From Candidatus Methanomethylicia archaeon (lineage in GTDB: Archaea > Thermoproteota > Methanomethylicia > CALHIW01), in contig JAWBQF010000008.1 in the NCBI GenBank assembly GCA_038845975.1, positions 1 through 64,000 on the forward strand: 64,000 bases of DNA, given 5' to 3'. Position numbers and translations under genes: made by a program. Below are positions 1 to 64,000 of the stretch, piece after piece. The notes beneath the pieces are model-generated. The model did not search any database. It was not told the origin of the DNA and saw only the letters and a program-made list of their open reading frames with translations. The stretch's first letter is position 1, and the number at the start of each line of letters is the position of its first letter.

Positions 1-239
1 AAGACCTCGTCAATAGTTGCAGTAGCTGAACCAGTATTCTTAACCTGAAGCGCGATAATAGGTCTTCCACTAGTATCTTTTCCAGAACAGTATATGTATG
101 ATATTTCTAGTTTTTCATATCTTGTGAATAGTCCTGCTATTCCTACAACCCAGAATGCTACTGCTATTGCGAGTGCTACTGCTACAATAATTATTGTTGC
201 TATTACTGGGCTTATACCCCTCCTATTTAGCCTCCTCAA
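1..239 (-). CDS. Archaeal type IV pilin / archaellin-like protein (5' part; runs off window start)
   Basis: Manual translation of the minus strand from TTG at 239: MRRLNRRG|ISPVIATIIIVAVALAIAVAFWVVGIAGLFTRYEKLEI...LQVKNTGSATATIDEV. This is a class III signal peptide (basic RRG, then a hydrophobic helix). Not in the ORF track. Confidence 0.9.
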   Translation of the reverse strand, partial: MRRLNRRGISPVIATIIIVAVALAIAVAFWVVGIAGLFTRYEKLEISYIYCSGKDTSGRPIIALQVKNTGSATATIDEV

Positions 240-567
240 TTTACAATGCCATGTATGTGTTAGGGTTAATGGTTTAGACAATAACAAGTTAAGAAGTATA
301 AGATTTTGAGAAATCGATGAACATTTAGAGACCTCATGGGGGACAATACATAAGTAAAAATAGAACATGCTAAAAAGTAATGGATGTCTAATAACATGCT
401 ATAATTTGAGCAAGACCACAGATTGCTAAATGAGTAGACATCATGTAGAGAATTGATTGAATATGGGTAAATGGAGATTATAACAAGAGGGTGATAAATG
501 GTATAACATCTAAAGTTTGTAGTGTATTCTTCTTGTAGGGAAGACTTAAATAGTTTTAGGTGATTTT

Positions 568-1287
568 ATGAATGTTACGGAATGGTTGATGGGAGCTAGA
601 TGGTTAATGGAGATTTGTAGGAGATTATTGGAGTATGATTCAAATATTGTTGAGATTGTTCAGTTCGGATCATCAGTCTATGCTTCTGAGTATGCTAGGG
701 ATGTGGATATCTTGGTGTTAACTAGGAGAGCTAGGGATTATGATGGATACTTGGATGCCGTATGTATTGGGGATTCCCCGTTTAATGTGGATGTAGTTGT
801 TATGGATATTAGTGGGGGCTAAGGCTTAGGGAGGAGTTTATGAGAAGTATAACTGGAGCATTTAGGGTGCTGTATGGACGTGGGAAATATATACTTGACT
901 ATGCTAAGACTCTTAGTGATCCAACGTTTGAGGAGTTAGGTCCTCGTTAAGAGTTGCAGCTTCACTACTAAACCTCGCATTGGAAACCACTAATCTGCTT
1001 GATATGGATAGACTTATCAGGGAAGCTTTTGATGCTCTCTTTCATGCTGCTAGAATAGCTTCAATGACTTACCTCTCAATTGAAGTTAGTAGGTGGGGTT
1101 TAATTAGGAGGGAGCTACCAGAACCCTATGGGGATAAGTTTAAGGAATTCATAAAAGTTCTACATATAAAATACTTCTACCATGGAGCTATCTTAAGAAT
1201 ATGGTTAAAGAGAAATTTAATAAATGGTATATGAGGGTGGAGAACTTCATTATTAGGTTGGAATCTGAAATGAGAAAGCTTAAGTAG
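568..1287 (+). pseudogene. Minimal nucleotidyltransferase (MNT)-HEPN-like fusion, frameshifted
   Basis: FGSSVY...RDVDILV...VDVVV is an MNT motif. Downstream fragments (AFDALFHAARIASMTYL...LHIKYFYHG) look HEPN-like. The reading frame breaks near 815, 940 and 1190. Confidence 0.7.
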
Positions 1288-2070
1288 ACATCTTGTAGAA
1301 ACGATATGGGCTTGTAGAAATTTATCATATGTTAATCCTATATTAGGAAATGGATTCTATTCCTCTATTTATGTAAGGATTTTGAAGTTGTTTTAGCGTA
1401 ATATTTTTTATGGGTATTACTATTCAAAGGAGGGAACTTTAAGAAAATAGGGAGGCAATGTGAAGTATAAGTAGATGTATTTCAACTATAGTAATTCATG
1501 GAGTTGCAGCTTACTCTTCAAGTAAAGGATGTGAATTAGCAAAGCTAATAGTAAATTTGTTAGAAAGACTTCAAAATAATAGATGTTAATGCTGAAATTT
1601 TAAACATCAGTTAAGACGTAAATATAAATCTCTTATGGTGAACAGTATAATAGCAGCTTTAAACCTAGATGTATTACTCATGATAGATAACTCCATATAA
1701 AACCGTAAAGAAATCGAAACAGAATGGATTTAGCTTTACTTCTCTATATTATAGCTTCAATTATTAAGACTATTACTAAGTGTAATAGTCATACTCTAGA
1801 TTCTGAAGGAAAGATCTAATATCCTCTCTTATAGCTCTGTAAATCTAACATATTCATCACTTACCTCTAATATTGTATTTCTACGAATTCTCCCATATAT
1901 AGGCTGAGGAAAACTGTTAATGTAAGCAGGCTGCACTAGAAAGATTTAGCCCTTATGAACTAGCCTATTCCCAACATCATGTTAAGACTATGGACAAGCA
2001 TTAATTTAATAGACTATTGATAAGGAGGGAGAGTTAGTATACATATAGGATTATTGAGAAAAGCTTATTA

Positions 2071-2107
2071 ACTATAGATGTGTGTAGTTACTATATAGGT
2101 GTGTAGT
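2071..2107 (+). promoter_or_regulatory. Tandem 18-bp operator-like repeat (ACT-N12-AGT x2, 19-bp period)
   Basis: actatagatgtgtgtagt (2071-2088) and actatataggtgtgtagt (2090-2107), 16/18 identical, between a TATA-like cttattaa (2064-2071) and ATG at 2108. Confidence 0.7.
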
Positions 2108-3193
2108 ATGCTTTTTCAGGATAGACCTGTTGAAAACCCTAATGATCTATATGATCGTGAAGAGGAGTTGGAGAAGTTAAGGAAAGCTATGATGGAGAAA
2201 GCAATTACTCTAGTTATTGGTTTTAGAAGAACAGGAAAGATATCTCTTATTAAGGTTGCAAGCTTAAATAATAATGTAGTTTATGTTGATGCTAGAGTGT
2301 TTGAGGAGCGAAACTATATAAACAGAGAGATTTCTAGAGGAGTTTGGTAAGGGAATTAATTCCTTCATACCGAGGAAAAAGAGAATTCTTGAATTTCTTA
2401 AGAATATATCAGGTATTAAAGTAAAAGGTTTTGAAGTTATGTTTTCATGGAGTGGGGGAGAATTTCATTCACATCAATACTAGAAGAACTTAATAGATGG
2501 CTGAATTAGATAATACGAAACTCATAGTTGTTATAGATGAAGTTCAAGAACTAGTAAAGCTGAAAGGATTCAGCCTACTTCCCACTATTGCTTATGCTTA
2601 CGATAATTTAAGAAATATCTCATTTGTTTTTGCAGGTTCTAAGATAGGTATGCTGTACAAGTTTCTTAAGATAGAAAATTCATCCTCTCCACTCTATGGA
2701 AGATACATGGAGGAAGTGGATGTTAAGCCCTTATCCCGTGAGCAATCAATAGATTTTCTATATAAGGGATTTAGTGAGGCTGGAGTTAATCCAAGTAGGG
2801 AGATAATAGAGGATGCTGTAGATAAGCTAGATGGTATTATAGGGTGGCTTAGCTACTTCGGACTTACTGCACTAAGAAATGGATTAAGTGAAGAAACAAT
2901 AAGAAAGGTACAGAATACTGCATTTAAAATAGTTATTAGTGAATTCTGTAATTTTGTTAGAAGTAGAGGCTCAAGAAGATATATGGAAATCCTGAAAGCT
3001 GTGAAAAACAGTGCATGTTGAAGTGAAATAAAAAGATATCTTGAACTTAAAACAGGTGAAAAATCTACGACCCGAACTTTCAAAACTACTTAGAAACCTC
3101 ATAGATTCATCATTCATAGAGAAGAAAGGCGAAATCTACATAATTCAAGATCCAATACTAAGATATGCTACTGGAAAAATCATGTTAACTTGA
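2108..3193 (+). pseudogene. Archaeal ATPase (ATPase_2 P-loop + C-terminal wHTH), disrupted
   Basis: MLFQDRPVENPNDLYDREEE; degenerate Walker A GFRRTGKI; Walker B IVVIDEVQ; SPLYGR. Frameshifts near 2320, 2460 and 3060 and an in-frame TGA at 3019. Confidence 0.88.
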
Positions 3194-3360
3194 ACTCTAA
3201 TGCTCTAGTAGTAGCTTTAGAGGAGAGTATAGTTACTATTAAAGCTATTTCTTTGAATGAGTTGGAAGTATTAATAGCATATAATTATACTGTAATTGAC
3301 AGTATGAGGATTAAGTTTTGTTTATTTAGGTTGAAGTTTATGTAGCTTAAATATATGTAT

Positions 3361-4485
3361 TTAGAGATTTTGAATTGTATATTTTAGGATTGAATCCGTA
3401 ATATTGTAGGTTACTTCCCCGTCTTCATGTTTCTTCTCAATAATTCCCATTTTCTGTAGGTTTAGAAGTAGTTCGTGGAGAGCTGGGTCACTAAGTGGTT
3501 GTAGTTCTTTTGATATTATGTAGCTCTTTATTTCACTCCATCTCCGCCTATTTAGGGATATGCTTTCAAGTATGTAGCGGTATCTTCTACTTCTTTGAAA
3601 TAGTTCTTCAAGCTCCCTTCTTACAAGCTTAGAGCCTTGAATAAAGGTTTCCATAATGCTCTCTCTTTTATTAACTAGGTTTTTATCGATTGATATCCTC
3701 CCGAAGAAGACAAGCCAGCCTATAACTCCATTAAGGTAGTTAACAGCCTCCTCCAAGAATTCATTGGAGGGTTTAACTCTATACTCCTCGAATCCTCTTC
3801 TAAGAAAGTTAATGCTTTCCTCTCTGCTTAGTCTTTCTAGGGTTACTTCATAGTAGTATCTTCCGTAAAGCTCGGATTTAGGATTGTCTATTCCTAGGAA
3901 ATCATGTAGTAGTCCCACCTCACTACCTGAGAGAATTAGGCTAATATTTTTTAGATTATCGTAGATATAGGCTATTAAACCTCTAAAGTTTAGTCTTGAG
4001 TATCTTAGGTATTGTCCTTCATCAAAGACAATAATGGCCCTTCTACCTTCATTCCCACTCCATTCATCCATGGCTTCAAGAAGCCTATAGAGAATGGGGA
4101 ATCCTCTATTAACCTTACCTCCCAAATCTACACGTATTCCTGTAGGTGAAATCTCTATGCTTGAAACCCTTCCTAAATATTCTTTAAACCTCCTCCATAA
4201 CTTGGAGGAAACTATTTTGTTAACGTTTTCCTCTACCATCTGGTAGATACTATAGCTATTTATAAAATTGTATTTTTGATATATTCCTCTAACATCAAAG
4301 TATATGTATGGATTTTTCATTAAGTTAAGAACAACCCTAATTAAGCTAGATTTTCCAATTCTTCTAATCCCCAATACTAGAATTAACTTTCTACCCTCAA
4401 CTAAAGCTCCTCTTAAACTATCTATATCCTCCTCTCTATTAAAGAAATCTTTAACATCTTCTTTGACATCCTCATCAAATAACAT
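3361..4485 (-). CDS. Archaeal ATPase (ATPase_2 / AAA+ STAND-related) with C-terminal wHTH
   Basis: MLFD...FFNREED; Walker A GIRRIGKSS; Walker B IIVFDEGQ; SGSEVG; SELYGR; C-terminal RWSEIK...L.NLQKMGII. Confidence 0.92.
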   Translation of the reverse strand: MLFDEDVKEDVKDFFNREEDIDSLRGALVEGRKLILVLGIRRIGKSSLIRVVLNLMKNPYIYFDVRGIYQKYNFINSYSIYQMVEENVNKIVSSKLWRRFKEYLGRVSSIEISPTGIRVDLGGKVNRGFPILYRLLEAMDEWSGNEGRRAIIVFDEGQYLRYSRLNFRGLIAYIYDNLKNISLILSGSEVGLLHDFLGIDNPKSELYGRYYYEVTLERLSREESINFLRRGFEEYRVKPSNEFLEEAVNYLNGVIGWLVFFGRISIDKNLVNKRESIMETFIQGSKLVRRELEELFQRSRRYRYILESISLNRRRWSEIKSYIISKELQPLSDPALHELLLNLQKMGIIEKKHEDGEVTYNITDSILKYTIQNL

Positions 4486-4523
4486 TACTTAACCCCCATT
4501 AATTTACTTAACCCCCATTAAGT
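4485..4523 (-). promoter_or_regulatory. Tandem 18-bp operator-like repeat (19-bp period) upstream of the ATPase
   Basis: Perfect direct repeat ttacttaacccccattaa at 4485-4502 and 4504-4521. Minus strand reads TTTATATACTTAATGGGGGTTAAGTAAATTAATGGGGGTTAAGTAATG (TATA box, two units, ATG). Confidence 0.8.
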
Positions 4524-4797
4524 ATATAAATCTTACTACAAAATTTTATATTAATCTATAGACTATTTTAATGAATAGTAGAAATATGGGGGTACATGAA
4601 GCCCCCTCCTAAACTTAATATGAGAAATATATGTAGCTAAGGCTAGGTATGGATTTCATACTGTGGAATTATTTATGTTGATTATAGGTGAGGTTATAAG
4701 TTTTATGTAAGATTCCATTACAGTCTGTAATATTGTTTTTCATTTCAACCGTTAACTATATATATGGATGGTATATATAATTAGTAAGGTGTAGTGT

Positions 4798-6291
4798 TTG
4801 AAGGCTATGTTTATAATTGCCATATCACTATTGTTTATTTTTTCACTTGTTTTCAGCTTTACTTCATGTTCAGCTGAGGCTGTTGTTACCCGTTCTAACC
4901 TTATTGATTGGGATGGTTCTCTCTTCTGGTTTAATGTTACGTTTCCTGATGAGTGGGCTGTTAAGCATAATTATACTGTTGATTTTAGTTTTAAGCTTGT
5001 TACGTTGAAGGGTAATGCTGCTTTACGTTTAATAAGACTTCATGCATATATTCCCGGAACTGAGATTTCCAATTCTACACCTATTATGAGGGAGCTGAGG
5101 ATTGATGATGTTTACACAGTCTCCCTAAGTTTCTGGGCTAAGGACTTTTCATTCAGTTCAATTCCTGCCGGTAGCTCTAAGCTTTATAAGATTAATATTG
5201 ATCTTTACGGTGAGATTGATAAGGTTGTTAAGGATGTAAAATATACCTATCCTAAGAGTTCAAGCTTTAGCTTTAACCTACAGATTCGATCACCAGCTGC
5301 TCCAGTAATTCTATCACATAATGCTCCAAGTAGTGTTGACGTTAATGCTCCATTCGATATTGGCTTAACTCTTCTTAATGGTGGTGAATACTTTATTAGG
5401 AACATTAAGATTCAAGCTCTCCCTCCTAGTGGTCTTCAGCTTCGTAGTGTTGATGTTTTCGAGGTTAAATCTATGAGTGTTAATGAGAGTAAAGTGTTTA
5501 CGTTTAGATTTATAGCTTTAAATCCTGGCTTACATAGTGTTAAGTTTACAGTATCCTATATTAGCTATGGAGACTACGAGGTTAAGAGGGATTTAACAGT
5601 TCAGGTGAGAGCTAAATCTCTAAGTAGTATTACATGTAGCTACAGTCCCAAAACACCTACAGTTTTCACTCCTGTAAATATTACTGGATCTATTAATCCT
5701 AATCGTCAATCTGAAATTAGTGTACTTGTTATAAATCCTATGAATATGAATAAAACATTTACAGCTAAAACAGATTCTAAAGGTATGTTTAGTACTGCAT
5801 TTACTCCTGATGTTATTGGTACGTGGAGGATTGTTGTAAGCTGGCCTGGTGATAGTGAGTATAGCTCTTCTCAAACATCTTTTAGTATTGATGTTGGTAA
5901 GGGTGTATTAAATGTGGTTTTAAGTATTAATCCTGAAAATCCTAGAATTGATAGTGATGTTACTGTTTCAGGTAGGCTTTCAATACCAGTAGATGTAACA
6001 TTATCCCTACTTATTACTTCCCCTACTGGTTCATCATCTAGATTTAATGTTCAAGCATCTAGGGGAAGCTTTACATATACTTTTAGGGTTAATGAGGCTG
6101 GTACATGGGTTGTTGATGTAAGCTGGCCTGGTAATGAAAGCTTTCAGGGATTCCGTAGAGTACAAACATTTGAAGTCCATACTCCTGAAAGAGGATTCTT
6201 ATTTGGATTATCTCTTGCCCAACTCATCATAATAGCCTCAGTAGTAATTGTATTTATTGTTGTTTTACTGATTGTGTTTAGGAGGCGTTAA
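4798..6291 (+). CDS. Secreted, membrane-anchored surface protein with several Ig-like (CARDB / COG1361 / Big-like) domains
   Basis: N-terminal signal peptide; beta-rich Ser/Thr-rich body; two repeats GTW.(I/V).VSWPG(D/N); C-terminal TM helix followed by RRR. Confidence 0.8.
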   Translation: MKAMFIIAISLLFIFSLVFSFTSCSAEAVVTRSNLIDWDGSLFWFNVTFPDEWAVKHNYTVDFSFKLVTLKGNAALRLIRLHAYIPGTEISNSTPIMRELRIDDVYTVSLSFWAKDFSFSSIPAGSSKLYKINIDLYGEIDKVVKDVKYTYPKSSSFSFNLQIRSPAAPVILSHNAPSSVDVNAPFDIGLTLLNGGEYFIRNIKIQALPPSGLQLRSVDVFEVKSMSVNESKVFTFRFIALNPGLHSVKFTVSYISYGDYEVKRDLTVQVRAKSLSSITCSYSPKTPTVFTPVNITGSINPNRQSEISVLVINPMNMNKTFTAKTDSKGMFSTAFTPDVIGTWRIVVSWPGDSEYSSSQTSFSIDVGKGVLNVVLSINPENPRIDSDVTVSGRLSIPVDVTLSLLITSPTGSSSRFNVQASRGSFTYTFRVNEAGTWVVDVSWPGNESFQGFRRVQTFEVHTPERGFLFGLSLAQLIIIASVVIVFIVVLLIVFRRR

Positions 6292-6292
6292 T

Positions 6293-7210
6293 ATGATTGA
6301 TTTGAAAAGTAGTTTTCATATCTACCCATTCACTATGGCTAGACTCTATGCTATAGGTGTTTTACTGATTGTTTTAGGTATTAGATTTATTTATCTTATA
6401 GGTAGTTTAACCTCATTATTTGATCTCTACTTTACTCTTGGAGTTATAATATCTATAGTTGCTGTATCCACCATTAAAACTCCTAAACTTACTCTTCTCT
6501 CTATAGTGAAGATATTTCTAGCTGTAATTCTTCTTATACTACCATTTGTTATTGGTGAGCTTTTCATGATTTATCTACCTTACACGTATTATCATAGCTT
6601 CGAAAGCTTCCTTATGTGGTTTTTCTCCTATCTCATGGTTCACCAGCAATTTATAGCTCTACTATCATCTATACTAATTCTTCTTACAGGTGTCTCACTA
6701 ATTATCTATGCTGTAGCTTCAAGCTTGATTGTTAAGATTAGGCTTACTGAGGATGGATTGATTGTTGAGGAGGGATTTTTAAAACCTATCCATGTCTCAA
6801 TACCATTCAGTGAAATTGTTAATGTTGAGGTTTTACAGAATAGGTTTGAAGAGCTTTTCGACTACGGTAACTTAATTATTATTAGGAAAACGGATTCTAT
6901 AAGTATTAACGGTATTGAGAAGCCATGGCTATTAAAGAAGCATATTGTAGGTAGGATTCAGGAGTTTACTAGGAGGGAAATTACAGCTACCTTTGATGAG
7001 CTTGCAGGTACTCTTGACTTTAAGTCAACATGTAAAATATGTTTAAAACCATTAATGACAGGTTCAGGTACATTATCTCTTATTAAATGTCCATATTGTG
7101 GTGCAGTATATCATGATGAATGCATGTCTCTATGGCTTAAAAACGAAAATACATGTCCTAGCTGCGGTACTAATCTTTTAAATATTTTAGGTATTAGGAG
7201 GACTGGATAA
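6293..7210 (+). CDS. Membrane protein with bacterial PH (bPH_2) domain and C-terminal RING-type zinc finger
   Basis: About 4 TM helices; bPH_2-like GLIVEEGFL...SIPFSEIVNVEVLQN..E.LFDYGNLII; C-terminal CKIC-x15-CPYC-x4-H-x2-C-x3-W-x6-CPSC. ATG at 6293 is preferred because it directly follows the upstream stop. Confidence 0.8.
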   Translation: MIDLKSSFHIYPFTMARLYAIGVLLIVLGIRFIYLIGSLTSLFDLYFTLGVIISIVAVSTIKTPKLTLLSIVKIFLAVILLILPFVIGELFMIYLPYTYYHSFESFLMWFFSYLMVHQQFIALLSSILILLTGVSLIIYAVASSLIVKIRLTEDGLIVEEGFLKPIHVSIPFSEIVNVEVLQNRFEELFDYGNLIIIRKTDSISINGIEKPWLLKKHIVGRIQEFTRREITATFDELAGTLDFKSTCKICLKPLMTGSGTLSLIKCPYCGAVYHDECMSLWLKNENTCPSCGTNLLNILGIRRTG

Positions 7211-7211
7211 T

Positions 7212-9257
7212 ATGCCCATATTTAGAAGAGGTAGGAAAGAAGTAGGTAGTAGCGAACCTACTGTAAATGAGAAGATTGAAGAGGAGAAAACTGAGAAGAA
7301 GATTGAGGCTTCTCAAACCATACCTATTAAAAAGATTTTAGTGAGAACTAGGAAGAGAAGAATTGAGGAGAAGATAACATACACCTTTAAACCATTACCG
7401 TCAACCTATGTACTTATAGATTCCTACTGGGTTAAGGAGCCCTATGCAAAGGTAAATATTGTCTCACTACCTGAGCTTGGTGGTGCTTATGCATACTATG
7501 TTGATGAAGTTAAGCTTTCAAGAGATGAGAGAAGGATATGTGATAGGTTAATCGATATTTTAAGCGCTGAGCTTAGACCTCCTGAAGTAGATGTTGAAGA
7601 TGTTAAACAATACGTTCTAGATGAGGCTAGAAGGCTTTCACGTAAGTATAGAATTGCATTGGGAGGTCTTACTGAGGATAGTTGGAGTAGAATACTCTAC
7701 TATGTTGAGAGGGATCTTATAGGTTTCGGTCCTATTCACGTTATGATGGGAGACCATAATATTGAGGATATATCATGTGAAGGTATTGGTAGACCCGTAT
7801 ATGTATGGCATAGAATTTATGAAAGCCTCCCAACAAATCTTATATTTATAGATGAGAATTCACTTGACGACTTCATAGTTAAGCTTGCACATATTGGTGG
7901 TAAACATATATCAACAGCATTCCCAATCGTTGATGCTATGCTTTACGGTAAGCATAGGCTTGCAGCAACATTTAAGAAGGAGATTTCACCTAGAGGCTCA
8001 ACATTTACAATAAGAAAGTTTAGGGAGAAGCCGTTTACAATTACTGAGCTTATTAAGCTTGGAACTATTGATGAGGAGATGGCTTCCTACTTCTGGATTC
8101 TCCTAGAGAATAAGGCTTCAATAATTGTTATGGGTGGTACAGGTGCTGGTAAGAGTACAACTCTTAATGCTCTTGCAAGCCTTATTAAGCCAGGTATGAA
8201 GATATGTACTGTCGAGGAGATTGCTGAGCTTAACTTCCCACATGAGAACTGGGTTCAATTCGTTACTCGTGAAAGCTATGGTCTTGGAAGCTCAACAGCT
8301 GGAAGTATTGATTTATTTACACTTGTTAAGACAACTCTTAGATATAGGCCTGACTATATTGTTGTAGGTGAGGTTAGAGGACAGGAAGCATTTGTACTCT
8401 TTCAAGCTTTAGCTACAGGTCATGGTGGAATGTGTACAATACATGCTGAAAGTATAGATTATGCTGTTAAGAGGCTTACAAGCCCACCTATGAATGTAAG
8501 TGAGGTTTATATTCCACTTATGAATGTAGCTGTTCTTGTTGAGAGGGTTTACCTACCTAGAAGAGTTGGTGGCTTAAAGTTCGGTAGGAGAGCTAGGGAT
8601 ATATCTGAGGTTTTAGGCTATGGGGAATATGAACCAATATTTAGATGGGATCCTATAAATGACTCCTTCATCTCAAACATTGAGAAAAGCTACCTACTAA
8701 ATAAGATTGCTCAGAGAATAGGTAAGTCTCTCGGGGATTTGCTTGACGAGCTTATAAGGAGGAAAACCGTTTTGAAATGGATGGTTTCTAAGGGGATATT
8801 TGATATGAGTGATGTTGCTAAGATAATTACTAGATACTATATTAATCCATCTGAAGTATATGAGAAGGCAGCTGCGGAGATAGGTGCACCGATAAAGCTT
8901 AAAGTTACTACTACAATGCCACAAGCTAGAGAACCCATAATTACTGCTCAGCCAATACTAGCAATTTCACCTGAAGAAACTTCAATAGAAGCTCTTGACG
9001 ATAAAGCATACGGTATACTTAAAATACTAATAAGTAGAGGGGGTAAAACAACATATGGAAGCTTACTATCAGAAACTCCACTAGCACCTGTTGAATTCTG
9101 GAGATATCTAAATACTTTAAAGGAGGCTGGATATGTTGATATTAAAACAGGATCCGACGAGTCCGGTAAGCCTAGAACAATTGTAAGCATAACTGAATCT
9201 GGGGAGAAATTATATAAGTCATCAGTAGAAAACAGGGAAGGCAAAAACACCTCCTAA
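7212..9257 (+). CDS. Type II/IV secretion / pilus assembly ATPase (FlaI/TadA/VirB11 family) with extra C-terminal wHTH
   Basis: IEDISC; FTIRKF; Walker A GGTGAGKST; LRYRPDYIVVGEVRG; His box TGHGGMCTIHA; C-terminal DDKAYGILKIL...FWRYLNTLKEAGYV...VSITESG. Confidence 0.92.
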   Translation: MPIFRRGRKEVGSSEPTVNEKIEEEKTEKKIEASQTIPIKKILVRTRKRRIEEKITYTFKPLPSTYVLIDSYWVKEPYAKVNIVSLPELGGAYAYYVDEVKLSRDERRICDRLIDILSAELRPPEVDVEDVKQYVLDEARRLSRKYRIALGGLTEDSWSRILYYVERDLIGFGPIHVMMGDHNIEDISCEGIGRPVYVWHRIYESLPTNLIFIDENSLDDFIVKLAHIGGKHISTAFPIVDAMLYGKHRLAATFKKEISPRGSTFTIRKFREKPFTITELIKLGTIDEEMASYFWILLENKASIIVMGGTGAGKSTTLNALASLIKPGMKICTVEEIAELNFPHENWVQFVTRESYGLGSSTAGSIDLFTLVKTTLRYRPDYIVVGEVRGQEAFVLFQALATGHGGMCTIHAESIDYAVKRLTSPPMNVSEVYIPLMNVAVLVERVYLPRRVGGLKFGRRARDISEVLGYGEYEPIFRWDPINDSFISNIEKSYLLNKIAQRIGKSLGDLLDELIRRKTVLKWMVSKGIFDMSDVAKIITRYYINPSEVYEKAAAEIGAPIKLKVTTTMPQAREPIITAQPILAISPEETSIEALDDKAYGILKILISRGGKTTYGSLLSETPLAPVEFWRYLNTLKEAGYVDIKTGSDESGKPRTIVSITESGEKLYKSSVENREGKNTS

Positions 9258-9423
9258 ACACATATACAGCTTAAACATAAATTTACATCCATGTTAAGGC
9301 TGATATTTTAATACTTACTAGTATTTAGCTGTTTTAAATGTATTAGGCTTAAAATTTTAGTTATAGCTATCTGGAAAATATTTATATACTATAAATAATT
9401 TATTTTAAGGCTTAAGTGTACGG

Positions 9424-10371
9424 GTGGTAGCTATAGATATTTATGAGGCTGAGCAGAAAATTATAGATGTACTTGTAAATCAATCAGTCAGTGAGATAAA
9501 ACCAGTTTTAGATAGAGCTCAAGTTATCCGTTACCCTTTAATTGAGGATGTTTTAGGTCTTCCAGGCCCTGAAGTACTAAATATTCTAACTCAACTATAT
9601 GAGTTAGGTAGCCTCCAGAGAAGGCTCTACTTTAGGGTTGCTGTCTGTCCTAAATGTGGTGTTATAGATCCACTCTTAATAAGTATTTCATGTCCAAACT
9701 GTAATTCTGTAAATGTTTTTAAGAAGGTGTTTGTTAGACATGTTAAATGTGGATATGAAGGATTAGAGGATAGTTTTAGTGTAGGTAGCTGTCCTAAATG
9801 TAATGTTAAATATACTAGATCAAAAGATTTTATTAAAAAGATAGTTTTTGAATGTAGTGATTGCGGTAAACAGTTTAAGTGTCCAGGTATAACATATACT
9901 TGTAGAAGCTGCTTTACATCTTCAAGTATTGGTAGTGTTTCATTTATGGATGTATATTCATACAGTATTAGTAGGCTAAATCTTCTTAAAGTAGCATTAA
10001 TATCTAGGATTAAGGATCTATTTACTAGTTTAGGATATCGTGTTGAAACTCCAGGATATGTTGAGGGTATAAGCGGGTTAAAGCATAGATTTGATATCTA
10101 TGCTTCTAAGCAAAACAATTCTGTTAGGATGCTAATCAGTATTTACGTGTTTGATAAGCCTATTGATGAACGAGCTATTATGAATTCATTTGCTGTAAGC
10201 TTCGATATATATCCTCTACAAAGCATAATTATAGCTATACCAGGCATATCGGAATCTGCTAGACAGTTTTCACAAGTTCTTAAAACAAATATTATTGAAG
10301 CCTCAAATATTGAGCAGGCGTTGGAAAAGTTTAAAAACTTCATTAATCAAAACATTAAACAGATAATTTAA
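9424..10371 (+). CDS. TackOD1-like multi-zinc-ribbon protein with C-terminal restriction-endonuclease-like fold
   Basis: N-terminal wHTH-like segment (RYPLIED); CPKC, CPNC, HVKC, CPKC, CSDC and CRSC knuckles; GISGLKHRFDIYA (Mrr_cat-like). Confidence 0.65.
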   Translation: MVAIDIYEAEQKIIDVLVNQSVSEIKPVLDRAQVIRYPLIEDVLGLPGPEVLNILTQLYELGSLQRRLYFRVAVCPKCGVIDPLLISISCPNCNSVNVFKKVFVRHVKCGYEGLEDSFSVGSCPKCNVKYTRSKDFIKKIVFECSDCGKQFKCPGITYTCRSCFTSSSIGSVSFMDVYSYSISRLNLLKVALISRIKDLFTSLGYRVETPGYVEGISGLKHRFDIYASKQNNSVRMLISIYVFDKPIDERAIMNSFAVSFDIYPLQSIIIAIPGISESARQFSQVLKTNIIEASNIEQALEKFKNFINQNIKQII

Positions 10372-10862
10372 AACAGTAATACATAAAAATTTATAGGTGT
10401 AGCTTCAATATCCACTCATAAAGATCCGTTTTCATGTAATTTCTATATTAGACTTCATGTAGTTTAGCTTGATGCTGTATTTGTAGTTTCTTTGAGAGAT
10501 TTCTAGAAGCAGTCTGAAATCATAGGTAGATTTAACTATAACTTAACAATAGAGTTAATGAGTTTATAGAGAAGCAAGTATAAAGACTACACAAACTACT
10601 ACTCTAAAATTTAGAGTTTATATTGTTTTATAAGCTCCCTTGTTAGAATCCTACTGGTTCCTCATGCTACACTTAGAGAAATAAGTTAATAAAGCTTACA
10701 GCATAAATGTTAGTAATGTTCCTACTCTTAAAATCCATAACTACTAATTATAAAGGATAAAACACTTCTACTTAACATACAAGATTAACAGGCTACAGTC
10801 ATATAATAGGAAAGTATATAAGGGGAGTTGTAAGAATTCTATGCTGTAAATACTAATACTAG

Positions 10863-11150
10863 GTGAGTATTACGGACTTTTGCCCTAAATGTAGACAGCT
10901 ACTAGTTCCTCAGAGAAAGAAAGATAATACATATCTTGTATGTAGAATCTGTGGGTTTAAGAGGAAAGCTTCAGATAAAAAATCATATAAGCTAAAACAG
11001 GTCATTAACGAGCAGAAACGGAGGAAAACAAGAGTTATCTCTGAAACTAGAGAATTCCCAGTTGAAGGTGAAGAAGCCATACTTGAAGACTACTATAAAT
11101 CATCACTTGAATACCTAGCTGAAACAGAAGAGGGTGAAGAAGAGGATTAG
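10863..11150 (+). CDS. RNA polymerase subunit M / TFS paralogue (N-terminal Zn ribbon only, acidic tail)
   Basis: FCPKC..LLVP...LVCRICGF; no second Zn ribbon; ends ETEEGEEED. Confidence 0.75.
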   Translation: MSITDFCPKCRQLLVPQRKKDNTYLVCRICGFKRKASDKKSYKLKQVINEQKRRKTRVISETREFPVEGEEAILEDYYKSSLEYLAETEEGEEED

Positions 11151-11184
11151 AATATTAGCTATAAGTAAGTCTCTTTGAATATTT

Positions 11185-11333
11185 TGAATGATATAACATT
11201 AAGCTAGGAATTAATCTATACATATTAGACTACTACAAACAGATAAAACAATAAACTACTAATATGTAGAATGATTAAGATATGATAAATAAGGATTTTT
11301 AAGAAAATAATGAATGATATAACATTAAGCTAG
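11185..11333. repeat. 23-bp perfect direct repeat pair
   Basis: tgaatgatataacattaagctag at 11185-11207 and 11311-11333. Confidence 0.85.
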
Positions 11334-11382
11334 TAGCTTTAATAATGGAAAGCTTAATAAATATGTTGTTTTAAGCTATGAT

Positions 11383-12309
11383 GTGAGGGTTGCATATAGT
11401 TTACTTGATCTTATAGGTGGGACCCCTATAGTTTTGCTAAGGAATGTTATTGAGAAACTTCATGGTGAGGTTTGGGCTAAATGTGAGTTTATGAATCCTA
11501 GTGGAAGTGTTAAGGATAGAATTGCTTTATACATGATTAGAAATGCTGAGAAGAAGGGTTTAATTAAGCCTGGAATGAAGTTTCTCATACCTACAACAGG
11601 TAATACAGGTATAGCTTTCGCCTCTGTAGGCGCTTATCTAGGATACAAGGTAGTTATAGTTATTCCTGAAGAGATGAGTTCCGAACGTATATTAACCCTT
11701 AAGGCTCTTGGAGCTGAAATAATATATACACCAGGCGGTGAAAGCGATGTTTTAAAGTCTCTTGAATATGCGAGGAATCTCTCTATGGAGAAACCTGGGG
11801 AATACTATGTTTTCGATCAGTGGAGTGATGAAGCTAACATATCTGCACACTATGAAACTACTGGTAGGGAAATTGTTGAGCAGATAGGTTCAAATATTGA
11901 TGCTTTCATAGCTGGTGTTGGTACAGGTGGAACATTGATAGGTGTAGCTAAGAGACTTAAAGAAGTAAATCCAAAAATTAAGATTTATGGGGTTGAACCT
12001 AGTGAATGTCCAACTATATCTAGGGGGTTATGGGGTACTCATGAAATTGAAGGTATAGGAGATGGATTTACTCCTGAAATTGTTGAGAGGTATAAGTATC
12101 TAGTTGATGACTGGATACTTGTTTCAAGCAGTGAAGCAATATCTACTGCTAAGAGAATCGCATGTATGGAAGGATTGTTTGTAGGTATATCATCAGGTGC
12201 TAATGTAGCCGCTTCTTTAATGCTGCTAAGAGACCATGGCTTAAAAAGAGTTGTAACTATTCTACCTGATTATGGATCAAGATACTTTAGTACAAAACTT
12301 GTAAAATAG
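11383..12309 (+). CDS. cysK: Cysteine synthase family PLP enzyme (CysK/CysM-like)
   Basis: NPSGSVKDR (PLP Lys); TTGNTG; GVGTGGT; IEGIG; GISSGAN; PDYGSRY. Confidence 0.88.
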   Translation: MRVAYSLLDLIGGTPIVLLRNVIEKLHGEVWAKCEFMNPSGSVKDRIALYMIRNAEKKGLIKPGMKFLIPTTGNTGIAFASVGAYLGYKVVIVIPEEMSSERILTLKALGAEIIYTPGGESDVLKSLEYARNLSMEKPGEYYVFDQWSDEANISAHYETTGREIVEQIGSNIDAFIAGVGTGGTLIGVAKRLKEVNPKIKIYGVEPSECPTISRGLWGTHEIEGIGDGFTPEIVERYKYLVDDWILVSSSEAISTAKRIACMEGLFVGISSGANVAASLMLLRDHGLKRVVTILPDYGSRYFSTKLVK

Positions 12310-12417
12310 TCATTAATAATTTCATGCGGCTATGTATTATTCAGTTAACTGTTTAAATATAAATACATATTTGGAAAGGTTTATATACCTTATAGGTTTA
12401 GTCTATAATTCTAGGGG

Positions 12418-13677
12418 ATTATTATCGAAATAGTATTCCTCGGTGGAGCTGGTGAGATAGGTAGGTCAGCTATAATGGTTAAGGCAGATGGTACTAGGAT
12501 TCTTTTAGATTATGGTGTTGCATTAAACGATGTACCTGAGTTTCCACTTCATGTTGCTCCTAGAGATGTTGATGGTGTTATAGTTACACATGCTCATCTA
12601 GATCATTCAGGAGCTATACCTATACTATATGCTGGTAGAGGTGTAGTTAAGACTTATACAACTAGTTTAACATTTGAAACTATGAGGATTCTTCTAGAGG
12701 ATTTCATTAAGCTTTCAGGCTACTACTTACCGTTTGAGTATTCTCAAATTGATGATATGGCTGAAAACTATAGTGAGGTTTTCTATAGTGAGGTTTTCAG
12801 GATTGGTAGTGTTGAAGTTGAGTTTAGAAGATCTGGACATATTCCAGGTGGATTCCAGGTCTTTATAAACGCTGATAAAACGCTTGTTTATACTAGTGAT
12901 TTCTCAGCTGTTAATTCAAGGCTTCTTAAAGGTGCTGATACTAATCTTTACGATGTAGATGCTGTTATTGTTGAGTCTACATATGCTTGTGAAAACCATC
13001 CACCAAGACGTATGCTTGAAGCTGAATTCGTAAAGTCTGTTAATGAGGTTGTTGGGGATGGTGGTATAGTACTTATTCCAGCCTTCTCTGTTGGTAGATC
13101 ACAGGAAATTCTATGTATACTTACAGAGTATGGTGTTAACTATCCAATATATGTTGATGGAATGGCTGTAAGGGTTCTAGATAAGTATCTTGAAAGTAGG
13201 GAATTCATAGATGGCTATGCTCTTCTTGAAAAAGCAAGTAGGAAAGCTTTAATAGTTAATGGTAGTATGAGGAGGAAGATATTGAAGAATCCATGTATTA
13301 TTATTAGTCCTGCTGGAATGCTTAAGGGTGGGCCATCGTTAAAGTATGCTTGGAGGCTTGCAGACAATAGGAAGGCAGCAATATTCCTAGTAAGCTTCCA
13401 GATACCTGGTACTCCAGGTGCAAGACTTCTAAGTGAGAAAAGAATTGAGAGAGGCGGTGTTAATAGAAGTGTTACTGCAAGAGTTGAACAGTATAGGTTT
13501 TCAAGCCATTCAGATATGGATCAGCTTCACAGCCTCCTTAAATCTCTAAAATCTGAAGCTAAGGTTTTTACTGTTCATGGTGAGAATGGAAACTGTAGTA
13601 TTCTTGCAGATTGGGCTAGGAGGGAGCTTAATCTCCAAGCTAAGGCTCCAGATATCGGTGTATCCTATATTATCTAG
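12418..13677 (+). CDS. MBL-fold beta-CASP ribonuclease (aCPSF2 / YSH1-like)
   Basis: HAHLDHSG; GHIPG; VESTY; PAFSVGRSQE; PAGML.GG; FSSHSD; VHGE. The conserved FLGGAGEIGRSA motif lies upstream of the ATG at 12475, so the true start is about 12418-12424. Confidence 0.88.
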   Translation: MIIEIVFLGGAGEIGRSAIMVKADGTRILLDYGVALNDVPEFPLHVAPRDVDGVIVTHAHLDHSGAIPILYAGRGVVKTYTTSLTFETMRILLEDFIKLSGYYLPFEYSQIDDMAENYSEVFYSEVFRIGSVEVEFRRSGHIPGGFQVFINADKTLVYTSDFSAVNSRLLKGADTNLYDVDAVIVESTYACENHPPRRMLEAEFVKSVNEVVGDGGIVLIPAFSVGRSQEILCILTEYGVNYPIYVDGMAVRVLDKYLESREFIDGYALLEKASRKALIVNGSMRRKILKNPCIIISPAGMLKGGPSLKYAWRLADNRKAAIFLVSFQIPGTPGARLLSEKRIERGGVNRSVTARVEQYRFSSHSDMDQLHSLLKSLKSEAKVFTVHGENGNCSILADWARRELNLQAKAPDIGVSYII

Positions 13678-13710
13678 CGTAAAGTAATTAAGTATCTACT
13701 ATCTTCTAGA

Positions 13711-14226
13711 TTGATGAGAATCGGTATATTATCTGATAGTCATGATAATCTAGTAAATATTGAGAAGGCAGTTAAAACACTTAATCAGTTCAGTATTGAT
13801 CTTGCCATTCATTTAGGTGATTACATAGCTCCATTCAGTATTAGGAGGATTGGTGAGCTTCTTAAGACTAGACTTATAGGTGTATTCGGGAATAATGATG
13901 GTGATAAATATTTAATATTAAGTAATGCTAAAACCTACGGTTTTGAAATTTACGATTCTCCATACATGCTAAATATTGATGGATATTCAATACTGGCTAT
14001 GCATGGATACAGCTCTAAAGAGTTTACTAAAAGTCTTATTCATAGCTTATGTTTATCCGGTAAGTATGATGTTATCATGTATGGGCATACACATGAGGTC
14101 CACATAGAGAAAATAGGTAAATCCCTAATTATAAATCCAGGTGAGGTTTTCGGCTATCTATCAGGGAATGCTTCTATTGCTGTTTTGGATTTGGATGGTT
14201 TAAAAACAGAGATTGTTAAGCTTTAG
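13711..14226 (+). CDS. YfcE / MJ0936-family metallophosphoesterase
   Basis: SDSHDN; HLGD; GNND; MHG; GHTH; NPGE. Confidence 0.92.
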   Translation: MMRIGILSDSHDNLVNIEKAVKTLNQFSIDLAIHLGDYIAPFSIRRIGELLKTRLIGVFGNNDGDKYLILSNAKTYGFEIYDSPYMLNIDGYSILAMHGYSSKEFTKSLIHSLCLSGKYDVIMYGHTHEVHIEKIGKSLIINPGEVFGYLSGNASIAVLDLDGLKTEIVKL

Positions 14227-14240
14227 CTTAGTGTTGGTTT

Positions 14241-15332
14241 ATGATTCCTATTGCTAAGCCTATTATTGATGATGATGAAATTGAAGCTGTTGTAAGGGTT
14301 TTAAGATCCGGTATGATTGCTCAGGGTAGGGAGGTTTATGATTTTGAAAGAGAGTTTGCAGGCTATGTAGGGGTTAAGCATGCTATTGCTGTTTCAAGCG
14401 GTACTGCTGCTTTAGATATTGCCTTGAAGGCTTTAAATATAGGTGAAGGCGATGAGGTTATTACAACACCATTTACATTTATAGCTTCAGCTAACTCTAT
14501 CCTCTTCCAGAAGGCTAAACCAATATTTGCAGATATAGATTCTAAAACCTTTAATCTAGATCCTAATAGTGTTAATGAATGTATAACATCTAAAACTAAA
14601 GCTATTCTTGTAGTTCATCTTTACGGTCAGCCTGCAGATATGAAGGCTTTTACTGAGATAGCTGAAGACAATAATTTAGTATTGATTGAGGACTGTGCTC
14701 AAGCACATGGTGCAGAGTTTTCCGGAAGAATGGTTGGATCGTTTGGTCATGTAGCTGTATTCAGCTTCTACACTACTAAAAACATTACAACTGGTGAGGG
14801 AGGTATGATTGTTACTGGTAGTGATGAGATTGCATGGAGGGCTAGACTTCTAAGAGATCATGGACAGACTGAAAAGTATTATCATATAGAGCTCGGCTAC
14901 AATTTCAGAATGACAAATATTCAGGCAGCTATTGGTAGAGTTCAGCTTAAAAAACTTAATCTACTAAATGAGATTCGTAGTAGAAACGCTAAGCTACTAA
15001 CTAGCGGTATTAGTAGAATTAAAGGTTTAACGCCTCCATATGTTGATAGTAGAGTTAAGCATGTATGGCATCAATACGTAGTAAGAGTAGAGAATGATTT
15101 TAAGCTTGGAAGGAATGAACTTGCAGAGCATTTAAGATTGAAGGGTATAGAGACAAGTATACATTACCCTATGCCAATACATTGGCAACCCCTCTATCAG
15201 AAGCTAGGCTATCCGAGAAGTATTTGTCCTAATGCTATAGATGCAAGTATGAAGGTTCTCAGTCTTCCAGTTCATCCCCTGCTAAGAGAGGACGAATTGA
15301 AGTATATTGTTAATGTATTGGAGAGTATTTAG
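14241..15332 (+). CDS. DegT/DnrJ/EryC1/StrS family sugar aminotransferase
   Basis: SSGTAAL; VHLYG; EDCAQAHGA; FSFYTTKNITTGEGG; GYNFRM. Confidence 0.93.
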   Translation: MIPIAKPIIDDDEIEAVVRVLRSGMIAQGREVYDFEREFAGYVGVKHAIAVSSGTAALDIALKALNIGEGDEVITTPFTFIASANSILFQKAKPIFADIDSKTFNLDPNSVNECITSKTKAILVVHLYGQPADMKAFTEIAEDNNLVLIEDCAQAHGAEFSGRMVGSFGHVAVFSFYTTKNITTGEGGMIVTGSDEIAWRARLLRDHGQTEKYYHIELGYNFRMTNIQAAIGRVQLKKLNLLNEIRSRNAKLLTSGISRIKGLTPPYVDSRVKHVWHQYVVRVENDFKLGRNELAEHLRLKGIETSIHYPMPIHWQPLYQKLGYPRSICPNAIDASMKVLSLPVHPLLREDELKYIVNVLESI

Positions 15333-15909
15333 AACCTAGCATTTTTTTAAATTCTTCAAGATCTCTCCAATGTCCTCTTGCAAACAATGTATCATTAGCC
15401 TGAATTCTAGTATCTGAGCTTGGATTAAGTATCCATTTACCGTTTCTTCTTACTGCAACTATACGTATCCCCATTGTTTCTTGAAGTTTCAACTCCTCAA
15501 GAGACTTATTCTTAATACTTGATTCATCATCAACTCTCAGTTTTAAAATTGTTTCCTCAGATTCGTTTACAGCTATTCTTAATACTTCATGGGGTTCAAC
15601 GCCATCTAATACTGGCTTAACCATTGATAATGCTGCATCAGCTAGAGATTCTGCAACCAATCCAACTCTTAAAGCTCCAAGATATTTTCCAGCTTCCTCC
15701 TCAAACTGTGCAAGAGATAATATGTTTAACTCGTAGTTTGTATGTAGATCATCAACATACTCCTCTAATCTTTCAACTTCCTCAGCAAGTTCAACATTAT
15801 TGTATAGTAATGCTGTGTATGCTAGATCAACCATGAATTCCGAAATGTTTTTAAGCTCTATAAGCATATCCATTACTCTAGATATTTTCTCCCTAAACAC
15901 TTCCACCAC
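15310..15909 (-). CDS. PhoU + TrkA_C (RCK_C) domain protein (COG3273-like)
   Basis: LKNISEFMVDLAYTALL...E.LAD.A; C-terminal GIRIVAVRR...WILNP...D.L..RG. Confidence 0.85.
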   Translation of the reverse strand: MVEVFREKISRVMDMLIELKNISEFMVDLAYTALLYNNVELAEEVERLEEYVDDLHTNYELNILSLAQFEEEAGKYLGALRVGLVAESLADAALSMVKPVLDGVEPHEVLRIAVNESEETILKLRVDDESSIKNKSLEELKLQETMGIRIVAVRRNGKWILNPSSDTRIQANDTLFARGHWRDLEEFKKMLGSKYSPIH

Positions 15910-16489
15910 CTATTCTAGATAGTATTTCAGCTCCTAGTGCTGTTGTCTTAACTATTATATAGTCGTTTTCCCTAAGTCTAGTATCTTCACCTGGATTAAT
16001 TATAGTTTTACCTCCTCTACATAGTACTAGGGGAGTAAAGTCTACATTGAATTCATATGGGATTTGACCTAATGTTCTACCTATAAGCGGCGATAGGGGC
16101 TTTACATCAATTTTAACAACAACCTCATCAACCATTTTCAACGATTCAAGAATTATAGGATGTAGCTTAAAGCCCTTCAATAATATTTTAGCTAGATCTC
16201 CAGCAGCATTTGTAATTTCATCTATTGATACTGCAACTGAAAGTATTGGTAGAAGCTTTCTAGCATCCTCAACTGTTTCAGCAGCCATTAAAACCTTCAT
16301 TCTCAACATTGTAAGCAACTCATCAACTCTTTTCTCAAGTCTTAAAACCTCTCTAGCAATATCCTCTGAATCAAACATTACAGATGAAAACGCTAAATCA
16401 ACAATCCTTTCAGATATATTCTTCATTTCAATTAAAATATCTCTTACTGATCTAGGTTCTTCACCTATATCCTCCAATCTATTCTTCAC
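15893..16489 (-). CDS. PhoU + TrkA_C (RCK_C) domain protein (COG3273-like), paralogue
   Basis: EMKNISERIVDLAFSSV...I..AAGDLA; SPLIGRTL...INPG.DTRL.END. Confidence 0.85.
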   Translation of the reverse strand: MKNRLEDIGEEPRSVRDILIEMKNISERIVDLAFSSVMFDSEDIAREVLRLEKRVDELLTMLRMKVLMAAETVEDARKLLPILSVAVSIDEITNAAGDLAKILLKGFKLHPIILESLKMVDEVVVKIDVKPLSPLIGRTLGQIPYEFNVDFTPLVLCRGGKTIINPGEDTRLRENDYIIVKTTALGAEILSRIGGGSV

Positions 16490-17206
16490 CGTTGTAATAT
16501 ATATGCTAAGCCATATATAAGCTTAACCTTAAGAAACCATGCCATGTAAACCTTAGATTTATTTGTGGTTACGCCTATTCACTTATAGTGAGAGTATAGT
16601 TAAGGTTACTAGGATTTCCAGGAACTCATTTATATTAGTTATTTATATATTTCATTCATCCAGTATGGCTTAATACTTTAAGCTTTATTATTGTAGGATT
16701 ATGTATGTTGCTTTAAGCTCTTGCAGGATGCTTACATATGGAGTTGTAAATACGTTTACATCCACATCATCCCCTAAATTACAGTTCTTAATTATATCAA
16801 CTAATGGAGTACTATAAACATGTAGAATACTAATTAAGCATAATTTAGAAATTAGAAAATATGGGAGAATAATTAAGCTAGATGGAATTAAGCTATACAT
16901 TATCATGAAGAGTGACGTAATGTATTTATGCTTATAAAATAATAGCTTTACTCTACAACATGAATTAGTGAAAAGATAACTAAAGAATTCATAGAAAATA
17001 TAAAGAAGTAATTAAGTATGCTTAAGCCTAGAAAGGAAACTATACATTATAATGCTATTCTCGTTTAGCCTCTAATACTTCAAGAAATAGATTTACATAG
17101 TGAAATTTAAACTATTAGAAGAGTAGCTTGTATTTAACTGTAAATTATGTATTTAAAGCTATGTTAAGTTTAGTATAGTAAGTTTTATTAATAGTTAAGA
17201 AACAGT

Positions 17207-17788
17207 TTGAAAGGTGAGGTAGTGAGTTCAGTTTTACGAATAGTGTTTGAAGGCGTAATAGCTCAAGTAGTCTCAGTAACGATTGGGGTGCTTGCAGGTA
17301 TTGGATTAGCCTATATGAGGGGGGCTCTTGAAGAGCTTCCAGGCATGATTATTCTTGTACCTGCATTTCTTGAAATGAGAGGTAATATTAGTGGAACATT
17401 TGCTTCAAGGCTTGGAACTGCATTGCATGTAGGTATTGTGAAGCCATATGTAGACTTCAAGAATCAAAACTTAAAAGCCAATATTCTCGGTACATTTACG
17501 CTAGGTATTATTGAATCAATATTTATAGCTTTCTTTACATATGTTTTATGTTTAGCTTTCAGTTTTAAGTCTATGGGTTTATTTAATCTAGTTCTTCTAA
17601 TGATTATTGCTGGACTACTGTCAAACATAGTAATGATATTTTTAACACTTTACTCCACAATGTATATTTATAGAGTAGGTTTAGACCCTGATACGTTTAT
17701 GGGTCCATACATAACATCTGTTGGAGACGTTGTAAGTATTATTTGCCTATTTATTGCATCCTATATTGTTATAATTGTAGGTGTTTAA
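17207..17788 (+). CDS. MgtE / SLC41-type divalent cation transporter membrane domain
   Basis: PAFLEMRGNI.G.FASRLGT.LH.G; GLDPD.FMGPYITSVGD. Confidence 0.88.
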   Translation: MKGEVVSSVLRIVFEGVIAQVVSVTIGVLAGIGLAYMRGALEELPGMIILVPAFLEMRGNISGTFASRLGTALHVGIVKPYVDFKNQNLKANILGTFTLGIIESIFIAFFTYVLCLAFSFKSMGLFNLVLLMIIAGLLSNIVMIFLTLYSTMYIYRVGLDPDTFMGPYITSVGDVVSIICLFIASYIVIIVGV

Positions 17789-17790
17789 GT

Positions 17791-18354
17791 ATGGCTACAT
17801 ATAAAGCTTCAAGAATACTACGTGAAGGATTTACTGCAATAACTCTATCCGTTATGATAAGTACTTTTGCAGGTACACTACTTAATGTAAGACTTGAATC
17901 ACTAATTACTGTTCCAGTAATTCTCATTTTAATTCCTCCCTTCAACGATATGGCTGGAGATTTTGGATGTATTATAGGAGCAAGACTTGCAACAGCATTA
18001 CATCTCGGTATTATTAAGCCAAGAATTGAGAAGAATACATACCTATTTAGAAATATAATTGCCATTATATTTATAGCCATAATTTCCTCAATCTACTTAT
18101 CTATACTAGTTTATGCTATAGGGGGTATTATGGGCTTAAACATAGTTTCCCCCATATCAATACTTATACTTATACTCATATCATCAATACTTCTAGCTTT
18201 AATAATCATAGCTGTAGGAGTTATTGTAGCGTTTATTAGCTACATTTACCATTGGGATCCAGATAATACAACAATACCAATCCTAACAGCTATAGGTGAC
18301 TTTACAGGTATACTAACACTTATCTATGTCGCCTCACTAATCCACATTATTTAG
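17791..18354 (+). CDS. MgtE / SLC41-type divalent cation transporter membrane domain, second half
   Basis: P.FNDMAGDFG.IIGARLAT.LH.G; WDPDN.TIPILTAIGD. Start taken as ATG 17791. Confidence 0.88.
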   Translation: MATYKASRILREGFTAITLSVMISTFAGTLLNVRLESLITVPVILILIPPFNDMAGDFGCIIGARLATALHLGIIKPRIEKNTYLFRNIIAIIFIAIISSIYLSILVYAIGGIMGLNIVSPISILILILISSILLALIIIAVGVIVAFISYIYHWDPDNTTIPILTAIGDFTGILTLIYVASLIHII

Positions 18355-18407
18355 TATCCCTATATAGGAGATTATCTAGCTCTATAAGCTATAAGTCTAC
18401 CATATAT

Positions 18408-18915
18408 CGTCACTTCTTAAAGTATAGATCTCCACATTAACTCTACCAATATAGAAGTCCACTATAGCATATGTTGCCGGACTCCTCCTCCTATCATGAT
18501 TTTTAAGATGTCCAGTATTAACCTGTATCATCCATCATATATTTAAATTCTAGGTATATGAATATGTCTATGAAGAATCCTATCCATAACTCCTCTAGAT
18601 AATAGTTTTGAGGATCCACATCCTCTTCAGGATCGTTTTCATGTTTAATATTAGTACGTATAATAAGAGTATTCCATCCATTAAAATCCCTAATAATCCT
18701 TATAATAGTCTCCGGTTCCCAATAACTCAAAACTCCCGGTACATGTATTACCCCAATTCCTTCAAGTATTTTAACAGCATCCTACTCCTATAGTCATCAC
18801 CTAAACGTATAATTCCTGAAATACCTCTTACACGTAACTTATCTACTACAGATCTTAGACTCTCTAATTCACTATGAGTATCTGATAAAACACCAATTCT
18901 TAAGAATTCAATCAT
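18408..18915 (-). pseudogene. YfcE-like metallophosphoesterase, frameshifted
   Basis: Manual translation: MIEFLRIGVLSDTHS...IIRLGDDY, then shifted fragments VIHVPGV, HIHIP and VNTGHLK...SPATYAIVDF. Confidence 0.75.
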
Positions 18916-19151
18916 AAATTTAGCTTAAGTAACAGTATAAAACCTACTATATGGGCTTTGTGAACTTGGAGAGTATATAATAGCTCTCTGACATTATTGA
19001 CATAGTAGTTGAATCTACGTGACCCCTATAAGTGTTAGGAGAATATATGTTGTATTCAATATGTATCCATCATAGTATGCTGCAAGCCCATCCAGGCATT
19101 AAAACTATAAGTGTTAATAATAGAAGGTTTGCTCTTACTAGCTTAAGCCAC

Positions 19152-19967
19152 TTATTCATTTTCCCCCCTTCTATACATGTCTATTATATCTTGAGGTATA
19201 GGCGGGGTTTTACGTTTATGTTCGCTTGAAGAAATCATTTTAAGTATTTTCCCAATATCTTTAATACTTACTTCAGCCTTCCTAGATAGTTCCTCAACAC
19301 TTAGCCCTAAATCATATAGTCCGTATAGTATAACATCTATTTTACTGTAGCTTAATCCTAGCTCCTCTTCAGCTAGATGTTTTCTCCATAGTCTTGGACT
19401 ACTTGGCTTATTAACTATTGATTCTGGAAGTTTAAGATATGCTGCAAGTCTTCTTACAGTTGTCTTGTATAGGCTTCCAATAGGTAGTATATCAACTCCT
19501 CCATCTCCATACTTTGTAAAATATCCAATCATAATTTCACTTCTATCCCCTGAGCCAGCTACAAGCATTTTCATACTGTTAGCATAGTAGTATAGTATTG
19601 ACATACGTATTCTAGCCCTCAAATTACCATCTGCAACTCTACCTCCCTTAAGCTTTAGATTTCTCCTGTAGGTTTTAATGATGCGTTTAATATCGATTAT
19701 TTGATGTCTTATTTTAAGAATAGATGATAGATGTAAAGCATCATCAACATCCTCTTTAGGTGTAATATCTGAATCAGGCATAATAAGACCTAAAACCCTA
19801 CTACTACCTAAAGCCCTAACAGATAAAGCTGCAGTAACAGAGGAGTCTAATCCACCACTTAACCCAATAACAACACCATTAACATTAAAGCCTGAAACAT
19901 AACTTAGAATAAAGTTAGATATCTTCTCTATAACTATATCATAGTTTAAATCAGGTAATGTAAGCAT
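19152..19967 (-). CDS. nadE: NH3-dependent NAD+ synthetase
   Basis: GLSGGLDS; GNLRARIRM; GYFTKYGDGG; KPSSP.LW; SEHKR..P. Confidence 0.96.
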   Translation of the reverse strand: MLTLPDLNYDIVIEKISNFILSYVSGFNVNGVVIGLSGGLDSSVTAALSVRALGSSRVLGLIMPDSDITPKEDVDDALHLSSILKIRHQIIDIKRIIKTYRRNLKLKGGRVADGNLRARIRMSILYYYANSMKMLVAGSGDRSEIMIGYFTKYGDGGVDILPIGSLYKTTVRRLAAYLKLPESIVNKPSSPRLWRKHLAEEELGLSYSKIDVILYGLYDLGLSVEELSRKAEVSIKDIGKILKMISSSEHKRKTPPIPQDIIDMYRRGENE

Positions 19968-20507
19968 ATAGCATGAATGCTAATCCCTCTAATAAACTTA
20001 TATGATTTCAACCTAATACTTAGCTATGAATTAATAACTTATACTATGTAAAACTAATAATATCCATTAATTAAGTTAATAATTGATTTTAAACAGTATT
20101 ACTGTAGCAAAACCACAAAAACTATAAAATATAATATATCCCTTAAGACTAGTAGTAATGGTTGGTTTAAGCTTTTAGTAGTAAGCAGTAGAAAATTTAG
20201 ATAAAGTTTTATTCATCATTAACTTCATATTTCAACTAGAGATTATTGTTTCTAAGATTTAGTTGATATTGCAGTTTAGATAAATGTTAAGTATTTACAA
20301 GTAGAGATCTTCGTAAAGTTTAACATTGGATTTAGTAATGTTACCGATTCTATATTTAATATGTTAGGGTTATTAGTGTATTCATAGTTGATGATTAGGT
20401 AGGTTTAGGATAGATCTGAATTAATAGTAGGTAGGGATTGCATTGTTTAGAATGATTGTTAAATTATTAAGGCTTTAGATAAGTGTAAGAGTTTATCTGT
20501 ATGAATA

Positions 20508-22436
20508 CTATATGTTAATACCTACTCTATACCCATCTCTTACTGCTTCCAGTATTCTAGCTGGTTTAATACAGTCTCCAATCATGTATGTTTTATATCC
20601 TATTTTGCTTAAATTTTCAGCTAGTTTATTGTTTGGCCTCATACCTACAGCTAGAACAACATGATCTGTTTCAATCTTAAACTGTTCTCTACCTATATCT
20701 ACAATTACTGAATTACTAGTAATTTCTTTAACTCTTGTTTCTGTTAGTATTTTTACTCCTTTCTCTCTTAGTCTTTTAAGAATTATCCATCGTACAGCTA
20801 GATCTAGATCTAAGCCTACACGACTAAGCATTTCAATAATTGTTACGTTTCCACCTTTACTAGTGATATAATCTGCTGTTTCAAGACCTATTCCTCCCCC
20901 TCCAATAACTACTATGTTTCCTATTAGTGTTAGTTTCTTCTCTAGAACCTCTATAGCTGTCCTCACATGTGGAAGATTTACTCCAGGTATATCCGGTATT
21001 ATTGGGGATGCTCCGAGAGCTAATATAATAATATCTGGATTTAAGCTCTTAACATAATCTTCATCAGCTTCCCTGTTTAAAACTACTTTAACACCGTATT
21101 TATTTATTATTGTATTGTAGAAATCTATAAGGTCATGTAATTCCTCTTTGTATGGTGGTTTAGAAGCGATTTTAAGCATTCCTCCTATACTTTCCCCTTT
21201 ATCAATAACTACTACTTTATGTCCTATTGATGCAGCTGTAACTGCAGCTTCTAATCCTGCAGGGCCTGCACCGATTACAAGTATTTTCCTAGTATTTCTA
21301 GTTGGATTTATTTCCGTTTCCTTCATACCTAGTCTCGGATTTACTGTACATTCAACTCTTAATCCCTGGAAAACAACTGATAAGCAATGTACACATCCTA
21401 TACACGGTCTTATCTCGTTAATTCTCCCTTCAAAAGCTTTTCTTGGAAGTTCAGGGTCAGCTATTAATGCTCTACCCATAGAAACCATATCTGCCTTACC
21501 ATCACCTATAATTTTATCAGCAATTACTGGGTTCTTAATTCTAATACACGCAATTACGGGTAGTGATGTATTCCTCTTAATTTCATAGGCTAAATCTACA
21601 AATCCTCCCTGTGGAACTTCTCTTGTTATTAATGGTCTTTGAGATTCATGCCATCCAGCAACTACACTAACGTAATGTATACCTAGCTCTTCAAGTCTCT
21701 TAACAATTGTTTTTGCTTCGTTAATGGTGTTTCCACCATCCATATATTCCTCTGCACTAATTCTACATCCAACTATGAATCTACTTGGAGTTTTCTTCTT
21801 CACCTCTTCAATAATTTCAACTAGAAACCTCACTCTATTCTCTAGGCTACCACCATACTCATCAGTTCTCTTATTGGTTACTGGTGATAGGAATTCACTT
21901 ATTAAGTAGCCTGTACCTGCAAGTATTTCAACCCCATCAAAACCTGCCTGGTAAGCTCTATAAGCAGCTTCACCATAATTCTTCTCCACTTCTCTAATCT
22001 CCTCTCTATTAATTTCTCTAGGTATCTCCCCAGTTAGTCTTGACGGTATGCTTGAAGGAGCAATAGGCTGAATACCTGAAACACTAGATCGAGCATATCT
22101 TCCACCATGTAGAATCTGCAGTATAACTTTAGACCCAAACTTCTTAATGCTATCTGTAAGCTCCCTATAACCGTTAATTAGTGAATCACTATGTATTCCA
22201 AGCATTCCAGGATGTGTTTTACCTCTAAGCTCAGGGTAAGCTCCACCTACAGTTATTAATCCAACACCTCCCTTAGCTCTCTCAACATAGAAGTTAATTA
22301 ATTGATTGGTTACTGATCCATCACTATCAGCATATCCCATCATTAATCCAGGCATTACAATTCTATTCTTAAGCTCAACTCCACCAATAGTTATAGGCTT
22401 AAATAAATAGTTAAGCATGTAAACACCGTAAAACAA
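20508..22436 (-). CDS. NADH:flavin oxidoreductase (OYE TIM barrel + Fe-S + FAD domain; FadH / BaiH-like)
   Basis: LKNRIVM; ERAKGG.G; QILHGGR; GFDGVE; N.RTDEYGGSLENR; CIGCVHC...C.VNP; GAGPAGLE. Start may be ATG near 22418. Confidence 0.92.
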   Translation of the reverse strand: MFYGVYMLNYLFKPITIGGVELKNRIVMPGLMMGYADSDGSVTNQLINFYVERAKGGVGLITVGGAYPELRGKTHPGMLGIHSDSLINGYRELTDSIKKFGSKVILQILHGGRYARSSVSGIQPIAPSSIPSRLTGEIPREINREEIREVEKNYGEAAYRAYQAGFDGVEILAGTGYLISEFLSPVTNKRTDEYGGSLENRVRFLVEIIEEVKKKTPSRFIVGCRISAEEYMDGGNTINEAKTIVKRLEELGIHYVSVVAGWHESQRPLITREVPQGGFVDLAYEIKRNTSLPVIACIRIKNPVIADKIIGDGKADMVSMGRALIADPELPRKAFEGRINEIRPCIGCVHCLSVVFQGLRVECTVNPRLGMKETEINPTRNTRKILVIGAGPAGLEAAVTAASIGHKVVVIDKGESIGGMLKIASKPPYKEELHDLIDFYNTIINKYGVKVVLNREADEDYVKSLNPDIIILALGASPIIPDIPGVNLPHVRTAIEVLEKKLTLIGNIVVIGGGGIGLETADYITSKGGNVTIIEMLSRVGLDLDLAVRWIILKRLREKGVKILTETRVKEITSNSVIVDIGREQFKIETDHVVLAVGMRPNNKLAENLSKIGYKTYMIGDCIKPARILEAVRDGYRVGINI

Positions 22437-22890
22437 TGTAGTAAAACAATATAAACATTTCTAATTCCTTTACAAGTTTTAAGCTACATGGTTATAGATG
22501 GACATACATACTTCCAAGCAAATTCATCAGGAAGTCTTCAAGATGAACTCTGAAGGCTTAATAAGACTATGACATCCATTATTAAACCATCCTTCAAACT
22601 TTAACAATCTCTAATAGGAAGCATGCTTCCAGAGTAGAGGAGTGAAGAACTCCTTCATTAAAGAACTAATAGAATTGAGTTGTAGTGAAATTGATAAAGT
22701 AATAGTGTAGGATTTCAGATGTTAAACATTCTTGAAGATATGGTGACATTGAAAAATACACTATAATATAGTCGATAAAAATATATTGTTTTAGATATTT
22801 TTATGTTGGTGTTTATGTTTTCGAAAATGTCTACTATGAATAATATGTTTAGCTTGTTGAGGTATATTTTAGTATTTATGGTGGTTAACT

Positions 22891-24057
22891 ATGAGGATAT
22901 TTCTAGGTTCCGAGTATGAATTAGTTAGAAAGCAGGCAAGAGAATTCGCTGAGAAAAAGCTTAGACCTGTTGTGAGAAGGTTTGATGAAGAGGAGGTTTT
23001 CCCCTGGGATTTATGGAGGGAGGCTGCTGAGCTTGGATATACTGGTTTAATGATACCTGAAGAATACGGTGGTTCAGGAACAGATCCCCTATTAGCGGTA
23101 GTTATAGTTGAAGAATTATCTAGAGGTTTTCCAGCTTTCAGCTTATCTCTACTTGCCCATTTCTGTCTTGCAGGATATAATATTGCTAGGGAGGGTAATG
23201 AGGATCAGAAGAAGCGGTATTTACCTATACTAGCTAGCGGTAAAGCTATTGGTGCTATGGGGTTAACGGAGCCTGAAGCAGGCTCCGACGCTACAGGTAT
23301 TAAAACTACTGCTAGAAGAGATGGAGACTACTATGTATTGAATGGTGTGAAAACATTTATAACAAATGCACCTATAGCTAATGTTTTCCTCATATACGCT
23401 AAGACAAGTCCCGAGAAGAATGCTCATGGTATTTCAGTATTTATAGTGGAGAGAAGTTTTCCAGGCTTATCTACAAGTAAGCCGTTTGAGAAGATGGGTA
23501 ATCGCGCCTCACCAACAGGTGAAATATATCTTAATGAATGTAGGGTTCCTAGAGAAAATCTTGTAGGAGAGGAGGATAAGGGTGTTTACGCTATGATGAG
23601 GGGGCTAGATATTGAGAGGATAATTATTTCAGCTATAGCATTGGGAATTATGCAGTGGTCTATTGAAATCTCTAAGGAATTCGCTGCTCAAAGAATTCAG
23701 TTTGGAAGACGGATTGCTGAGTTTCAAATGATTCAGGAGAAGCTAGCTGAAATGGCTATATTTTTAGAAGCTTCAAGAATATATCTTTACGAGGCAGCTA
23801 AAAAATGGAAGATAACTCCAGGAGATCGAGGTATTCGTGGAACAGCTGCATCAGTAAAGTTTTTCGTATGGGATGCTGCGGAGAAGATTGCAAGGGAAGC
23901 CATACAGATTCTAGGAGGTTATGGATACATGAGGGAGAATATTGTTGAAATGCTTTATAGGGATGCTAGACTTGGACCTATAGGGGCTGGAACAGCTGAA
24001 ATAGATAAGCTAGTTGTTTTCAGAGAGCTTATGCTGAGAGGTGACTTCACAGTATAA
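22891..24057 (+). CDS. Acyl-CoA dehydrogenase (isovaleryl-CoA DH-like)
   Basis: MGLTEPEAGSDA; LNG.K.FITNAP; KMG.RASPT; LDIER; R.QFG..I..FQ; QILGGYGY. Confidence 0.93.
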   Translation: MRIFLGSEYELVRKQAREFAEKKLRPVVRRFDEEEVFPWDLWREAAELGYTGLMIPEEYGGSGTDPLLAVVIVEELSRGFPAFSLSLLAHFCLAGYNIAREGNEDQKKRYLPILASGKAIGAMGLTEPEAGSDATGIKTTARRDGDYYVLNGVKTFITNAPIANVFLIYAKTSPEKNAHGISVFIVERSFPGLSTSKPFEKMGNRASPTGEIYLNECRVPRENLVGEEDKGVYAMMRGLDIERIIISAIALGIMQWSIEISKEFAAQRIQFGRRIAEFQMIQEKLAEMAIFLEASRIYLYEAAKKWKITPGDRGIRGTAASVKFFVWDAAEKIAREAIQILGGYGYMRENIVEMLYRDARLGPIGAGTAEIDKLVVFRELMLRGDFTV

Positions 24058-24068
24058 TAGGTGATATT

Positions 24069-25211
24069 GTGAGTTCTCCTATTTCAGGTATTAGAGTTCT
24101 CGACTTAACAAGACTTTTACCAGGCGCATTCTGTACCATGATTCTTGCTGATCTAGGAGCTGAAGTTATAAAGATTGAGGAGCCAGGTATAGGTGACTAT
24201 ATGAGGTATATGCCTCCACTAGTTAATGGTGTAAGCATATATCATATCATACTTAACAGAAACAAGAAAAGCATATCTCTAAACCTAAAGAATGATGAGG
24301 AGCGTAAACTATTTCTAGAGCTAGCTAGGAATTCTGATGTTGTTGTTGAGGGTTTTAGACCTGGTGTTGCTTGTAGGCTAGGTATTGACTATAATATTGT
24401 TAAAAACATTAATCCAGGAGTAATCTACTGCTCCATAACTGGTTATGGACAGAGTAGTGTTTATGCTTATAGAGCAGGTCATGATTTAAACTATATTAGC
24501 CTAGCAGGTATTCTTTCAGCCTCTCAGAAAACATGTGAGAACCTACCTGCTATACCGCCAGTACAGATTGCTGATTTATCTGGTGGCGTTTTAGCTTCTC
24601 TATCAATACTTGCAGCATTAATTCAAAGGGAAAGAACAGGTAGGGGAGTATATATAGATATATCCATGACAGATTCTTCACTTCTCTGGAATATAGTTAA
24701 TGTAGCGGTATGTATAGCTCTTAATAGACAGCCTAATGAAGAGGATTTAAAGTTAACTGGTGGGTATGGATGCTATAGAGTCTATGAGGCAAGTGATGGT
24801 AGATACATATCTGTAGGTGCATTGGAAAACAAGTTTTGGATCAATCTATGTATGGCTTTAGGACTATATAATCTAGCTTCAAAACAGTATTCAAGAGGGG
24901 AACGTATTATGGTTGTTGATGAGTTGAGGAATACATTTAAAGGTAAGACTCAAAGTGAATGGTTAAAGATTTTGGAGGATGTTGATACGTGTATAGCTCC
25001 TGTTTTAGATATTTTTGAGGTTTTAAATTCAAGCTATGTTAGGGAGCGCGGCTTAATAGTTGAGATCAATCATCCTAAAGCTGGTAGGGTAAAGATAATG
25101 TTAACCCCTATTAGAATTAATGGATTACTACCTACTCCCCGTTTACATGCGCCTGAACTCGGCGAACATAATAGCGAGTTTCTTCATAATCTTCCTGAAG
25201 ACTCTAAGTAA
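24069..25211 (+). CDS. CaiB/BaiF family III CoA-transferase
   Basis: GIRVLDL; GAEVIKIE; NRNKKS; DVVVEGFRPG; SITGYGQ; GHD.NY; P.LGEH. Confidence 0.94.
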   Translation: MSSPISGIRVLDLTRLLPGAFCTMILADLGAEVIKIEEPGIGDYMRYMPPLVNGVSIYHIILNRNKKSISLNLKNDEERKLFLELARNSDVVVEGFRPGVACRLGIDYNIVKNINPGVIYCSITGYGQSSVYAYRAGHDLNYISLAGILSASQKTCENLPAIPPVQIADLSGGVLASLSILAALIQRERTGRGVYIDISMTDSSLLWNIVNVAVCIALNRQPNEEDLKLTGGYGCYRVYEASDGRYISVGALENKFWINLCMALGLYNLASKQYSRGERIMVVDELRNTFKGKTQSEWLKILEDVDTCIAPVLDIFEVLNSSYVRERGLIVEINHPKAGRVKIMLTPIRINGLLPTPRLHAPELGEHNSEFLHNLPEDSK

Positions 25212-25214
25212 TCT

Positions 25215-26897
25215 TCATATAATTATGCTTATAATACATGTTGAAATATATGTTAATATAATAGATGTAAATAGTAGCTTAATGGCTTTACCTCCTATTT
25301 TTTCAAGTGCTTCAAGAAGCTTCCATACATACTCCCCCATTAACTCTACATCGCTAATCAATAATTTCTTGAACTCTATGTTTACCATAGATGTATTGTT
25401 TATTGAGTTTCTAGCTGCCCTTATTACTGCTTCTGTAAGGTAGGGACATTCCCTAACTATGTAGTAGGGAGATTCTATACTTGTAGCTGCACAGCTATGA
25501 TCATCCGGTGTTGTAATTTCAATATCTGTTATTTTAAACTCTTCTTTAAGTATTCCTATAAGCTTCTCCCTATATTTTCCATCCATATTGTTTCCATATA
25601 TGTATATGATGAGGTATAATTCATTATCTATCTTTAATGCTAGGGATTTAACTATGTTTCTACATATTCCTCTACAGTATCCCTTAATATCCGCCTCACC
25701 ATATCCAGCCATTATCCTAACATCTTTAAAGCTATTTATATTAGCTAATTCACTAATACTACTTGCTAATGTCTTCATGTTCGGGTTTTCTATACCCTTA
25801 AAGCTATGTGAATCAATTATTTGAATAAATTTTAGGTTAAGCTTCTCCCTATACTTTTCAGCTAGTATTTGAAGTCTATATGGTAGATCATCATTTCCAT
25901 CAATACAGTTATGTATGAATACTAGTAATCCACAGTTAAACTTCAACGTGAATAGGGACCAGTTATCTCTAACTAGTCTATGTATTTTTTGAAGATATAT
26001 TTCCTCGTAGTCCTCTCTGCTTTTAACTGCTAATGCAAGTTTTAAAGCTATATTTTCCGCTATTTGGGATTTAACTATGTTTCTATCATGACTACATGGA
26101 GTATGGAAAACCATAACCCTATAGTTACCCTCTAACTCCCTCTCTAAATAGTATGGAAGCCTAGAGCTCCCTACATCTTTAAACGGTCCGAAATGAATTG
26201 ATGGATTGATTAAAACTATTTCCTTATCAAGCCCGCTAATTTTAAATATAGTAGTATCTACAGTATCTTTACAAGCTCTTTCAGAGAATACGTTTTCAAT
26301 TACTTGAGGATTATTAATAGTCCAAGCATTTAAAAACCCTTTAACAAGCCTAAATGGATTAGTATCCATTTTAAAACCGTAGAATCCTATTATGAGTATG
26401 TATATGAGGCTTATTGTTAGGGATGTTATTGCAGTATATATGTGGATTATGGTATTGGCTAAATTCATCTGTGCTGCTAATGCACTTACTATCGATGCAG
26501 CTATTGATGCCATACTTCTAGTTTTTGAAGATACTATAAATGAAACTATTACTACAATTCCAGTACTACAGGAATACATTAACCCATATGTTTCACTCCC
26601 ATACATTATAAGCTCTATAGGAGCCATTATAGCCTGGCTGAATAAGGCTACTCCTAAACTCCTCCTAAACCCTACAAGACTATTCCTAAACCCAATAATG
26701 AAGTATATTAGTAAAACATAGATACATGTACCTAGAAAGTATCTTAGAATGTTTAATGGTAGATTTTCAAGTCTTAGTATAGATCTTAATACTGATACTA
26801 GCAATACTACTACTACATTATAGATTAATGCTCTAAACGTACTTGGAAGCCTAAAGAGCTTATTATACCATTTTCTAATAATAGCCTCATTATCCAT
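25215..26897 (-). CDS. DUF2070 family membrane protein
   Basis: N-terminal TM bundle; HFGPF..VGSS.LP; HTPCSHD; IIDSHS; GNNM; TPDDH. Confidence 0.85.
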   Translation of the reverse strand: MDNEAIIRKWYNKLFRLPSTFRALIYNVVVVLLVSVLRSILRLENLPLNILRYFLGTCIYVLLIYFIIGFRNSLVGFRRSLGVALFSQAIMAPIELIMYGSETYGLMYSCSTGIVVIVSFIVSSKTRSMASIAASIVSALAAQMNLANTIIHIYTAITSLTISLIYILIIGFYGFKMDTNPFRLVKGFLNAWTINNPQVIENVFSERACKDTVDTTIFKISGLDKEIVLINPSIHFGPFKDVGSSRLPYYLERELEGNYRVMVFHTPCSHDRNIVKSQIAENIALKLALAVKSREDYEEIYLQKIHRLVRDNWSLFTLKFNCGLLVFIHNCIDGNDDLPYRLQILAEKYREKLNLKFIQIIDSHSFKGIENPNMKTLASSISELANINSFKDVRIMAGYGEADIKGYCRGICRNIVKSLALKIDNELYLIIYIYGNNMDGKYREKLIGILKEEFKITDIEITTPDDHSCAATSIESPYYIVRECPYLTEAVIRAARNSINNTSMVNIEFKKLLISDVELMGEYVWKLLEALEKIGGKAIKLLFTSIILTYISTCIISIII

Positions 26898-27301
26898 AAC
26901 CCTTTAAACATTAGAGTAATAAAAAACTAACGTGTAGAAATCATTGTAAGCTATTGTTGAATAGTTAACATTATTTAATTTACCTAGCCCTAAACTTCAG
27001 AATAAAGTTACCTCATATAGGATTTTAAAGGTATATTTTAACTAGAAAACTTATTACTAAATCCAGTTACGGTAATGGTTATCTTCTTTCCCAACTGTAT
27101 TAGAGAGATTACTTAATAGCTTCATGTTTCATTAAGCTTACTATATCTCTAATATTAATGAATTCGTAGAGATTATTTGAAACTTTTTAAGATAATGCTA
27201 ATTTTAATATAGTTTATCAAATAAATAATGGATTTCAGTAGACCGTAAATATCATGTAGATATAGAATAATTCAACCATAAAGATGTAATAATATAAAAA
27301 T

Positions 27302-27670
27302 TTATGCTTTTATGTCTACTGGGATTTTAAAGTCTTCAAGCTTTTTAAGTATTGGTATGCAGTTGTTCATGTACTGAGTGTATTCCATGCTTGGTATTGC
27401 ATTTACAACTATTTCTCCAGCTTCCGATACCTTCATTCCATTACCCTCACCATATCTTATTAAACCTAAATCTCTTAATTCCCTTAAATTACACCATACA
27501 GTTGACATTGGAATATCGTATCTAACTGAGAAGTAATGTACAAATCTTGATGCTGTTACTTTATCTTGGAGGAAATACGCCTCAACAAGAAGTCTTCTTT
27601 GAAGGTTTGAAAGCATTCTATTTGCAACTATGTATGATAACTGTCTAAATGCTTTTCTCTTCTTTCTCAA
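27302..27670 (-). CDS. Winged-HTH putative transcription regulator
   Basis: IPMSTVWCNLRELRDLGLI...VSEAG. Confidence 0.7.
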   Translation of the reverse strand: MRKKRKAFRQLSYIVANRMLSNLQRRLLVEAYFLQDKVTASRFVHYFSVRYDIPMSTVWCNLRELRDLGLIRYGEGNGMKVSEAGEIVVNAIPSMEYTQYMNNCIPILKKLEDFKIPVDIKA

Positions 27671-28116
27671 ATTTGGAGTTCCATCACATCCAACCTCATC
27701 ACATCCGTTAAAACGGTTAATTTAGAGTTAAAAGCTTACTTATAAAGTTTTCCTGCAAAAAATTTCACAGTATCATATTCTCATATGTTAATTTAATGTA
27801 CGAGTTTATTTTAAACTTAATTATTTAAGTTGACATGTTAAACTCCTTTTAATTCCAGATAGATTCATATATTAAGTTACGTCCTTAGTAAGCTTTATGG
27901 TTACCATTGGTTAAACATTAAATCAATGAGAATTATATCAGCTACAAAATATAAGAAACATAAATCTAAGTTCTCCAATAATATTTCAATCCTACTGAGA
28001 GCTACTAGATTTCTATAGAATCTTTACTACTTAAAAGTAGGTTTATTAGGGGTTGTTAATGATAATTTTATGTAGAAACGTAGACTTACATCTTTATGAT
28101 CTATATTGGCTACATG

Positions 28117-28911
28117 TTAATTAGTGCTTCTTTTAAGCCATTCCTGATAGTCTTTATATGTTATTCTATATTTTTTCGGAACCATTGGTTCATAGATTAG
28201 TGGTCTCATTGGATATGGATATATCCATTCTATTCCCTTTAACCCTTCAATAATCTTGTCAAGTAGTCCTGCTGGGAAAGCTATCCATATTTCATTCTCC
28301 TCAGTCCCCCCTAGAATTCTCTCTCCAGCGCATGGAATTACAAATGTCATTCTATCTTCATTGTATGCTAGCGGTATAGCTGAACAACTCGATACTCCTA
28401 TGAATTCAGATCTTACAGTTTCTCCATAATATGTTACTGCCTTTATTATTTTACCTATTTGAATAGGGGAACCATATATAACAATTATCTGCGGATCTAC
28501 AAGAGGATTAAGTAAGGATGTTATTATGATTGCCTTTATGTTCGTTTTAAGTATTCTACCTAAAACTCGTTCAAATAGTTTCCTTCCTTCATTAAGAGAT
28601 CTAGCATGAAAAGGATACTCTAACCCTGCCTCTACAATGTATTCAGGTTTCTCCAGTAGATTGAATACAGCTGCTCCCACCATACAGTAGGCATCTTCAA
28701 GAGTATATCCTACTGTAAAACCATAATATCTAGATATGTTAATAGCCTGACATACAGCCCATTTCTGTTTAAAATCTCTATATGGTCTTCTAGCTTTCTC
28801 CGGGATTTCGTTAAGATCATTAGAAAACCTAATACCAACAGGATAAGTATGAAGAGCTAAACTATTTTTTAGAAACTTTATGTTTTCAATCTGCATAACA
28901 TGAAGAACCAT
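28117..28911 (-). CDS. DUF169 family protein
   Basis: YPVGIRF; CQAI..SR..G; C..GAA; P.IIVIYG.P.Q; PC.GER..G....E....FP. Confidence 0.88.
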   Translation of the reverse strand: MVLHVMQIENIKFLKNSLALHTYPVGIRFSNDLNEIPEKARRPYRDFKQKWAVCQAINISRYYGFTVGYTLEDAYCMVGAAVFNLLEKPEYIVEAGLEYPFHARSLNEGRKLFERVLGRILKTNIKAIIITSLLNPLVDPQIIVIYGSPIQIGKIIKAVTYYGETVRSEFIGVSSCSAIPLAYNEDRMTFVIPCAGERILGGTEENEIWIAFPAGLLDKIIEGLKGIEWIYPYPMRPLIYEPMVPKKYRITYKDYQEWLKRSTN

Positions 28912-29591
28912 ATTTAATATTTAAGTTTTTCCATTAGCTACCCACTTTAGAAGTTTATTTAGATGTGTTCCTACCAAGTACTAATTAGTAGTTATGGCTT
29001 CTTCATAATGGTAAACATTCTTCATATTTACAGGCTTTATTAACTTGTTTCCCTGAATGTGTTTGAAGGAGCTAAGTAGCTTCTATCCATTAAGTTATGA
29101 GGCTGTATGTAAGTAAACTCATAGATTTGATAATTTATCATTACTGTATGGGCTTATTTGAGGGAAATGTGGAAGAGTAATATATACAATTTATCATTTC
29201 ACGGAATAATCTAGTATTCCTAAGATTTTAAGATATTGTGTTAAATTTTATTACTTATCGTCTAAATGCTATTGTATACGGTTAAGCTAATGATTAAACA
29301 TCGTCAAATTGATGTAAGATATATTGGAGAATCATGAATATTTGGAAACCTCATAAGAGAATAACTAATATACACTATTAAATTTAATGTATAAATTATA
29401 TTATGCTTAAAATAATTTACAATCTGGATAAGAACACAATATTGCTAAACAATCGAGTAGGTGGAAAATAGGATTGAAAATATGGATTAGTGAATATTTT
29501 AGGAAAGGAGTAAAACAGTATAAAAACATTTAAGTTAATAAAGCATTTATTATGCCTTAATTTACTCTAGAGTCTAAACTATGAGTTAAGT

Positions 29592-29924
29592 TTATTTTCT
29601 TAGAGTATCTAGTACTTTTTTAAGATTTAATGTTTCCATGATGTTTCCAGATATTTTTAGTATTCCCTTAAAAAATGCTTGGTTAGCATCAAGTTCTCCA
29701 CGTAGAATCTTCATTAAATCCTCTTTTTTAAGTATGAGTGTTGCTGTTGGGGATTGATGTTCACCTTTAACTACTATTGCCTTATCATTCTTAAACTCTA
29801 TATAGAATGGTTCTCCATCAGAAACTTTAAATTGAAATATTTTACTCCAACCCCTAATTACCGGGGTAATCTTATCTAGATTTCCCTCCAGATTTTCCTT
29901 TAATATACTAAATGGTTCAGACAT
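29592..29924 (-). CDS. SCP2 sterol/lipid-binding domain protein
   Basis: P.ATL......L.KIL.GELD..QAFFKG.LKISGN.M. Confidence 0.88.
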   Translation of the reverse strand: MSEPFSILKENLEGNLDKITPVIRGWSKIFQFKVSDGEPFYIEFKNDKAIVVKGEHQSPTATLILKKEDLMKILRGELDANQAFFKGILKISGNIMETLNLKKVLDTLRK

Positions 29925-30204
29925 AACGTTCCAGGTATATTTAGCTAAACTAATTAATAAACTTCTCTATTTTGCTTGACTTCATAATTTAGATTTGAAG
30001 ATATATGTAGTTGATAGCTTAAGTTGGCTTCTAGCCGTATGATTAGAATTCATTGATATAGTATTTGTATATTATTGATTTATCCATAATACTCTTAATG
30101 TAGTATTTGGAAGCTTCCATTTCTAGCATAGTACTGTGCAGTTTTAAATGTATAGAGATATATTTGCACACTAGGGATTTAAAGGCTAATAACATCTCTA
30201 TATT

Positions 30205-31914
30205 ATGCAGAGTCTTAGTGAAATACCTATTAATGCAGCTCATGGACTTGTAAAGTCGATGGAGGAGTTTAATGTAAAAATTGTATTCGGTATTCCAGGA
30301 GGTGCTGTTCTTCCATTTTTCGATTATCTATATGATTCAAATATAAGGTTTATACTTGTAAGACATGAACAGGCAGCTGTTCATGCAGCAGATGCTTATG
30401 GAAGGGTTACAGGTACTCCAGGTGTAGTGGTTGCAACTTCTGGTCCTGGAGCTACGAATCTTATTACTGGTTTAGCTACAGCATATATGGATAGTTCCCC
30501 TCTAGTAGCTATTACTGGACAGGTTTCTAGGGATATGATTGGTCGTGATGCCTTCCAGGAGGCAGATATTACTGGTTTAGCTATGCCTGTTACGAAGCAG
30601 GTTTTCCTAGCTGATGATGCTGAAACAGTTCCATCACTGTTTAAACTATCTTATAGATTATCATCGCATCTTAGACCAGGCCCTATACTAATAGATATAC
30701 CTAAGGATTTATGGCTTCAACCTATTAAGCAGGTTAGAAATGTAGAGTTTATAGTTAAAAGAATATCTGAGCCTGATTTAAATCTAGTTATGGAAGCTAC
30801 AAGTATTCTTCTTAAGGCTGAGAAACCAGTAATACTTGTAGGTGGGGGTGTAGCTATAAGTGGGGTTTGGAATGATGTTTTAAGTCTTGCTGAAGCCTTA
30901 AATGCTCCAATAGTAACTACGTTAATGGGTAAGAATAGTATTCCATCAATCCATCCATTAGTTATGGGAGTTGCTGGAATGCATGGTAGACCTGAAGCAA
31001 ATATTGCTCTTCTAGAATCCGATGTTGTTCTAGTTGTTGGCGCAAGACTATCTGATAGAACAGTAAGTAATTTCAATTCTTTTAGGAGTGGTAGGAAGAT
31101 TATTCATCTAGATATTGATGCTAGTGAAATAGGTAAGAATATTAAGCCTGATTTAAGTATTGTTGGTGATCTACATAAAAGCATTTCAGAAATGGTTAAG
31201 CTAGTATTAAGCAATACTGTTAGGAGAAGTGGATTTATTAGTAGGCTTTACGAGGTAAGGAGGAGGTTTGAGGAATATTTAGATAGTCATTCTGAACCCT
31301 GTTTTAAGCCTTGGAAAGCATTAAAGATAATTCGTCAATCAATCCCATCAAACTCAATAATTACTACAGGTGTAGGACAGAATCAAATGTGGACTTCTCT
31401 TCATTGGACTGTTTTCTCGCCACGTACTTATATTACGAGCGGAGGTCTTGGAACAATGGGTTTCGGTCTACCTGCAGCTATAGGTGTTAAAGCAGCGTTT
31501 CCAGATAGAGTAGTTTTAGATATTGATGGTGATGGAAGCCTTTTAATGACATGTCAAAACCTAGCAGTAATATCAGAGGAGAATCTTCCAGTAATAGTTG
31601 TTGTATTTGATAATAGAGCTTTAGGAATGATTAGACAGTGGCAATCAGTAATGTTTCGTAGGAGATATATTGCTTCAGATATAGGCTGTAAAACAGATTT
31701 TTTAAAGCTTGCTGAATCATTTGGTATTGATGGGGTTTCACCTAAAACATATAGTGAGCTTGAACATGTTATTAGGAGGTACGCTGATTTAAACGAGCCA
31801 TTACTAGTAGATTTAACAATAGATACTGATGAGCTTGTTTTACCATTTGTTCCTCCTGGAAAATGTTTAAGCGAGATGATTATGCCTGAAGGTGTAGATG
31901 TTAATGTGTGGTGA
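30205..31914 (+). CDS. ilvB: Acetolactate synthase large subunit
   Basis: FGIPGG; RHEQAA.H.AD; TSGPGATN; DAFQE; GMHG; SGGLGTMG; ThDP motif GDGS...N. Confidence 0.96.
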   Translation: MQSLSEIPINAAHGLVKSMEEFNVKIVFGIPGGAVLPFFDYLYDSNIRFILVRHEQAAVHAADAYGRVTGTPGVVVATSGPGATNLITGLATAYMDSSPLVAITGQVSRDMIGRDAFQEADITGLAMPVTKQVFLADDAETVPSLFKLSYRLSSHLRPGPILIDIPKDLWLQPIKQVRNVEFIVKRISEPDLNLVMEATSILLKAEKPVILVGGGVAISGVWNDVLSLAEALNAPIVTTLMGKNSIPSIHPLVMGVAGMHGRPEANIALLESDVVLVVGARLSDRTVSNFNSFRSGRKIIHLDIDASEIGKNIKPDLSIVGDLHKSISEMVKLVLSNTVRRSGFISRLYEVRRRFEEYLDSHSEPCFKPWKALKIIRQSIPSNSIITTGVGQNQMWTSLHWTVFSPRTYITSGGLGTMGFGLPAAIGVKAAFPDRVVLDIDGDGSLLMTCQNLAVISEENLPVIVVVFDNRALGMIRQWQSVMFRRRYIASDIGCKTDFLKLAESFGIDGVSPKTYSELEHVIRRYADLNEPLLVDLTIDTDELVLPFVPPGKCLSEMIMPEGVDVNVW

Positions 31915-32139
31915 ATATATGTTAAGCATAGATGGTATAGGATCTATAGATACTGTAATTAAAAGCCTTCTAGTTATTAGGAGGAGTAGACTTAAGTTTA
32001 GAAGTGTAGAGGCTACTACTAATGGATATGGAGTTAAAATTAAGATACGTATTAACGGATTAGATGATGAAGCATCTTGGATTGCTAGAAAAATTGAAAG
32101 TATAGCTAGTATTGCTTCAGTACAGCTTTTAAAAGGTGA

Positions 32140-32146
<7 letters not shown>
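31898..32146 (+). CDS. ilvN: ACT-domain acetolactate synthase small subunit (putative)
   Basis: Short ACT-like ORF overlapping both ilvB and ilvC. Confidence 0.65.
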
Positions 32147-33129
<983 letters not shown>

Positions 33130-33226
33130 CCATAAACTCCTATAACATATATTCCACTTAATACTACATCTACTATATGAGAATATATTACTTATGTTTA
33201 TTTAACTGTTTATCTAGTGTTTAATT

Positions 33227-33526
33227 ATGAAGTATAGGATTATAGCTATAGTTAAGGATGTTAAGGGTTATTGCCCAATTTATAGGGTTAAAGATAGCTT
33301 TATAGTTGAGTGGTTCTATATTAAATCTGAATCTTCAAGTAATATATGTATACATGCCTTATCATCAATGCTAACTCTAATTTCAGCATTTATACATGGA
33401 TTATCAGCTAAAGATCTCGGTATAGGTTCTGAGGATGATATTGGATATATTCAGTGTCCGGATCCAGGACCTCCATATACTAAAGGAGGAACTGTAATAT
33501 TTGAGTTAAGAAGACTGAAAATTTAA
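33227..33526 (+). CDS. TIGR04076-family small Cys-containing protein
   Basis: KG.CP; IC.HA; QCPDPG......GTVIFE. Confidence 0.8.
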   Translation: MKYRIIAIVKDVKGYCPIYRVKDSFIVEWFYIKSESSSNICIHALSSMLTLISAFIHGLSAKDLGIGSEDDIGYIQCPDPGPPYTKGGTVIFELRRLKI

Positions 33527-33646
33527 ACTAGATACTTAGATATTGATTGGCTTATACGGAATCATTAATGGTAGCTCTTAAAACATTACAGTTAGCAGCT
33601 ATTAATATCTTAGATATAATACATATGCTATATGAGTGTTTATTCT

Positions 33647-34372
33647 TTATCTAATAGTTTTGTTATTGATTATTTGTTTAAGTTCTTTTAATACTGGTAT
33701 TTCCATCATCATTTCATCTGTTATTAATCTCCAAATTATTCCGCTTGGTCTAGTTCTAGATTTTTCGGTTTTTATGATTCTTATAGGGGTTACTATGTAG
33801 TCTACTGGAACATCAAATTCTTCTTGTGGAATTTTTTCAACTATTTGTAGTTCATGTATTGTTGTTATTATTGGAGTGTTTTCATCTATTCTACCTAGTT
33901 CTCTAAGTATTCCGTATTCAAGTTCACTGTATCCTGACCCTTTACCTATTCTCTCCCCTCTTAGACTTACAGCTACTGATCCTACTATTTTAATATCTAT
34001 ATTTGGAATATCTCTAAGTTTTAGTTTTTTACCGTGTTTAAATGCTCCATGTATTGTTGAGGCTTCATAGTATAGTTTCCTAGGTATATTGTTCGGGTTT
34101 AAAATTAGGAATCCCTCCTTAAGTCTAGGAGTAGCCATAATTATGGTTTTACCATCTCTAAGTATAAGTTCACGTAGAGGTCTTTGAGGAGAATCTGGAT
34201 TAGTGAATACTGTTTCAGCCTTAACATATTCTCTTAAGCTTTTAACTAGGTATGCTGCTTTCCCCGCTCCCTTAAAGTTCGGAATTCTACCTACTATAGG
34301 TTTTGGAGGTAATGCTTCACCTTTTTCCTCAAGAATTCTCCATATACTCCTCCTAATATCCTCCTTATCCAC
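33647..34372 (-). CDS. 5-formyltetrahydrofolate cyclo-ligase family (MTHFSD-like)
   Basis: GRIPNF.GA; PDSPQ; TPRL; GSVAV...G.RIGKG.GY..LEY; DVPVD.IVTP. Confidence 0.92.
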
Positions 34373-34664
34373 AAAATCATTCTTACTAGTAATTTTTAAA
34401 CGTTACTATATGATTAATAATATCTATTCATATTCTATAGGCTTTAAAGAGCATATTTGAAGACTTGCTCTATGTAAAATCCAATAAATTCATGGACCTG
34501 CTAGCTTAAGTATTTACTCTTCATATCTAAGTTTACAAAGTATGTAGACTCGCATTGTGAACTTAAGCAATCAATTACATGTACTTCTCATATCTAAGGT
34601 TTATAAAGCCCGTAGACTGGTAGAAATACTTATATTCTCCAGTTTTCTTAATACATGGTTCAGT

Positions 34665-35795
34665 ATGAGTCTTCTAGAAACTCCTCTATGTAGTTTTCAT
34701 GCTGAACATGGAGCTTTAATGACTGATTTTGCTGGTTGGCGTATGCCCTTATGGTATGAGGGCATTATTCCTGAGCATCTTGCAGTTAGAGATAATGTAG
34801 GGCTTTTCGATGTTAGCCATATGGGTAGACTACTGGTTAAGGGAGTGAACGCTGAGAAAACTATAGATTATCTAGCTACAAATAATGTTAGGGCTTTACA
34901 GATAGGTGGAGCTCAATATACACCTATATGTAATGATAATGGAGGTATAAAGGATGATGTTATAGTCTACAAGATTCAGCAGGATGAGTTTCTAATAGTT
35001 ACTAATTCTGTTAATAGATTGAAAATTTATAATTGGATTAATGAACATTTAAAACCTAACGTTGAAGTTAATGATTTAACGTTTAATATACTTATGCTTT
35101 CACTTCAAGGCCCTAAATCAGTTAATGTATTAAATGATCTAGGATATCTAAATGTTCAAGGTCTTCAGAGATTCAGCTTCATAATTGATAGGTTTAACGA
35201 TTCTAAGCTGTTAATAGCTTATACGGGATATACTGGTGAGAGAGGATATGAACTTATGCTTTGGCTACCTAAGGATAGTGAGCGGGAAGTATCTGAAGAG
35301 TTTACATCTAGACTTATAGATACCGGTGTTAAATATGGCTTAAAGCTTTGCGGTTTAGGTGCTAGAGATACTTTAAGGCTTGAAGCTGGAATGGTTTTAT
35401 ACGGTAATGACATAGATGAAAATACAACTCCTATTGAAGCAAAGCTTAGCTTTACAGTTAAGCTTGATAAAGGCGATTTTATAGGTAGGAAGATTCTTGA
35501 AGAACAGAGAAGAACAGGTGTTAAGAGAGTTAGAATAGGATTTATATGTGAGGGTAGACAGATTCCAAGAAGAGATTATAAAATATACTATGAAGGAGTA
35601 GAAGTTGGAGTTGTTACAAGCGGTTCATATTCACCAATATTACAGAGAGGTATTGGAATGGGCTATATATCCCCAAGTCTTGATAAGCCTGGATTATCCA
35701 TCAATATTCCTATGAGAATACATACAGCAACAGCAGTAATAACTAAGTGGCCATTCTACGATACTAGAAGATATGGATATATGAGAGTAGAGTAG
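34665..35795 (+). CDS. gcvT: Glycine cleavage system aminomethyltransferase T
   Basis: FAGW.MP; EH.AVR..VGLFDVSHMG; LQGP; TGYTGE.GYE; GLGARDTLRLEAG. Start taken as ATG 34665. Confidence 0.95.
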   Translation: MSLLETPLCSFHAEHGALMTDFAGWRMPLWYEGIIPEHLAVRDNVGLFDVSHMGRLLVKGVNAEKTIDYLATNNVRALQIGGAQYTPICNDNGGIKDDVIVYKIQQDEFLIVTNSVNRLKIYNWINEHLKPNVEVNDLTFNILMLSLQGPKSVNVLNDLGYLNVQGLQRFSFIIDRFNDSKLLIAYTGYTGERGYELMLWLPKDSEREVSEEFTSRLIDTGVKYGLKLCGLGARDTLRLEAGMVLYGNDIDENTTPIEAKLSFTVKLDKGDFIGRKILEEQRRTGVKRVRIGFICEGRQIPRRDYKIYYEGVEVGVVTSGSYSPILQRGIGMGYISPSLDKPGLSINIPMRIHTATAVITKWPFYDTRRYGYMRVE

Positions 35796-36029
35796 CAATA
35801 TATCCCTATATACTAAGTAGATCTATAATTTCTGACTACGTATTAGTTGTCTACTTGGCTCTATGAAGTTTATACGTGGAAATTATGAGTAGTTAATGCC
35901 TAAATAGATAAAGCATATTAGGTAGCTCTATAAATCTTAGATATGAGAAGTACATGTAATTGATTGTTTAAGTTTATAGACATGTTAAGCTGTAGTAAAC
36001 CTTATTAATATCTCTTGTAAAGCTAGTTC

Positions 36030-36317
36030 ATGCTTGATTTAGAGTATCAAGTAGTTACGTTTATAATGTTTATAGTTCCCCTCTATGTTTTAGCGTTTCT
36101 ACTATATGTTGTAAGAGTTTTGAAGGGTCCAACAATATCTGATACTGTATTAGCTTTAGATTCTCTACTTTACGATGTTGCTGCCTTTACAGCTATATTA
36201 GCTTTGTTTTTTAAATCCCCAATTCTAGCTCCAATATCTATAATTATTGCTTTATGGGCTTACGCTACGGATATTTATGTAGCGAAATATCTTGAAAGTA
36301 GGGAGATGGGTGATTAA
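36030..36317 (+). CDS. mnhF: Mrp/Mnh Na+/H+ antiporter subunit F
   Basis: R..KGPT..D..LA.D; AKYLE. Confidence 0.88.
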   Translation: MLDLEYQVVTFIMFIVPLYVLAFLLYVVRVLKGPTISDTVLALDSLLYDVAAFTAILALFFKSPILAPISIIIALWAYATDIYVAKYLESREMGD

Positions 36318-36689
36318 ATGAATTTAGTTAGCTATATAATCGTATTTATTGGTGAGTTTTTACTATTTGTAGGGGTTATTGGAGATTTGATTGGAGCTTT
36401 AGGATTGCTTCGATTTCCTAACTTCTTTATACGTCTTCATGCAGCAACTATAGGTGTAATTGGTGGTGCTTTCTATCCATTATTAGGAGTTACATTAATA
36501 GCTATTGGAGCTGATTTTCTTGGGGTTTATAGATGGTTTATTGCAGGTTCTTCTCTTATTACAGCTTTTCTAATCGCTATTCTAGCTCCTACCGGTACTC
36601 ACGCTCTTGCAAGAGCAACATATAGAGCTAGAGTATCTATACCGTATCCTAAAGTTATCGATCATTTAGAGGAGGATAGTCGTGCTTGA
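36318..36689 (+). CDS. mnhG: Mrp/Mnh antiporter subunit G
   Basis: G.LRFP.FF.RLHAAT; P...HALARA. Confidence 0.92.
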   Translation: MNLVSYIIVFIGEFLLFVGVIGDLIGALGLLRFPNFFIRLHAATIGVIGGAFYPLLGVTLIAIGADFLGVYRWFIAGSSLITAFLIAILAPTGTHALARATYRARVSIPYPKVIDHLEEDSRA

Positions 36690-36936
36690 AGTTATTTTTA
36701 CTCTTCTTCTAATAATGATTTCCTCGCTTATATCTACTATTGCTGTTTATTTAGCTATTACTGAGCGTAATTTAGTAAGAGCAGTTCTCTTCTCAGCTTT
36801 ACAGAGTATGTGTTATGCTTTTCTATACTTTATTCTTATGGCTCCAGATATAGTTTTAGTCTATGTACCTGTTTCTATCGGTCTATATCCTGCAGCTATT
36901 CTATTCCTAATAAGGAAGACAAGGGAGTGTGAGTAG
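36682..36936 (+). CDS. Mrp antiporter subunit (DUF4040 / MbhD-like)
   Basis: Three TM helices; L.APD motif; operon position. Confidence 0.82.
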   Translation: MLEVIFTLLLIMISSLISTIAVYLAITERNLVRAVLFSALQSMCYAFLYFILMAPDIVLVYVPVSIGLYPAAILFLIRKTRECE

Positions 36937-37747
36937 GTTGCTTTTAAGAAGGTTATTAACTGTTTTTGTATTGATGGTTTTCATTGTTTTAACATCATAT
37001 ACCGTAACTGTTCTTAACGTATTCGGTGAGCTTCCACCTAGAAGTCTTAGACCTCTAGCTTTCTGGTTTATAAACACATCAATTACTCCGTGGCTTAGCT
37101 ATTTCAGCGCTATGGCTCCTGAAACGGTTACAGCTATAATTTGGGATTATCGTGGTTTAGATACTCTGTTTGAAACTGCTGTCTTCTATTTTGCAATAAT
37201 AGCTAGTATAGCTCTCTTCAGAGGTATTGAGGAGAAGTCTAGTAGAGGTAGGTATGCTGGACTTTCAAAAATAGTTAGGGTTGTAAGTAGAATTTTACTT
37301 CCAGTTAATATTGCTGTTGCTGCTTCAATAGCTGTTCATGGAACCATAACTCCTGGAGGTGGTTTCCAGGCAGGTTCAGCTATGGCTGTCGCTCCATTAA
37401 TCCTTATAATTGTGTTTTCAAGATTCTTTCTTAAGGAGAAGGGTTTATCGAAGAATCTATTAATAGCTTTACGTGGAGTTGGACTTGTTGGGATTGGTAT
37501 AGCATCCATTCTAGTTTTAATTGTAGGTTTATTATCTGGAAGCTATGCCTTCATATTTCAAAACCAGCCTAAAATAAATGCACCTATAGGTTTACCGTCG
37601 GAGATTTTAGGTTTTCCTATTGCTGGTACATTGTTTATTTTTAACATCTTTGAGTTCATAGCTGTTTTTGCAGGTTTTACTATAATATTTATTCTATTAT
37701 CAATTCCTGAAGATATAGCTAGGGAGGCTTTACATGATGAACATTAA
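36929..37747 (+). CDS. mnhB: Mrp/Mnh antiporter subunit B
   Basis: VTAI.WDYRGLDTLFE; HG..TPGGGFQ.G. Confidence 0.92.
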   Translation: MSRLLLRRLLTVFVLMVFIVLTSYTVTVLNVFGELPPRSLRPLAFWFINTSITPWLSYFSAMAPETVTAIIWDYRGLDTLFETAVFYFAIIASIALFRGIEEKSSRGRYAGLSKIVRVVSRILLPVNIAVAASIAVHGTITPGGGFQAGSAMAVAPLILIIVFSRFFLKEKGLSKNLLIALRGVGLVGIGIASILVLIVGLLSGSYAFIFQNQPKINAPIGLPSEILGFPIAGTLFIFNIFEFIAVFAGFTIIFILLSIPEDIAREALHDEH

Positions 37748-38147
37748 TCTATACATGTTTACATTTACTATAATAATTGTATCTTTAATAGTTAATTTAG
37801 CATTATCGCTTTACGGTGTTCTAGTAAAGCCGAATATAGTTAAGAAAATAATATCATTAACGATTTTAGGGGATTCAGCTAATACCTTCGCAATACTTAT
37901 AGGTTATCGTGCTATATATCCTGTTTCACCACCTGTCCAATTAAATATTCCTCCAAGTCCTAGCGATGTATTTCAGCTTACTAGTTTAAGTGTTGATCCA
38001 TTACCGCAAGCTCTCGTATTAACAGCTATAGTAATAGGATTAGCAGTAAATATCTTCCTTATATTTCTAGCTATTCAAATACATAGGCTTTACGGAACTC
38101 TAGATATGAGGGAGATAGCTAGGATTAAGGGTGTGGGATATGAGTAA
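37734..38147 (+). CDS. mnhC: Mrp/Mnh antiporter subunit C
   Basis: N..KKI; DPLPQALVLTAIVIG; YGTLD. Confidence 0.94.
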   Translation: MMNINLYMFTFTIIIVSLIVNLALSLYGVLVKPNIVKKIISLTILGDSANTFAILIGYRAIYPVSPPVQLNIPPSPSDVFQLTSLSVDPLPQALVLTAIVIGLAVNIFLIFLAIQIHRLYGTLDMREIARIKGVGYE

Positions 38148-38646
38148 ACTATTGAAGGTTACTGTTTTAGCCTTTATAGTTTTTATAGTTTACATGGTGT
38201 TTAGCGGGTCAACAATGCTTTTCGACTTATTGATCGGTATTATTGTTGCTTTTATTACTAGTATGTTTGTTGCTGATTTTTTAGTTTTGAATCCTAGTAA
38301 GCTTCTTAGTCTTAAAAGAATTATAAACCTTATAGTTTATACTCTATACTACTTTACAAGGATTGAGTTTACAGCTCACTATGATGTTATTAGGAGGATA
38401 TTGAATCCTAAGATGCCTATAAATCCAGGTATTGTAAGAGTTCCCTATTATTCTGAAAGCGATTACTCCATGGTTACTGTTGCAAACTCTATAACTAATA
38501 CTCCGGGTACTGTTGTTGTTGATTTTGACGAGGTACGTAAAGTATTTTATGTCCACTGGATAGATGTGAAATCTATAGATCCTAGGGATACCTACAGCTT
38601 TATTGCTAGAACGTTTGAGGATTATGCTAGGAGAATATTTGATTAG
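38140..38646 (+). CDS. mnhE: Mrp/Mnh antiporter subunit E
   Basis: INPGIV.VP; ANSIT.TPGT; VHW. Confidence 0.93.
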   Translation: MSKLLKVTVLAFIVFIVYMVFSGSTMLFDLLIGIIVAFITSMFVADFLVLNPSKLLSLKRIINLIVYTLYYFTRIEFTAHYDVIRRILNPKMPINPGIVRVPYYSESDYSMVTVANSITNTPGTVVVDFDEVRKVFYVHWIDVKSIDPRDTYSFIARTFEDYARRIFD

Positions 38647-40260
38647 GTGGTTTTCTTGATCTTATATGTTGGTCTCCCACCCTTAATGCTTGTTGTTGCT
38701 GCATTTATACTTGTTATTTTAACTCTTATAACTAGGAGGAAGATAATATATGATGTTTATGCACTTCTATTTTCCCTTTCTGCATTAATACTTACCATAC
38801 TGGTTTTTAAACTGGTTTACGAGGGAGGTAAGCCTGCTATATATTCATTTGGTGGTTGGCCTCCACCAATTGGAATATTTTATGAGGTTGATTTCCTAGG
38901 AGCTTTTCTAGGTGTTGTTGTTGGAGTTGTTATGTTTTTAGTTGTTCTCTATAGTATTTGGTATACTGGTGGATTAAGTGGTTTTGAATATTATTATGCT
39001 CTTCTTCTAGGTATGGAGGCTGGAATGCTTGGCTGTATATATACTGGTGATGTTTTTAATTTGTTTGTTATGTTTGAGGTTTTAGCTATATCTTGCTATG
39101 GTCTTGTTGGATTCTATAGGTCTAAGCCTGCAGCTGTAGAGGCTGCTATTAAGTATGCTTTAATCGGGGCTTTAGCTACAACACTATACTTTCTAGGTCT
39201 TGTTTTCATTTATGGATCGTTCGGTACGTTGAATATGGCTGATTTAGCTCTTAAATCCCGTATTGGATCTATAGGCTATTTTCCATATAGTGGCTTCCCA
39301 ATATCTGATGTTAGAGTTGGTGGTTTAGTGGCTTTAGCATTGGCTTTATGGGCTTTCACGTTTAAGGCTGCCCTGTTTCCCAGTCACTTCTGGCTTCCAG
39401 ATGCTCATCCTGAAGCTCCAACTCCAATTTCAGCTGCATTATCTGGATTGGTTGTTAAGATTGGTGTTTACGCTACAGTAAGGTTTCTCTATACTATTTT
39501 CAGTTCTAACTCATTAATAGCTAAGGGTTTCCTCCAGCTTTCCCCATGGAGTCTCCTAACATACATTCTTCTAGCTTTAGGATTATTATCAGGTGTTTTA
39601 GGTGCTTTACTAATGGCTATACAAATAGATGTGAAGAGGTTGCTTGCATATAGTACGATTAGCCATGTAGGGCTTATATTTATGGGTATTGCTACAGGTA
39701 GTGGTTATGGTTTAGCTGCATCTACATATCATATTATGAATCATGCTCTCGGTAAGGCTCTTCTCTTCATGTCTACAGGTATTTTAGTAAAGATGTTAAA
39801 TACAAGAAATCTAGATGAACTAGCAGGATCCGGTAGATTCTACCCTACTGTAACTATAGCTACGATTCTCGGAATTCTACATATGATAGGTGTTCCCCCA
39901 TTTAGTGGATTCTATAGTAAGCTACTACTATACACTTCACTGTTTGAGATGGGTGGATTACTATTAGCATCAAGTATAATCATAGTTTCAGTTATTTCAA
40001 TTTTCGGCTATGCTAAAATAATCTATAGCTTAATGTTTAAGTCTCCAACTTCAATAGTTAATAAACCACCTATAGAGAAGAATAGGTCCGTATCTATTTT
40101 AATGTTAATTATTGGATTAGCAACATTCATACTTGGATTATTTGCTGATACAATAATAACAGTTGTTTTCAAAGTAGCTGAAAACCTATCTGAAAATGGT
40201 GTAGCAATATATATTCAGTCAGCCTTAACAGCTATACAGGAGCTTTCCCCAGGTAGTTAG
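38647..40260 (+). CDS. mnhD: Mrp/Mnh antiporter subunit D
   Basis: GGW.PP.GI; D.FNLFV.FE; AA.KY; KAALFP.HFWLPDAH.EAP; KR.LAYST. Confidence 0.92.
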   Translation: MVFLILYVGLPPLMLVVAAFILVILTLITRRKIIYDVYALLFSLSALILTILVFKLVYEGGKPAIYSFGGWPPPIGIFYEVDFLGAFLGVVVGVVMFLVVLYSIWYTGGLSGFEYYYALLLGMEAGMLGCIYTGDVFNLFVMFEVLAISCYGLVGFYRSKPAAVEAAIKYALIGALATTLYFLGLVFIYGSFGTLNMADLALKSRIGSIGYFPYSGFPISDVRVGGLVALALALWAFTFKAALFPSHFWLPDAHPEAPTPISAALSGLVVKIGVYATVRFLYTIFSSNSLIAKGFLQLSPWSLLTYILLALGLLSGVLGALLMAIQIDVKRLLAYSTISHVGLIFMGIATGSGYGLAASTYHIMNHALGKALLFMSTGILVKMLNTRNLDELAGSGRFYPTVTIATILGILHMIGVPPFSGFYSKLLLYTSLFEMGGLLLASSIIIVSVISIFGYAKIIYSLMFKSPTSIVNKPPIEKNRSVSILMLIIGLATFILGLFADTIITVVFKVAENLSENGVAIYIQSALTAIQELSPGS

Positions 40261-40269
40261 CTGTAATAT

Positions 40270-41814
40270 GTGTGGTGGTTTATAATGTCCTATATGCTTA
40301 CATTACTAATCATGCTGCCGATTTCTATAGCCTTAATGTCCCCTCTCCTCTTAAAGTTTTTAGGTTATCGAGTAGTTGTTATTATTAACTCTATTTCCCT
40401 ACTACTTCCTGGAGTTTTAGGTTTTACATATCTACTACTTATGGGGTCTAATACTGTTTTAATAGAGGTTTTATGTGTGATTAAAGGTATTGGTACGTTT
40501 GCATTTCTACTAGACTACTTGAATCTACCTATTTTATTATCTATTTCGATTGTAACTGCTTCAGTATGTATTTACTCTATACCGTATATGAAGCATAGAT
40601 TTAAGGAGATGCTTGATGAGGGGGAGGAAGCCCCAGGATGGAGTATTTACCTTATGCTCTATACATTGTTTTCATCTAGTATGCTTGGTATTGCTGCATC
40701 AACAAATATTATTGAATTCTACTTGTTCTTGGAGTTAAGTCTTATTCCCTCCTTCCTATTAATAGCTTTATATGGTTATGGTGATAGGAGGAGAATAGCT
40801 TTAATGTATTTTGTATGGACTCATATTGGAGCTCAACTATTTCTTATAGGTTCACTAATATACGGTATGTCTACTGGAAGCTTTGATTTTTATAGTGTTA
40901 CTCTAGGTAGGCCACTAGTAGGTTTTGGAGAGTATTTACCGGGTAGATTAGCTGAAACTGCATCTATCCTTATGGTTTTAGGATTATTCTTTAAAATGGC
41001 TGTTTTAGGAATGCATTTCTGGCTTCCATATGCTCATGCTCAAGCTCCAACCCCTGTATCAGCACTTCTATCACCTAATCTAATAGGGCTTGCAGGCTAT
41101 GGTATTTTAAGAATTGTTATTACGTTGTTTCCAAATATTACATATAGCTTCTCAACATCTTTAATGATTTTATCCATTGCTACAATAATATATGGAGGTT
41201 TACTAGCTTTAAGACAGGATGATTTTAAACGTCTTCTAGCATACTCAAGCATATCTCAGATGGGCTATATTCTTCTAGGTATTTCAAGCTTTACAATTAT
41301 AGGCTTTACTGGAGCTATTCTACATTATCTTTCACATGCTGTTGGTAAAGCCCTCTTATTCATGGCTGCAGGAGTATTTATAACTGAACATCACGGTTTA
41401 AGAAGCATATCTAGAATGGGTGGGTTTGCAGCTAGCTACCCATACCTCTTCGCATTAACACTCTTCGGGGTTATGAGTTTAACAGGTCTCCCACCGTCAA
41501 GCTGCTTAATAAGTAAGTTCCTAATAATAGCAGGAATATCTTCAGTAATTATTAAAATGGGGTTAACATCAATGATTATCCTTAGCATTGCAGTTATAGT
41601 AGGTATAGGGTTAACATTAGGATATACTTTCTGGACTATAAAGAGAATTTTCTTCGGACCTATAAGTCTTAAAAACCATACAAATACAAATCCATACTTT
41701 ACCATAACAATGACTATTATAGCTCTTCTCGGACTAATTTCCTTCCTATATCCAAAACCATTCGTTGATTTCCTACAAACATACTTACAAAATATTCTTG
41801 GAGGACATGAATAA
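40270..41814 (+). CDS. Mrp antiporter MrpA/D-type (NuoL/M-like) subunit
   Basis: FY.FLE; K.....MHFWLP.AH..APTP.SA; Q.D.KR.LAYSS.SQMG; H...K..LF..AG. Confidence 0.9.
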   Translation: MWWFIMSYMLTLLIMLPISIALMSPLLLKFLGYRVVVIINSISLLLPGVLGFTYLLLMGSNTVLIEVLCVIKGIGTFAFLLDYLNLPILLSISIVTASVCIYSIPYMKHRFKEMLDEGEEAPGWSIYLMLYTLFSSSMLGIAASTNIIEFYLFLELSLIPSFLLIALYGYGDRRRIALMYFVWTHIGAQLFLIGSLIYGMSTGSFDFYSVTLGRPLVGFGEYLPGRLAETASILMVLGLFFKMAVLGMHFWLPYAHAQAPTPVSALLSPNLIGLAGYGILRIVITLFPNITYSFSTSLMILSIATIIYGGLLALRQDDFKRLLAYSSISQMGYILLGISSFTIIGFTGAILHYLSHAVGKALLFMAAGVFITEHHGLRSISRMGGFAASYPYLFALTLFGVMSLTGLPPSSCLISKFLIIAGISSVIIKMGLTSMIILSIAVIVGIGLTLGYTFWTIKRIFFGPISLKNHTNTNPYFTITMTIIALLGLISFLYPKPFVDFLQTYLQNILGGHE

Positions 41815-41882
41815 AACCAGGTAATTACTCCTAAATAGGCTTACTGAAATCTACAATTGAAATGCTTTGATACTTTACGAAT

Positions 41883-42358
41883 TTAGCTTGAACCAGCCTC
41901 TATGAGAGATACTATGGGGAGTTCTAGTTCCTCCATTCTATCAAGCATTTCCTTCTCCAGATTTAGGAAGATTGCTTTTACTTGGAGCTTTACCGCTATA
42001 GCTATTACATAACATTCTGGTAGAGCTGTTCCAAGCTTTTTCTAAGTTCCTAAACTTTAACAGCTATATCTGGCATTATCTCTACTGTTTTAACTTTCAT
42101 GGTAAGCCATTTAATGAAGTTCAAAGCCTCATCCTCGAGTTTTTCAATACCTGCCAACTCATAGATTCTAGACACTATATACGTAAGCTCTGAGATTGTA
42201 ATGGGAGTTATATAGAGTTCTATTTTTTCTACTGATTTCTGCAACTACTATTGTGGGTGTTGCTGAATTCCTCTCCTCAATGTAGTCTTTCACAGTAGCT
42301 CCCTCACTAGACCCTATAAAATACTTCATCCATGCATGTGAGTCTATTATAAAATCAT
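41883..42358 (-). pseudogene. vapC: VapC PIN-domain toxin, chimeric / disrupted
   Basis: MILIDSHAWMKYF...TPTIVVAEISRK, then in another frame LYITPITISEL...A.KV*ELR..L..ALPECYVIA.A..LQ.KA.F. Confidence 0.8.
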
Positions 42359-42370
42359 AACTCAGGAGCT

Positions 42371-42553
42371 CTATCTCATCTTCCCTCTGAATAGAGTTAA
42401 ATTCGGATTTGAGCCGAATAGGGAATTTTGAACTCTATACTTTTCACTCACCATGATTCTTATAAGTTCATCATAAGTTTTAACATTCATCCTCTTCATC
42501 AATTCCTTCAAAATCCCTACTGTCCTCCTACTAACCTGTATTGTTGTTTTCAT
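42371..42553 (-). CDS. Putative VapB-type antitoxin
   Basis: MKTTIQVSRRT...LKEL......KTYDELI...SLFGS.P, directly upstream of the PIN gene; 3' end possibly frameshifted. Confidence 0.75.
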   Translation of the reverse strand: MKTTIQVSRRTVGILKELMKRMNVKTYDELIRIMVSEKYRVQNSLFGSNPNLTLFRGKMR

Positions 42554-42859
42554 AATATAGCTATACTTAAACATTTCGAACATCATTAATATAGCATTAA
42601 TTCTAATGTTACTCATAATTTTGATTATAATGAAATTTTCCAATTCACTATATTATTTTGAGTTACTGCTGAATTGCAGTCTTAGTTTTAATTACTAAAT
42701 ACTATATGGAAAGCATTAAGACTTTCCTAAGAATGAAAGCTGGAGTCATATGCAATATGTCTATTACTAATCTTAACCTATTAGCTACATCTATAGAAGA
42801 AAGGCTTAATGAATTCTACTTATTTAAACATCATGAATAGTAAGAGTAATTCAAGTAGT

Positions 42860-43250
42860 TTACAGTAAGTTTATTATTAGTTTTCCTAATAACTCCTCTA
42901 CATAATCTATGTATTGTCTACTTTCAATTTCTACCCTTCTAATCGCCTCTACCCCATATCTCCCATTAAAGAAGCATTTTATATATAGTATATTCCCTAG
43001 CCATAAATCTACTTCTAAACATAGTTTCACCCTACTACTTAAACTCTCAAGTACAATTCTCTCCTGCTTATACATTCCTATCTCTCTCTAAACCTTAAAT
43101 AACATAAGAGCTGTTACTACCGAACTATAACCATGATTTTCAGCAGTATCCTACATAATCCTCTTTCCTCCTAAGTCTTCTTTCAAGGCAGGACTGAAAT
43201 CTACTAGATATTCAATAAATGTCTTATACCGCTACTCATAAATGCAGTCT
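42860..43250 (-). pseudogene. Degraded HEPN-like gene remnant
   Basis: LYIKCFFNG.Y...YIDYVEELL resembles the C-terminus of the 568-1287 pseudogene (LHIKYFYHG); several stops upstream. Confidence 0.35.
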
Positions 43251-43461
43251 CATAATAGCAAGTTTAAATTTTACTTAAAGATATTTTGAATGATGCTTTA
43301 TATATTAAGTTGTTTTAAAGCATTCTTATAGTAGATTAAACCACTATTTTACCTAATAATCCACCAAAGCATTCTACATATTTACTCATAAACTCTTGTT
43401 TCAATTAATATTCTAATAGGGAATTGCTTGTATTAATGCATCTGATATTATAATTTTTATC

Positions 43462-44181
43462 GGCTTTGTTAACTTAAGCATGTTTTATCACCTCTATTTT
43501 GGCTTTGTTTTCTATGAATTCCTTAGCTTTTATTTTCCTGTTAATCCATGTTTGTTTAGTATGTATGCTATTTACTTCATAAGCATTAATGTATGTTCAT
43601 TACCGCATTTATCCTTCATGCATGGTATGTAGTTATCGAATACTCTAGTTCTATCCTTAACATACTGTATTATTCTCTCCATTAGTTCTAACCTCTAAAC
43701 TATATAATTCATGTTTTAATTTTAATATTTTACTGCTTTATAAGTATTGAGCTCCATCACTTAATACAGCTATATTTGAACCGTAAATAGCTCTAATCTT
43801 TTAAGGAATGTTAGAGATGTAAGCATGTTGCAACATCACAAACCCATACATATAGAATCCTTCTTAATAATGGCTCAAACACAACATAAACAATCTTCCT
43901 CATAGACCCCACATTAATAATAGTATCATCAACCATAAAATCTAACATCCCCCCTATCAAACTCAAATAGGAAGCTTAAGATAAACCACGATAATATAGA
44001 TACATAACCTAAAACAATGAAGCTTAAAATATCTGAAGCCATTCTAGAAGAACGGAAATATATAAGCAATAAACAACTAGAGTAAATGAGGGTTCTCTCC
44101 CTACAAACCTAACAACTTTAGACATACTAACACCATAAATAAGGGAGAGAACTCCCAAATAAATCTAAAGTTAACAAAGCC
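43462..44181 (-). mobile_element. IS6-family element remnant, copy 1
   Basis: 14-bp perfect TIR ggctttgttaactt / aagttaacaaagcc; broken transposase with VDDT, LSDGA.Y and ERIIQYVKDRT..FDNY.PC. Confidence 0.88.
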
Positions 44182-44233
44182 GCTAATAGTCAAGTAAGAT
44201 TTATATGTGGGAATTACAATATAGATTGGTGAT

Positions 44234-44755
44234 TTGATGGGTAGACTTAATGGTAAGAAGGTGGCTTTTCTAATTGCAGATATGACTCATGATGAAGAGT
44301 ATAGTTTTCCGAAATACTGGCTTGCATGGGAGGGAGCTAAAGTAGTTACTATAGGCTTAAGTAAGCAACATATCTCAAGATTTAATAGATCTTTAACTGC
44401 AGATTTAACTATAAGTGATGCAAAAGCTGATGACTATGATGCTGTAGTAATTCCTGGTGGATTTGGTCCAGATAGGCTTAGAGCTAATAAGGAGGTTATT
44501 AAGTTTGTTAGGGAAATGATGGAGAAGGGGAAAATTATTGCAGCTATATGTCACGGTCCTCAAGTACTTATTTCAGCAAACATTATTAAAGATCGAAAAC
44601 TAACATGCGTAGAACAAATAGCTATAGATGTAATTAATGCTGGAGGAAACTATTTAAATGAACCTGTTGTGATTGATGGAAACTTAATAACATCAAGACA
44701 TCCAGAAGACCTACCAGCATTTACAACATCAATAATAGAGGCATTATTAAAATAA
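44234..44755 (+). CDS. pfpI: PfpI / DJ-1 family protein (type 1 glutamine amidotransferase-like)
   Basis: YDAVVIPGG..PD.LR; AAICHGP; VVIDGNLITSR.P.DL. Confidence 0.92.
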   Translation: MMGRLNGKKVAFLIADMTHDEEYSFPKYWLAWEGAKVVTIGLSKQHISRFNRSLTADLTISDAKADDYDAVVIPGGFGPDRLRANKEVIKFVREMMEKGKIIAAICHGPQVLISANIIKDRKLTCVEQIAIDVINAGGNYLNEPVVIDGNLITSRHPEDLPAFTTSIIEALLK

Positions 44756-44827
44756 TAAATATATTTTCATTCACTACTATATTAAGCTGCTTCCAACCAT
44801 GTTTTAGAAAATCAATTTAGGTAATAT

Positions 44828-45733
44828 ATGAGTGTAAGTAGAATTGTTTTAGCTATCATAATTATTTCACTACTACTATATTTTAGCTATACTATGTTAG
44901 GACGGGTACATATAGTTTATATTGCAACAACTACAAGCATAAAGGATACTGGACTTCTTGATGTAATAATACCTCGATTTGAGGAATACATGGCGAAGCT
45001 AGGATACAGTGTTGATTTGAGATGTTTAGCTGTTGGTTCTGGGCAGGCAATCGAAATGGGTAAAAGAGGAGATGTAGACATAATTATAGTTCACGCTCCA
45101 GATCTTGAAAGAAAATTTATGAATGATGGATATGGCATATGTAGAAGGATAATCGCATATAACTTCTTCATAGTTGCAGGTCCTAAAAATGATTTATTAA
45201 ACATATCAAACACCTCTACTATAGAGGAGGCGTTTAGAAGAATATTTAACGCCGGTATTAAGGGAGAGGCTAAATTTATTTCTAGAGGAGATAATTCAGG
45301 AACAAACCTGAAGGAAATGGAGATATGGAGATTAGCGGGTATAGACCCAAAAAGGTATTCAGGTGGGTGGTATATAGAGAGTGGAAAGGGTATGGGTGAT
45401 ACACTTCTAATAGCTGAAAACATTAATGGATATACGTTAACAGATATTAGTACATGGCTTAGATTCAGAGATAAACTACAGCATCTAGAAGTGCTTATTG
45501 AAGCTTCTGAAAAGCTTCTAAATGTGTACAGTGTTATCATAGTTAGAAATACTAAAAACATTGATATAGCAATGGAATTCATGAAGTTTCTAAGTAGGGA
45601 GGGGCAGGAAATCATTGGTAGCTATGGAGTGGAGAAGTATGGTCAGTCTCTCTTCAAACCAATAAGCTTAGCTGATAATAGAGTTCTACAATGGATTAAG
45701 GAGATGAATATAGATTTTGAATCTAGCTGTTAA
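44828..45733 (+). CDS. tupA: Tungstate ABC transporter substrate-binding protein
   Basis: ATTTS..DTGLL; VGSGQA...G.RGDVD....HA; FISRGD.SGT..KE; G.GMG.TL. Confidence 0.93.
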   Translation: MSVSRIVLAIIIISLLLYFSYTMLGRVHIVYIATTTSIKDTGLLDVIIPRFEEYMAKLGYSVDLRCLAVGSGQAIEMGKRGDVDIIIVHAPDLERKFMNDGYGICRRIIAYNFFIVAGPKNDLLNISNTSTIEEAFRRIFNAGIKGEAKFISRGDNSGTNLKEMEIWRLAGIDPKRYSGGWYIESGKGMGDTLLIAENINGYTLTDISTWLRFRDKLQHLEVLIEASEKLLNVYSVIIVRNTKNIDIAMEFMKFLSREGQEIIGSYGVEKYGQSLFKPISLADNRVLQWIKEMNIDFESSC

Positions 45734-46375
45734 CTACTTGAATACTCCATCCTCCATATATAGGATTTTAGTATTAAACATTTGAGCTTCAGGTAGGTAA
45801 TGTGTTACATATATAATTGTTTTACTTCCTAAAAGCTCCTTTAAAATCCTCAATACAATCTCTCTACTTTCACCATCTAAATTAGCTGTAGGCTCATCTA
45901 GGAGGAGGATACGGGGATTACATGCTAAAGCTCTAGCAAGCATAACTCTCTTCCTAAAACCTGTAGAAAGGCTTAAAGCATTCCTATCAAGTACGTTTTT
46001 CAGCTTAAACTGTTCAGCTAAAACCTCAACTACACCTCTAACATTACCCTCCCTAACACCTAAAGCAATATTTTTATAAACAGACATATTAAACACTATA
46101 GGCTCCTGAAAAACCATGGTTACATCACCTCTAAGCCTTAATGCATTATTCCAGCTACTTGTAGTATCAGTTCCAAATAGGATAAGTCTACCATCATCAG
46201 GCTTTTCAAGTAAAGCTATAATTCTTAATAGTGTTGTTTTACCAGCACCGTTAGGACCCATTATAACAGTAAACTCACCATCCCTAACCTCAAAGCTTAC
46301 ACCTTTAATAACCTCAATCCTGCCATTACTTGTACTGTAAGATTTTCTTAGATTAATTGCTCTAATAGCAATCAA
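45734..46375 (-). CDS. tupC: Tungstate ABC transporter ATPase
   Basis: GPNGAGKTT; VFQ; LSTG; LLLDEPTANLD; VTH. Confidence 0.85.
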   Translation of the reverse strand: MIAIRAINLRKSYSTSNGRIEVIKGVSFEVRDGEFTVIMGPNGAGKTTLLRIIALLEKPDDGRLILFGTDTTSSWNNALRLRGDVTMVFQEPIVFNMSVYKNIALGVREGNVRGVVEVLAEQFKLKNVLDRNALSLSTGFRKRVMLARALACNPRILLLDEPTANLDGESREIVLRILKELLGSKTIIYVTHYLPEAQMFNTKILYMEDGVFK

Positions 46376-47040
46376 AAAACCACCCTTCTAGCAATAATTC
46401 TTCCAGTAATAATAAATGTTAATATCGTAATTAGGGATATAATGAGGAGAAATATAAAGCCGAGAATTAATGCAAAACTCCAGTTACCAAGTCCAGTTTC
46501 AAAGGCTATAGCTGTTGTAATAACTCTAGTCTTAAATCTTATATCGCCACCAAGCATAAGTGCAACTCCAAGCTCACCAATAGCTCTATTAAACCCAGCC
46601 ATTATCGAAGCTATAATACCCCTTATAGAGTAGGATATAACAACAAGATTAGCTTTCCACTCACTTAAACCTAATGTTAAAGCTGCATCCTTTATTTTCG
46701 GATCAATACTTTCCACAGCACCTATAACAAAACTAATAATTAATGGAGTAATTAGTAGTGCTTGACCAATAATAATTGCATTAACAGTATATAGTAGATT
46801 AAGCCAACCTAAAGGTCCAGAACGGGTAAGTAACAAATACAATATAAGCCCCTCAAGAACTGTTGGAAATCCTATTAAGCTATTAAATATTGAGGTTAAT
46901 ACATATCTACCCCGAAATCTCCTTAATGCAAGTATAAGACCTAAAGGTATAGACCATGTTGAGGCAGTTAATGTAGCTAATCCAGCCACATAAATGCTTC
47001 TAGAAACAATATCTACAATTTCCCAATACATTGAAATCAA
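46372..47040 (-). CDS. tupB: Tungstate ABC transporter permease
   Basis: F.GR; PTV..GL..YLLL.RSGPLG; R..GELG...MLGG.I...TR..TTAI. Confidence 0.92.
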   Translation of the reverse strand: MISMYWEIVDIVSRSIYVAGLATLTASTWSIPLGLILALRRFRGRYVLTSIFNSLIGFPTVLEGLILYLLLTRSGPLGWLNLLYTVNAIIIGQALLITPLIISFVIGAVESIDPKIKDAALTLGLSEWKANLVVISYSIRGIIASIMAGFNRAIGELGVALMLGGDIRFKTRVITTAIAFETGLGNWSFALILGFIFLLIISLITILTFIITGRIIARRVVF

Positions 47041-47474
47041 ATCAACAAATACTAGAATTATTTAATAGTTTCGCTTAATAAAGGGTTTAGAGAAACATAA
47101 GCTATTAATTGTGATCATTAACTATAGCCATAATATTGAATCTGGAAGTATGTAGCTACACCATGCTTAAACTATACTCTACATACTAATTTCATTACGG
47201 ATTCATTAATAGTAACATAACATGTACTTTACGTAGTACACATCATACTTACCTTAACTATTCTTTAAGTAGATAAACTTATGAACTTTTACCTATTCAT
47301 ATTAGGAGTGACTTAACCATATTTAAATTCTAATCCTAGCTAATAGATATTACTGGCTAGAATGAGGATTAAGCTAGCTTCTATACAATTGAGCTTAGAA
47401 ACCTAGGTTTGGCTGCCCAGATCAATGAGTGGAGGGTAAAATTTTGGATATAAGAGGTATTATTACTTTATAAA

Positions 47475-48776
47475 TTAGCCAATTAGAATGTAGAAGATGT
47501 AGTGTAGCAATTCTCCGAATGCTACAGCTATAACAGTATATGGTACTCCAAGCTTCATAAACTCTAGAAGAGAAACCTTCCTTTCATTTCTCTCAATTAT
47601 ACCTACACCAACAGCATTAGCTGCCGCACCAATATATGTACAGTTACCTCCAAGGCTTCCACCTAGTAGTAGTGCCCACATTAAGGTATATACATTCATA
47701 CCTGACATTTCTGATAGCTTAATTACTAGGGGAATCATTGTTGCAAAGTATGGAATATTATCAATAAAACCTGAAAGAAGAACTGAAATCCATATCAGAA
47801 CTGCTGAAGTTAAGATGATGTTTACACCGCATAACTCATAGATTTTCAAGGATAATAGATTAATAAATCCTGTTTCGGCAAGTCCTCCAGTAATAACGAA
47901 TACAGATGATATGAAGACTATTGTTTTCCAGTCAACCCCCTCAATAAACGGCTTTAAAATGTTTCCGCTGAATATTCGAAGTATCGAAATTATTGAGGCG
48001 CCAAGTAATGGTGGAAACCACATGGGAATATTGTAGATATTCCTAATACTAAGGAGGAATATGGTTAAAATAAATATGACTAAAACCTCAACGATGAGAA
48101 TTTTATCCTTAATATATTGTTTCTCATCAAGCTTCAAAGTTTCCGCTACTAATCTTATAGATTTAAAGTATTTCCTAGCTGTAATCTTAAGAGTAAATGC
48201 GGCGATTGGGCATGCAGCCATTATAAGGAAAAACATGCTTGGTCTACCATTAAAAACTATGAAATCTATGAAGTTAAGATTTAAAGCTGAAGCAACCATC
48301 ATGCTTGGAGGGTCGCCGATCATTAATGCAGCGCCTACAAGATTTGAACCTAAGGAAACGCCAATAACATAGGGCACTATACTAACACCTAAAGTCCTAG
48401 CAACACTTATAGCTATTGGGGAAATTAGAATTGTTGTCGAAACATTATCTAGAATAGCTGAAATTAGGGAGCCTACACTGGAAAACATTATAAGCATATT
48501 AATAGGATTGGAGCCTACAGCCTTAATAAGCTTGATTGAGAGCCATCCGGCAATTCCGGATTTTTCAAGGTAATAGGTTATTACAGCCATCCCGACGAGA
48601 AGACCTACAACATTAAAGTCTAGATAGCTGAAAGCCTCATATGGAGTTAAAATGCCTAGAAGCATTAGAAGAATGGAGGAAGCTAATCCTATATAGGCTC
48701 TATGTATTTTACCCCACGCAATAAAAGCAAATGTAGCTATAAAGATAACTACAGCTATACTCATCTTATCAAGCAT
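47475..48776 (-). CDS. ArsB/NhaD / SLC13 (P-protein-like) anion permease
   Basis: SA.LDNV.T; IGDPP; DW.T..F; SG.IDNIP; LGGN.T.IGA.AN. Confidence 0.9.
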   Translation of the reverse strand: MLDKMSIAVVIFIATFAFIAWGKIHRAYIGLASSILLMLLGILTPYEAFSYLDFNVVGLLVGMAVITYYLEKSGIAGWLSIKLIKAVGSNPINMLIMFSSVGSLISAILDNVSTTILISPIAISVARTLGVSIVPYVIGVSLGSNLVGAALMIGDPPSMMVASALNLNFIDFIVFNGRPSMFFLIMAACPIAAFTLKITARKYFKSIRLVAETLKLDEKQYIKDKILIVEVLVIFILTIFLLSIRNIYNIPMWFPPLLGASIISILRIFSGNILKPFIEGVDWKTIVFISSVFVITGGLAETGFINLLSLKIYELCGVNIILTSAVLIWISVLLSGFIDNIPYFATMIPLVIKLSEMSGMNVYTLMWALLLGGSLGGNCTYIGAAANAVGVGIIERNERKVSLLEFMKLGVPYTVIAVAFGELLHYIFYILIG

Positions 48777-48823
48777 AAGTATCCGAAAATACGGGAATAT
48801 ATAAGCTTTTTTAGAAGTAGGGG

Positions 48824-49496
48824 GGCTTTGTTAACTTAAGCATGTTTTATCACATCTATTTTTGGTATTATGTTTTCTATGAATTCCTTAGCTTTTATTT
48901 TCCTGTTAATCCATGTTTCGTTCAGTATGTATATTATTGATTTTATAAGCATTAATGCATGTTCACCATCACATCTATCCTTCATACAAGGTATGTAGTT
49001 ATCGAATAGCTTAGTTCTATCCTTAACATACTGTATTATTCTCTCCATTAGATTCTTAACCTCTAAACTATATCATGTTTTAATTTTAATATTTTACATG
49101 ATGCTTTATAATAATGAGTACCATCACTTAATACAACTATATTCCATAGATAGCTCTAATTTTCTTAAGGAATGTTAGAGATGTAAGCATGTTGCAACAT
49201 CACAAACCCATATGTAGAGAATCCTCCTCAATAATGGCTCAAACGCAACGTAAACAACCTTACTCTTAGAACCTACACTTATAATAGTATCATCAACCAC
49301 AATCCTAACATCCCTCCTATCAAATTCAAATAGGAAGCTTAAGATAAACCACGATAATATAGATACATAACCTAAAACAATGAAGCACCATAACAACTAG
49401 AGTAAATGGAGTCCCCCCTAACAAATCTAACAACTTTAACCATAATTCACCATAAATGGGGGAGAACTCCCAAATAAATCTAAAGTTAACAAAGCC
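48824..49496 (-). mobile_element. IS6-family element remnant, copy 2, with 8-bp target-site duplication
   Basis: Same TIRs as copy 1; flanked by agtagggg at 48816-48823 and 49497-49504; transposase fragments at 48836-49048 and 49175-49396. Confidence 0.92.
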
Positions 49497-49501
49497 AGTA
49501 G

Positions 49502-49633
49502 GGGCGTGTCCAAAAATTCCTTTAGCCCCATCAAACCTGAGACCCCGCGTCCCAGTCCTAAGTCCTCCAACTCATCCTAAAGCATGGAAGAGGAGGAGGC
49601 TTTCCATGGAGTGGGCGATTTTTAAACACGCCC
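49502..49633. mobile_element. MITE / non-autonomous element (~132 bp)
   Basis: Imperfect TIRs gggcgtgtccaaaaa / tttttaaacacgccc; GC-rich interior. With the IS6 removed, the flanks read ttagaagtag / ttagaagtgg. Confidence 0.75.
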
Positions 49634-49882
49634 TTAGAAGTGGAGCGTAGTACTTTATCTGTTAAGCTATATCTACTGTAATGCATGGTCAGGCTCATAA
49701 TATGTATCAATTTTTAAGTCTATTTTTAGGTATTGCTTCTTAACTTTCCTGATTTATGATGGAAATATAGATTGAAGAAAATTTAAATAAGTAATACGAT
49801 TAGGAATTATGAATTGGATAACTAACCATTTCAAGCTTGTTTAACTTTGAAGCATGGTTTCCTAGTAAATTATCATCTATTA

Positions 49883-50794
49883 TTAACCTCCTATTTTAAC
49901 GTAGAATCCAAGATTTTCAATTTTTTCCTTAATCCATATTAGCTTCTCTTTCGATGGTGTATTGCGAATTGGCATTTTATACTTAATTCCTAAGTGGCGA
50001 TATTTTTCCTCTACATCATGGAATGGAAGAATATCCACTTCCTCAACTCCTTTTATTAATGATAAAAATTCTAGGAGATTAACTATGTTCTCCTCAGTAT
50101 CTGTAATTGTTGGAATAACTGGAAAGCGAACTATTACCTTCGCTCCTTCTGCTAGTAGAAATTTTAGATTTTCCTTAATTATTTTGTTTGAGACACCTGT
50201 ATACTTTTTATGATCCTCATCATTAACTAGTTTTAAATCGTATAGAAAAAGGTCAACGTAAGACATAATAGACTCCAATATACTTCTTGAGGTGTATCCC
50301 GAGGTTTCTAGGCAAGTATGAATATTAAGCTCTACACACTTCCTTAATGTTTCTCTTAGGAATTCAGGTTGGAAAAGAGGCTCTCCACCTGAAAAAGTTA
50401 CGCCTCCATTAGAGGAATCGTATATTAGAACGTCTCTCTCCAATTCCTTTACTAGCTCTTCTACACTTATTTTTCTTCCTACTAGCTTTAAGGCTCCTGT
50501 AGGGCAGGCTTCCATGCATATTCTACATTCTAAACATTTATCCCTATCAATATGGTGCCTATCATACTCATTAATTGTTATTGCATTTATGGGGCAGGCA
50601 TGAATACATTTATGGCAGTGAATACATTTATACTCAAAATATACGAGTTGGGGATTAGATAGTATTCCCTCAGGATTCTGACACCACCAACATCTAAGAG
50701 GACAGCCCTTAAGAAATACGAGAGTTCTTATTCCAGGACCATCGTGAATAGCGTATCTCTGTATGTCAAAAATCATTCCTTCCATTTCTACCAC
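49883..50794 (-). CDS. Glycyl-radical enzyme activating enzyme (radical SAM with 2x[4Fe-4S] insert)
   Basis: HDGPGIRT.VFLKGCPLRC.WCQNPE; two CxxCxxCxxxCP motifs; GGVTFSGGEP. Confidence 0.96.
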   Translation of the reverse strand: MVEMEGMIFDIQRYAIHDGPGIRTLVFLKGCPLRCWWCQNPEGILSNPQLVYFEYKCIHCHKCIHACPINAITINEYDRHHIDRDKCLECRICMEACPTGALKLVGRKISVEELVKELERDVLIYDSSNGGVTFSGGEPLFQPEFLRETLRKCVELNIHTCLETSGYTSRSILESIMSYVDLFLYDLKLVNDEDHKKYTGVSNKIIKENLKFLLAEGAKVIVRFPVIPTITDTEENIVNLLEFLSLIKGVEEVDILPFHDVEEKYRHLGIKYKMPIRNTPSKEKLIWIKEKIENLGFYVKIGG

Positions 50795-50832
50795 AGAGGT
50801 AAGCTAAGATTTTATTTAATATTGAGTTATGG

Positions 50833-53307
50833 TTAAAGCCTCTGCTCCGTTCTTGCAATTATCTCGTCCTGAAGCCCCTTCGGCAAGTTTACGAAGTAGT
50901 CACTATATCCAGCAACTCTTACCATTAAATCCTGAAAGTCTTGGGGTCTTCTCTGAGCTTCTCTAAGTAGCTCAGCGCTTACCACGTTAAACTGGACATG
51001 ATGACCACCCATTCTGAAGAAGGCTCTTATAAGGTAGGCGAGCTTCCTAATGCTTTCCTCATCAATAAATAGGTCAGGTGTTAGTTTCTGATTTAGTAAT
51101 GCTCCTCCAGTTTTATCCCAATCACACTTCGTAACACTTCTAAAGACAGCAGCAATACCTCTCCTATCCATTCCCTGAACTGGTGATACACCTTCAGAAA
51201 CTGGGAAGCTTGCTTTCCTACCATCAGGTGTTGCTCCAGTAACTCTTCCAAAATATACATGAACAGTTGTAGGTAAGAAGTAAACTCTTCTAGAAGCTTT
51301 CCTTAACGGTGATGGGGGATGGCTTTCAACAATATCAACTATAACATCAACTATTTTCTTAGCAATACTATCCACGTAATCATCATCGTTTCCATACTTT
51401 GGAGTTTTCTCAGGATTACGTAGAATCTCCCGCACTACCTCGTAGCCTTTAAAGTCTACTTTGATAGCTTCTAAAAGCTTACTCATAGTAAACGTTTTCC
51501 TGTCAAATACATGGTATCTAATCGCTGCTAAACTATCAGTTACTGTTCCTAACCCAACAATTTGAATATATTGAGTATTGTATTTAGCTCCTCCAGCATT
51601 ATAATCTTTCCCCTTCTTTACACATTCCTCTATCCATAAAGAGAGGAAGGGGACAGGCATATATTTAGCATATAGAGCTTCAACAATATCGTTTCCCCTC
51701 ATCTTTATGTTCATGAAGTGTTTTACTTGCTTTATGAAGGCATCCCAAAGCTCATTAAAGCTATTGAATTCTTCAGGATTTCCTGTCTCTAGTCCTATCT
51801 TTAATCCTGTTTTAGGATCTACACCATTGTTTAGAGTTATCTCCAGTATCTTAGGTAGGTTAAAGTAGCCGGTTAATATGTATGCTTCCTTTCCGAAAGA
51901 GCCTGATTCAATACATCCACTTACCCCAGATGTTCTGGCGTCCTCGATAGTTTTCCCCTGTCTTAGCATTTTCACTACTATCCCGTCAAAGTTGAAGAAG
52001 GGAGGTTCACCGAAGCCTGGTGCAACAACCTTTAAAGCCTTTATTAGGAAGTGGTCAGGAGTCTTATTACTTATTAGTACTGCAGTGTTTGGTTGGAGAG
52101 TTCTCATTTCATCAAGAACCTCAAGTATAAGGTAGGAAAGTTCATTAACACCATCAGATCCATCCTCCTTTAAGCCTCCTAGGTTAAGCTTTGAAAAGTC
52201 GTTGTATGTGCAGCTTTCCTCTGCTGTTACTCCTACTTTCGGTACTGCTGGCTGATTATTGAATTTAAGCCAGAATGCTTGAAGAAGCTCTTTAGCCTCC
52301 TCTCTTGTAAGCCTTCCTTCCTCAATATCCCTCTTATAGAATGGATAGAGATGCTGATCTATTCTTCCTGGATTGAAGGAATCCCATGGATTTGATTCAT
52401 ACACTACCCCAACATGAATAAACCAGTAGTGCTGTAATGCCTCCCAGAAGGTTCTTGGAGCATGTGCTGGAACCCACTCACATATCTCAGCCATTTTCTC
52501 CAGCTCCTCCCTTCTTTTAGGATCCATTTCCTTCTTAGACATTTCCCTTAACCTTTCTGAGTAGCGTTTAGCGTAGATTAAAATAGCATCAGCTGCAATA
52601 TCCATAGCTTTAAGTTCCTCTATCTTATCATAGTATTCCGGATCGCTTGGATTAAGCCTCTTAACCACTTCCTTAATCTCCTCCTTTATATCTAAAATCC
52701 CCATTTTAAACATTCTTAACCCTCCTGCTGTATGTCCAGGAACTCTTTGCTCCATAAACTCTGTCCAAATACCCGCTTCATAGCAATCCTTCCATTCCTT
52801 AGGTAAATTCTCAAATAGGATATCTCTCATAGCTCTTCCCTTCCAGAATGGGATTATTTCACTACTATAGGTCTTCTTTACCTCATCATCAACTCTATAA
52901 GGCATATTCTCCCTTGAGTTAAGAATATCTAAATCCTCCAAGCTATGTACACATATTTCAGGATAAGTAGGAACCTCCTTAATACCAGTGCCTCTAAGCC
53001 CAACTATGAGCTGTCCATCCTCTATAGGTAGGCTAACACGCTCCATTAAATACTTGAAAGCTAATGCACGTTGAACAGGTATAGATTTCCCCTTCGGAAT
53101 ATCACTCTTATAGAATTCAGTTATAATTTTAGCTCTCTCCAAGGAGATTTTAACCTCTGCCTCGACACTCTCCCTTCTTAGCTTAGCGATTCTTCCACTT
53201 ATAGGTTTAATAACAGATCTTCTCTTCTCCAACTCCTTACCAATTCTCTCTTGGGGAGAAGCTAAAGTAGCCGAGATGGAGCTTCTAGGAGATATTTCTA
53301 AACTCAT
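50833..53307 (-). CDS. hypD: Glycyl radical enzyme, trans-4-hydroxy-L-proline dehydratase-like
   Basis: TEFMEQR.PGHT; N.WD.F.PGR.DQ; KFNNQPA.PKVG.T..ES.TY.DF; SGC(I)E.G.FGKEAY.LTGY; LPTT.H.YFG; glycyl loop RVAGYS. Confidence 0.88.
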   Translation of the reverse strand: MSLEISPRSSISATLASPQERIGKELEKRRSVIKPISGRIAKLRRESVEAEVKISLERAKIITEFYKSDIPKGKSIPVQRALAFKYLMERVSLPIEDGQLIVGLRGTGIKEVPTYPEICVHSLEDLDILNSRENMPYRVDDEVKKTYSSEIIPFWKGRAMRDILFENLPKEWKDCYEAGIWTEFMEQRVPGHTAGGLRMFKMGILDIKEEIKEVVKRLNPSDPEYYDKIEELKAMDIAADAILIYAKRYSERLREMSKKEMDPKRREELEKMAEICEWVPAHAPRTFWEALQHYWFIHVGVVYESNPWDSFNPGRIDQHLYPFYKRDIEEGRLTREEAKELLQAFWLKFNNQPAVPKVGVTAEESCTYNDFSKLNLGGLKEDGSDGVNELSYLILEVLDEMRTLQPNTAVLISNKTPDHFLIKALKVVAPGFGEPPFFNFDGIVVKMLRQGKTIEDARTSGVSGCIESGSFGKEAYILTGYFNLPKILEITLNNGVDPKTGLKIGLETGNPEEFNSFNELWDAFIKQVKHFMNIKMRGNDIVEALYAKYMPVPFLSLWIEECVKKGKDYNAGGAKYNTQYIQIVGLGTVTDSLAAIRYHVFDRKTFTMSKLLEAIKVDFKGYEVVREILRNPEKTPKYGNDDDYVDSIAKKIVDVIVDIVESHPPSPLRKASRRVYFLPTTVHVYFGRVTGATPDGRKASFPVSEGVSPVQGMDRRGIAAVFRSVTKCDWDKTGGALLNQKLTPDLFIDEESIRKLAYLIRAFFRMGGHHVQFNVVSAELLREAQRRPQDFQDLMVRVAGYSDYFVNLPKGLQDEIIARTEQRL

Positions 53308-54191
53308 AATATCTTGAGTTAATACTATTATAGATACTATTAAACTTTTACCTCTAAATTAAAATGCTTTATGAACTAACCTAAATAGTAAAAGTAATAA
53401 TATTAGAAATTCTATTACTTAATTAAGTTTCTTTAAAAGCGTAATGGAGTTAAATAAAATGATCTATTCTTCTATCTACCTTATTTTGGTAGCTAATAAC
53501 TACATGAGCAATGGAAATAGGGAAACTTAGCATTATAAAGCTCCTTAGTAGCAGTAGTTTAATCAATAAATTATTTGAATGGTACTTGTATAGCTTGGTT
53601 TAGTATTGTTTGAGGGGAGTTCCTATCAAACAAGAAGTATCTAAACATGTTTGCGATAAGCCCCCTCAAACAAGCCTCAATAGCTAAAATTACAGCAAGC
53701 TCAGATTTAATGATTAAACCCTATACCTAGCTTACTTTTTAGTACTATATGATTAACTTAAAGAAGTTGTTGTAAAACTCTACTACTTAGGTTTACTGGT
53801 TAAATTCTAATGTCAAAATAGTATTGTAGGAAGTTGCTAATATGCTTAAGCTCATATCTGAAGTTTTACAATAAGTTCAAAATAGAGATTTTATATTTCA
53901 CTATAGTGCTCTAAATAATACATTAGACTTAATAAAACAATTTAGTAATAAGATAAGTATAGAAGTATTATGATGATTAGCTTTATGAAGCTGTTAGCTT
54001 CATAGACTTAATCCATCACATGTACTCTCTATATTTGACTCCTTCAACTTCTCTTATACTCAAATGCTGAAGTAATGAGGGTTTAAGGAATTAGATACTC
54101 TAATTTATAAAGCTTAAGTAGTTTAGGTAAAAGTTTATAAGAAGGCCTTATACTATTTACGGAGTTTATAATGGGATAGTAATTAGAGATC

Positions 54192-55025
54192 ATGTCTACC
54201 AAGTTTGTTTCTCTCTCTAAAGAGGAGTTTGCTGAGGAGGCTATGAATATTATTGAGAAAGCTAAGAGTAGAGGTATAGTATTAAGAATACTTGGTGCTC
54301 TTGCAGTCTACATTCATTCAAAACATGAGAGAAATGCTTTAGAAATATATAGTAGGATAGGTAGATTTGGTGTAGATAACCCTACTTTTACAGATCTAGA
54401 TTTAATAGCATATGGGAAACAGAGAGGAGAAATTGTGAAGCTTTTTGAGAAGGAGCTTAAGTTCAACTATAACGCATTGGTGAAGGCATTGTTTATGAAT
54501 AAGAGACTAATATATTTCCATCCTAAGAATCAATATCAAGTAGATATATTCTTCGATAAGCTTGAATTCAGTCATGATGTAGTATTCGGTGATAAACCTG
54601 GTAAGGGTAGGTTAGACCTTGATTACCCAACAATTACCCTAACAGATTTAGTTCTTGAAAAAATACAGATCCATCAAATCAATTTAAAAGATATAGTTGA
54701 CTTAATAATTACATTTTACGGGCATGACGTAAACTATAAAGATGACCAAGAATACATAAATGGTAAATACATAGCTAAAATACTATCTGATGACTGGGGG
54801 TTCTGGTATGATGCAATAACAAACCTAAATAAAGTTAAACTCTTCGTGGAAAAATTTCATAATGAAAATAAGCTAACAAAAGAGGAGAAGGAACTAGTAA
54901 ATAGTAGGATAGATAAATTGATAAAGATAATTGATGAAGAACCTAAATCCGGAAAATGGAGAAAAAGAGCTGAAATAGGAACTTCAAAACCATGGTATCG
55001 TGAAGTAGAAGAAGTTACTAAATAA
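54192..55025 (+). CDS. Uncharacterised nucleotidyltransferase-fold protein
   Basis: LR.LGALAV (hG[GA]); TDLDL (DxD); third acid in VDIF; helical C-terminus L..EK.QI..IN.KD..D. Confidence 0.65.
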   Translation: MSTKFVSLSKEEFAEEAMNIIEKAKSRGIVLRILGALAVYIHSKHERNALEIYSRIGRFGVDNPTFTDLDLIAYGKQRGEIVKLFEKELKFNYNALVKALFMNKRLIYFHPKNQYQVDIFFDKLEFSHDVVFGDKPGKGRLDLDYPTITLTDLVLEKIQIHQINLKDIVDLIITFYGHDVNYKDDQEYINGKYIAKILSDDWGFWYDAITNLNKVKLFVEKFHNENKLTKEEKELVNSRIDKLIKIIDEEPKSGKWRKRAEIGTSKPWYREVEEVTK

Positions 55026-55338
55026 CTGTAATATTTTACTTTGGGAATCAAATTAATTAAGACTAAACATCATCATGTAAACTCTTACAATATGAAGAAG
55101 ACAGAAGAAGGTTAAATTGTGATATTATAGTCTACTTAAGCTATTTAAATCTCATAATTTTATGAAATTACATAAACTTTCAGTAATAATTTACAGAACC
55201 CTCTACTATATTTATTCTAAGTACTGGTATTTTTAATATTTATTTTAAAAACATCGATAGTTTATGAATTACATAGCTAGAATTGTTTATTAAGATATTT
55301 TTCATTACTGGAGCCTCTATTTTAAAGTAAAAATATAT

Positions 55339-56937
55339 ATGTATGCTAGAGGAGTTAATATGGGTGTATTTATGGAGGAAGTAGTGTTTGCGAGGAGGGC
55401 TTCTGGACTTGTTAGAGAATTAGGGTTTCAAGATGCTTTCATATGGGCTATAGCAACACCTGCAGCTTCAGGTATAACTTTCTACTCTGTTAGAATGGCT
55501 TTTACATATCCGGGATCTAATGCTGCGTTATCCTTCCTTATAGCTTCACTAATTATACTTCCAATAACTATTACGCTAGGTATAATGTCTGCTACAATGC
55601 CTAGATCTGGCGGAATGTATGTACAGGTAAGTAGGGTTTTAGGACCTACAATAGGTGTTTATGCTGCATGGGCTATGGTTATAGGGTGGGGTATTGCTAT
55701 AGGCCTTCTAGGCTATATTGTAACGGGTATTTTAGGGTCTGCCTTAATCATGGCTGGGCATGCTGGTGGAGGAGCTGGATTTATAAGTGTAGGTAGCGCT
55801 ATGGCTACACAGCTTTGGCAAACTATTGGAGGAATAGTATTTACATTATTCTTCTGGATTGTAAGTCTATATGGACTAAGATATGTTAAGTGGATTGAGA
55901 GAATCCTCTTCTACCTTCCACTTGCAGCTACAATACTTGCAATACTATTATTTATAGGAATTGGTCCTGGAGGTGTTTCAAAAATGTTTGATAGTATGTG
56001 GGGTGAGGGAACATACATGAAGATACTTAGTGCAGCGAGAGATAAGGGATGGGGATTTCCAGGATTTTCATGGAGTGCTACTATAGCTTCACTTATCGTT
56101 CCATTCTGGGCTTGGACAGGCTTTGAATCAGTAACCTTTGCTAGTGGGGAGGTTAGGGATCCTAAGAGAAGTCTAGTTTACGGCTTTATTGGGGGATATA
56201 TAGGATGTATGATTCTCTATACTGTTGTAGCCTGGTCCGTATACTATCCCTACCAGGAGTTTATAGGTGCTTATGTTTTCCTAGCTAATAAACATCCTGA
56301 TGTATTAGCTGGAATAATGCCTGCAGCAATAACTCCCTCAGTACCCTTCTTTGCAGCTTCTCTAAGCGGTAACCTAATATTAGGAGCAATAATTGCAGTA
56401 CTTATAGCTTTATGGTATGCAAACAGTATACCTCCAGTATTTGTAAGTACGTCAAGAACCCTATTTGCACTTGCTTTTGATAGAGCATTCCCCTTAAAGC
56501 TAAGTGAAGTTAATGAGAGAGGATGCCCAACATGGGCCTCCCATGTAACAATGATTTGGGGAATTGTAGGAGTATTTGTTGCTGCTTTTTCAGTTGATGT
56601 TATACTTGGAATATTAGACTTTACAATGCTGAACTTCTTCTGGCTTATGGGCTTATCAGCATTACTACTACCATTTATTAGACCAGAAATCTATAAGATG
56701 TGTCCAGTACAGAAGAAGATAGCTGGAATACCTCTACTCTCAATACTTGGCTTAATATCATTTGCTTTAGGATTCTGGATAGTTTGTTTCTCAATACTTG
56801 AGTTTACATATAGTGTAGCTGTAGTTATGGCTGTTTTCCTAGCTGTTGGATTCATAGTACATGTATGGCAATACTCCAGAAATGTTAGGGAGGGTATTGA
56901 TGTTTCAAAGATATATACAGTTCTACCGCCAACCTAG
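55339..56937 (+). CDS. APC-superfamily amino acid / polyamine permease
   Basis: F.RRASGLVRE; MPRSGG.Y..VSR; W..TGFE.....SGEV..P; SR..FA.AFDR..P; about 12 TM helices. Confidence 0.92.
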   Translation: MYARGVNMGVFMEEVVFARRASGLVRELGFQDAFIWAIATPAASGITFYSVRMAFTYPGSNAALSFLIASLIILPITITLGIMSATMPRSGGMYVQVSRVLGPTIGVYAAWAMVIGWGIAIGLLGYIVTGILGSALIMAGHAGGGAGFISVGSAMATQLWQTIGGIVFTLFFWIVSLYGLRYVKWIERILFYLPLAATILAILLFIGIGPGGVSKMFDSMWGEGTYMKILSAARDKGWGFPGFSWSATIASLIVPFWAWTGFESVTFASGEVRDPKRSLVYGFIGGYIGCMILYTVVAWSVYYPYQEFIGAYVFLANKHPDVLAGIMPAAITPSVPFFAASLSGNLILGAIIAVLIALWYANSIPPVFVSTSRTLFALAFDRAFPLKLSEVNERGCPTWASHVTMIWGIVGVFVAAFSVDVILGILDFTMLNFFWLMGLSALLLPFIRPEIYKMCPVQKKIAGIPLLSILGLISFALGFWIVCFSILEFTYSVAVVMAVFLAVGFIVHVWQYSRNVREGIDVSKIYTVLPPT

Positions 56938-57881
56938 CCCTCAACTCTCCAAAAACTTTTAATACTATTTTTATCTATTTCAACTATATAGGCTTTAAGT
57001 ATTGCTGATTCATACTCTGAGCCTGGATTTAAAACAGGTACCTTATCCACATAGTCAACACCTCCAGACTCATGAATATGTCCATGTAGACCGATAAGAG
57101 GCTTATATTTCTTAATAGCCTCCAGAATCGACTTACTTCCTACATGCTTATATCTTACGCCTCCACCTACAACTATAGGTTTAAGGTTTTTATCAAGTTC
57201 AGGAGCTAAATCAAGCTTAGTACCATACGGTGGTGAATGAAAGTTAAAAATAGACTTATAGGGGTCTTTAAGCCGTTTAATAAGCTTCTCTATACTTCCC
57301 TTAAGTTTACCTTCATCAGCTTCCCTAGGAGTACACCATGGAGTTGGATTTACATAATCTAGGCTTATCATCTCAATACCTCCAACCTCAACAACATCAT
57401 TTAGAGGATATATTATACCTTTATCTTCATACTCCTTGATAACTTCATCAACTTCAAGTATATCATCATTTCCAGGCATAACAACGACTTGTACTCTTCT
57501 AGTATCTATTCTACTAGTTAGAAAATTAAGCCAACTCCTCATTCTCTCCAATATCTTTTCATTCATAATTCTAAGCATATCCTCATAATTATTCTTTAAC
57601 GTTTCAACCTCCTCAGAAGATAACGTAATAGTATAAACTCCTCTCTCCTCAAGCTCCCTAGATACCTTCTCAATATCTTCCTCACTAAACCTACGCTTTA
57701 AACCCCTGTATGAAACACTATATGAGCCGTCAGAACCCCTCACTATTGGAACCATTAACTTACCTGTTAGATCACCGCAAAACATTAAAACATCAGCTTT
57801 ATAAATCTCCATGGCTGATATCCATTTTCTCCATAATGCAGTATTTCCATGAACATCAACTGAAAAGAAAATTCTAACCAT
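56934..57881 (-). CDS. Icc-related metallophosphoesterase (COG2129-like)
   Basis: DVHG; GDLTGK; PGNDD; TPW.TPRE; H.PP; HVGS; HGHIHE; NPGSEY. Confidence 0.9.
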   Translation of the reverse strand: MVRIFFSVDVHGNTALWRKWISAMEIYKADVLMFCGDLTGKLMVPIVRGSDGSYSVSYRGLKRRFSEEDIEKVSRELEERGVYTITLSSEEVETLKNNYEDMLRIMNEKILERMRSWLNFLTSRIDTRRVQVVVMPGNDDILEVDEVIKEYEDKGIIYPLNDVVEVGGIEMISLDYVNPTPWCTPREADEGKLKGSIEKLIKRLKDPYKSIFNFHSPPYGTKLDLAPELDKNLKPIVVGGGVRYKHVGSKSILEAIKKYKPLIGLHGHIHESGGVDYVDKVPVLNPGSEYESAILKAYIVEIDKNSIKSFWRVEG

Positions 57882-58262
57882 GAAGACAAAACCATATACA
57901 ACATAATAAATTTTTCGGAGACATAGCTTAAAGTAGAAAGACTTTTAACAATCTAAATCAAACTGAAGAAATCTCCATCGAACCCTATTAATTTCATATT
58001 GCCTTTATAGTTCTTCCTCTAATTGTTCTTACAAAGCTCCCTTTAATATTTTCCTCTATCTTAATCATGCTGCTTTTCTTACTGCAATATATTTAAGCTT
58101 TCTTACCACATATTCAAATAATTTATTTAATCCATAAATGAGTCTACATCATAAATCTTCAGTTAGAAGCAGATTGGTTAATATAAATTACCTGGAACAA
58201 CAGGAATAGGGAAATTTTGGATAGGCTAAATTTACAATGTGATCTAAACCAGAAAGATATAT

Positions 58263-59156
58263 ATGGTAGCTCTAATAATAATTATTGCCATGTATGCTTC
58301 ATACAGCCTATTAGGTCAGAACCTAATTGTTAATAGCATAGTGAAAATGTTCAGCGATATTATTGCTGCATTACCATCTATCATTGCAGCTATAATTATT
58401 GTTGCTATAGGGTATGTTGCAGGAACTGGTATTGGAAAAGCTGTAAATTACCTTATTGAGAAGACAGGTATTGAAAAAAGCTTCGATCAAACAGAGACTG
58501 GAAAAGCTTTTAGAAAGGCAGGATTAGACCTCTCATCATTTATAGGGGGTTTAATTAAGGCATTTATCATCATCATATCGATAATGATTGCGCTTCAAGT
58601 ACTTAACATTAGTGGAGTTATTGGAGACTTCCTTATGAGAGTAGCTAGCTACTTACCTAGACTTCTAGGAGGAATAATTGTAATTGTTTTCGGTATAGCT
58701 TTAGTTGAGTTCCTAACATCCCTAATAAGTAGGGTTTTAAAACCAATATTTCCAGAGCAGAAATCAGAAGTTGTTGATATGCTGAGAAATCTTCTACTAA
58801 TAGGTCTTATTGCTGTGGTCTTGTATATAGCTTTAGATTTAATGCAACTAGCTGGGCAAATGGTTTACCCATTAATATTGGGATTTGTAATTATTGGGGC
58901 AGGAATAGCATTAACAGATGGCTTAATAAAATCTATAACTGATGAACATAAGGAATTCATACCAGTAGCTGGATACGCTAAATTCATACTCTACAGCATA
59001 TTCCTAGTGGTAGGAGTAGCAGCAATATTTTCCACATTTTCAGGAGTAACTCAAACTATAGCTAATATTTCATGGGCCTTTGCAATAGCACTAGCAATAA
59101 TGCTTATACCAGTAGTATACAATCTCTCAAGGAAAATACTAAAGGAAACAACATAA
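58263..59156 (+). CDS. Membrane protein with 'TM_helix' repeats (MscS-associated / CmpX-like)
   Basis: Repeated LP.I.AA.II...G and YLPRL.G..I...G motifs; many TM helices; no MscS beta domain. Confidence 0.75.
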   Translation: MVALIIIIAMYASYSLLGQNLIVNSIVKMFSDIIAALPSIIAAIIIVAIGYVAGTGIGKAVNYLIEKTGIEKSFDQTETGKAFRKAGLDLSSFIGGLIKAFIIIISIMIALQVLNISGVIGDFLMRVASYLPRLLGGIIVIVFGIALVEFLTSLISRVLKPIFPEQKSEVVDMLRNLLLIGLIAVVLYIALDLMQLAGQMVYPLILGFVIIGAGIALTDGLIKSITDEHKEFIPVAGYAKFILYSIFLVVGVAAIFSTFSGVTQTIANISWAFAIALAIMLIPVVYNLSRKILKETT

Positions 59157-59645
59157 ACCTTTTTTTAATCATAGTTTAATTTTCCAAAATTAGAAATTAC
59201 ATATTAACCATTAAATTAGGGAATCTACTTAAACTTGGCTAAATCCAAAACTGAAATCGTTCTTTATGAATTAATTATTGTCGTATTTCCTCTTTCGATT
59301 TTAATATTTCGTTAACTTCTTTTATCCATGTTGTAGGTTTACTACTATAATTGTTAGCTCTTTGATTATGTTAGTAATTCTTTAATAATGGAGTACTTGT
59401 TTAAACATTGAAAACTATTTCAACACCAGCACTTACCATAATATTAGAAGATCATAATCTGATAAAGCTGAAACTTAAGTCATAAACACAAAATTAAGTA
59501 TTCTATTAAGTATTCTAAGGATATACTAATAAATAATAGGAAATGTTAAAGCTATAAATCCTTGTAAACTTAAGCTATTAACTCTACATTATCATCTTAT
59601 GAATCATAAAGAAAAGTTTAAATATGGAATATTCAAAAATATCTA

Positions 59646-59700
59646 GGGCTGGGAATGCTGAGTAGTGATGATCACTGGGTGCTGTGAGCACTGCGATGAT
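59646..59700 (+). ncRNA. Candidate C/D box-type sRNA (boxes in permuted order)
   Basis: GC-rich 55-nt island about 25 nt after BRE/TATA (aagaaaag-tttaaata, 59609-59624); CTGA 59658, GTGATGA 59665, GTGA 59684, GCGATGA 59693. Confidence 0.45.
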
Positions 59701-59722
59701 ATGTCAATTTTATGGTTAATTT

Positions 59723-59950
59723 ATGTTGATAAGGGAATATAGATTAGTTTTAAGGGGATATCAAGTTCTTATAGGTTTATTCTTAGTTTTATCATTTATA
59801 GGTTTAATAGTATTCCATATTGTTTTTTCAGGTGATACTCTTATACTAATACTTAGTATTATCTCTCTAATTCTTGGTTTACTTCTAATCTTCTTAGCTA
59901 GAAAGGATATAATTGTTGCCCCGCCAGTTTTAAGGTTTAAGAGAAATTAG
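59723..59950 (+). CDS. Small two-TM membrane protein
   Basis: 75 aa with two hydrophobic helices and a basic tail. Confidence 0.55.
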   Translation: MLIREYRLVLRGYQVLIGLFLVLSFIGLIVFHIVFSGDTLILILSIISLILGLLLIFLARKDIIVAPPVLRFKRN

Positions 59951-61362
59951 AGAGTACTTTTTAGAATTTGAAGATGTCTAGGTTTTAGTATTCTCATAAC
60001 CATTTCAGTAATTAGTTTAAATCTTCTACTCTCCATTTCCTTGAAGAGGCGATTAGGGCTAAAGTAGAATAGAATATATGCTTGAACTAATAGTTTTGAT
60101 ACTTGTTCTCTAGTAAAGCTATAACCTCTAATTACAGGTATTAATGTAGTGTAGTGACTCCAATTCTTATCCTCAATTAAATTATCTTTTAATGCAAGCA
60201 TATAGAGTGGAGTTCCAGGATAGGGTGTAGCAACTGTAAACTGAGCATATGATGGATTTAGCTTTGAGGCGAAAGCTATTGTTCTCCTCATGTCCTCAAT
60301 TGTTTCCCACGGTAATCCTAGAATAAATGATCCAGCTGATTCACCCTTAACCTCTCTAACTAGTTTGAATGCATTAATTATTTGTTGAACTGTTATCTTC
60401 TTACCTATTTGATCTAGAGTTTTCTGATTTGCTGATTCAACACCAAAGTATATTATGCTACATCCTTGACTATACATTCTACTAATAAGCTCCCGGTCTA
60501 CATGATCTACTCTTGAGCCACATGTAAAACATATATCAAGCCTCCTCTCTTTAAGACCATTAAGAAAGTCTATCATCCACTTCCTAATAATTGTAAGTTC
60601 ATCATCAACAAAAACTATGTTTTTCACCCTATATCTATATACAACATCCTCAATTTCATCTAAAACACTATTAACACTTCTAATTCTATAGAGTCTACCC
60701 ATGAAGTATGATGTGGAGCAGTATATACAGCCATATGGACAGCCTCTACTAGCAATCACATGTACAACTCTTACAGGCTTATCGAATACTGTGTATCTAT
60801 CCATTGGTAAAAGATGTCGTGCTGGTGGAGGTAAAGAATCTAAATTAGCTATTAGTCTCCTATAGCCAGTAAAGTAGATTTTACCATTATCTCTAAATGC
60901 TATACCCTTAACGGATTTTAAAAGGTTAGGGTTTAAACCATGCTTTCCAATCACATTTAGTAGCTCAAGAAAGGTATATTCACCCTCCCCGATTACAGTA
61001 ATATCTATATTTACTGATTCACTTAAAACTTCTTTATACATAAATGTTACATGAGGCCCACCGACAACAATAGGAACTTCCTTATCAATTGCTTTTATAT
61101 ACTTAGCAATTTCATAAGCATTATAAATCGTAGGTGTTAAAGCAGTTAAACCAACAATATCCGGTTTAAACATCTTAATCTCTAAAATAACCCTTCTAAG
61201 ATCAAAATCTAGGGTAGGTGAATCAATAATTTTAACCTTGTAACCATTATGTTCAAGAATAGAGGCTATATAAGCTAATCCAAGAGGAGGAGCTCTAACA
61301 CCAATACTTTGACATATTTCAAGTCTCTCCAGCCCAGGTGGAGCTAGAAGTAAAACCTTCAC
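59947..61362 (-). CDS. B12-binding domain radical SAM protein (class B methyltransferase-like)
   Basis: PPLGL.YIA; GGPH.T; GEGE; SRGCPYGCIYC; F.DD; GVES; TPYPGT. Confidence 0.94.
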   Translation of the reverse strand: MKVLLLAPPGLERLEICQSIGVRAPPLGLAYIASILEHNGYKVKIIDSPTLDFDLRRVILEIKMFKPDIVGLTALTPTIYNAYEIAKYIKAIDKEVPIVVGGPHVTFMYKEVLSESVNIDITVIGEGEYTFLELLNVIGKHGLNPNLLKSVKGIAFRDNGKIYFTGYRRLIANLDSLPPPARHLLPMDRYTVFDKPVRVVHVIASRGCPYGCIYCSTSYFMGRLYRIRSVNSVLDEIEDVVYRYRVKNIVFVDDELTIIRKWMIDFLNGLKERRLDICFTCGSRVDHVDRELISRMYSQGCSIIYFGVESANQKTLDQIGKKITVQQIINAFKLVREVKGESAGSFILGLPWETIEDMRRTIAFASKLNPSYAQFTVATPYPGTPLYMLALKDNLIEDKNWSHYTTLIPVIRGYSFTREQVSKLLVQAYILFYFSPNRLFKEMESRRFKLITEMVMRILKPRHLQILKSTL

Positions 61363-61503
61363 TATTAGATATTAAGTATAGCTGAATATAAACTTTACGA
61401 ATTTGCAGGTTTGTGAGCTTTAGATGGATAAGATTTAATGGTTAAGTTCACAATATGATAACCTAAGTAGAAATCTTTTTAAACACCCAATACATTTAAA
61501 CTT

Positions 61504-61710
61504 ATGCCACCAAGAGGCTATAAGGCTATCGGTGTAACGCTTAGAGAAGAAGAGTATACTCTTCTTAATAGTAAGTTAAAAGCTTATGGTTTTGAAAACT
61601 TATCCGATATGGTTAAAGCCATAATTAGAGGTGATGTTAAAATTACAGCAGAAAAAAATGTGAAAACTTCAGGATTCTACTCAAAACTAAGAAAACTCTG
61701 GACATCATAG
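61504..61710 (+). CDS. Small ribbon-helix-helix / CopG-like DNA-binding protein (putative)
   Basis: YKAIGVTL.EEEY..L...LK..GF.NLSD.VK pattern; TATA-like ttttaaa near 61477. Confidence 0.55.
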   Translation: MPPRGYKAIGVTLREEEYTLLNSKLKAYGFENLSDMVKAIIRGDVKITAEKNVKTSGFYSKLRKLWTS

Positions 61711-62035
61711 TAAGCATATAGCTTAAGTCTAATAATACACGATTGATACCACTTACTAGTAAGATGATTTAAAGCTACTTACTAGTAAATAGCTAATATA
61801 CATAATCTTACTATAAAAGATTTAAAATAACTTTAGGAACTAATATTGAGTCTTCATAATGTAAAGTAGAAATAGAATTGAAATGTTTTCATTTGAATGG
61901 TGGAGATTGAATACTAGTGACTGGATATAGCATACAGGACTTAGAATATTATTAATTTAGAGAGTCAATAATTCTCATTAATAACGGAATAAATCATTAT
62001 TAGTAAAACCAATTTTAAAACTTCTTACTAGTAAT

Positions 62036-62842
62036 TTAACATTGTTTTATTGAGATTTGAAATGTACAGAAGCTATTACCTAATGCAATACATGAAGTTT
62101 CAGTTATCCTTATATTCTTCTTGAGAAAGCTAAATAGAAATCCTTCTAGAAAACCTTTAAAGTACCGGCTTGCAGAACCTTGAACTTTTCCTTCTAAAAC
62201 TTCACATTCCCATAATCTATCAGTCTGTACTACAATATTATCTTCATAAAGTCTTACATTAACTATTCGTGCCCATCCGAAACCTATTAGGAAAGCATTT
62301 AAAAGTTCTAGGGCTTCCTCTAACTTAATGTTTTTATCACCAATATATACTTTATGGAAAGCCTTACCAGTATTGTACCCAGTATAGTATAGTAGAGATT
62401 CTGTAAATCCTTCTCCAAAATGTTCCTTAAATAAGCTAAGTAGAACCTTAATAGTATTTTGATCGATCATTATACTTCTTACATCTCCTTGATATATTGG
62501 GAAGAGATTTCTGCTATAAATAATACTACCTTCAATAGGCTTCACAATCCTAACTTCAAACACCACTTCAAGCTCCTCAATTTTAGACTTTATATCCTCT
62601 GGTGATAATAGAGAATTTGAGAAGTCTCCAACAATAAATCCGTGAACCCGCTCCTTCTCCGAGATTGTTGATGGAAGTGTTACTGAAAGTATGTTGATAT
62701 TATACTTAGAAAAAACATTTGAAATCGAAGCTAAAACACCTGGTTTAGAGGGTATTACTATATCAAATGCAACAATATTTTTCCCACCTGTAAACATGAT
62801 GTTTCCAAGTGTTAATATGGAAAATACTTCCTCCCGCATCAT
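62036..62842 (-). CDS. ACT + V4R domain ligand-binding protein
   Basis: KPGVLA.IS.VF....INI (ACT); LY..GY..G, GW, WEC, G...G and E..C.A.G...C.F (V4R). Confidence 0.88.
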   Translation of the reverse strand: MMREEVFSILTLGNIMFTGGKNIVAFDIVIPSKPGVLASISNVFSKYNINILSVTLPSTISEKERVHGFIVGDFSNSLLSPEDIKSKIEELEVVFEVRIVKPIEGSIIYSRNLFPIYQGDVRSIMIDQNTIKVLLSLFKEHFGEGFTESLLYYTGYNTGKAFHKVYIGDKNIKLEEALELLNAFLIGFGWARIVNVRLYEDNIVVQTDRLWECEVLEGKVQGSASRYFKGFLEGFLFSFLKKNIRITETSCIALGNSFCTFQISIKQC

Positions 62843-63251
62843 AACTTACACACCTACTAATATAAAAACATTCACTAAAATTTAAAGATATAGCACCAGC
62901 ATAACATGTTTAACCCTAAATATTCTACTTACTGTCTAGTACCCATAAACTAACACTAAATTTTAATTAGCCATGGATGTACTGAGTCTAAAACATTACT
63001 AAAACTAATATTAACTATGATGCAAGTATTAGGCTTTGAAATGTAATTCAATTATAAAATAATGAAGATATTATTATATGTCTAACCCTTATAATAAGGG
63101 ATACTGTATTAAAGACCATTATAGATACTAATACTGAATATTAGAGATGAATAAATGAACAGCTATGAAGCCTATAACAGCATATGCTAGCTTCATGACA
63201 CAGCAGCGTTAAGTATTTATAATACTAGTTAATAGCTTGCTTGGTGTTGGT

Positions 63252-63473
63252 ATGACTGATATAAGAACATGGAAGAGTGAAAGTTTAGGTATAACTATTG
63301 AAATAGACTATGATAAATGTACTGGTGAAGGAGAATGTGTTAATGTATGTCCTACAGGTGTTTATGAAATTGTTAATGGTAAATCTACAGCTCCAAATAT
63401 TGATCAATGTATTCAATGTTGTGCATGCGTTGCAGCATGTCCACAAGCCGCAATAAAACACTCAACATGCTAA
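63252..63473 (+). CDS. Dicluster ferredoxin
   Basis: CTGEGECVNVCP and CIQCCACVAACP. Confidence 0.92.
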   Translation: MTDIRTWKSESLGITIEIDYDKCTGEGECVNVCPTGVYEIVNGKSTAPNIDQCIQCCACVAACPQAAIKHSTC

Positions 63474-63759
63474 CCCTTTTTCCCTTATTATACTAAGCAA
63501 TATTAAGACGCTGCTTTACTATCATACTGCTTACATATTTGCTTCAAATCTATTAGGGATTATTTGATATTTATCACCATAAAAATAGGAAATGCTTGAT
63601 TACCGGATCTTCTACATTCTATCTTTCTAGAAAGTTTACTTAAAACTTAAGGAATAAATGAGAGCACACATTGTAAACGTAGCCTTATCATTTACACTCC
63701 ATTCTTACAGCAATAACATCTTTATTGAATAAAATTTAAGTTTCCCTCCTTGATAATGA

Positions 63760-64000
63760 TGCTGTTACGTTTAGATTTTTGAGGAGACTTTGGGAAGCAA
63801 TTTTTAGAGGTGATGTTCATAGATAGGTTTCTTAAAGCCCTAAAGAATAAAGGGACTTTTGGGCGTAATAGAGTTGTGCTTAGAAGGAGGATGAGTACAT
63901 GTCTTCTCTACATGGTTAAGCTATAGGGATACTGCATATGTCTATGAATCGTTAACGTAAGCTATGTATCCGTGTGACGTTGGGTTCAGAGATTTGAAGA
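63760..64000 (+). mobile_element. IS6-like element left end, degraded (runs off window)
   Basis: gctgttacgtttagattt resembles the IS6 end ggctttgttaactttagattt. The ORF from 63813 gives F.RNR...LY...VSYVSV*RWVQRF, an IS6 N-terminal HTH-like segment with stops. Confidence 0.55.

Follow-up and report, generated by a model that had tools for sequence, protein, structure and literature searches.

The three genes found at positions 4798–9257 of the window (the whole stretch of 64,000 nucleotides analysed here) are probably the 3′ portion of an archaeal type IV (Tad-like) pilus operon, split off from the rest; its TadC platform would be the one encoded on a different contig (C37) of the same assembly, with a membrane PH-RING protein as an optional, probably non-ligating accessory and an Ig-fold protein as a recruit. 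As an earlier note on this DNA had described, the genes are separated by one-nucleotide gaps (6291/6293 and 7210/7212); all lie on the forward strand, have intact ORFs and encode, in order, an Ig-fold protein of 497 aa (4798..6291), a membrane protein carrying a bacterial PH and a RING domain, of 305 aa from its ATG (6293..7210), and a type IV pilus assembly ATPase of the TadA/GspE type with an extra C-terminal winged helix (wHTH), of 681 aa (7212..9257). Both intergenic joins read TAA-T-ATG, with AGGAGG inside the final codons of the preceding gene. Among the 1815 ORFs of at least 150 aa in this genome, an ATG at +1 is found in 54, the other offsets being −4 (134 ORFs), −1 (92) and elsewhere (27–62); a one-nucleotide gap is by itself ordinary here, not rare. 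The gene order is maintained in four diverged metagenome loci, and order and gaps together are preserved at 72–89% identity in the loci of relatives. Transcription was also sought in an RNA run from a relative (X17, 7% of words), but its contigs on the Ig, PH-RING, ATPase, TadC and pilin genes do not show it, the piece spanning 7210/7212 having only 17 letters on one side.

The lack of a TadC/FlaJ platform, on which the earlier note had based an undescribed envelope system, holds for the immediate neighbourhood only: no such gene adjoins the ATPase gene, but a search of the genome finds the cognate TadC on contig C37. There, an operon without an ATPase gene comprises a 601-aa TadC (C37:18570-20375) and five pilin-like genes. 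The genome encodes four secretion ATPases, and those on contigs C31, C39 and C55 each have a TadC-like gene of their own. Among 40 relatives of the class, a C37-type TadC lies within 5 kb for 17 of the 19 best matches to the window ATPase (E<1e-150). In addition, across 35 ATPase/TadC locus pairs, the more identical the ATPase is to that of the window, the more identical the TadC is to that of C37 (Spearman 0.95, against −0.25 in a control with the C31 ATPase), kin among these pairs not being independent. The ATPase and TadC trees both join this lineage as sister to a Bathyarchaeia (B24-like) family, f17, with SH-aLRT values of 99.9 and 99.7. In fact, the operon is whole in three Bathyarchaeia relatives (G097, G083 and G146), where TadC, pil1-5, PH-RING and ATPase genes stand together, and in G048 the PH-RING and ATPase genes are found at a contig end. 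The orphan TadC operon on C37, the congruent trees and the whole Bathyarchaeia operon therefore point to the window genes as the probable detached end of a pilus operon, and the idea of a TadC-less envelope system falls, because the cognate TadC is present elsewhere in the genome and the Bathyarchaeia relatives hold all the parts in one operon. In three DNA runs the depth over the C37 region is similar to that over the window region, a weak indication, and no contig bridging C37 and the window contig (C8) was found. A locus of this kind should not be called a new secretion system before the whole genome has been searched.

The ATPase itself matches T2SSE (E=2e-34) as well as PilB3_C, and its Walker A, Asp box, Walker B and His box are all intact. 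Its best solved homologs are Archaeoglobus GspE (PDB 2OAP; E=9e-102) and Sulfolobus FlaI/ArlI (E=1e-71), with which it shares the catalytic motifs; unlike them, it has a tail of about 120 aa made of a linker and the wHTH (HTH_34 at 632-673, E=1e-4, below the cutoff). It scores 356.5 bits in the FlaI equivalog model, the cutoff being 550, and no archaellum genes were found in the loci read. According to its genes (a VirB11/TadA-family ATPase, a cognate though non-adjacent TadC, and pilins with class III signal peptides), the system is classed as an archaeal type IV pilus, with the predicted PH-RING accessory subunit as its new element. The ATPase would be the motor that builds the pilus from a multi-copy major pilin, with the TadC platform and five minor pilins supplied from contig C37; both this partnership and the pilus as output are predicted from the gene content.

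The second gene product is indeed the fusion that had been proposed, with bPH_2 (148-209) and zf-RING_2 (246-291) both above the Pfam cutoff, preceded by four hydrophobic peaks that correspond to about four TM helices. It resembles the membrane bPH_2 proteins (PF03703; YdbS/YdbT-like) in that a bacterial PH domain comes after the TM helices, and differs from them in the added C-terminal RING and the pilus-operon context. Its AlphaFold model is of low quality over the TM helices (mean pLDDT 58); a fold search with it gave no match at E<=0.001, the best Foldseek match being the RING of RNF165 (E=9e-3), and all ESM Atlas matches were below 0.8. The PH-RING gene genuinely belongs to pilus loci in two Thermoproteota classes, yet as an optional member: most related pilus operons are without it, and in one it has decayed. 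A homolog that has no RING, P0069, also exists. These proteins apparently form a small, undescribed family of membrane proteins tied to one pilus lineage, and a literature search that reached few subscription papers turned up no account of a RING or PH-RING protein linked to pili. The protein is likely an optional adaptor or regulator tethered to the membrane; its PH domain and its RING, braced by zinc, would serve to bind other proteins, of the pilus or regulatory ones, and would not ligate ubiquitin. Modelling ATPase 55-560 and PH-RING 143-300 as a complex gave a score of 0.00, which counts neither for nor against contact between them.

Most likely, the RING has no ligase activity and works as an interaction module, in a non-catalytic role. 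Its C4HC3 zinc ligands (C247, C250, C266, C269, H274, C277, C288 and C291) show cross-brace spacing, and the E2-contact residues I249, W281 and P289 are present, while the linchpin position is Gly292 rather than Arg or Lys. All eight ligands, the Ile, Trp and Pro, and the linchpin Gly are conserved in the eight tabulated RINGs from the branch of the window and that of f17, spanning two classes; the linchpin is Arg in 4/4 small RINGs of the ubiquitin-operon type, Ser in P0005, and K, K, S and G in four unplaced distant homologs. Substitution R69A impairs the archaeal E3 (PMC5654768). The Caldiarchaeum ubiquitin-operon RING E3 srfp shares the conserved Ile, Trp and Pro with the window RING (PMC5654768); the window RING differs from this type by its fusion to TM helices and bPH, its pilus operon, its Gly in place of Arg, and hosts with no detectable E2 or ubiquitin. 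Profile searches found E2 in none of six PH-RING carrier genomes (72-95% complete) and in 4/4 controls, and ubiquitin in none of the four carriers tested, all incomplete genomes, and in the one control. The ubiquitin-type modification output of the earlier note is thus unsupported, because neither E2 nor ubiquitin was found; the broader idea of a RING protein attached to the pilus machinery stands, with PH-RING adjoining the ATPase gene across the two classes. On the other hand, ligase death is unproven, because the E2-contact residues are kept and the membrane RINGs within true ubiquitin operons are also often without Arg (N, K, G, G).

Two more active roles have to be considered for this domain. 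One is that a ubiquitin-operon RING was co-opted into the pilus machine as a membrane PH-RING regulator of the motor, either as an E2-independent SAMP/Urm1-type ligase or as a retained protein-binding switch. We regard this as rather unlikely; if true, a RING anchored in the membrane would here act on a surface appendage of a prokaryote, with an architecture akin to that of eukaryotic membrane RING ligases. The other, which we consider quite improbable, is that the protein works as a membrane E3 ligase and marks the motor or the platform of the pilus for turnover, via an unassembled or divergent E2 or via SAMP/Urm1. It is favoured by the conserved ligands and E2 interface, by the RNF165 match, by the presence in this genome of a small JAB and an E1-like enzyme of the ThiF type, and by the nearest RINGs in sequence, which belong to JAB-Ub-E2-E1-RING operons within the same phylum (others of the closest matches are Promethearchaeota proteins); the E2 and ubiquitin not found and the linchpin Gly weigh against it, as does the finding that SAMP conjugation requires neither E2 nor E3 (PMC11354881). 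An intact RING in genomes without detectable E2 or ubiquitin offers a testable case for RING roles outside ubiquitin ligation.

The class III pilin that had been placed upstream is real, but it lies on the opposite strand and is cut by the contig start (1..240, reverse strand, from <1 to ~240). It is one of several near-identical copies of the major pilin, others being found at C37:5376-5798, at the C37 start and at the C70 end; it has 94% nucleotide identity to C37:5554-5804, and contigs that extend past the first position of the window derive from the pilin copy on C37. Prepilin peptidase (PibD/FlaK) was not found in this genome by Pfam, single-protein or custom-profile searches, and was found in 4/4 comparison genomes, two of them carrying the PH-RING operon; with 76 contigs and 93% completeness, the assembly may have a gap there. 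The missing peptidase would also suit a decaying remnant, with the operon split, the peptidase lost and no pilus made in this lineage, and so would decayed versions among relatives: a truncated ATPase without TadC (G090), a pseudogene (G076, whose PH-RING gene is a deleted, frameshifted remnant in an otherwise whole operon) and a broken Ig gene (L055). We give this little credence, given the intact ORFs and ATPase motifs, the order and gaps held at 72–89% identity, a TadC intact in 80-89% identical relatives, the multiplied major pilins and a minor-pilin region that varies between strains. The points standing against the favoured reading as a whole are that no peptidase was found, the want of a contig linking C8 to C37, the kept E2-contact residues and the G028 genome, where an ATPase-wHTH occurs and no TadC was found (93% complete).

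The Ig-fold protein is a lineage-specific recruit into this transcription unit: PH-RING adjoins the ATPase gene across two classes, but the Ig gene joins them only in the window lineage, so that the proposed co-conservation holds in part. A hydrophobic segment at its N-terminus and a TM helix followed by RRR at its C-terminus mark it as a secreted, C-terminally anchored protein, and it matches Big_3_5 below the Pfam cutoff (E=1.8e-7). Its AlphaFold model (mean pLDDT 86) has four Ig-like beta-sandwich domains, and a fold search with it gave generic multi-Ig matches only (TM-score <=0.30). Three full-length relatives are all found in MacB-type (MacB/FtsX) ABC operons, and around the Ig homologs, at 19 loci, no pilus gene lies within 1.5 kb. 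This surface protein was possibly recruited for adhesion or as an S-layer-side helper. The earlier note's own view, a TadC-independent surface-sensing module of the three proteins with the wHTH or TackOD1 as output, could draw on their joint presence in 6/6 true ATPase-wHTH metagenome loci and on a wHTH seen only where TadC is not adjacent (the window lineage and G028, TackOD1 following in both), but it is very unlikely, since the cognate TadC is retained and co-diverging, G028 lies outside the window clade and lacks the Ig and PH-RING neighbours, the Ig-homolog loci have no pilus gene within that distance, and f17 operons carry PH-RING without Ig or wHTH.

Among systems already described, the closest are the archaeal type IV pili of TACK archaea, clade 4 of Makarova, Koonin and Albers (2016; PMC4858521). 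They have in common with the present one a VirB11/TadA-type ATPase, TadC, a set of minor pilins, major pilins that stand alone and the TackOD1/arCOG06883 companion; that work also reports loci that are split, as well as additional membrane proteins, S-layer-like proteins and accessory proteins that bind zinc. A membrane PH-RING accessory and a C-terminal wHTH on the ATPase are absent from the main text of that work, where RING occurs once, in a reference, and HTH and PH domain do not occur (PMC4858521). Finally, a gene overlooked in the earlier note lies 166 nt downstream of the ATPase gene (9424..10371, forward strand) and probably has its own promoter. TackOD1 was compared as a possible origin of the ATPase wHTH, with no match. 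This gene encodes the zinc-ribbon protein TackOD1 (arCOG06883), a known companion of archaeal pilus loci.

The three open reading frames proposed in the earlier note, all on the forward strand, were borne out on the sequence. The first (4798-6291, 497 aa) encodes an Ig protein with a signal-like N-terminus and a C-terminal transmembrane helix with RRR, confidently modeled by AlphaFold as four beta-sandwich domains (mean pLDDT 86). The second (6293-7210, 305 aa) encodes a membrane protein (PH-RING) with four hydrophobic peaks and bPH_2 and zf-RING_2 domains, each above the Pfam cutoff, and the third (7212-9257, 681 aa) an ATPase of the T2SSE family with a C-terminal winged helix (ATPase-wHTH). 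Its Walker A, Asp, Walker B and His boxes are all intact; 2OAP is its nearest solved relative, and the ATPase scores under the FlaI cutoff. Both junctions read TAA-T-ATG, with AGGAGG within the last codons of the preceding gene; among the ORFs of this genome, 1-nt gaps are unremarkable (54 of 1815). Downstream of the ATPase lies a TackOD1 gene (9424-10371, forward strand), a family (arCOG06883) present in thaumarchaeal pilus loci according to Galperin et al. (PMC5847659). The class III pilin noticed near the window start is genuine, although it lies on the minus strand and is truncated by the contig start. Between this pilin and the Ig gene are found a broken nucleotidyltransferase-like pair (568-1234) and a frameshifted archaeal AAA ATPase (2099-3083), adjoined by an intact one (3361-4485). 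The genome (2.77 Mb, 76 contigs, completeness 93%) shares its phylum, although not its class, with the named Bathyarchaeia; two of its class-mates carry mcrA, which points to Methanomethylicia. The window stretch is present in hot-spring metagenome runs.

The absence of a TadC partner, as earlier supposed, does not hold. The genome encodes four secretion ATPases, and those on contigs C31, C39 and C55 each have a TadC-like neighbor, whereas contig C37 lacks an ATPase and has a 601-aa TadC, with two T2SSF domains, upstream of five pilin-like genes. Of the 19 ATPases that match the window's best (E<1e-150) in 40 class relatives, 17 have a C37-type TadC within 5 kb, the exceptions being genome G028 and one copy in G026. 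Over 35 ATPase/TadC locus pairs, in which kin are not independent, the more identical an ATPase is to that of the window, the more identical is its TadC to that of C37 (rho 0.95, against -0.25 in the control), and in close relatives TadC identities of 80-89% are mirrored by ATPase identities of 77-89%. The lineages of the window ATPase and of the C37 TadC are each sister to f17, a Bathyarchaeia family that includes archaeon B24, in trees of 49 ATPases (FastTree 0.997, SH-aLRT 99.9) and 41 TadC N-halves (0.982 and 99.7). From family knowledge, synteny and this co-divergence, the window ATPase most likely drives the C37 TadC pilus; acting on this platform, it would assemble an adhesive pilus from the multi-copy major pilin together with the minor pilins of C37. 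Another pilus locus, on C39 (L002:5786-8176), has a TadC with a long N-terminal extension, followed by many pilin-like genes; by motif, the extension is presumably a von Willebrand A-like domain.

A less likely alternative is that the window ATPase works independently of TadC, a reading whose main remaining support is G028. In this genome (0.9 Mb, 93% complete), an ATPase-wHTH gene is followed by TackOD1 (L084:38-3181, contig C41), and neither a TadC nor any other secretion ATPase match was found; its ATPase falls outside the window clade. The winged-helix tail itself was detected on an ATPase in 2 of 62 class genomes, this one and that of the window, both of which were in the query.

The putative pilus operon divided between C37 and the window has an unbroken counterpart in f17. 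When 401 genomes of the phylum were searched with a PH-RING profile, 69 gave a match, and the long form was found, besides the window genome, only in four f17 genomes, the remaining matches being to the RING or bPH part alone. In three of the four (G097, G083, G146) the order is TadC, five pilin genes, PH-RING and ATPase, and in G048 PH-RING and ATPase stand at a contig end. The f17 ATPases, at 63-67% identity, are closer to the window ATPase than any class-mate (50-58%); they lack the winged helix, and their operons lack the Ig gene. Decay is also seen: G076 keeps the operon whole, yet its PH-RING gene has lost the first ~190 codons and is frameshifted, and G090 retains a truncated ATPase alone and no TadC. 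G139 has an ATPase fragment, and G118 neither ATPase nor TadC. The related operons of families f5, f6, f8, f23 and f32 have no PH-RING gene next to the ATPase. PH-RING, carried by f17 operons and absent or decayed in related ones, is therefore a genuine though optional component of a single pilus lineage. It forms a small family, with 11 matches at E<=1e-10 among 1.84 billion representatives, including two eukaryote-like RING repeats and P0069, which has no RING. The PH and RING domains of this membrane protein are predicted to be cytoplasmic, and it is probably a dispensable adaptor or regulator acting through protein binding. In f6, f8 and f2 (L131:4376-5530, L132, L133), the ATPase is followed by a different gene of ~380 aa that matches no Pfam family and is convergent with the TadC-pilin operon.

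The proposed co-conservation of the three genes stands only in part. Of seven metagenome loci returned, six keep their order, two of these six being near-identical and four 72-89% identical; both 1-nt gaps persist in L054, L056 and L057, and the Ig gene of L055 is broken. The f17 operons do not share the full order, and the seventh locus was an unrelated, weak match. Full-length Ig homologs were found in only three of 301 genomes (G154, G248, G303; 22% identity), where they immediately precede MacB/FtsX ABC genes; no pilus gene lies within 1.5 kb at any of 19 homolog loci. Anchored proteins with four Ig domains stand just ahead of such transporter genes at L143, L144 and L146, two of these loci also having PadR. 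The Ig protein is probably a surface recruit, co-translated with PH-RING and the ATPase in the window lineage.

It seems unlikely that the RING was co-opted from a ubiquitin system to control the pilus motor. The finger is C4HC3, the prokaryotic RING arrangement (PMC11354881); its closest matches are Promethearchaeota proteins and both the small RINGs and the membrane RINGs found in JAB-Ub-E2-E1 operons (3 of 4 loci read, in other families of the phylum), and it retains Ile249, Trp281 and Pro289. In the Caldiarchaeum srfp, ubiquitylation is impaired by I30Q, W58A and R69A (PMC5654768). Directly after the last Cys, all eight tabulated window- and f17-branch RINGs have Gly, versus Arg in four of four small RINGs, an argument weakened by the membrane RINGs of ubiquitin-operon type, in which Arg is likewise missing (N, K, G, G). 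Neither E2 nor ubiquitin was found in the carriers searched: an archaeal E2 profile had no match in the window genome and five f17 genomes (4/4 controls matched), nor had PF00179 in the window genome, and ubiquitin was found in 0/4 carrier genomes (1/1 control). In the window genome, an enzyme of ThiF type (255 aa) and a JAB of 128 aa are compatible with a SAMP-type system, for which E2 and E3 are not needed (PMC11354881). Elsewhere (L085, L086, L087; f24, f38, f18), JAB-ubiquitin-E2-E1-small RING operons have a second, membrane-bound RING protein nearby, and in f35 (L088) both RING genes are separate from the E2 gene. As for an undescribed envelope system, Makarova et al. (2016, PMC4858521) describe archaeal pilus loci that are split, additional membrane proteins and accessory proteins that bind zinc, and the window system is therefore of known type; a PH-RING accessory was found neither in the main text of that paper nor by literature searches.

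The weak point of the pilus mechanism is the prepilin peptidase, present in 4/4 comparison genomes and not found in the window genome, plausibly owing to an assembly gap. A set of near-identical major pilins, some of them in tandem, occurs at window 1-244, C37:1-612 and 5376-5798, and the end of C70 (nucleotide identity 79-95%), and the assembly breaks at these copies. In DNA runs, the minor-pilin region (L107:13300-17300; C37 ~14000-18000) is thinly covered and has segments replaced from strain to strain, suggesting pilin diversification, while TadC is conserved. Finally, dispersed repeats of 130-450 bp, probably MITE-like elements, are present on most contigs of the genome, with window copies at 16643-16706, 43597-44065, 48968-49386 and 53763-53878.
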